Of a DNA stretch of 32,000 bases, positions 1-32,000 are shown one piece after another. This DNA is from Geotalea daltonii FRC-32 (GTDB lineage: Bacteria; Desulfobacterota; Desulfuromonadia; Geobacterales; Geobacteraceae). Every line of letters starts with the position of its first letter. Position 1 is the first letter of the stretch. The DNA lies in contig NC_011979.1 in the NCBI RefSeq assembly GCF_000022265.1, forward strand, positions 90,001 through 122,000, read 5' to 3'. The position numbers and the translations under genes were made by a program. The notes beneath the pieces are model-generated. The model ran no database searches. It had not been told where the DNA came from and worked only from the letters and a program-made list of their open reading frames with translations.

Positions 1-971
1 GTGAAATGGGCGGGATGATAGAACTGGACCCCCCAGATGGTGCCCAGAACAAATGTATAGGCGAAGCCTGCCAGATTTAGGGGGCGCCACGAGCGATACC
101 AGGCGATGCCGACAATAATGGCGTTGAGCACGGCATAATAGCCGAAGAGAAAGGCGGGGCTACCGGTGCCGATGGACGCCAGGAGCGGCGCGATGAAGCC
201 ACCCGAGATGCCGAACAGGGCCAGGGTGCGGGAACTCTGCACAACGGCCAGGGTGCCGCAGAGGCCGGAGATTGCCACCAGCAAGATGAAGGAGGCGGTG
301 GGCGAAAGCAAGGCGAAGAGACGGAAGGCAGCGTAGGTGGTCAGGAAGAGAATGCCGATCCCGCCACCTTGTAGTGCCAGGGCATACTCAGCGCGACGGT
401 CGCGCAACCGCCAGCCGGTGCCGAGAAGTGCCAGGCCCCCCATGGCGGTCAGTACGAGGCGCAACTCGATGGGGAAGTGGCCATGGGCTGCGGCATATTT
501 GACCAGAAAGGAGACGCCGAAAAAGAGTATCACAATCCCCAACTTCACCAGCAGGTTGCCACCGGTAAAAAAGTTGGTGATGGCGTCCATGATCGGGGAT
601 GGTTCAGGTGGCGTCTCGGCGACATACACCGGCCGGGGCGGATGCACGGCAGGTGCAGGTTTCTGGACTGTTTGCGCAGCGGGTACAGGGCCCTTGACGG
701 GTGGGGAGGCCTTTGCCTGAGCCGGTTCAAAACCGGGTGCCGCTGCCATGGGCATGGTTGCCTCGGCCGTTACCTTTTCCTGGCGCTGTGTATGCTCTGC
801 TAGCTTGCGGCGCAGCCAGCCTACCTCCTTTTCCAGGGCCGCAAACTTCTCCCGCAGCTCTGTCAGGCTCCCCATTAGCCACCCAACACATGCACCGAAG
901 ATAGCGCCGGGAAAACGGTCCGTGGCCCCACCAATTACTGCGCCGATTAATACATAGAAAAGCGTAGGCAT
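1..971 (-). CDS. DUF2339-family integral membrane protein (5' part; continues beyond window start)
   Basis: Not in the supplied ORF track because it runs off the window. Manual reverse-strand translation from ATG at 971 is open to position 1. It reads MPTLFYVLIGAVIGG...LRRKLAEHTQRQEK (coiled-coil), then a Pro/Ala linker, then ...NFFTGGNLLVKLGIVILFFGVSFLVKYAAAHG followed by repeated TM helices, as typical of DUF2339. SD GGGAGGAG lies just upstream. Confidence 0.75.
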   Translation of the reverse strand, partial: MPTLFYVLIGAVIGGATDRFPGAIFGACVGWLMGSLTELREKFAALEKEVGWLRRKLAEHTQRQEKVTAEATMPMAAAPGFEPAQAKASPPVKGPVPAAQTVQKPAPAVHPPRPVYVAETPPEPSPIMDAITNFFTGGNLLVKLGIVILFFGVSFLVKYAAAHGHFPIELRLVLTAMGGLALLGTGWRLRDRRAEYALALQGGGIGILFLTTYAAFRLFALLSPTASFILLVAISGLCGTLAVVQSSRTLALFGISGGFIAPLLASIGTGSPAFLFGYYAVLNAIIVGIAWYRSWRPLNLAGFAYTFVLGTIWGVQFYHPAHF

Positions 972-984
972 AAAATGCTCCTCC

Positions 985-1161
985 CTAGCGCAGCATGACG
1001 CCGGTTCCCAAAGCCCGCTCCATGGCTCTGCGGATGCGATGGTACGACAGGGGCCGATGGGCCAGCCTTCGCCGATGCAGCGTGTAAAAGAGGGTGGTGG
1101 AAAAAACCAGGGCTAAGAATGGGAGAACAGCGACGGCGATATGGACGAGTAATGATTTCAT
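985..1161 (-). CDS. small (58 aa) single-pass membrane protein, hypothetical
   Basis: ATG at 1161 is preceded by GGGAGGTAACCC. Translation: MKSLLVHIAVAVLPFLALVFSTTLFYTLHRRRLAHRPLSYHRIRRAMERALGTGVMLR*. Hydrophobic N-terminus, basic tail. The stop lies 13 nt before the DUF2339 start. Below the ORF-track length cutoff. Confidence 0.4.
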   Translation of the reverse strand: MKSLLVHIAVAVLPFLALVFSTTLFYTLHRRRLAHRPLSYHRIRRAMERALGTGVMLR

Positions 1162-1297
1162 GGGTTACCTCCCTGTGATGCACTTGATGAAAGGTACATA
1201 GCAGGGAGGGTGCCAAGCTTTCTGGTTCTGCTAACTATCCGTTTTTCCTTTTCTTATTTGATTGGTGGTGGGGCTATTGATAGGGAGCTGATGAACA

Positions 1298-1370
1298 TGA
1301 TGTGCATTTTTTGTATGTATCCCATCATAAAATGTAGGCTAATTATCAATGACAAGAGGTGAGGTGGGCG
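1298..1370. repeat. copy A of ~73-bp imperfect direct repeat (partner at 6115-6187)
   Basis: Shared cores are GTGCATTT(T/A)TTGTAT, TCATAAAATGTA and GAGGT(G/A)AGGTGGG, in the same order and orientation as at 6115-6187. On the minus strand it reads as a promoter-like element (-35 CCTACA, 17 nt, -10 TACAAA) upstream of the small ORF/DUF2339 genes. Confidence 0.6.
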
Positions 1371-1395
1371 GGGAACCATTTTCTTTTTCCCCGCC
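1367..1395 (-). terminator. stem-loop downstream of S8 protease gene (no U-tract)
   Basis: GGCGGGGAA / TTCCCCGCC 9-bp stem with an 11-nt loop, about 26 nt after the protease stop codon. It lacks a following T-run, so intrinsic-terminator function is uncertain. Confidence 0.3.
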
Positions 1396-1420
1396 AGGGA
1401 CCACTGGCGTTTTCTATCCA

Positions 1421-4400
1421 CTACTTCAGCGTAATGTCACTGACGGTTAGTGTCCCGCTCTTGATGGTCAACACCGGGATGATTGCCGTTCCTGTAAGCG
1501 TAGTGAAGGATGAATCATACCCCCCCTGCAAGGTGAGGGAAACGGGCCTGTCCATTACCAGCGACTGGCCGAGGTTGAGATCCCGTGCCTTGATGATGCT
1601 CCCGTCCGGTGAGTCGGTAAGGGCTTCCTGGATATATGCGTAGCACGCGGAGGATACCATCGACCCGCATCCGTAATAGTAGGCATTGACCGAACGGTCT
1701 TCGCTCATTGTGAGCGTGCAGGTGGTGCCGTTGCTGCTGCAGGCGCCGCTCCAAAAACCGAAGTAGGAGGTGGCGCCGGGAGAGGCGGTGAGGGTTACTA
1801 CGGTGTCTACGCCGTATGTCTGAGTACAGCCGCCGGAGGTGCAGGAGATGTCGGGGGAGGGCGAAGAATGGACATTGCCAATCGTGAGGGGGAAGTTGAG
1901 GCTCAGTACGGCGCTCGTCCTGGTGAAGGTCGCTGTAGCATTCTTTACCGCATCCATGACGACGGTACAGCTGCCCGTGCCGCTGCAGGCACCTGACCAG
2001 CCGGTGAAAGCGAAACCCTTGGCGGGGGTCGCAGAGAGGGTGACGGTCGTGCCGCTGTTGTACGTTCCGCTGCACGTCCCGGTAGAGCAGTTGATGTCAG
2101 GGGTTGGCGTGGAATGGACGGTGCCGCTGCCGGAAATTGTTACGTCCAGCGAATATGTGGGGACAAAGGTCGCGGTGACGGCGCATAACTGGTTTGTCGT
2201 TATTACGCAGGAGCCGCCGCCGCTGCAGGCACCCGACCAGCCGGTAAAGGCGTAACCGGGGGCGGGGGTGGCACTGAGGGTGACGGTGGTGACGCTATTG
2301 AATGTCTGACTGCAGGTGCCGATTGAGCAGGCAATGTCGGGTCCAGGCGAGGAGTGCACGCTGCCGTTCCCCCATATGGTGACGCTCAGGATATACGAAG
2401 GAATGAAGGTGGCGGTAACCATGCGCGGTTGGTCCATCGTTACCGAACATGCTCCAAAACCGCTGCAGGCACCGGTCCAGCCGCCGAAGCCGGAGTCAGT
2501 GCCGGGGGAGGCGGTCAGGGTTACAACGGTGTTGCGGGTATACGACTGGCTGCAGGTGCCGCCGGAACAATTTAGGTCGGGGGAGGGTGAGGAATTGACG
2601 GTGCCGTTGCCGACCACGGTAACTCCAAGGGGCTGTGACGGCTCGTTCGCATCATAAACCATAAAGCTGGCGGTTTTAACTGCGTTCCAGCTCCCCTCCT
2701 TACGGCCGCTAAAATCGCGGGCCAGGAAGGAGATGGTGTAATTCCCGAGGGTCGTGGGGGTCCAGTGCAGGGTGCCGGTCCCGTTGCCGTTGTCGGTAAA
2801 TGTGGCCCCTTCGGGAAGTGCTGTTGCGGCGTCGGGCCAGGTCCCCCCGACGGCTGAAATATCCACTTTGTCCCCTTCGGGATCGGCGGCGGTCATCGTC
2901 AGCGAAAAGAGGGAGTTCAGTGCGACCGCCGTATCGCTCACCCCTCCGACTGTGGGAACGTCGTTGCGCACCATGACGAGCGGGTCCGCCCACCACTGGA
3001 CATGTCTTGTCCCAAAGCTCGGCCACATATTGTTGGTCGCCCCGGCGACGTAGTTGCTCGCGTAGAACGAGGTGGTGGCGGTAGCAATGTCGTAGGAGTA
3101 GAGATTTAATTTGGTCTCCCCGGTCTCGGAGCCGAAGGCGCTGAAAATGATGCTCGTCCCGTCAGTGGCATATGAGTATGGATGGGACGCATCGGTAACG
3201 TGGGTCTCCTGCTTCGTGATCTTGTTGAAGACATACATCGGGTACGTGAGGTTAAATTCGTTCTCCTCGGTCCAGACCACCACCCCTGAACCATTAAGGG
3301 CCTGTCTCACCGATCCGGCACCTCCCCCAACGACAGTCTTCACCACCTCGTTGACCCCTGTGCCCAGGTCGGTGAGGTTGATGGTGACGTCGTTGTTGCT
3401 TCCTCCCGGATACCACATGTTGGTGACCACGCTGTTGTCCTTCAGGTACACCCCCGACTGGGAAGGATCTCCCTGGGGCATGGCGTATTCCTGGGACAGG
3501 GTGTGAGTGTTCACATCGTAGACGTAGACCAGCAATCCATAGAATGCGGCGCGCCCCTGGTTGAGGAGAATCTTGCCGTTATCATAGGAAAGGATCGGGT
3601 AGAAAAAAGAATCCTCCACGACCAGTTCCCCTGTGGGGGAGATGGATCCCACACTCGTCTTGCCGTAGCTGTAATTCGTTTCGTACCAGACGATCTTGCC
3701 CCCGGTGAGGAAAATTTGATCGATCCACGCCCCTGTCTTCGTCGGGTCGGGGTAGATGGTGATGAGCCTGTTCGTGGCCCCGTCGTACACCTTGCCGATG
3801 TCGCGCTTCGTGCCGCTCTCCTGCTGCTGCGGTTCCGTTTCGATCCAGGAGAACCTGTCCCCCTCCGACTGAGGACCCCTCTTGCCGAGCTGACCCGTCG
3901 CCAGGATGTAAAACTTCGGGTCCTCCTTGAAAAAGAGGATCTCCTTCACGTCGGTGAACACCTCATTATCCGTAGTCGTCACTTCGAGCTTGAGGAGGTA
4001 ACTCTTCCCTGCCTGGAACAGCTCCGTGCTGAAGGTGGCCAGTACGCCTTCCGTTACCGCCTCGGTGGATTCCGATCCGAGGGGCTGCCATGAGCCAACG
4101 GTGGGGGTGTACGGGGTCTGCCCGAGGACCTTGTCGATGGGGGCGTAGAAGAGACGATACCCGGCGAACTTCGTGCCGTAGGCGTCTCCTTGTACGGTGA
4201 CGGTTCCCGGCTTGGTTACGTTGACCGACTTCATCGGTGAGGTGATCCGCACCCGCGGCACCGAGGTGACCGCCACCGCTTTTTTCGCGTTCAGGCGTCC
4301 TGTGCCGCTCAACAGGTCAAAGCCTGTGGATTCCATATCGTCAGCAGATACCCGCAGTGCCTGTGAAACATCGTCGGGGGTGAAGGTCGGATGCGCCGCC

Positions 4401-5923
4401 AGCACAAGGGCAGCGACACCCGAAGCGTTGGGGGCCGCCATGGAGGTGCCCCTGGCGCGGTAATAGTACGTGTCGACGATGCAGAGCCCGTCCTTATACA
4501 GGTCGGTGGAACCTGCCCTGAGGGAAAGGATGTTTCGCCCGATACGGTTTGAGGAAGTATCGTCGCTGCCGCCTCCCGGCGCCGCCACGTCAATGAGAGG
4601 GCCAAGGTTGCTGAAATAGCTCCGCGAATCCACTTCGGAGCTCGCCGCGACGGTAATCACGTTGTTCGACTGGTTCTGCGGCGAGTAGAGGGTGACATCT
4701 GCCTGGCTGTTTCCGGCGGCAAAGACGACGACGGCGCCGAGACCCCGGGCGTAGGCCACTGCATCCTCGGCAACGGCATTGGAGCTGCACGGACTGCTGC
4801 ACCCCCAGCTGTTGTTGATGACCTCGGCCCCGTTATACGCCGCGTATTTGATTGCCGCGGCAAGCCCTGCGGAACTACCGCTCCCCGTGTCGCTCAACCC
4901 CTTTACCGCCATGATCTTTGCCAGCGGTGCCACACCTACGATCCCCGTATTGTTGTCCCCCACCGCGGCGATCGTCCCAGAAACGTGGGTACCGTGACCG
5001 TGGCCGTCCATGGGATCGTTGTCGTTGTTATAAAAGTCCCACCCACGCACGTCGTCCACATAGCCGTTGCCGTCGTCGTCGATGCCGTTGCCCGGGATTT
5101 CTCTGCTGTTGGTCCAGATGTTCGTTGCCAGGTCCACATGGTTGTAATCGACCCCTGAATCAACGACGGCGACGACGATCCCCGCTCCCTTGGTCACATC
5201 CCACGCATCGGCCATCTGCATCTTCTTCAGTCCCCAGAGATCGTCATATCCCTGCCCCCAGCTGCTGAATGAGGCATAGAAAGGATCGTTGGGGATCCAT
5301 TGGGCTTCCATTCGGAAGTTCGGTTGGCAGTAGGCGATGCTCGGATCACGGGAATAGGCGGCGCACGCCACGTTCACGTCCGTCTCAGGGTCGACCTCGA
5401 CACGATATATGGAGCCCAGGTAGGGAAGGTCAGGGCCAGGAGCACCCGGCGGCAATCCCTTCTTTTTCAGCCGCTCTTCCCGAAGTGCCGCAACGTCCTT
5501 CCTGAACTTCTCCCGTTGCCGGCGGTGCCGGAGTTCCGCCGCCCCTGCATCCATCCGTCCGGAAGCGTTTAACGCGGGGGCCTCGCCAAAGACCCTGTGC
5601 ATGGCCTTTACCTTGTACCGACTGTTTAGCCTATCCAGGTTGCCGTCCCCGGTGACGGGGGCGAACGGCTGTCCCCCCTTCACCAGGTCGGCGGCGACCG
5701 CACCGACCGATGCGTCATCCCTGAACTTCAATATCAGCTCACCCTGCAGATGGTCCTGTCTTGGCTGGTTGTCGGGGAAGAGCAGGAAGGGGGCCCTCCC
5801 CCGTGTTGCCTGCACGGGAGCATCCTCCAGAGTTAAAGCAGAGCTTGTGGCGGGAAAAGCAATGAAGGAGGCAACAATGGCTGCTACGAAAAAGACTTGA
5901 GGAAGAATGCTATCGGGGCGCAT
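1421..5923 (-). CDS. secreted multidomain S8 (subtilisin-family) serine peptidase, 1500 aa
   Basis: Signal peptide MRPDSILPQVFFVAAIVASFIAFPATSSA. I9-like propeptide. Catalytic triad motifs VVDSGVDYNH, HGHGTHVSG and GTSMAAPNASG. After these come a long beta-rich region, an Ig-like segment (LHWTPTTLGNYTISFLARD), four ~80-aa Cys-containing InlB-B-type repeats (GNGTV.S.P..I.C....C...Y....V.L.A.P..G..F.GWSGACSG...C.V.M) and an 84-aa tail. SD GGAG lies before the ATG. Confidence 0.9.
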   Translation of the reverse strand: MRPDSILPQVFFVAAIVASFIAFPATSSALTLEDAPVQATRGRAPFLLFPDNQPRQDHLQGELILKFRDDASVGAVAADLVKGGQPFAPVTGDGNLDRLNSRYKVKAMHRVFGEAPALNASGRMDAGAAELRHRRQREKFRKDVAALREERLKKKGLPPGAPGPDLPYLGSIYRVEVDPETDVNVACAAYSRDPSIAYCQPNFRMEAQWIPNDPFYASFSSWGQGYDDLWGLKKMQMADAWDVTKGAGIVVAVVDSGVDYNHVDLATNIWTNSREIPGNGIDDDGNGYVDDVRGWDFYNNDNDPMDGHGHGTHVSGTIAAVGDNNTGIVGVAPLAKIMAVKGLSDTGSGSSAGLAAAIKYAAYNGAEVINNSWGCSSPCSSNAVAEDAVAYARGLGAVVVFAAGNSQADVTLYSPQNQSNNVITVAASSEVDSRSYFSNLGPLIDVAAPGGGSDDTSSNRIGRNILSLRAGSTDLYKDGLCIVDTYYYRARGTSMAAPNASGVAALVLAAHPTFTPDDVSQALRVSADDMESTGFDLLSGTGRLNAKKAVAVTSVPRVRITSPMKSVNVTKPGTVTVQGDAYGTKFAGYRLFYAPIDKVLGQTPYTPTVGSWQPLGSESTEAVTEGVLATFSTELFQAGKSYLLKLEVTTTDNEVFTDVKEILFFKEDPKFYILATGQLGKRGPQSEGDRFSWIETEPQQQESGTKRDIGKVYDGATNRLITIYPDPTKTGAWIDQIFLTGGKIVWYETNYSYGKTSVGSISPTGELVVEDSFFYPILSYDNGKILLNQGRAAFYGLLVYVYDVNTHTLSQEYAMPQGDPSQSGVYLKDNSVVTNMWYPGGSNNDVTINLTDLGTGVNEVVKTVVGGGAGSVRQALNGSGVVVWTEENEFNLTYPMYVFNKITKQETHVTDASHPYSYATDGTSIIFSAFGSETGETKLNLYSYDIATATTSFYASNYVAGATNNMWPSFGTRHVQWWADPLVMVRNDVPTVGGVSDTAVALNSLFSLTMTAADPEGDKVDISAVGGTWPDAATALPEGATFTDNGNGTGTLHWTPTTLGNYTISFLARDFSGRKEGSWNAVKTASFMVYDANEPSQPLGVTVVGNGTVNSSPSPDLNCSGGTCSQSYTRNTVVTLTASPGTDSGFGGWTGACSGFGACSVTMDQPRMVTATFIPSYILSVTIWGNGSVHSSPGPDIACSIGTCSQTFNSVTTVTLSATPAPGYAFTGWSGACSGGGSCVITTNQLCAVTATFVPTYSLDVTISGSGTVHSTPTPDINCSTGTCSGTYNSGTTVTLSATPAKGFAFTGWSGACSGTGSCTVVMDAVKNATATFTRTSAVLSLNFPLTIGNVHSSPSPDISCTSGGCTQTYGVDTVVTLTASPGATSYFGFWSGACSSNGTTCTLTMSEDRSVNAYYYGCGSMVSSACYAYIQEALTDSPDGSIIKARDLNLGQSLVMDRPVSLTLQGGYDSSFTTLTGTAIIPVLTIKSGTLTVSDITLK
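1676..2644 (-). repeat. four tandem ~240-bp coding repeats (divergent InlB B-repeat-like domains) inside the S8 protease gene
   Basis: The DNA motif CGCTGCAGGCACC(T/C/G)G(A/T)CCAGCC recurs at exactly 1981, 2221 and 2461 (240-nt period, 80 codons). A fourth, more divergent unit lies near 1741. The protein repeats align over their full length. Confidence 0.8.
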
Positions 5924-6114
5924 GTCATCTCCTTACAGTGAAGATAATGAAATATCTGGGCTATTTAACGGGGCAAGGCTGCCAGGTGGAGGGGGCATAA
6001 ATCTTATTCGCTGTATCAGCCACGGCGATTTCGCCAGCAATCTTCCCTATTCTCAGGGTCCGGTTCACATCCGAGTGCCTCGAGTTGGAAGTAGGGAGGG
6101 GAAGCTGAAGGATC

Positions 6115-6187
6115 TGTTGTGCATTTATTGTATATGTACCAGTCATAAAATGTAAATAATTCTTTAATTGTGAGGTAAGGTGGGGTG
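6115..6187. repeat. copy B of ~73-bp imperfect direct repeat (partner at 1298-1370)
   Basis: Same cores in the same order as copy A. It abuts the stop codon of the Fic gene (6190) and lies about 190 nt upstream of the S8 protease start. Confidence 0.6.
6127..6156 (-). promoter_or_regulatory. candidate sigma-70 promoter for S8 protease gene (inside repeat copy B)
   Basis: Minus strand: TTTACA (6156-6151), 18 nt spacer, TACAAT (6132-6127). Sequence-pattern call only. Confidence 0.35.
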
Positions 6188-6189
6188 TA

Positions 6190-7740
6190 CTATCTCTTCA
6201 ACCCAGGCAGATTGGCACTTTCCGTCATTGATTCGTAGATGAACTGGGCGAACGGTTTTAAATCACCACGAGAAGTAGCTGCATCGAGAGCAGTCATATA
6301 TTCCTTTCGTCTTTCCACATTTAGTACTGTCCATGGGAAGCCTCCGGATGCAAACATCACATTCATCAAGAACCGGCCAAGCCTACCATTTCCGTCCATG
6401 TAAGGATGGATATAAACGAAAATAAAGTGACCTAGAACTGCACGAACCGCGGCACTTGCTTCAGATTTCAGCAGGTCGCAAAGTTCGGGCATCATCTCCC
6501 GCACAGCTTCTTTGGAAGGAGGTACATGCGCCGCATTCTTTATATAAACCGGATAATTTCTATATCCTGCCAAATCCGCCGGCCGAAGTAACCCGGCTGT
6601 GACACTGGGTTCCCATAGCTTTCGATACCATGTGGCGTGATCCACCCGGTAGGCTTCACCTGGATTAACACCAGAAAATATTTTTCTTATTGTTTCTTTG
6701 ACCTCATTGTGCGCAAGCCAGTATCCCCGAGCAGCCATAGCGTTTTTAGCTTCCGAATCGGAGGCATTGACCTCAGGTCTCCAGTCGCCATTTGCAACCC
6801 GAAGTATAAGGTCATCGGAGACGCGATACCCTTCGATGGAGAGTGAATGATACGCATCATTCTTATATATGATCTCTAGATTTTCCATGAACTTCTCGAT
6901 GCTTGCAGGAGGGCCTGGCTCTTTAGGGAAAGTGGTTAAAACAGTATCGCGCATTTCTTTCCACATTAAGCGTATTCGAAGCACATAGGGAGATTGAGCT
7001 CTTTCAAACTTCAGCTCAGGAGTGACAACTGAAAATGGGTTGGTTTCTGCAACTGTATATCCTGCAGCACGTAATGTATTTATTAGCTCTTCTCCTGATT
7101 CTTCTCTCCCTATTACGCGGAGAGCTCCTGCGAGACGGCCGGCTATAGAGCTATGTCCCCCCTCCAAAAGATCACCAAATAGCTCCGATGGGTCAAGCTG
7201 ATGTAGAGCGATTTGGGCATCCCGTGGGAAATTTTTAAAAAACGCTTCAGATACACGGATGAGTGCGAGGGTAAGTGGCATTACACGAATGCCGCCAATT
7301 ATCTGCTTCCTCTGCTCAGGCCATTCCTCGTTTTTACGGTAATCAAGTATCGAACATCCTGCTGGTAACTGGATCACGCCATTGGTGGCTTTAGGCGAAT
7401 AAATGGTTACCTGATTGGGAGTTATGGTATTTCCTGCGTGTAACAATATTGAGTATTCAGGGGAAGCATGCCATTTATCTCCAAATCGGTCATCGCAGTA
7501 CTCCCTGATGAAGTCTTTCGCAACTGCATACCATGATGTTGTATCTCCCGGATCTTCATCCGGACGAGAAGGCATATACCACCCTCTAATTATCTGCCTC
7601 AAGAAACCGTTTTTGAGGAGTGCTTCCCGTTGCAACCGCGTTAAATCACCTGTTTTGATGACAGTTTTGCCCGAATCTTGCAGCTTCTTTAACGCCTTAA
7701 GCGCTTCAGCGAGTTGTCGTTGTGCAGGACTTACTTTCAC
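6190..7740 (-). CDS. fic: Fic-domain protein (AMPylase family) with AbiEi-like N-terminal region, 516 aa
   Basis: Fic core HPYMDGNGRLGR. An upstream intramolecular inhibitory motif SLSIEG matches (S/T)xxxE(G/N), indicating class II. The N-terminus GKTVIKTGDLTRLQREALLKNGFLRQIIRGWYMP and SPEYSILLHAGNTITPNQVTIYSP resemble the AbiEi wHTH and following domain. GTG start with GAGGA 4 nt upstream. The gene and its flanks are visibly AT-richer than the neighbours. Confidence 0.85.
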   Translation of the reverse strand: MKVSPAQRQLAEALKALKKLQDSGKTVIKTGDLTRLQREALLKNGFLRQIIRGWYMPSRPDEDPGDTTSWYAVAKDFIREYCDDRFGDKWHASPEYSILLHAGNTITPNQVTIYSPKATNGVIQLPAGCSILDYRKNEEWPEQRKQIIGGIRVMPLTLALIRVSEAFFKNFPRDAQIALHQLDPSELFGDLLEGGHSSIAGRLAGALRVIGREESGEELINTLRAAGYTVAETNPFSVVTPELKFERAQSPYVLRIRLMWKEMRDTVLTTFPKEPGPPASIEKFMENLEIIYKNDAYHSLSIEGYRVSDDLILRVANGDWRPEVNASDSEAKNAMAARGYWLAHNEVKETIRKIFSGVNPGEAYRVDHATWYRKLWEPSVTAGLLRPADLAGYRNYPVYIKNAAHVPPSKEAVREMMPELCDLLKSEASAAVRAVLGHFIFVYIHPYMDGNGRLGRFLMNVMFASGGFPWTVLNVERRKEYMTALDAATSRGDLKPFAQFIYESMTESANLPGLKR

Positions 7741-7912
7741 TTGTTCCTCGGGGTCTTTCCGGTTTGCATACTTGAGATAAAGAAAATATTATCAAAAAAT
7801 ATGGATACATGTTGTAATAAAAATATGATTTCATGTAAAGATAAAAATATGGTTTGATGACATGCCAATTATATGAAATGATGCTCAGTGGCGGCGGAGC
7901 CTTGACAGCCAA
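7706..7912 (-). CDS. hypothetical 68-codon ORF with Tyr/Phe-rich octad repeats (doubtful)
   Basis: TTG start 6 nt after GGAGG (7923-7919). It stays open through a very AT-rich stretch. The 24-bp DNA repeats translate in frame as KPYFYLYM/KSYFYYNM/YPYFLIIF. It overlaps the Fic start by 35 nt in another frame. Confidence 0.2.
   Translation of the reverse strand: MAVKAPPPLSIISYNWHVIKPYFYLYMKSYFYYNMYPYFLIIFSLSQVCKPERPRGTSESKSCTTTTR
7795..7883. promoter_or_regulatory. three 24-bp-phased AT-rich direct repeats plus one inverted copy upstream of the Fic gene
   Basis: AAAAATATG(G/A)(A/T)T..CATG units occur with AATATG at 7798, 7822 and 7846. ATGAAATGAT at 7873-7882 matches the reverse complement of ATGATTTCAT (7825-7834) at 9 of 10 positions. 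Confidence 0.4.
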
Positions 7913-8120
7913 TTGCTACCTCCTTATCCCTTTGGACTGTCGTTTCACCGTCATACAGCACCACTCCGGTCGTCTGATTGCAAATATCGGTGTTGCCGCT
8001 CTTTAGTTTACGCATAGATAGCCAGCTTCTTGCGGATTCACTTTATCGTGGATTTGCAAGAAATTGAGTCTCAGCCTGTATTCCGGTGCAAACACAAATT
8101 TACCCATAAATACCCAACTT

Positions 8121-11100
8121 TTAGCCACCCAGCGCCGTCAGCGCTATCTCCTTCAACCCCTTCAGATCCAGCTTACCGCTACCCAGCATGGGCAGGTCCT
8201 CCACCGCCACATAGCAATCACGCCCCGGTTTCCACAGGTTGGGAATGTTGCTTTCGGCCAGCAGCCGGTGCAGGGTTTCCCCGTCAGCCGCATCCTTGGC
8301 ATAGACCACTACCAGTTTCTCCCCCTTCTTTTCGTCTGGCACGGCGGTTACCGCCAGCACCTGGGTCTGCCCGAGGCGGCCGTGCAGCTCATCCTCCACC
8401 ACGCCGTGGGGGACCATCTCGCCGCCAATTTTGCTGAAGCGGCTCATGCGGTCGGTGATGCGGATGAAGCCGTCATCGTCCATGATGCCGATGTCGCCGG
8501 TGACGTACCAGCCGTCCTTCACCACCTGGGCAGTCTTGTCCGGCTGTCCAAGGTAGCCGTGCATGACATTTGGCCCCTTGACCAGGATCAGTCCCGGCTC
8601 GCCCGGCTTCAAGGCAGTCCCGCTGTCCGGATCGACTACGCGGATGGCGACACCGGGGATGGGATGGCCGACGCTCCCCTCCTTGGAGCCATGCTGGGCA
8701 ACGCCGTCTATCTTCACATCGGGGAGGCTGAGGGTGATGACCGGGGAGAGCTCCGTTGCCCCATATCCCTCCAAAGGACGGATGCCGAAGCGCTCTTCGA
8801 AGGAATCGGCCACCTTGGCTTTCAATTTCTCAGCGCCGGTAATGACCAGGCGCAGGGAGGCAAAATCCTCTTTCTTTGCCCGGCGTAAGTAAGCGAGGAG
8901 AAAGGTGGGGGTGGCGATGAGCAGGGATGAGCGGTGTTCCCGGACCACCTGGGCGATCTTTTCACCATCCATGGGATTGGGATGGTAGGCGGCGGAAAAG
9001 CCGCTGAGGAGCGGCAGCCATAGGGTGCCGGTGAAGCCCAGGGAGTGGAAGAAGGGGAGGGCCGAGCAGATATTGTCGTTGAGGTTGACGCGAAAGACCA
9101 TGCGCAGTGCCTCGATGTTGGACATGATGTTGTGGTGGCTGAGCATGACCCCCTTTGGCTCGCCGGTGCTGCCGGAGGAGAAGATGACGGTGGCGGTCCG
9201 GTCGGCATGGAAGCCTTGGCGGTTGCAGAGCAGGCGAGGGGGCAGCAGCCGGCCGCGGATCAAGGCCTGCAGCTTTTCACCCTTGGAGATGGTGGGGGCG
9301 ATATCATCGAGAAAGAGCATGCCTTCCACTTGCGGCAGCGTGGGGAGCTTTTCCAGGAATGCTCGGGAGGTGACGATGGTGGTGATGCCGCACTGGGCGA
9401 TGGCCGACCTGAGGGATGCTTCGGCGGCGGTGTAGTTGAGATTGACCGGCACCCGCCCCAGCAGGGAGAGGGCCAGGTTGGCCAGCGCTCCGCCGGCCGA
9501 TGGCGGCAGCAGCAGCCCCACGTATTCTGCCTCGCCGATGCATTTATCAAGCTTGCCTGCCAGGGCCAGGGCACCTGCCAGGGTCTCGCCGTAGCTGAGC
9601 TCTTTGCCGGAGGTATCCGAAACGGCATGCCGTTTCCAGTTCTGCTTGGCGGCAAGGACGAAGTACTCGGCCAGTGGCTTGCGTTCGGCCTTGCGGGAAT
9701 TGAAATAGTCGCAGGAAAGCTCCATGACCGCCTGTCGTACCTCAAGGGCGGTGCTGGTTGCGGGCATGGGGGTGCCGAAGAGGATCGAGACCTGATAGGG
9801 TGCCAGGGCCGGCGGACGGGAGAGCAGCTTACCGTGGGCGTAACTGAGGATGCTTCCCCAGGCGCCGCCTATGTAAACCGGGATCACCGGATAGCCGCTG
9901 TCCTTGACAATCCGCTCGAAACCGCCGCGGAACTCACGCAGCATGCCGTTCCTGGTCAACGCACCTTCGGCGAAGATGCAGACCATGTAGCCGTCGTCAA
10001 GGGCGGTGCGCGCCCTCTTGATGAACTCCACCATCTCCTTCCTGCCGTCTTTCGAGGAGACCGGAATCACCCCCATCATCCGGAACAGCCAGCGCAACAG
10101 GGGAGTGTTGTAGATGCGCCGTTCCATGACGAAGCGGATGCGCCGCTGGCAGGTGGCGGAGAGCAACAGGGCATCCACCCAGGTGACGTGATTGGGTATG
10201 AGCAGCGCCGGTCCTTCCACCGGGAGGTTTTCAGCGCCGATAATACGCAGTCGGTAAAAAATGCGCATGGTGACCAGACCCATGAAGCGGAGCAGGAAGT
10301 CGGGGAGGAGCCAGAGGGTGATGATGGTCAGCGCCAGGGTCATGATGCCGATAACGCTGAAGCCCTGGGCCGCGGAAAGCTGCAACGGACCACTGAAGAG
10401 CCAGGTGAGGGCGGAGGCGAGGAGGATGCCGACCCAGTTGATGAAGCTGGAGGCGGCCAGTACTTCCCCCCTCTTGTCCGGCTCGGCCCGGAACTGGATG
10501 AAGGTCTGCAGCGGCAGGCTGAACAGCCCGGCGCTGATGCCGAAAAGCACGAGGATGAAAACGCAGGAGGCGATGGTGGAAGGGACGGTATGGAGCAGAA
10601 TGGCCGAGGCAGTCAGGCCGATGGCGCCGATGGGGACGATGCCGAATTCCACGTCGCGCCCGGAGAGTTTAGCCGCCAACAGTGAACCGCCGCCGATGCC
10701 AAGTGCCGCGGCAAGAAAGAGATAGCCGCTGCCCGCTTCGGAGAGTCCCAGCTGCTGCATGCCGTAGCTGATCAGGTTGAGCTGGGCGAAGGCGCCGACA
10801 AACATGAAATAGGCAAGGCCGATGATCGCCAGCATCAGGTCCCGGTCGTGGCGGACGGCCAGCACGGTGCGCAGGATTTCAGAGGGGAAGAGGGAGACCT
10901 TTCGGCTGGCGTCCTCCTGGCGGGTGGTCTCAAGTCGGGAGGCTGATGCCAGCCCTACCAGGGCCACCACAAGGCATACCAGCGCTGCAATCCAGAAACG
11001 TCCGCCGGTCGCCTGGGCCAGGACAGAGGCCAAGGCGGTGCCGACAATGATTGCCAGATAGGTAAATGACTCGATCAAGCCATTGACCCGGGACAAGTCG

Positions 11101-11501
11101 TCGCGGGAGGCTATTTCCGGGATGATGCCGTATTTGGCCGGTGCAAAGAAAGCACTGTGGGTTGCCATGAGGAAAACGACGGCATAGAGCCCCCATTCAA
11201 GCTTGAAGGCAAAAGCGACTACCGCTAAAAGGGTCACCGCCACCTCGATTGCCTTTATGATCTTGATCAGACGGGACTTGTGCAGACGGTCGGCCAGGCA
11301 ACCGGCGGGCGCGGAAAAGAGGAGGAAGGGGAGGACGAATGCAGCGCCGACACAGGCGGTGATGACTCCGGCCTTGGCAACGCCCTGGCTGCCGATCAGG
11401 AAAAAGATGATGAGCAGCTTGAGGATATTGTCGTTCAGGGCGCCGAGAAATTGGGTGGTGTTGAGCCAGAGCAGGGATTGGTGTTTTTCATGGGAAGTCA
11501 T
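8121..11501 (-). CDS. aas: tri-domain LplT-like MFS transporter / PlsC-type acyltransferase / acyl-ACP synthetase (Aas-type bifunctional enzyme fused to its transporter)
   Basis: N-terminal ~400 aa contain about 12 TM helices (MFS). HX4D acyltransferase motif NHVTWVD. AMP-binding signature IFSSGSTGEPKGV with downstream YGATE and GWYVTGD. SD GGAG before the ATG. Confidence 0.9.
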   Translation of the reverse strand: MTSHEKHQSLLWLNTTQFLGALNDNILKLLIIFFLIGSQGVAKAGVITACVGAAFVLPFLLFSAPAGCLADRLHKSRLIKIIKAIEVAVTLLAVVAFAFKLEWGLYAVVFLMATHSAFFAPAKYGIIPEIASRDDLSRVNGLIESFTYLAIIVGTALASVLAQATGGRFWIAALVCLVVALVGLASASRLETTRQEDASRKVSLFPSEILRTVLAVRHDRDLMLAIIGLAYFMFVGAFAQLNLISYGMQQLGLSEAGSGYLFLAAALGIGGGSLLAAKLSGRDVEFGIVPIGAIGLTASAILLHTVPSTIASCVFILVLFGISAGLFSLPLQTFIQFRAEPDKRGEVLAASSFINWVGILLASALTWLFSGPLQLSAAQGFSVIGIMTLALTIITLWLLPDFLLRFMGLVTMRIFYRLRIIGAENLPVEGPALLIPNHVTWVDALLLSATCQRRIRFVMERRIYNTPLLRWLFRMMGVIPVSSKDGRKEMVEFIKRARTALDDGYMVCIFAEGALTRNGMLREFRGGFERIVKDSGYPVIPVYIGGAWGSILSYAHGKLLSRPPALAPYQVSILFGTPMPATSTALEVRQAVMELSCDYFNSRKAERKPLAEYFVLAAKQNWKRHAVSDTSGKELSYGETLAGALALAGKLDKCIGEAEYVGLLLPPSAGGALANLALSLLGRVPVNLNYTAAEASLRSAIAQCGITTIVTSRAFLEKLPTLPQVEGMLFLDDIAPTISKGEKLQALIRGRLLPPRLLCNRQGFHADRTATVIFSSGSTGEPKGVMLSHHNIMSNIEALRMVFRVNLNDNICSALPFFHSLGFTGTLWLPLLSGFSAAYHPNPMDGEKIAQVVREHRSSLLIATPTFLLAYLRRAKKEDFASLRLVITGAEKLKAKVADSFEERFGIRPLEGYGATELSPVITLSLPDVKIDGVAQHGSKEGSVGHPIPGVAIRVVDPDSGTALKPGEPGLILVKGPNVMHGYLGQPDKTAQVVKDGWYVTGDIGIMDDDGFIRITDRMSRFSKIGGEMVPHGVVEDELHGRLGQTQVLAVTAVPDEKKGEKLVVVYAKDAADGETLHRLLAESNIPNLWKPGRDCYVAVEDLPMLGSGKLDLKGLKEIALTALGG

Positions 11502-11535
11502 GGCAGTCTCCGTATCGAGGAATTAAATGAGAATC

Positions 11536-12528
11536 TTATGCACCAGCAGGCAGGCGCAAAATGCGGGCGGCATTGGTCAAAACGTTTTCCGGCAGCCCCA
11601 GGGCCTCCTTGAGGGCAATATCCTGGTCCCAGGGATTGCGGATGTGGGAGATGGCGAGCACCTTGCGCGGCGACAGGCGATGGGCAAATGCCAGGGGGGT
11701 GACGATGAGTGTCTGGAGCAGGGGCATGTCGGTGCCGTAGAGCAGACGGCCATGCAGCTCCCGGTGTTTGAGTAGTCGGGGGAGATGGTTAAGCCTGTTG
11801 AGCTGGGTAAGGGCGGAAACATCGGCATAGAGGTTGGGGAATTCAGCGCAGAGGCGAAGGAAGCGATTAAAGTTGGCCTCGCCGTCGTTTTTGCCGCTGC
11901 TGGCAGCGTGGGCGGCGATCACTGTCACTCCGACACGGAGTGGCAACCGTAGCCGCTCTGGATCACCCAGGTGGTCCTGCTTGCAGGTAAAGGATTCCTC
12001 TTCGCCGGTGTGGGTAAGAAGCGGCAGCCCCTGACCCCGCAGGCACTCGTAGAAGGGGACCAGCCGCTCATCGGCGGGATCTATCCCCTGAATGGAAGGA
12101 AGCCACTTCAGAAGTACCGCCCCTTGTGCCACTGCCTGGTGGAGCCGCTCGATGGCATCGTGCCGGTAGGGGTTGATGCTGGCTCCGAAGAGAATGTTGT
12201 CATGACGGCTGGCGGCACTGGCAATGAACTCATTGGGAATGAACGCTTCGGTGCGTGCCATGTCCAGTTCTCCATTCTGGTCGATAACTCCGTCCAGGGC
12301 CAGCACCACAGCTTGTTGCACCCTTTCCGCTCCGGCTAGGAGCGCGGAGAGCCGCTCAACTATCAGATGGTCCCCCTGAACCAGCAGTTCCCGTTCCGAA
12401 ACGCCGAAGGCCCGCAAATAAATATGAAATTTGAAGCTGCGGCGCATGGCAGGAGAGATGAAACAGCCGCTGTTGCCGGCGCCGATCCCGGCAGCATGAC
12501 AATGGATGTCGATAATGGATTGTTGCAT
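11536..12528 (-). CDS. metal-dependent TIM-barrel amidohydrolase-family protein
   Basis: N-terminal IDIHCHA metal-binding motif and later HTGEE, AAH and GTD motifs typical of the amidohydrolase_2 superfamily. GAGG SD. The stop is 35 nt upstream of the aas start, suggesting an operon. Confidence 0.75.
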   Translation of the reverse strand: MQQSIIDIHCHAAGIGAGNSGCFISPAMRRSFKFHIYLRAFGVSERELLVQGDHLIVERLSALLAGAERVQQAVVLALDGVIDQNGELDMARTEAFIPNEFIASAASRHDNILFGASINPYRHDAIERLHQAVAQGAVLLKWLPSIQGIDPADERLVPFYECLRGQGLPLLTHTGEEESFTCKQDHLGDPERLRLPLRVGVTVIAAHAASSGKNDGEANFNRFLRLCAEFPNLYADVSALTQLNRLNHLPRLLKHRELHGRLLYGTDMPLLQTLIVTPLAFAHRLSPRKVLAISHIRNPWDQDIALKEALGLPENVLTNAARILRLPAGA

Positions 12529-12570
12529 AACAGTACCTCGGTCATGGCATTAGAGTAATCGCCGGACTGT

Positions 12571-12586
12571 AGCAGGGGGTGTGCCA
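12571..12586 (-). promoter_or_regulatory. sigma-54 (-24/-12) promoter for amidohydrolase-aas operon
   Basis: Minus strand reads TGGCACaccccCTGCT against the consensus TGGCAC-N5-TTGCW. The GG and GC dinucleotides have correct spacing. It lies about 45 nt upstream of the ATG at 12528 and is divergent from a sigma-54 EBP gene. Confidence 0.6.
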
Positions 12587-12660
12587 AGTGAATGAAGCCG
12601 CTGCCAGTCTTCTTTTTGCGCCAGTACCAGAGAAGAAACCTCCAGCCTCATTTTCAAAAC

Positions 12661-12688
12661 TTGACATTTTTTGCTGGTACTTTATACA
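12661..12688 (+). promoter_or_regulatory. candidate sigma-70 promoter of the EBP gene
   Basis: TTGACA (12661-12666), 16 nt spacer, TATACA (12683-12688). This would place the transcription start at or next to ATG 12697, giving a leaderless or near-leaderless mRNA. Confidence 0.35.
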
Positions 12689-12696
12689 TTGCATGC

Positions 12697-14184
12697 ATGA
12701 ATAAGAAAATTAAAATAAATCAGGAAGACCGGGTTTTTTTTGAAACGGTGGCCAAGGCTGCCTTTGCCAATCCCTTTGGCGGAAAGAGGGATGAGCTGGA
12801 TGCCCTGATTGGTGGCGTGAAAGCGGGGATCTCACCAGAGAAGCTTCTGGCGGCGGTAGTTGGCCAGATCAGGCAGCGGATAATAGCGTTAAAGGAGAAA
12901 GATGCAGCAAACCTCAGGCATTGGGAAGGGGAGGATCGTGAAGCCTTCCGCATTGTAGTGCTCTTTCATCTCTTCCACCGCCATCTGGAAGACTTCGACC
13001 GCCTGACCCAGAACCAGCTGAAAAGCGGCGAAGCCTCCTGTCCGGTTCCCTTTGCCCGGACCGTGCTCGGCGAACTCCATGACTTCGGCTTTGCCGAGCA
13101 TGAGGCGCTTCGTTTTCTGGCCGTCTTTTACCAGCTCCGGCGCGCCTTCTATTTCATCAAGAACGGCCTGGTCGGCAACTCCCCTTCCATGCGCACCCTT
13201 CGCAAGCACCTGTGGAACTGCGTGTTCACCCATGATATCCGCTGGTTCGAAAGCAGGTTCTGGGACCGCATGGAGGACTTTTCGGTGCTTCTCTTGGGAG
13301 CCACCGGCACCGGCAAAGGCGCGGCGGCATCTGCCATCGGGCGTTCGGGCTTCATTCCTTTCGATGTATCCCGCAATTGTTTTTCCGAAAGTTTCACCCG
13401 CAATTTCGTGGCGATCAACCTCTCCCAGTTTTCCGAAGGGGTGCTGGAATCTGAACTCTTCGGCCATCGCAAAGGGGCCTTTACCGGGGCTATGGACAAT
13501 TATGAAGGGCTCTTCAGCAGGTGTGCCCCCCACGGCGTCATCTTCCTTGACGAGATCGGCGATGTCAGTCTGCCGGTACAGATAAAGCTGCTCCAGGTCC
13601 TTCAGGAGCGCCAGTTTTCACCGGTTGGGAGCCACGAACGGAAGCGCTTCAGCGGCAGGGTGGTGGCAGCCACCAACCGGCCCCTGGAGGAGCTGCGCCG
13701 GGAGGGCAAGTTCCGCGATGATTTCTACTACCGCCTCTGTTCCGATGTGGTGCACCTGCCTTCTCTCAGGCAGCGGTTGCAGGAATCGCCCCAGGAGCTT
13801 GACCTGCTTCTGACCAGCATCCTGGCCCGACTGGCGGGGAATGTGACGCCACGGGAGCAGCAGCTGGTAAAAAAGGTTCTGGAACGGGACTTGGGGGGAG
13901 ATTACGCTTGGCCGGGGAACGTGCGGGAGCTGGAGCAGGCGGTGAAGCGGATCATCATTACCGGCCGCTGCCAGCGACCGGACAACGGACAATCCGTAAA
14001 AAAATCGTCCGATCTTTTGGTAGATGGCATAAAAGAGGGAAATTTAGATGCTGAATCGTTGTTGGCCCAATACTGCAGTATGCTCTACAGCCGCTATGGA
14101 ACATATGAAGAAGTTGCTCGCCGTATGAAGCTGGATCGGCGCACGGTTAAAAAATATATCTCCTCATCTGACAGCAACGAGTAA
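12697..14184 (+). CDS. sigma-54-dependent transcriptional activator (bacterial enhancer-binding protein) with non-canonical N-terminal domain
   Basis: AAA+ Walker A LLLGATGTGKG, sigma-54 contact loop GAFTGA, Walker B VIFLDEIGD, and a C-terminal Fis-type HTH (YEEVARRMKLDRRTVKKYI). The start is uncertain. The ORF opens at 12592, but ATG 12697 follows the candidate promoter. No receiver, PAS or GAF motif was recognised in the first ~190 aa. Confidence 0.85.
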   Translation: MNKKIKINQEDRVFFETVAKAAFANPFGGKRDELDALIGGVKAGISPEKLLAAVVGQIRQRIIALKEKDAANLRHWEGEDREAFRIVVLFHLFHRHLEDFDRLTQNQLKSGEASCPVPFARTVLGELHDFGFAEHEALRFLAVFYQLRRAFYFIKNGLVGNSPSMRTLRKHLWNCVFTHDIRWFESRFWDRMEDFSVLLLGATGTGKGAAASAIGRSGFIPFDVSRNCFSESFTRNFVAINLSQFSEGVLESELFGHRKGAFTGAMDNYEGLFSRCAPHGVIFLDEIGDVSLPVQIKLLQVLQERQFSPVGSHERKRFSGRVVAATNRPLEELRREGKFRDDFYYRLCSDVVHLPSLRQRLQESPQELDLLLTSILARLAGNVTPREQQLVKKVLERDLGGDYAWPGNVRELEQAVKRIIITGRCQRPDNGQSVKKSSDLLVDGIKEGNLDAESLLAQYCSMLYSRYGTYEEVARRMKLDRRTVKKYISSSDSNE

Positions 14185-14323
14185 GTACTGAAATTGTTAC
14201 ATGACTGCTGGTGTTAGGGGAGTGATATAAGCTCTTTTATTCCATTTGCGCTTTCACCAAGCTTTCACAAACCCTGCCTGATTCTGCTGCATTTCACCAG
14301 ACTCAAATGGACTTTGGCCGGAT

Positions 14324-15220
14324 CTATTCTGCAGCAGCCATTTGACGCAAGTTGATTATGTCCCGTAACGGCGGTGCCCCAAACAGGCGGTTGTATTCAC
14401 GACTGAACTGGGAAGGGCTCTCATAGCCGACCTGAAACGCTGCGTTTGCGGCATCCATGCGTTCACTCAACATCAAACGCCTTGCTTCCTGCAGGCGCAG
14501 CTGTTTTTGATACTGTAACGGACTCAGTGCGGTCATCGACCTGAAATGATGATGAAAGGTGGAACTGCTCATGCGGGCTTGTTCAGCCAGTTCTTCGACG
14601 CGCAACGGCTGGGTGAAGTTGGTTTTCAACCAATCGATCGCTCGAGCTATTTGATGACTCTGGCTGCCTGCCGATGCGATCTGGCGCAGGCGCGTCCCTT
14701 GATCTCCAACCAGCAGGCGGTAGATAATTTCCTTTTGAATGATCGGCGCCAGGATCGGAATATCCTGCTGATCGTCAAGCAGGCCGATCAATCGATGAAA
14801 AGCGGTGACGAGCGCCAGCGTCATCACGCCGGTGGCCATTCCACGGCTCGACTGCTGGACACGTGGCGCGGGAAGATTGCTGTCCGCCATCAGTTGTGAC
14901 ATTTCCCGCTGATCGAGCTTCAATTTAAGCCCCAGGTAGGGCTTTTCCCGGTTCGCCTCGACAATCTGCACAACCGTGGGGAGATGCACGGAAGTGATCA
15001 GGTAGTGGAGCGCATCGTAGACAAAAACCTCGTCACCGAGCAGCACCCGCTTGGCCCCCTGGGCGACCAGGCAAATGCTCGGCTCGTACATGCCGGTCAT
15101 GGGCTCGGTCGGTTCCTCCCGTCGATAAAGTGATAAACCGTGGATTGCGGTTATATGCTGTTCCCCTTCTTCGGTCAATCGGGCAATGCTTGTTGCCAAA
15201 GCTTCCAGTGCACGTTCCAT
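14324..15220 (-). CDS. AraC-family transcriptional regulator with AraC_N-type sensor domain (YqhC-like)
   Basis: C-terminal double HTH (LRVEELAEQARMSSSTFHHHFRSMTALSPLQYQKQLRLQEARRLM...GYESPSQFSREYNRLFG). Divergent from aldehyde-reducing enzymes as in E. coli yqhC-yqhD-dkgA. ATG 15220 has a GAGGAAG SD, while the track start at 15250 is TTG. Confidence 0.85.
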   Translation of the reverse strand: MERALEALATSIARLTEEGEQHITAIHGLSLYRREEPTEPMTGMYEPSICLVAQGAKRVLLGDEVFVYDALHYLITSVHLPTVVQIVEANREKPYLGLKLKLDQREMSQLMADSNLPAPRVQQSSRGMATGVMTLALVTAFHRLIGLLDDQQDIPILAPIIQKEIIYRLLVGDQGTRLRQIASAGSQSHQIARAIDWLKTNFTQPLRVEELAEQARMSSSTFHHHFRSMTALSPLQYQKQLRLQEARRLMLSERMDAANAAFQVGYESPSQFSREYNRLFGAPPLRDIINLRQMAAAE

Positions 15221-15313
15221 GGTTTCTTCCTCAAAATCCCGTTTTAACAACCTTTTTTATCATTGAATCCTGATCTGAGGTTACCTGACTTCGTTGCCAA
15301 TTTACAATTATTT

Positions 15314-15361
15314 TTTGGCCTGTCGGAAAATCAGGCAAGAAATGAGCAGGATCGATCTATC
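15314..15361. promoter_or_regulatory. conserved 48-nt box, copy A (candidate AraC/YqhC-like operator)
   Basis: Ungapped alignment with 19571-19618 gives 40/48 identical, counted by eye. Core is GCCTnTCGGAnnnATCAGGCAAGAAAnGAGCAGGATnnnTCTATC. Both copies lie exactly 110 nt from the ATG of the divergent AraC-type gene or remnant. Confidence 0.5.
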
Positions 15362-15363
15362 CG

Positions 15364-15392
15364 TCTGTGTTCTTTCTGGAGTAGGTTATAAT
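15364..15392 (+). promoter_or_regulatory. candidate activator-dependent promoter of AKR-ADH operon
   Basis: Perfect -10 TATAAT at 15387-15392 with a poor -35 (TCTGTG) directly abutting the conserved box. This layout is typical of class II activation. Confidence 0.4.
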
Positions 15393-15406
15393 CATCAAAG
15401 GCCTGA

Positions 15407-17611
<2,205 letters not shown>

Positions 17612-17710
17612 ACGAAAGGAAAGGTGGGGGAAAGAATAAGCCGACAACAGGTTTGAACCAAGCTCTCAGCTGCGGATAGCAGGATAGGGGTTCAACAGTC
17701 GAGGCACTAA

Positions 17711-17798
17711 TATCCCTTTAACGGTATATGAGCTTAAAAATATATATTGCAAATATCCCTTTAAGGGGATATTTTCTGATTATGTCTTTAAAGGGATA
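17711..17798 (+). promoter_or_regulatory. three HipB-type operators overlapping the hipBA promoter
   Basis: TATCC-N8-GTATA (17711-17728), perfect TATCC-N8-GGATA (17754-17771) and TATGT-N8-GGATA (17781-17798). Candidate -35 TTAACG (17718-17723) and -10 TATATA (17741-17746) have 17-nt spacing. Confidence 0.6.
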
Positions 17799-17812
17799 AA
17801 GTGGGGTGAGAG

Positions 17813-18055
17813 ATGAGCGGAATTCGTTCTCCAAAAGAACTAGGGGAGGCACTTCGCCAGAAACGTAAGGCAAAGGGGTTGACACAGACGGCTGCAGGGA
17901 AGCCGGTTAACCTGGTGCAATCCAAAATATCGCAGATCGAAAACGGAACCCTTGCCATCGAGTTGAGTACCCTATTCCGACTTCTGGCGGCACTTGACCT
18001 GGAGCTGGTGGTACAGCCACGACAAAAGCATGAAATTAAAGGAGATGAGTGGTAA
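17813..18055 (+). CDS. hipB: HipB antitoxin (XRE-family HTH)
   Basis: 80 aa with HTH GLTQTAAGKPVNLVQSKISQIENG. Its stop overlaps the hipA start (TAATG). Confidence 0.85.
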   Translation: MSGIRSPKELGEALRQKRKAKGLTQTAAGKPVNLVQSKISQIENGTLAIELSTLFRLLAALDLELVVQPRQKHEIKGDEW

Positions 18056-19365
18056 TGCCCAGGAATCTAGCGGTTTACCTTAATGGGACCAGGGTAGGAA
18101 CTTTGACTCATGCTGCCAGAGTGCTTCAGTTCGTTTATGCTACCTCCTGGATTACCTCCAGCGTGAGCCGTCCCCTCTCACTTTCAATGCCCCTTCGGAG
18201 GGAGCCCTATTCAGGGGACGTCGTCGAGAATTACTTCGATAACTTGCTTCCTGACAATCAGGCGATCAGGAATCGTATCCAGACAAGATTTGGTTCTCCG
18301 TCAAACCGTGCATTTGATCTTTTGTGGCATACCGGCCGTGATTGCGTCGGTGCAGTTCAATTGATACCAGACGGTGCTGAGGCTGTAGATGTTAGAAGGG
18401 TAGAAGCTACTCCTGTATCGGACGTAAAGATAGCGGCCATCCTTAACAATTATCGGACAATGCCGTTGGGTATGCGACCGGATATTGACTTCCGAATCTC
18501 GCTGGCAGGCGCGCAGGAGAAGACGGCTTTGCTCCGGCTTGATGGCAGGTGGTGCATCCCCTCGGGGGTGACTCCAACAAGTCACATCCTGAAGCTTCCG
18601 ATCGGAACGATTGCCCATAGTGGTATGGACCTCACTGATAGTGTCGAGAATGAATGGCTTTGTCACCTCATTCTGAAGGAATTTGGTGTTCCGGTCGCCA
18701 ATGCGGAAATGGAAGTCTTTGAAGGGGTGAAGGCTCTTGTGGTAGAGCGATTCGACCGACGCTGGGCTGAGGATGGCTCGTGGTTGATTCGACTTCCACA
18801 AGAGGACATGTGCCAGGCGATGGGAGTGGCGCCCGCATTGAAATATGAGAGTGATGGAGGCCCCGGCATCCAGAAGATCATGACTTTTTTGCTCGGATCG
18901 GCAGACGCGCTGGGTGACCGGCGGGTATTTATGCAGGTGCAGGTACTTTTCTGGCTTCTGGCTGCAATCGATGGCCATGCCAAGAACTTCAGCATCTTTA
19001 TACGCCCGCGTGGCGAGTTTTCCCTAACCCCGATGTATGATGTGCTTTCCGCATATCCTCTTGTAGTAAAGGGACAACTAGATCCACACAGGTTGAGAAT
19101 GGCGATGGCTGTCAGTGGCAAAAACCGTCGATATGAGCACATCTCCATCCGCTACAGGCATTGGCTGGCAACGGCTCAGAGAAATAACGTATCGCCTGAG
19201 GAAATGGCGCTGATAATTGAGGAGCTCCTTGATCGGGTGGACAGCATAACCGCAGCTGTGGCTTCCAGATTGCCCCATAATTTCCCTGGAGATGTCGCTG
19301 AAAGCATCTTTGAAGGGATGCGGCAGTCTCGAGATAGGTTGGCGTCGCAGAAACACGAACGCTGA
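18055..19365 (+). CDS. hipA: HipA serine/threonine kinase toxin
   Basis: N-terminal LAVYLNG..VG, nucleotide-binding SLAGAQEKTAL and catalytic DGHAKNFS motifs. ATG 18055 is preferred over GTG 18049. Confidence 0.9.
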   Translation: MPRNLAVYLNGTRVGTLTHAARVLQFVYATSWITSSVSRPLSLSMPLRREPYSGDVVENYFDNLLPDNQAIRNRIQTRFGSPSNRAFDLLWHTGRDCVGAVQLIPDGAEAVDVRRVEATPVSDVKIAAILNNYRTMPLGMRPDIDFRISLAGAQEKTALLRLDGRWCIPSGVTPTSHILKLPIGTIAHSGMDLTDSVENEWLCHLILKEFGVPVANAEMEVFEGVKALVVERFDRRWAEDGSWLIRLPQEDMCQAMGVAPALKYESDGGPGIQKIMTFLLGSADALGDRRVFMQVQVLFWLLAAIDGHAKNFSIFIRPRGEFSLTPMYDVLSAYPLVVKGQLDPHRLRMAMAVSGKNRRYEHISIRYRHWLATAQRNNVSPEEMALIIEELLDRVDSITAAVASRLPHNFPGDVAESIFEGMRQSRDRLASQKHER

Positions 19366-19393
19366 ATGATGGTTGAACGATAGGCACCTGAGA

Positions 19394-19477
19394 TCCGGGG
19401 ACAGCAGGTACCTGCTGCTCGCCTTGTTCGGTCCATCAGGCAATGGGTTTTCCCAAAGCTTCTATTGCATCTTCCAT
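19394..19477 (-). pseudogene. 5' stub of a second YqhC-like AraC regulator with in-frame TGA (codon 14), truncated
   Basis: Minus strand reads MEDAIEALGKPIA*WTEQGEQQVPAVPG. The intact paralog at 15220 reads MERALEALATSIARLTEEGEQHITAIHG. The DNA is colinear without indels, and CGA in the intact copy is TGA here (19436-19438). Homology fades about 30 nt before the hipA stop. Confidence 0.6.
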
Positions 19478-19570
19478 TTCCTTATCCCCTGATCCCTGCT
19501 CACAAAAAGGTTTATCCGCGTTTACGTCATTAAACACTGCCTGACCTCATCGTGTGTCCACAACTAAAAA

Positions 19571-19618
19571 TTTTGCCTATCGGACTATCAGGCAAGAAAA
19601 GAGCAGGATTAGTCTATC
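19571..19618. promoter_or_regulatory. conserved 48-nt box, copy B, upstream of AOR operon
   Basis: See copy A. 40/48 identical with the same 110-nt offset from the (pseudo)regulator ATG. Confidence 0.5.
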
Positions 19619-19843
19619 GCCTTTGTAATTTCAGCGGTACGATACACTTACTGTAAAGGACGCTCGAAAGTTTCAGGGGCTTCACCTCCTGTCTGAGCGG
19701 GGCCAGTGAAAGAGGGGTCATCTGTGGAACCGGAGCCTGGAGCATCGGGGACATCAAAGGTACTCCGGCGATGACACAGGCGTATGAGATGGGAAAAAAG
19801 GCATAGCAGAGCGGTCTCACAAAGATCAGTCAGGGAGGCTGAC

Positions 19844-20569
19844 ATGGATAATGAACAAAAGGAAACTCACGGTCCTGATGGACCGGTCAATCTCACCCGC
19901 CGGGATTTCATCAAAGGGGTCGGGATAGGGGGCGGAGCGCTGGTCCTTCTGGGCCAATTCGGCATCAATGGCTTGGCGTGGGCCCTTTCGGGAGACCCGG
20001 AGCTGAAAATGGTGCTGGTGGACTACACCAAATGCACCGGCTGCCGGACCTGTGAGGCGGCCTGTTCTTCCCGCAACCGGCCGGCAACCATCGGCGGCCG
20101 GGAAGTGCCCGGTCTTGGTAATCCCTGCTTTGCCAATATCCGGGTCCACAGCTTCAATCCGGACGTGGATGTCCCCAGCGTCTGCGCCATGTGCGCCGAT
20201 AACCCCTGCGTCAAGGCCTGCCCGGTGGAGCCCGACCCCAGGACCGGCCGACGCGCCCTCTACCGTGATGCCAAGACCCACGGCATCCGCAATGACGCCG
20301 GCCGCTGCCTCGGTTGCCGCAGTTGCGCCAAGGCTTGCGCCTCCCAGAGAACCGGGGTGATCAGCCCCAACTTGGCAACGGGCAAGCCGGAGCGGATGTG
20401 CACCCTGTGCGGCGGTGATCCCCAATGCGTCAAGCGCTGCCCCTTCGGTGCGCTGACGTATGTGGAGGTGCGCCGTGACAGAAAATTCTACGGCCTGGGT
20501 CCGGAAAAAATAGCGGCTGAACTGGCGAAGAACTGGTATGGGACGGCAGATTTCGGAGGAGCAAAATGA
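19844..20569 (+). CDS. Tat-signal 4x[4Fe-4S] ferredoxin-type electron-transfer subunit (HybA/DmsB-like)
   Basis: Twin-arginine signal LTRRDFIKGVGIGGGALVLL...AWA. Four Cys clusters: CTGCRTCEAAC, CAMCADNPCVKAC, CLGCRSCAKAC and CTLCGGDPQCVKRC. ATG 19844 sits behind GGGAGG. ATGA overlap with the next gene. Confidence 0.85.
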   Translation: MDNEQKETHGPDGPVNLTRRDFIKGVGIGGGALVLLGQFGINGLAWALSGDPELKMVLVDYTKCTGCRTCEAACSSRNRPATIGGREVPGLGNPCFANIRVHSFNPDVDVPSVCAMCADNPCVKACPVEPDPRTGRRALYRDAKTHGIRNDAGRCLGCRSCAKACASQRTGVISPNLATGKPERMCTLCGGDPQCVKRCPFGALTYVEVRRDRKFYGLGPEKIAAELAKNWYGTADFGGAK

Positions 20570-22368
20570 GCAGAAAGCCTGGATATCACGGCACAATACT
20601 GAATGTGGACCTTTCAACTGGCAAGATCGAAAAGCTTGCCGTCCCCTCGGAGGACCTGGACAAATTCGTCGGTGGGCAAGGACTGGGCATGAAAATCCTC
20701 TGGGACCGGCTGAAGAAGCCGGGGGTTGACCCGCTTTCTCCCGAAAACCCACTTATCTTCATGCCTGGGCCATTTTCCGGGCTGCCGGTCCCCTCCTCGT
20801 CCAGGACCTGCGTGGTGACAAAATCTCCCATTACCTCGCCGGTGAAGTCCGATTATCCCCATGCCTCGACCGTTTCCTACTCAAACATGGGTGGGTTTTT
20901 CGGCCCGGAAATCAGGTTTGCCGGCTATGACGGCATCGTCGTTACCGGTAAGGCAAAGGAGTTATCCTACATCGTCATCGACGACGACAAGGTGGAAATC
21001 CGGGAAGGCAAAAAATTCAAGGGGATGAGAACGGATGCCTTCGACAAGGCGATCCTGACCGAGCTGGGAGACAGGCGGTTCAAGACGGTCTACATAGGTC
21101 CGGCCGGGGAGAATCTCGTTCCCTATTCCAGCATCCTCCATACGGCGGGGCGGGCGGCAGGTCGAGGGGGCATGGGCTGCGTCATGGGTTCCAAGAATCT
21201 GAAGGCCATCGCGGTGAAAGGGTCCGGGCAGCCCAGCGTTGCCGACCATACGCGGTTTCTTGCCGCTTTGGAAAAAGCCCGCTCAGTCCTCTACGGCTCT
21301 GCTTACGCCAAGTCCTGGGCTGAGCAGGGAACGGCACGGGCCATCGTTGCCAACAGCAATGCCGGGACCGAGGCAGTGCGGAATTACCGGGAAGGCACCT
21401 TCCCGGAGGCGGACAAGATCGGTGGCGACGCCGCCCGGCGCGATGTCTGGGTGAAGGACATTGCCTGCTACTGCTGCCCGCTGGCCTGCAAGAAAAGCGG
21501 GATGACGAAGGGCAAGTACGGCGGCATCGTCCATGACGGTCCGGAATACGAGACCGGCGTCATGCTCGGCTCCAACTTGCTCATAGCGGATATGCCGGGG
21601 CTCTTGAAAGCGATTTACACCATTGACGACCTGGGCCTGGACCAGATCTCCACCGGAAACGTCATCGGTTTTCTCATGGAAGCCTATGAGAAAGGGTTGA
21701 TCGACCGGGGTTTCCTGGATGGGATCGACCTGAAATGGGGGAATGTCGATGCCACCCTGGCAATGATCGAGAAGATCGCCGCCAAGGAGGGAGTGGGAGC
21801 CCTGGCCGCCGAAGGTGTGCGGGCACTTTCCTGGCACATCGGCAAAGGGAGTGAAAAGTTTGCCATCCAGGTGAAGGGGCTGGAACTGGCGGCGCACAAT
21901 ATCCAGGCCAATCAACCGAGAGGGCTTTCCTACGCCACCGCCGAAAGGGGCGCCTGCCACATGAGCGGCGATGATATCGCCACCCAGAACCGGCGGGCCA
22001 TGATCGACTCCATAGGGCTGTGCCTTTTCCCCACCTTCGAACCGGCGCTGGAGGAGCCGATGCTTGCTCTGCTCAGCGCCATTACCGGCCGGGACTACGA
22101 TAAGGCCGCGTTCGAAAAAACCGGCGAACGAATTTTCAACCTGGAAAAAATGTTCAATTACCGCGAGGGCTTTCGCCGTGCAGATGACTGTCTACCCGAT
22201 CGTTTTTTCGAGGATGCCTTCACCATCGGGACGAAGAAGGGGGCGGTGCTCGACCGCAGCAAGTTCGAGGAGATGCTGACACGCTACTATAAGGATCGGG
22301 GATGGGATCCTGAAACCACCAAGCCGGGGAAAGCGAAGCTGCAGGAACTGGGACTGGTCAAGGCCTGA
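20566..22368 (+). CDS. aor: aldehyde:ferredoxin oxidoreductase family (tungsto/molybdopterin) catalytic subunit
   Basis: AOR N-terminal domain (GTILNVDLSTGKI), CYCCPLACKK [4Fe-4S] ligands, PEYETG and GLELAAHN/ERGACH motifs. 600 aa. Confidence 0.9.
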   Translation: MSRKPGYHGTILNVDLSTGKIEKLAVPSEDLDKFVGGQGLGMKILWDRLKKPGVDPLSPENPLIFMPGPFSGLPVPSSSRTCVVTKSPITSPVKSDYPHASTVSYSNMGGFFGPEIRFAGYDGIVVTGKAKELSYIVIDDDKVEIREGKKFKGMRTDAFDKAILTELGDRRFKTVYIGPAGENLVPYSSILHTAGRAAGRGGMGCVMGSKNLKAIAVKGSGQPSVADHTRFLAALEKARSVLYGSAYAKSWAEQGTARAIVANSNAGTEAVRNYREGTFPEADKIGGDAARRDVWVKDIACYCCPLACKKSGMTKGKYGGIVHDGPEYETGVMLGSNLLIADMPGLLKAIYTIDDLGLDQISTGNVIGFLMEAYEKGLIDRGFLDGIDLKWGNVDATLAMIEKIAAKEGVGALAAEGVRALSWHIGKGSEKFAIQVKGLELAAHNIQANQPRGLSYATAERGACHMSGDDIATQNRRAMIDSIGLCLFPTFEPALEEPMLALLSAITGRDYDKAAFEKTGERIFNLEKMFNYREGFRRADDCLPDRFFEDAFTIGTKKGAVLDRSKFEEMLTRYYKDRGWDPETTKPGKAKLQELGLVKA

Positions 22369-22396
22369 GCCCCTAACCTTCGAATGTTTCCAAAAA

Positions 22397-22436
22397 ACGC
22401 CGTGAAGCTTGTATTAAAGGCTTAACGGCGTTTTTG
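22397..22436 (+). terminator. rho-independent terminator after AOR operon (bidirectional shape)
   Basis: ACGCCGTGAAGC ... GCTTAACGGCGT forms a 12-position stem with one mismatch. An A-run precedes it and TTTTTGTT follows. Confidence 0.7.
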
Positions 22437-22532
22437 TTGGTTCAAACTGGCGTAAGCCACGTCCCCCTTTGGTTCCCCTTTGATGCCCATGAGAAGTCAA
22501 GCCTCCCATGACTGCTGAACAGATACAAGACC

Positions 22533-22561
22533 TTGACTCCTTCCCAAAAAGCAGTTATAAA
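22533..22561 (+). promoter_or_regulatory. candidate sigma-70 promoter of secreted PKD/Ig protein gene
   Basis: TTGACT, 17 nt spacer, TATAAA, about 90 nt upstream of the ATG. Confidence 0.45.
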
Positions 22562-22651
22562 ATCATTTCCTTACATTAATTTAATTATCAAAACCTACTT
22601 CACCGCCACAGCGAAAAAAAAATCAACGTGTAAGGGAAAAGGAGGGTATTT

Positions 22652-24049
22652 ATGAAGAAAGTCACGGTTTTATTGCTGTCTCTCTTGCTTCTCACCGCGG
22701 CCTTCAGCAGCTCTGCCCAGTCTGTCTGTACAACCACCGGCGGCACTTGGGTAGCAGCCTGGACCGATCCCTACGGACAGACTACCTATAGTCTGGAGGC
22801 GCCCTGCGTCGCCTATGTTGGAGTCCCATTCAACATTACCGCCACCGTATCCGACAGCGTTTATCCCAACTCCAATGTGGGAGCCAGTTGGAGCATCCTC
22901 GACAACCAACTGGCCATTGCCTCGGGTTTCTGGATCACCACTGCCAACGGCATATGGCAGAAGGTCCAACAGCAGTCCTATAGTGACGACACCATGCAAC
23001 ACACAATCGATTTCAAGTACATCGATCTGGGACAGGGAAGCGGCGCCCATTACTGGACCCGTAACAGCATCGGCGACGTCACCGTAGTTGCCAGGCCGCT
23101 CAACAATCCACCTGTGGCAAATGCCGGGATCGACAGAGTCCTGTCCCGCGAGAGTCAGCAGCAGACTGTTCTCCTGGGTACCGCCACCGATGCGGACGAC
23201 AATGCCCTCACCTATCGCTGGCTGGAGGGAGCCACCGAGCTTCAAGACTGGCAGTCGGCGGATGCCTTTGGCAATGCGCCGCTCAACCTTGCGTCACTAC
23301 CGCCACTCGCCCTGGGTTCCCATATCCTGACGCTGCAGGTGAGCGACGGGACGGCAACAGCAGCCGATGAGGTTGCTGTCGTCATTGAAAACACCCCGCC
23401 GGTTGCCGCCCCCTTTGCCGGAGGCACTTACCAGGTCGGGCAGGACATTCGCCTCAATGGCAGCGTGGCCGACTATGACGGCGATCTCCTCACTTACAAG
23501 TGGTTTGAAGGAACAATAGTACTGGCGGAGGGGACAGTTCCGTCTCCGGCGGGCGGTGCGCCGGTACTCCTCCCGGAACATGCCGTCCCAGGAGGCCTTG
23601 CCCTCGGCAGCCACACCCTTACCCTTCAGGTCAGTGACGGAATAAACACCGTTGTTGCCACAACATCCGTCATTGTAATCGACACGGCAGCACCCTCCAT
23701 CACCCCAGTGGCATCGGATATGATCCTGTGGCCGCCCAACTCCACCATGCGCACGGTGACCATCGACACCCAAGCTTATGACAATTCGGGCGAGCCGGTA
23801 ATGCTGAGCGTGCTGATTACCAGTAATGAACCGGCAGAAACGGATAAGGACGGAAATATCATTCCCGATTTTTCGGTCGCCAACATCGACCAGGCAACAG
23901 GGGTGATAACGCTGCAGCTGCGGGCCGCGCGGCAGGGGAATGGAGGAGGCCGCACCTACTCTGTGACCATAACCGCCGTTGACGGATCGGGTAATTCTTC
24001 CAGCACGGAAGTACTTATCCGGGCGCCACACGATATGGCGCGGCAGTAA
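22652..24049 (+). CDS. secreted protein with two PKD/Ig-like repeats and a C-terminal Ig-like domain
   Basis: Signal peptide MKKVTVLLLSLLLLTAAFSSSAQS. Two repeats with PPVA.AG....V...L.G...D.D...LTY(R/K)W(L/F)EG...L....LTLQVSDG. C-terminal WPPNSTMRTV...SNEP...DG..IPD...LRAARQGNGGGRTYSVTITAVDGSGN motif. Strong SD AAGGAGGG. Confidence 0.8.
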   Translation: MKKVTVLLLSLLLLTAAFSSSAQSVCTTTGGTWVAAWTDPYGQTTYSLEAPCVAYVGVPFNITATVSDSVYPNSNVGASWSILDNQLAIASGFWITTANGIWQKVQQQSYSDDTMQHTIDFKYIDLGQGSGAHYWTRNSIGDVTVVARPLNNPPVANAGIDRVLSRESQQQTVLLGTATDADDNALTYRWLEGATELQDWQSADAFGNAPLNLASLPPLALGSHILTLQVSDGTATAADEVAVVIENTPPVAAPFAGGTYQVGQDIRLNGSVADYDGDLLTYKWFEGTIVLAEGTVPSPAGGAPVLLPEHAVPGGLALGSHTLTLQVSDGINTVVATTSVIVIDTAAPSITPVASDMILWPPNSTMRTVTIDTQAYDNSGEPVMLSVLITSNEPAETDKDGNIIPDFSVANIDQATGVITLQLRAARQGNGGGRTYSVTITAVDGSGNSSSTEVLIRAPHDMARQ

Positions 24050-24079
24050 TAAATTGAAGGAATGTGAAGAATGCACAGG

Positions 24080-24106
24080 AGGGGCCGCCACGGTGGCCCC
24101 TCTTTT
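24080..24106 (+). terminator. rho-independent terminator of the PKD/Ig gene
   Basis: AGGGGCC-gccacggt-GGCCCCT stem-loop followed by CTTTTG, 30 nt after the stop codon. Confidence 0.6.
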
Positions 24107-24242
24107 GCGTCAGAAAGGACGCCCTATACCGTCCAATGACCTGTGGCTGGCTGCTTCCGCCCTTCAGCACGGCTTGGCATTGGCGATCTTCGACAATCAT
24201 TTCAATACTATCAGCGGACTGCTCTTGGCAAGCAGGGACTAA
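24102..24242 (+). pseudogene. vapC: C-terminal fragment of a PIN-domain VapC toxin
   Basis: LLRQKGRPIPSNDLWLAASALQHGLALAIFDNHFNTISGL matches the conserved C-terminal third of VapC (kGrpI..nDlwIAA.Al.hg..L.T.D.hF). The N-terminal ~85 aa with the first catalytic Asp residues is absent, and no cognate antitoxin lies upstream. Confidence 0.6.
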
Positions 24243-24256
24243 CCAAGGAGAATACC

Positions 24257-24415
24257 ATGGCTACCGTTACATTACGCGGCATAGATGAGACACTTTTCAG
24301 TGCCTTGAAGGAAAAGGCCCGACGAGAGGATACCAGTGTCAATGCCGTAATGCTGAAGATTATCAAGGAATCGCTCGGGATCGAGAAAAAGAAGAGAACC
24401 AGTGGCCGGTTCCGC
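24257..24415 (+). pseudogene. ribbon-helix-helix (VapB/FitA-like) antitoxin N-terminal domain; ORF lacks a natural stop until 24916
   Basis: AAGGAG SD then MATVTLRGIDETLFSALKEKARREDTSVNAVMLKIIKESLG (RHH antitoxin pattern). The frame then runs through a C-tract tandem repeat, a terminator hairpin and the antisense 3' end of the next gene. No toxin gene follows. Confidence 0.45.
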
Positions 24416-24441
24416 CCAGGCAACGGAAATATGGGGAGTGT

Positions 24442-24481
24442 CCCGCATTTCCCCCCGCATTTCCCCCCCGCATTTCCCCCC
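24442..24481. repeat. tandem GCATTT-C(6/7/6) repeat (12/13/12 nt); G-quadruplex-type motif on minus strand
   Basis: Read directly from the sequence: CCC GCATTTCCCCCC GCATTTCCCCCCC GCATTTCCCCCC. The minus strand has G6-N6-G7-N6-G6-N6-G3. Confidence 0.85.
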
Positions 24482-24658
24482 AGTTCAACTCCTGTCCCCT
24501 TTACTGCTCCAGAATGCCCAAGTGCAAAGCCCGACCTAACTTCTTTCGACCCCACCTCTTTCTTTGCTCCTCCGGTGGATGCATATTGCAAGTGCACCAG
24601 CTGCTCTCAATTGTCAATTAGCAAGATAGCAAGCAACGTCTCCCTTGAGTGTCTAAGG

Positions 24659-24687
24659 AAAAAGGCGTCCGTGGTGGACGCCTTTTT
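24659..24687 (-). terminator. bidirectional rho-independent terminator (serves minus-strand lipoprotein gene)
   Basis: AAAAA-GGCGTCC-gtggt-GGACGCC-TTTTT, about 80 nt downstream of the stop at 24769. Confidence 0.65.
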
Positions 24688-24768
24688 CTATGAGGAGGCC
24701 CGCCGCACTTGTCCTTTATCGGCGACCACATCAGTGGTTGACCTAAACAATCAGACCCAGAAGATCAA

Positions 24769-26256
24769 TTACTGGACTGGCAGAGTCAAGGTCCGGTTAA
24801 GCACATTGCCCTCTGCGTCGGTAGCTTTCAAGTCAATGGTAACCTCGTTTATGTTGCTGCCAGTATTGTCGGCCAACGTTAACCCAGAAACCCGCAATTT
24901 GAAGAGAGATGCTTGATCGGCACCACCTGAATTCTCGGCATAGGTGACATCCCCGTCTGCAAACCCAAAAGATACTGGTGAAGAATTCGGCCAAGAGCCC
25001 GAACTGCTGATTCTTGTCGCAATGATGCTGTAGGTACCATAGACTTTTTCCGGGAAAACCAGCCACACCTGATTAGGCTGGGTTGTCCCCGTTGTTCCCG
25101 TCGTGCCGTTGAAATTATCAGCTTTTACCGCCGTTGTTGAGGAAAGCCCGGTCGAGGAGTTATCGGCAACGTAAACCTTATTGCTGAAGTATGGGTTTGA
25201 TGCCGATACCTCACTTAAGCTGAGCGAGCGGCTTACTGAGTTGATTACGGCGGTAACGGTGCCATTGAAGATGTAAGTCTGATTCTTAAGGTAAGGGGCA
25301 GAATTGGTGATCGTTAAAATGGTTCCCGTCTCATCAAGTGCTGCCGATATGGTCGGTACATTGATGATCTTGCGGTAATCGGGATCTGATGATGCAACCT
25401 GATCATTAAGGTAACTGGCCGTTATGGCTCCGGAAAGGGTGACGGGATAGTTAAATACCAGCTTTATCACTGATTCAGGGAGTATGACTCGATGGTTGTA
25501 GGTAGAAGGATAGCTGTAATAGTTTTTGCTGCCGTCGCGCAACAGATTGGAGCCAACGATATTGATGTCACTGGTGCTGTTTGCGGGGATAAGTGACATT
25601 GAAAGGGTATGGCTGCTGCTTGCAGTATAGCTGGTAGTCGTGCTGAGATATTTAAGAGCACCATTATTGTCATAGAAGGGAGCACTGGCGATTGTGTAAC
25701 TGGCTTCCTGGGACAAGCCTTTGAGAATGGCTTTGCCGCCAGCGTCAGTTACTGCCGTGATCGGAACTCCAGAACTTGCTGCACTGATGGTAACCCCGGC
25801 AACAGGCGTCCCCTCGTCGGTTGCGACTACCGTCAGATCGAAACCTTTTGCAAGGCTAATATTGCCGAGACTGGTCGTCGTTGGGGCATTATCGGCAGAG
25901 GATGACACGATTAAACCCATTTGCATGGTGGCATAACCAGATGCGGAAATTTTGAGGGTATGGCTGCTGACATAGGGAGCCGTTGACGAGACACCGGTAA
26001 ATACAAATGTCCCTGCCAGATCCGGGTCACTGGAGGCAGATGTTTTTCCTGCCATCTTTTCGCCATTGGCAACAAGCGTTACGTCGGCATTCGCTATCGG
26101 CTGCATCGTCGAACTGTCGACGACCCTGCCGGTTACTATGCCTGTTTTTGCTCCTGTGGATGTGTAGACGTTGGTATCAGATCCACATCCCGGAAGTAAG
26201 GCAACGACTGTCACTAATACCAGGGAAACCAACCACATCATGCTGTTTCTTTTCAT
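24769..26256 (-). CDS. Ser/Thr-rich surface lipoprotein with carboxypeptidase-regulatory-like/Ig-like domains
   Basis: MKRNSMMWLVSLVLVTVVALLPGC lipobox. GIVTGRVVDSSTMQPIANADVTLVANG is a CarboxypepD_reg-like fold motif. Low-complexity beta-rich remainder. ATG 26256 behind AGGAGGA is preferred over 26286. Confidence 0.75.
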   Translation of the reverse strand: MKRNSMMWLVSLVLVTVVALLPGCGSDTNVYTSTGAKTGIVTGRVVDSSTMQPIANADVTLVANGEKMAGKTSASSDPDLAGTFVFTGVSSTAPYVSSHTLKISASGYATMQMGLIVSSSADNAPTTTSLGNISLAKGFDLTVVATDEGTPVAGVTISAASSGVPITAVTDAGGKAILKGLSQEASYTIASAPFYDNNGALKYLSTTTSYTASSSHTLSMSLIPANSTSDINIVGSNLLRDGSKNYYSYPSTYNHRVILPESVIKLVFNYPVTLSGAITASYLNDQVASSDPDYRKIINVPTISAALDETGTILTITNSAPYLKNQTYIFNGTVTAVINSVSRSLSLSEVSASNPYFSNKVYVADNSSTGLSSTTAVKADNFNGTTGTTGTTQPNQVWLVFPEKVYGTYSIIATRISSSGSWPNSSPVSFGFADGDVTYAENSGGADQASLFKLRVSGLTLADNTGSNINEVTIDLKATDAEGNVLNRTLTLPVQ

Positions 26257-26294
26257 CTTTCCTCCTGTACATAGACATATTCTCATTGTGGTGC

Positions 26295-26762
26295 TTATCT
26301 TATTGCCCGAATGGTGTCGTTAAAGGTATCTGTAATAAAAAGGCTTGCCCCGTCAGTAGTTATGCCGCTAGGGTACCCGAAACTTGCGGAAACGCCTACG
26401 CCATCTGTTGATCCTGTTGATCCACCTGCAAGTGTCGTTACTGCCCCACTGGCAATTACGATTTTCCGAATCGTATTATTTGAGTCCGCTACATACAGGT
26501 TCGCTCCATCCGTGGTTATATCAGAAATGCGTCCAAATAATGCTGCAGTCCCAATGCCGTCAGCCCAGCCGTATACTCCAGCAGTTCCGGCCAGAGTGGT
26601 AACTGTGCCGGTGGAAATTGATATTTTCCTGACCGTTTGTTGGTCTGCCACATAAAGGTACGTTCCGTCTGTCGTGAGGCCTGACAATTCAGTGAAACTT
26701 GCTGCGAGCCCAGTACCGTCGGCAGTGCCGACGGTACCTGCTTTGCCTGCCAGTGTGGTCAC
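26295..26762 (-). pseudogene. NHL-repeat beta-propeller fragment (about 3.5 blades, no signal peptide, no ATG)
   Basis: Repeats of VTTLAG.AG..G.ADG.G..A.F....GITTDG..LYVAD..N.IRKI. The frame opens right after a TGA, and the first residue of the track ORF is GTG in the middle of a repeat unit. It lies 45 nt downstream of the Fic gene stop. Confidence 0.5.
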
Positions 26763-26807
26763 TGGGAGAATTCCGGGGACACAGTACGTAATTCCCTGTC
26801 AATTAAA

Positions 26808-27932
26808 CTATCGTGCCTTCTCCCCAAGCTTTAGCTCATACTTCACTGCCCGCCCCTGCCCCATTCGCGTGAGTATCCCCAACTGACTCAGTTGATCCAA
26901 CTCTCGAAATGCAGTGGCCCGGCTGCAGTGGGACATGGATGCATATTTTTGGGTAGTCAGGCCCCCCTCAAATCCACCAGGGCCTTCATCCAACAGGCGG
27001 TTGATGACCTTTTTCTGGCGTTCCGTCAGGGAATCCTGGGCATGGAGCCTCCAGAATGCCGACTTGGAAAAGACCCCGTTGAGGATCTCGTCCGAGCGCT
27101 CCAGAGCCCTGGCGAAGCAGGCCAGAAACCATTCCAGCCAGCCGGTAATGTCGCATTTCCCCCTTTGCGATCGCTCCAGGATGTCGTAATACCCTTCCCG
27201 CTCGGCCATGATCTGGGCGGAAAGACTATAGTAACGCACCCGCTGCTTGTCGTCCTGGGCCAGTGCCAGGTCGGTCAGGGCACGGGCAATGCGGCCGTTG
27301 CCGTCGTCGAATGGGTGAATGGTAACAAACCAGAAGTGGGCGACAGCGGCACGAATGATCCCTTCAACCTTGCCATTGCTCTCATCCCACCACGAGAGTA
27401 AACGCTTCATTTCCTGGTCAAGCCGGTCTGCAGGCGGCGCCTGGAAATGGATCTTCTCCCTCCCTACCGGCCCAGAAATTACCTGCCTCGGTTCGGCGCC
27501 TTCACGCCATCCGCCCACCTTGATGCGGTGCATGCCGGAATAGCCCGACGGGAAAAGGGCCGCCTGCCACCCCCATAGCCGGTCCCGAGTCAACGGCTGG
27601 TCGAAATTCAGCGTGGCGTCGAGAAGCACTGCAACAAGATCGTCGATGCGGCGGTCCACCGGCATGCCTGCAGACGGGAGACCGAGCCGTCGTGCCACAG
27701 AAGAGCGGACGGAACGGGCATCGAGAAGTTCTCCTTCGATGGCAGATGTCTTCAGCGTTTCCTCCACCAGAATTTCCGCCTGGGCCTGGGGATCGAGATT
27801 GAAGCCGAGCCCTGCAACTTTGCTGAAAAGCCTGCCCTGCCTCAGACGACATTCGCCCAGAGGGACAATGAGCCTTTCCGAGTCCCAGGTCAGCCGTGGC
27901 CAGTTTTTATGCTGCCAGATGTACTGATTCAT
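26808..27932 (-). CDS. fic: Fic family protein (DUF4172 N-terminus, class II, C-terminal wHTH; SoFic-like architecture)
   Basis: MNQYIWQHKNWPRLTWD (DUF4172-type start), inhibitory TSAIEG, Fic core HPFDDGNGRIAR and a C-terminal wHTH (CSRATAFRELDQLSQLGIL). ATG 27932 is preferred over TTG 27941. Confidence 0.9.
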   Translation of the reverse strand: MNQYIWQHKNWPRLTWDSERLIVPLGECRLRQGRLFSKVAGLGFNLDPQAQAEILVEETLKTSAIEGELLDARSVRSSVARRLGLPSAGMPVDRRIDDLVAVLLDATLNFDQPLTRDRLWGWQAALFPSGYSGMHRIKVGGWREGAEPRQVISGPVGREKIHFQAPPADRLDQEMKRLLSWWDESNGKVEGIIRAAVAHFWFVTIHPFDDGNGRIARALTDLALAQDDKQRVRYYSLSAQIMAEREGYYDILERSQRGKCDITGWLEWFLACFARALERSDEILNGVFSKSAFWRLHAQDSLTERQKKVINRLLDEGPGGFEGGLTTQKYASMSHCSRATAFRELDQLSQLGILTRMGQGRAVKYELKLGEKAR

Positions 27933-28032
27933 TCGCCTCAATAATCGCTTCAGATAATGAAATGATTATGTCTTATATCACATCATCAGACACAGGGCAA
28001 TGTCTTGAAGTAAGAGAGCGGTTCTGGACGAC

Positions 28033-28161
28033 CTAAACATCCCAGCCAAGATTTGCCCTCACTATCCCCGTCGCAACATCCAGAGGTACATCCAGTGCAT
28101 GGGCTATGGCAGAAAGGGTGTCAACCGTTCCCTGGCGCTTACCCTCCTCGCCTTGCTCGTG
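28033..28161 (-). pseudogene. C-terminal remnant of an XRE-family HTH protein
   Basis: Minus-strand frame reads (TAA) HEQGEEGKRQGTVDTLSAIAHALDVPLDVATGIVRANLGWDV*. It resembles helices 3-5 of HTH_3 (E.GKR.p..dTL..IA.AL.V.ld). There is no start codon or N-terminal helices. It lies directly upstream of the second Fic gene. Confidence 0.4.
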
Positions 28162-28361
28162 TTATTGGCAAAAGAAAAAAATCAGGGATAATATCAAAAG
28201 CAACGATCTTTATGCTGTTGAAAACGCTGCCACATTACGAGCAGCCTAAGAATGCACCTTCCTGAGTCACTTGCCTGGGTGCTATTATGGCTTAGACAGT
28301 AAGTCTTACGACCCACGATGTATTTGTGCATACAGTCCAAAAGGAAAAGTGGGAGAGCGTC

Positions 28362-28730
28362 ATGGATTCCGAATCCAAGCTGGGATTTAGCTCTTATACG
28401 CCAACTGAATTGATGGAACTATGCCGAAAAAATCCTGACCTTTTTGATGAGATGGCTGCCGACGCTATCAGGCAGGCCTGTCTCGGCGGGACTCCGGAGC
28501 AAACGCTCAAACTCCGGCAGATGCAATGGATTATTGACGCAAAGCTGCAGAAAGGGAAGACACCACTTGAAAGACTGCGTATAATGGAGAACATTTTCTA
28601 CGATCAGGTATACAGTGATAAAGGGCAACTTTATAAACTCATTGCGGGGTGGGCCGAAGTGCTTGGCGCCATCAATCCTAGAAGGCCTGTTTCCGGCAAA
28701 AAATCCCATATGCGCCTGTTAAAAAAATAA
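28362..28730 (+). CDS. DUF3135-like small helical protein
   Basis: FDEMAADAIRQACLGGTPEQTLKLRQMQWIIDAKL...PLERL pattern as recalled for DUF3135. ATG 28362 behind GGGAGAG is preferred over GTG 28326. Confidence 0.6.
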   Translation: MDSESKLGFSSYTPTELMELCRKNPDLFDEMAADAIRQACLGGTPEQTLKLRQMQWIIDAKLQKGKTPLERLRIMENIFYDQVYSDKGQLYKLIAGWAEVLGAINPRRPVSGKKSHMRLLKK

Positions 28731-28889
28731 CGGGGTCAACCGACAACGGCGCCTGACCTGACCATTTCGTAAATTCTCCGCTATAGCCTTTATTGCTCCT
28801 TTGTTGCCCCGCTAAAAACTCAGCCACTTGCATCTCTCCCCCGGAAGGTTCATACTTTTGCAGATCAAAAAGCTCCCTTGGAGGGTTCC

Positions 28890-29618
28890 ATGAAGGTGAT
28901 AACCATCTTTGCCCTGGCCGCGTCGCTAATGCTGCTCGCCGCCTGTCAGGATCTGATGCTGGAGAATGTTGCCCGTGATTTTGGCCTGAGCGGCCTGACC
29001 CTGAATCAGGGCATTCTCGATGACGGAACGATCATCAAAGGACTGAAGGAGGCTTTGTCGGTCGGTACCGAGCGGGCGGTAGGGGTCGTATCCAGGCAGA
29101 ACGGCTATTTCGGCAACCAGGTCATCAAGGTGCTGATGCCGGAAAAGATGCGCAACGTGGCGGAACTGCTTGGCAAAGTCGGATTTCAGCGCCAGGTGGA
29201 TGAGTTTGTCCTCAGCATGAACCGGGCGGCGGAAAAGGCGGCGCCGGTGGCGGTGGAATATTTCGTCGTTGCCATCCGGGAGATGACCTTTGCCGACGCC
29301 CGTCAGATTCTCAAAGGGGGGGACACTGCGGCAACCGAATATTTCAGGGCCAAGACCGCCACCAGGATCAGCGATGCCTTCAAGCCGTCCGTGGCCAAGA
29401 GTCTCACCGATGTGGGAGCGACTCGCACCTATAAATCCATGATGGCCACCTATCGGTCGCTGCCTTTTACTTCAACCACCAGTTTCGACCTGGACCAATA
29501 TGTGACGGCAAAGGCGGTGGATGGACTCTTTACCATGCTCGGCGAGGAAGAGAAGAAGATTCGTTCCAATCCTGCTGCCCGCACCACCGAACTGTTGCGA
29601 AAGGTCTTCGCCGGATAA
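28890..29618 (+). CDS. DUF4197 lipoprotein
   Basis: MKVITIFALAASLMLLAAC lipobox. IIKGLKEALSVGTERAV, MNRAAEKAAP, DARQILKGGDTAATEYF, YVTAKAVDGLF and IRSNPAARTTELLRKVF are colinear with the DUF4197 family pattern. GGAGGG SD. Confidence 0.75.
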   Translation: MKVITIFALAASLMLLAACQDLMLENVARDFGLSGLTLNQGILDDGTIIKGLKEALSVGTERAVGVVSRQNGYFGNQVIKVLMPEKMRNVAELLGKVGFQRQVDEFVLSMNRAAEKAAPVAVEYFVVAIREMTFADARQILKGGDTAATEYFRAKTATRISDAFKPSVAKSLTDVGATRTYKSMMATYRSLPFTSTTSFDLDQYVTAKAVDGLFTMLGEEEKKIRSNPAARTTELLRKVFAG

Positions 29619-29700
29619 GGTCCCGCGCAGCCCATCCAGGTGGCTCCTACCCAAGCAAGTACCATTTTCGAGCAAGCTCCTCCTTAAGTTATCCTTCTAT

Positions 29701-29725
29701 GCCCCCTTCTTCCGAGAAAGGGGGC
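29701..29725 (+). terminator. GC stem-loop after DUF4197 gene (no U-tract)
   Basis: GCCCCCTT-cttccgaga-AAGGGGGC followed by an A-rich tract. Terminator function is uncertain. Confidence 0.3.
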
Positions 29726-29896
29726 GAAAAGAAAAAACAAACAAAATAAAAATTTCTTTGTAACAACGTTTGATTTTTTACTTGCATCATAATAGGTATT
29801 ATGGTACCAATATACATAATTAAGAAATATCCACTGTTTGCTGGAGAAAAACAGAGAAACAGAGATTCTAGAAAAGAGTACCAAGGGGAGGATTAC

Positions 29897-30673
29897 ATGA
29901 AAATTTTGGTATGTATCAAACAGGTTCCGGATATGGAATCACGTTTCAAGGTCAACAGCAGCGGCGACTGGTTCTCCGATGCGGACCTTGCCTTCCGCAT
30001 CAACGAGTATGACGAATACGCCGTTGAGCAGGCTGTGCAGTTGAGGGAGCAGCTGGGTGACAGTTCCGAGCTGACCGTGCTTTCCATCGGTCCGGACCGG
30101 GTCCAGGAGGCGATCAAGAAGGCATTGGCCATGGGGTGCGATCGGGGCGTCCATATCCAGGATCCGGATGTACACAAGAAAGACCCGTGGCAGGTTGCCT
30201 CGATTATCGCCGCCTATGCCAAGGGTAAGAATTTTGACATCATCTTTACCGGCTTCCAGTCACAGGATCGTGGCTCCGCCCAAGTGGGGGTCACCGTTGC
30301 CGAACTCCTGGGTCATGCCTGCGCAACCACCCTGGTCGGTTTCGAGTATGCAGACGGGGCAGTCAAGGCGAAGCGGGAGCTCGAGGGGGGAGTCAAGGGG
30401 GTTGTCCGCCTGAAAGTGCCGGCCCTGGTGACCTGCCAGCTGGGTCTCAATATTCCACGTTACCCGACCCTGCCCAATATCATGAAGGCAAAGAAGAAAG
30501 AGATAGAAGCCATAGGAGTAGCCGATGTGCTCACAGAGCAGCCGTTGTCGGTTACCGCCAGCTTCTACCCACCGGCCAAAAAAGGTGGTGGCATCGTTCT
30601 CGAAGGGGATGTGGCGGATCTTAGTGACAGACTGATCAGCATACTCAAAGACAAAACTTCGGTTTTGAGATAG
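29897..30673 (+). CDS. etfB: electron transfer flavoprotein beta subunit
   Basis: MKILVCIKQVPD... with N.YDEYAVEQAV and later motifs typical of EtfB. GGGGAGGA SD. The track ORF start at 29801 is upstream of the SD and AT-rich. Confidence 0.9.
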   Translation: MKILVCIKQVPDMESRFKVNSSGDWFSDADLAFRINEYDEYAVEQAVQLREQLGDSSELTVLSIGPDRVQEAIKKALAMGCDRGVHIQDPDVHKKDPWQVASIIAAYAKGKNFDIIFTGFQSQDRGSAQVGVTVAELLGHACATTLVGFEYADGAVKAKRELEGGVKGVVRLKVPALVTCQLGLNIPRYPTLPNIMKAKKKEIEAIGVADVLTEQPLSVTASFYPPAKKGGGIVLEGDVADLSDRLISILKDKTSVLR

Positions 30674-30682
30674 GAGATAACC

Positions 30683-31594
30683 ATGAAAGCATTGCTCGTT
30701 GGTGAATACAGGGAAGGGAAGCTTCAGGACAATATTTACGAACTGGTTGCCTTTGCCGGCAAACTGGGGGCCGATGTTTCCATGGCGTTGGTCGGCGATG
30801 CCGCCAATGTTCCACGTTGCAACGGCACACTTCATCTGGCGGATGTGGCCAAATACGGCGAATACAATCCGGGTCTGCACCGGGACCTGATACTGGAAGC
30901 AGTGAAAAAGGAAGATCCCGACTACATTGTCTTTGCCCATTCATCCTATGGCTGGGACCTGGCTCCCCGCGTGGCGGCCAAGCTCAAGGCAGCCCAGATC
31001 TCGGAAGTGATCGGACTCAATGACGGCAGCCTGGAAGTGGGCTGCTGCAATGCCAAGATGCGCCGCACAGTCAAACCTGCAGCAGGCAAAGCTGTCGTGA
31101 CTTTGCAGGCAGGTGCTTTCTCCTTTCAGGGGGAGCAAGGGACGCCGGCAGTGGTGGCTCTTGAAGTGGCCGGAGCTCCAGATGTGGAATTCCTCGGCTA
31201 CGAGCCTGCCGAGGCAAAAGATGTGGATCTTACCAAGGCAGAGATCATCGTCAGTGCCGGCCGCGGCGTCGGCAAGAAAGACAATATTCCGGTTATCGCC
31301 GCACTGGCCAAGGCCTTCGGCGGCGAGCTCGGCGCGAGCCGGCCGGTGGTCGATGCGGGATGGGTTGAGCACAGCCACCAGGTGGGTACGACTGGGCAGA
31401 CGGTCAGTCCGAAACTCTATGTGGCCTGCGGCATCAGCGGCGCCATTCAGCACCTGGCAGGGATGAAGAAATCCGATTTCATCGTCGCCATCAACAAAGA
31501 CAAAGATGCACCCATCGGCGAGGTGGCGGATGTGCTGGTTGTGGCCGACGTGCTTCAGTTCGCTCCGGCCCTGACCGCAAAACTCCAGGGATAG
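30683..31594 (+). CDS. etfA: electron transfer flavoprotein alpha subunit
   Basis: C-terminal FAD-binding region IVSAGRGVG...ELGASRPVVDAGW....QVGQTG..V.PKLY.A.GISGAIQH..G. SD AGGAG 10 nt after the etfB stop. Confidence 0.9.
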   Translation: MKALLVGEYREGKLQDNIYELVAFAGKLGADVSMALVGDAANVPRCNGTLHLADVAKYGEYNPGLHRDLILEAVKKEDPDYIVFAHSSYGWDLAPRVAAKLKAAQISEVIGLNDGSLEVGCCNAKMRRTVKPAAGKAVVTLQAGAFSFQGEQGTPAVVALEVAGAPDVEFLGYEPAEAKDVDLTKAEIIVSAGRGVGKKDNIPVIAALAKAFGGELGASRPVVDAGWVEHSHQVGTTGQTVSPKLYVACGISGAIQHLAGMKKSDFIVAINKDKDAPIGEVADVLVVADVLQFAPALTAKLQG

Positions 31595-31680
31595 CAGGCT
31601 GGGGTCGATTGTATCCTTAAATTAGTATTGCGGTACTCGTTTACTCTAAAATATAAGAAATGGAAATCAAAGGAGGCAAC

Positions 31681-32000
31681 ATGTCCGAAGTAGGCTATCG
31701 CTGGTCCATGACCGCCGTGGGGGAGCCCCTGGTGAGATCGGAATTCAATCCCTTTCCCCCTGCAGCCGGGGAAGTGGTGGTGGAGGTGGCAGGTTGCGGT
31801 GTCTGCCACACCGACCTGGGTTATTATTACGACGGTGTTCGCTTCAACCATCCTGCGCCGCTGGCTCTGGGCCACGAGATAAGCGGCCGCGTTGTCGCTG
31901 CCGGTGCAGGGGCGGAAGAATGGCAAGGCAAGGCTGTCCTGATACCGGCAGTCATTCCTTGCGGGACCTGCGATCTCTGCCTTTCCGGACATGGCACCAT
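31681..32000 (+). CDS. Zn-dependent medium-chain dehydrogenase/reductase (5' part; continues beyond window end)
   Basis: Not in the ORF track because it runs off the window. AGGAGG SD then [17 protein letters not shown]...[39 protein letters not shown]...CGTCDLC, giving catalytic and structural Zn motifs of the MDR family. Confidence 0.8.

Follow-up and report, generated by a model that had tools for sequence, protein, structure and literature searches.

A widespread family of Fic proteins joining a FICD-like domain to a predicted AbiEi-like fold, and the array of 24-bp direct repeats at their candidate promoter

The regulators AbiEi and Rv2827c (type IV AbiE and MenAT-related; structures 6Y8Q and 1ZEL) consist of a winged helix-turn-helix (wHTH) followed by a C-terminal domain (CTD), and both have inverted pairs of repeats over their own promoters, the half-sites of AbiEi being 23 bp long. 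The two structures superpose with an RMSD of 3.0–3.4 Å and differ by a 65-degree hinge. AbiEi is encoded beside the DUF1814 nucleotidyltransferase AbiEii, and AbiEi systems are found on mobile elements as well as in defence and toxin-antitoxin (TA) neighbourhoods.

Concerning the Fic enzymes, three class II representatives carry the inhibitory (S/T)xxxE(G/N) helix and a DNA-binding domain, a C-terminal DeoR-type wHTH, in one chain: CccR from Yersinia, a toxin AMPylating FtsZ that represses its own promoter at palindromic operators; CbFic2 from Coxiella, in which DNA binding switches AMPylation to deAMPylation; and SoFic from Shewanella, an anti-phage Fic enzyme. The metazoan FICD (HYPE), an AMPylase/deAMPylase of the endoplasmic reticulum acting on BiP, is also of class II, its inhibitory glutamate being required for deAMPylation; it possesses an N-terminal transmembrane anchor and TPR repeats, is regulated by dimerisation and is devoid of a DNA-binding module. 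Arrays of direct repeats are known from elsewhere, too. The iteron-binding Rep initiators (RepA, RepE, pi) are winged-helix proteins that bind as monomers to arrays of ~20-bp direct repeats and autoregulate their own genes, and the ToxIN-type systems are typified by a tandem array of direct repeats placed directly upstream of the toxin gene.

The window analysed in the present study, a stretch of 32,000 nucleotides from Geotalea daltonii FRC-32, contains a gene that combines features of these systems in a single chain of 516 residues (Table 1), its frame, including the stop codon, spanning exactly the coordinates given in the list of open reading frames. The gene is real, thousands of full-length homologues being known, the best 120 of which share 56–81% identity with the protein, and the AlphaFold model of the full-length chain reaches a pLDDT of 87.2 and a pTM of 0.86. 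The GTG start is supported by the alignment of homologues, by the Shine-Dalgarno sequence and by a near-identical strain, which has TTG at this position; P0001, the publicly called gene, begins at an internal methionine, so that only 461 residues remain and the wHTH is cut off. In the records seen, the relatives are annotated only as "Fic family protein", "fido (protein-threonine AMPylation protein)" or "hypothetical protein".

Table 1 Features of the locus (positions in the window; strand in brackets)
Feature	Position	Strand	Details and basis
AT-rich islet (gene, array and flanks)	5930..7905		GC profile, strain comparison
AbiEi-fold (predicted)/Fic fusion gene	6190..7740	(-)	516 aa; starts with GTG at 7740 and stops at 6190-6192
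FICD-like class II Fic domain	6193..6990	(-)	residues 251-516; Pfam Fic 2.8e-13
Fic catalytic motif H445-PYMDGNGRLG-R456	6373..6408	(-)	HPYMDGNGRLGR; translation
Inhibitory-helix motif S299-L-S-I-E303-G304 (SLSIEG)	6829..6846	(-)	fits (S/T)xxxE(G/N)
Ordered linker with invariant N234-P235-F236	6991..7056	(-)	residues 229-250; pLDDT 80-91
AbiEi-CTD-like domain (predicted)	7057..7560	(-)	residues 61-228
Winged helix-turn-helix (predicted)	7561..7740	(-)	residues 1-60; models, translation, invariant residues
Shine-Dalgarno GAGGA	7745..7749	(-)	4 nt ahead of the GTG start
Candidate promoter region	7768..7817	(-)	two candidates, P1 and P2
Candidate P1	TTACAA 7812-7817, GATAAT 7788-7793	(-)	18-nt spacing; straddles the proximal repeat core; 8/12 consensus positions
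Candidate P2	TTGATA 7790-7795, AAGTAT 7768-7773	(-)	16-nt spacing; abuts the array; 8/12 consensus positions
Four 24-bp direct repeats	7789..7884	(-)	units 7861-7884, 7837-7860, 7813-7836, 7789-7812; predicted operator
Repeat cores CATSWWWYCATAT	7871-7883, 7847-7859, 7823-7835, 7799-7811	(-)	repeat search

The C-terminal half of the protein is a FICD-like class II Fic domain with the complete catalytic motif and the inhibitory glutamate E303 in the same chain, as the earlier note had read from the sequence. The Pfam Fic model scored 51 bits with the 516-aa protein (cutoff 24), and the profile of the family compared with the PDB retrieved FICD with 8.7e-27 over residues 279–508, a match that covers both the inhibitory helix—with which the SLSIEG motif is aligned—and the flap. 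The Foldseek comparison of the model with pLDDT 87.2 likewise found FICD (1.7e-8), together with Fic-1 from Caenorhabditis elegans, BtFic (3cuc) and CdFic; for residues 279–508, FICD represents the best match in both sequence and structure. The catalytic motif fits HxFx(D/E)GNGRxxR with tyrosine replacing the phenylalanine, and SLSIEG precedes H445 by 141 residues; the canonical Fic motif and the intramolecular SLSIEG together place the enzyme in class II. In the alignment of 56 sequences, i.e. the query and 55 diverse representatives 32–55% identical to it, the catalytic residues H445, N451, R453 and R456 are kept in 50, 53, 52 and 52 sequences, respectively, and the inhibitory S299, E303 and G304 in 55, 52 and 54. 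The target-docking flap is preserved across phyla along with the catalytic motif and the inhibitory glutamate, one of the two motifs being degenerate in ~10% of the family representatives. Weak matches to the Pfam model of the VbhA antitoxin were seen in 15 of 36 family members.

It should be pointed out that this Fic core is closest to metazoan FICD and not to SoFic. The SoFic model of PADLOC matched with 2.7e-25 over profile positions 53–265 of 361 only, which correspond to the Fic core, and the NCBIfam SoFic model gave 31 bits against a cutoff of 550. In the model, the last elements of the chain are the Fic helices, which end at residue 509, and there is no C-terminal wHTH; the predicted DNA-binding part of the fusion is N-terminal, of two domains and AbiEi-like, in contrast to the DeoR-type wHTH of CccR, CbFic2 and SoFic. 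The view that the N-terminal ~230 residues are not a usual Fic extension was thus borne out, the chain lacking TPR repeats and a C-terminal wHTH, and no Pfam match to DUF4172 or the Fic_N dimerisation domain being found in the 516-aa protein. In fact, no Pfam, NCBIfam or PADLOC model covers the N-terminal domain of the family.

The resemblance of this N-terminal half to AbiEi, proposed from two motif-like strings, held for the fold and failed for the sequence. None of the Pfam AbiEi models, against which a search had been suggested, matched the query at E ≤ 10 or any of 36 family members at E ≤ 1; the PADLOC AbiEi models, at E ≤ 10, and the NCBIfam scan gave no AbiEi match either, and nothing was found with the N-domain profile among the PDB sequences. 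With the diverse N-domain alignment, hhalign gave collinear but non-significant matches, with probabilities of 1.6% for AbiEi_4 and 2.6% for AbiEi_1, the segments paired with AbiEi_4 being exactly the two strings, GKTVIKTGDLTRLQREALLKNGFLRQIIRGWYMP (wHTH-like, residues 24–57) and SPEYSILLHAGNTITPNQVTIYSP (residues 93–116). The N-domain HMM run against 497 neighbour proteins, true AbiEi included, returned only noise, above which the true AbiEi did not rank. Since the hmmscan was negative and the profile–profile comparison not significant, the N-terminal half is not a member of the AbiEi family (COG5340; Pfam AbiEi_1, AbiEi_3 and AbiEi_4) at the sequence level, at which the similarity is undetectable.

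The structural comparison, on the other hand, led directly to AbiEi. The AlphaFold model of residues 1–245 (pLDDT 88.5) was compared by Foldseek with 350,542 PDB chains, and only three of them, all AbiEi (6y8q_A, 6y8q_D and 1zel_A), were retrieved at E ≤ 1e-3, with a probability of 1.00 over 228–257 columns covering both subdomains; the rigid-body TM-scores of 0.37–0.51 are modest, and the comparison is based on a predicted model. The next tier consisted of nucleotidyltransferases (NTases) including 5KQJ, and the same order of matches, with the NTase second tier and 5KQJ, has been obtained for AbiEi itself (Beck et al. 2020). In the model, the wHTH comprises helix 5–22, strand 28–29, helix 30–32, the recognition helix 35–43, whose R35 and R38 are invariant in the alignments of homologues, and the wing strands 47–51 and 54–57, a topology (H1-S1-H2-t-H3-S2-W1-S3) identical to that described for AbiEi. 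The predicted CTD contains helices 69–86 and 94–101, a row of β-strands at 110–153 and six helices at 156–225, and one helix, a β-strand row and a six-helix bundle are common to it and to the CTD of AbiEi and Rv2827c. The order of secondary-structure elements thus agrees with the published AbiEi fold, and residues 1–228 are predicted to adopt the two-domain AbiEi/Rv2827c fold, i.e. a wHTH and an NTase-like CTD ending in a six-helix bundle, an assignment supported by the fold only.

The strongest feature of the locus, absent from the earlier note, is a conserved array of 24-bp direct repeats upstream of the gene and over its predicted promoter. In the window, the array gives a lag-24 z of 4.2, and the core pattern occurs four times in 32 kb, each time within the array. 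The same architecture is present in 68–76 of 81 relatives from many phyla, with a lag-24 z > 3 in 68 of the 81 loci and 3–6 repeat units in 71. Over these loci, the mean identity upstream of the gene is 0.452 at lag 24 and 0.413 at lag 48 against a background of ~0.28, the controls at lag 24 giving 0.279 for sequence far upstream (p = 2.5e-24) and 0.250 for the interior of the ORF; the result was reproduced by two plasmid loci. Each repeat consists of a conserved core of ~14–16 bp and a variable spacer, the core of the window departing from the majority consensus, and the median distance between the end of the array and the start codon is 24 nt. Sequence variants of the wHTH are matched by variants in the 3' half of the core, a correspondence confounded by phylogeny. 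The array accompanies the gene across phyla and varies together with it from strain to strain, and it is still present at a truncated copy (L169) that retains only the N-domain and has lost the Fic domain. Among the 21 relatives with a strong promoter match, sigma-70 hexamers flank a repeat core in 16 (binomial p = 7e-5), an arrangement predicted to be an operator layout.

The repeats resemble the sites of AbiEi in the predicted footprint per monomer, 24-bp units here and 23-bp half-sites there, and in lying over the gene's own, here predicted, promoter; they are, however, direct repeats in 3–6 copies, whereas AbiEi and Rv2827c have inverted pairs and CccR palindromes. As far as the Rep initiators are concerned, no origin context accompanies the fusion gene, which is chromosomal and solitary in most loci; moreover, the array overlaps the gene's own candidate promoter and the N-terminal fold matches AbiEi instead of the Rep WH1-WH2 arrangement.

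The AT-rich character of the region, noticed previously, is confirmed by a GC content of 0.457 over positions 5930–8000 versus 0.564 in the rest of the window, and the GC3 of the gene, 0.416, contrasts with 0.63–0.80 in six of the eight other genes measured (amidohydrolase through ADH, both flanking genes). The upstream boundary of the islet lies near 7890–7905, the downstream one being approximate and based on GC content alone. Compared with strain L089, there is one difference in 225 positions at 7906–8130 and 12 in 4000 in the Aas-like gene, as opposed to 8 in 165 in the array and 5'UTR and 24 in 471 in the ORF; the two strains thus diverge by ~5% in the islet and by 0.3–0.4% in its flanks. 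In ~30 relatives, the gene is missing downstream of the Aas-like orthologue, these offering no clean empty site owing to a lack of synteny on the side of the S8 protease. No tRNA that could serve as an integration site was found in the window, nor is the islet flanked by a convincing target-site duplication, the repeat pairs within 5850–8200 being short and imperfect throughout. Judged by composition and strain comparison, the Fic fusion gene is horizontally acquired.

The family is widespread and uncharacterised. It comprises 1383 clusters at 50% identity from at least 591 species of many phyla and occurs on 79 plasmids, 41 of them conjugative; no relative was found in 50,697 phage records. 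Some loci lie in ICE-like and conjugative-plasmid regions, and the neighbours across loci include AbiE pairs, HipA, HigB, McrBC, a Bil system, integrases and transposases. As regards defence islands, for which a survey had been suggested, the neighbourhoods show a moderate enrichment in genes of mobile elements, TA systems and defence, such as also surround AbiEi systems, yet many loci lie among housekeeping genes, one even as an insertion between COX1 and COX2, so that the enrichment is modest. All-against-all clustering of the ±4 neighbours in 81 loci revealed no conserved partner gene. With regard to AbiEii, already thought to be missing, none was present among the 18 large ORFs scanned in the window; the family is solitary and without an AbiEii of its own, the N-terminal module being covalently fused to a Fic enzyme instead. 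Four AbiEii genes do occur near relatives, but each of them comes with an AbiEi or antitoxin gene of its own, so that their use of the N-domain of the Fic protein as antitoxin was rejected. The search for a split version, in which separate genes for the N-domain and for Fic follow one another, was likewise negative; the sole candidate was the copy L169, which looks like a truncation and has an unrelated downstream gene, and most short matches to the family are fragments at contig ends.

Based on the above results, the locus is probably a mobile one-gene module encoding an autoregulated and self-inhibited Fic AMP-transferase, for which we infer a role as a toxin or in defence. The AbiEi-like module would bind the repeat cores as monomers placed head to tail and occlude the promoter embedded in the array, thereby repressing its own gene, just as AbiEi and Rv2827c act at their operators and CccR represses the promoter from which it is expressed. 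Via E303, the Fic domain would be kept inactive or would work as a deAMPylase, and, if FICD and the DNA-regulated CbFic2 are taken as models, occupancy of the DNA or oligomerisation on it may set the balance between AMPylation and deAMPylation. Once released, the enzyme would AMPylate a conserved cellular protein, and the resulting growth arrest would serve either the maintenance of the element (addiction) or abortive defence. The description as a fused toxin-antitoxin or abortive-infection module, with which the earlier note had started, is in this respect a plausible one.

It is rather unlikely that the protein is mainly a transcription factor, whose AbiEi-like module would repress its own and possibly other promoters via the 24-bp repeats with no toxin, addiction or defence role, the Fic domain being a sensor or modulator that tunes the DNA affinity, e.g. 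by auto-AMPylation or nucleotide binding. Such a role would be consistent with the conserved operator-like array and the invariant recognition-helix residues, with the many loci amid housekeeping genes such as the COX1/COX2 insertion, with the persistence of the ~10% of representatives deprived of a catalytic or inhibitory residue, with the array retained by the Fic-less copy and with the PDB label of the SoFic-type 3eqx, "Fic domain containing transcriptional regulator". The core motif, however, occurs in the 32 kb at the gene's own promoter only, giving no sign of a regulon, and the patchy, horizontal, plasmid- and ICE-borne spread together with the foreign composition is atypical of a housekeeping regulator; the retention of the catalytic motif, inhibitory glutamate and docking flap across phyla points to selection on a substrate-directed enzymatic action. 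A purely analogous resemblance to AbiEi, i.e. a generic wHTH joined to an unrelated α/β domain that recruits the substrate or drives oligomerisation, while a host factor binds the repeats, seems improbable: the failure of every sequence and profile method to detect AbiEi and TM-scores not exceeding 0.51 would agree with it, but the AbiEi chains are the sole matches at E ≤ 1e-3 in the whole set of PDB chains and cover both subdomains, the second-tier matches are those published for AbiEi, no feature besides the array is conserved along with the gene in phyla that differ widely in their host factors, and the Fic-less copy keeps the array alongside the N-domain.

The repeats might also act as RNA, in a system similar to the type III toxin-antitoxins with a tandem-repeat transcript neutralising the Fic enzyme, although this is very improbable. 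The position of the array directly 5' of a putative toxin gene is reminiscent of that layout, and in several loci the gene-proximal repeats lie downstream of the predicted -10 hexamer and would thus be transcribed. Against it, the sigma-70 hexamers located inside the array would leave the distal repeats untranscribed, only the 14–16-bp core is conserved with spacers varying freely, as for protein-binding sites and unlike processed, structured RNA units, no terminator separates the array of the window from the ORF and no Rfam family matched, the candidate toxin is a Fic enzyme and not an endoribonuclease, and the protein has a wHTH of its own, with whose domain the array stays after the loss of Fic.

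Returning to the autoregulated, self-inhibited Fic enzyme, a further-reaching version, which we hold to be doubtful, would make the protein a toxin-antitoxin or abortive-infection switch that consists of one polypeptide and is read out on DNA, its AbiEi-like half being both a cis antitoxin and a sensor. Monomers lined up on the iteron-like array would keep the Fic domain inhibited or deAMPylating and the gene repressed, and the AMPylase would be freed by titration of the protein away from the array or by disruption of the array, caused for example by invading DNA, by a phage factor, or when the element is lost or changes its copy number.

Fic enzymes and AbiE systems have both been studied intensively, but separately, and the present family joins the predicted AbiEi antitoxin fold and a toxin-type Fic enzyme in a single chain; it also illustrates that a motif-level intuition of AbiEi can hold at the level of the fold where every sequence model fails. 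Since the array of 24-bp direct repeats provides a concrete, predicted DNA ligand, the model is directly testable. With the array and the fusion protein, it could be studied in a natural system whether the occupancy of DNA governs the switch between AMPylation and deAMPylation in class II Fic enzymes, a question addressed so far for CbFic2 only. If the switch read out on DNA proves true, the AbiEi antitoxin fold would extend beyond DUF1814 to a second, unrelated class of nucleotidyl-transferring toxins, and this family would define a new type of module in which a single gene serves addiction or defence.

The AbiEi-fold/Fic gene was found on the minus strand exactly where the earlier note had placed it, and it is a real gene: at least 8000 scored candidates fell within the E-value threshold, the best matches spanned 97–100% of its length, and the alignment of 36 relatives showed conservation along the entire chain, the N-terminal half included. 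The start yielding 516 residues was accepted because it agrees with the homologue alignment, lies downstream of a Shine-Dalgarno sequence (GAGGA) and has a TTG at the equivalent position in a near-identical strain. The public gene call (P0001), 100% identical, comprises 461 aa, beginning at the internal Met56 and leaving out the whole wHTH; family members with GTG or TTG starts may be systematically shortened by annotation pipelines.

Features of the AbiEi-fold/Fic locus and other genes of the window (window positions)
Feature	Position	Strand	Description
S8 subtilase (flank)	1421-5923	(-)	1500 aa, unusually large fusion with InlB-type B-repeats
AbiEi-fold/Fic gene	6190-7740	(-)	ORF of 516 aa, GTG start
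Fic catalytic motif	6373-6408		translation
Inhibitory motif SLSIEG	6829-6846		translation
Part left out of P0001	7575-7740	(-)	whole wHTH
Shine-Dalgarno GAGGA	7745-7749		upstream of GTG start
Array unit	7789-7812	(-)	24-bp repeat
Array unit	7813-7836	(-)	24-bp repeat
Array unit	7837-7860	(-)	24-bp repeat
Array unit	7861-7884	(-)	24-bp repeat
MFS-acyltransferase-acyl-activating fusion (flank)	8121-11501	(-)	1126 aa, unusually large fusion: MFS transporter, acyltransferase, AMP-binding enzyme (Aas/LplT-like)
hipBA-like TA pair	17813-19365	(+)	GC3 0.549, below that of its neighbours
HTH ORF of the pair	17813-18055	(+)	80 aa, overlaps HipA start
HipA of the pair	18049-19365	(+)	
ORF after second Fic gene	26295-26762	(-)	155 aa, no Pfam match
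Second Fic gene	26808-27941	(-)	377 aa, DUF4172 + Fic, SoFic/CbFic2-type architecture

Concerning the C-terminal half, both the Fic domain and the inhibitory helix proposed from the sequence were recovered: the chain carries the catalytic motif HPYMDGNGRLGR as well as SLSIEG, and the single domain returned by the Pfam scan is Fic (residues 392–462; 51 bits, cutoff 24). Human FICD is matched by the family profile across residues 279–508 (E = 8.7e-27), and the full-length AlphaFold model (pLDDT 87.2, pTM 0.86) has FICD, C. elegans Fic-1, BtFic and CdFic among its Foldseek matches. Class II Fic proteins are defined by an inhibitory motif N-terminal to the catalytic motif in one chain and, judged by its sequence, the 516-aa protein belongs to them, since S299xxxE303G304 precedes its catalytic motif. 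Both motifs are kept in ~90% of the 56 aligned sequences—the query and 55 full-length representatives, just 32–55% identical to it—with the catalytic residues H445 retained in 50/56, N451 in 53/56 and R453 and R456 in 52/56 each, and the inhibitory residues S299 and E303 in 55/56 and 52/56, respectively. A SoFic-type identity was rejected, since the protein has neither a DUF4172/Fic_N domain (Pfam) nor a C-terminal wHTH; the NCBIfam SoFic model scored 31 bits (cutoff 550), and the match of the PADLOC SoFic model is confined to the Fic core.

With regard to the N-terminal half, read in the earlier note as AbiEi-like, the proposal holds for the fold but not for membership in the sequence family. 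The AlphaFold model of residues 1–245 alone (pLDDT 88.5, pTM 0.82) gave exactly three structural matches in the PDB at E ≤ 1e-3, all of them AbiEi chains—6y8q_A from S. agalactiae (E 4.3e-5), Rv2827c from M. tuberculosis, 1zel_A (E 1.8e-4), and 6y8q_D (E 8.6e-4), each with probability 1.00—over alignments of 228–257 columns with modest TM-scores of 0.37–0.51; AbiEi and Rv2827c are themselves set apart by a hinge of 65 degrees and by 3.0–3.4 A per domain. The second tier consists of nucleotidyltransferases, i.e. JHP933, ANT(2'')-Ia (5kqj), poly(A) polymerases and CCA-adding enzymes. The model thus supports a predicted AbiEi fold. The wHTH-like string quoted originally is present in residues 1–60, and in the sole hhalign alignment against AbiEi_4 the two quoted motif strings lie opposite the wHTH of AbiEi and its first CTD strand. 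Sequence comparison, however, does not support family membership: the AbiEi models of Pfam, suggested as a check, and those of PADLOC gave no match to the query at E ≤ 10 and none to 36 relatives at E ≤ 1, the profile of residues 1–245 found zero matches among PDB sequences, and an N-domain HMM run against 497 neighbour proteins ranked the true AbiEi proteins no higher than noise. The hhalign probabilities against two AbiEi family alignments were not significant (1.6% and 2.6%); these were seeded with an AbiEi_4 protein that adjoins the Geopsychrobacter homologue and itself matches 6y8q at 3.4e-12, and with an AbiEi_1/AbiEi_4 protein adjoining a Gemmatimonadota homologue. The high full-length pTM and an ordered linker with an invariant NPF motif suggest that the two modelled halves may be coupled in a fixed manner.

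A cis element missed in the earlier note is the conserved array of direct repeats upstream of the gene. In the 200-nt upstream regions of the window gene and of 80 relatives spread over many phyla, recurrent 8- to 10-mers, such as CACAATAA (28 loci) and ATAACCTA (24 loci; shuffle maximum 9), occur as direct repeats on the gene strand at a spacing of exactly 24 nt. Over positions −160 to −1, mean self-identity reaches 0.452 at lag 24 and 0.413 for a lag of 48, every other lag giving ~0.28; at lag 24, z exceeds 3 in 68/81 loci and 2 in 76/81 (4.2 in the window). The control region −420 to −261 has a corresponding identity of 0.279 (Mann-Whitney p = 2.5e-24), the interior of the ORF one of 0.250, and two plasmid loci from another collection repeat the result (z = 5.6 and 5.3). 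The arrays hold 3–6 units (three in 34 loci, four in 30, five in 5, six in 2), each made of a conserved core of ~14–16 bp, with the majority form ~rACRCAATAAnC(T/G)A(A/G), and a variable spacer; the median distance between array end and start codon is 24 nt. The window core, CATSWWWYCATAT, has four copies in the array and is absent from the rest of the 32 kb.

Of 21 loci whose sigma-70 match is strong, 16 have the −35 hexamer in the spacer immediately 5' of a core (binomial p = 7e-5), so that the predicted promoter straddles this core, as exemplified by a relative's locus (L001) with TTGACA, 17 nt containing CACAATAATCTAGC, and TAGTAT. This layout fits a repressor operator. It does not fit a type III RNA antitoxin, a reading that is disfavoured; there is no Rfam match, and no terminator was found between array and ORF. 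The 3' half of the core follows the wHTH sequence variants, with phylogeny as a confounder. A 238-aa N-domain-only copy (P0138, L169:2350-3150) ends in the linker, with EQPHW in place of ExNPF. It keeps three upstream units with cores AATAAGCTAA, CATAAGCTAA and GAAAAGCTAA (AAGCTAA, spaced 24 nt), and the gene just downstream is unrelated to Fic.

The horizontal acquisition surmised from the AT-richness is corroborated by composition, distribution and strain comparison. The locus stands out strongly in composition, with a GC of 0.457 in 5930–8000 versus 0.564 elsewhere in the window and, for the gene, a GC3 of 0.416 versus 0.75 and 0.80 in the two flanking genes and 0.63–0.71 in the next five. 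The flanking genes are ordinary, and the orthologue of the Aas-like one (71–84% identity) occurs in ~30 relatives, none of which has the Fic gene there; the near-identical strain (L089) does have it beside that orthologue. Relative to the window, the backbone of L089 differs by 0.3–0.4% (12/4000 in the Aas-like gene and 1/225), and its array, 5'UTR and ORF by ~5% (8/165 and 24/471; L089:4424-5288 compared with window 7270–8130), 16/24 ORF changes falling in third codon positions; the break lies at ~7890–7905, beside a 2-bp indel. Array and gene therefore share a history separate from that of the flanks; the divergence pattern suggests that the islet was replaced by another allele or has evolved faster.

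The family, which falls into 1383 clusters at 50% identity, is represented in at least 591 species genomes of the Desulfuromonadota, Gemmatimonadota, Alpha-, Beta- and Gammaproteobacteria, Bacteroidota, Acidobacteriota, Melainabacteria, Myxococcota, Nitrospirota and Verrucomicrobiota, and on 79 plasmids (41 conjugative), with 0/50,697 phage records containing it. Clustering of the ±4 neighbours at 81 loci revealed no conserved partner gene, the largest cluster covering 6 loci at varying positions. Among 150 annotated neighbours there were AbiEii (4), HTH_3 (4), integrases (3) and AbiEi_1 (2), as well as transposases, RadC, HigB, McrBC, PD-Lambda-2 and PDC-S01; each AbiEii examined is adjoined by its own antitoxin gene. 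The contexts vary widely: an ICE-like island with DUF6094/ResIII, RadC, BilA/BilD and an integrase in Geobacter sp. SVR, a cluster with hipBA and an orphan AbiEi in Geopsychrobacter (L002), a conjugative plasmid in Shinella, between trbI and establishment-type genes, and a lone insertion between COX1 and COX2 genes.

Several further observations concern the neighbourhoods. The window contains a second, unrelated Fic gene, and unrelated Fic genes also lie a few genes from the AbiEi-fold Fic gene in two other genomes (Fic_N + Fic at L003:3935-5092; a 537-aa protein at L016:5556-7166). Behind the second Fic gene of the window lies a small ORF of like orientation; a small regulatory gene adjoining SoFic is reported in a 2025 paper. 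In two loci from Sphingomonadaceae (L074:11855-12532; L075, +1 neighbour), the gene directly 3' of the Fic-family gene encodes a DUF6088 protein. HipA, found in the window's hipBA-like pair, is also encoded near the Geopsychrobacter gene and near P0182 (L170:4001-5365), a protein without a Fic domain that joins pentapeptide repeats (residues ~47–155) to an AbiEi-like N-domain (175–403); P0182 adjoins hipBA on an element carrying a ResT/TelK protelomerase, SSB and a topoisomerase. The N-domain may be a portable module, or the P0182 fusion may be a gene-call artefact.

None of the papers covered by full-text searches describes an AbiEi-Fic fusion or a Fic gene with a direct-repeat operator. The family is not a categorically new system, its closest counterparts being AbiEi/Rv2827c and CccR/CbFic2/SoFic. 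With the former it shares the fold and, presumably, the autoregulatory logic, whereas the partner is different, their operators have inverted repeats and there is no sequence similarity; with the latter it shares the enzyme class and a probable combination of DNA binding with Fic, whereas the DNA-binding domain, its position and the operator type all differ.

The results show a class II Fic domain, a predicted AbiEi-like fold, a conserved array over the predicted promoter, a solitary state and mobility. The N-terminal module would sit as monomers on the repeat cores and repress its own promoter, an autorepression with parallels in AbiEi, Rv2827c and the Fic/HTH protein CccR. By analogy, E303 would keep the enzyme inhibited or deAMPylating, and DNA occupancy may modulate this state, as in CbFic2. 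Least certain of all is the biological role, the candidates being mobile-element addiction or maintenance and an abortive defence of the kind described for SoFic.
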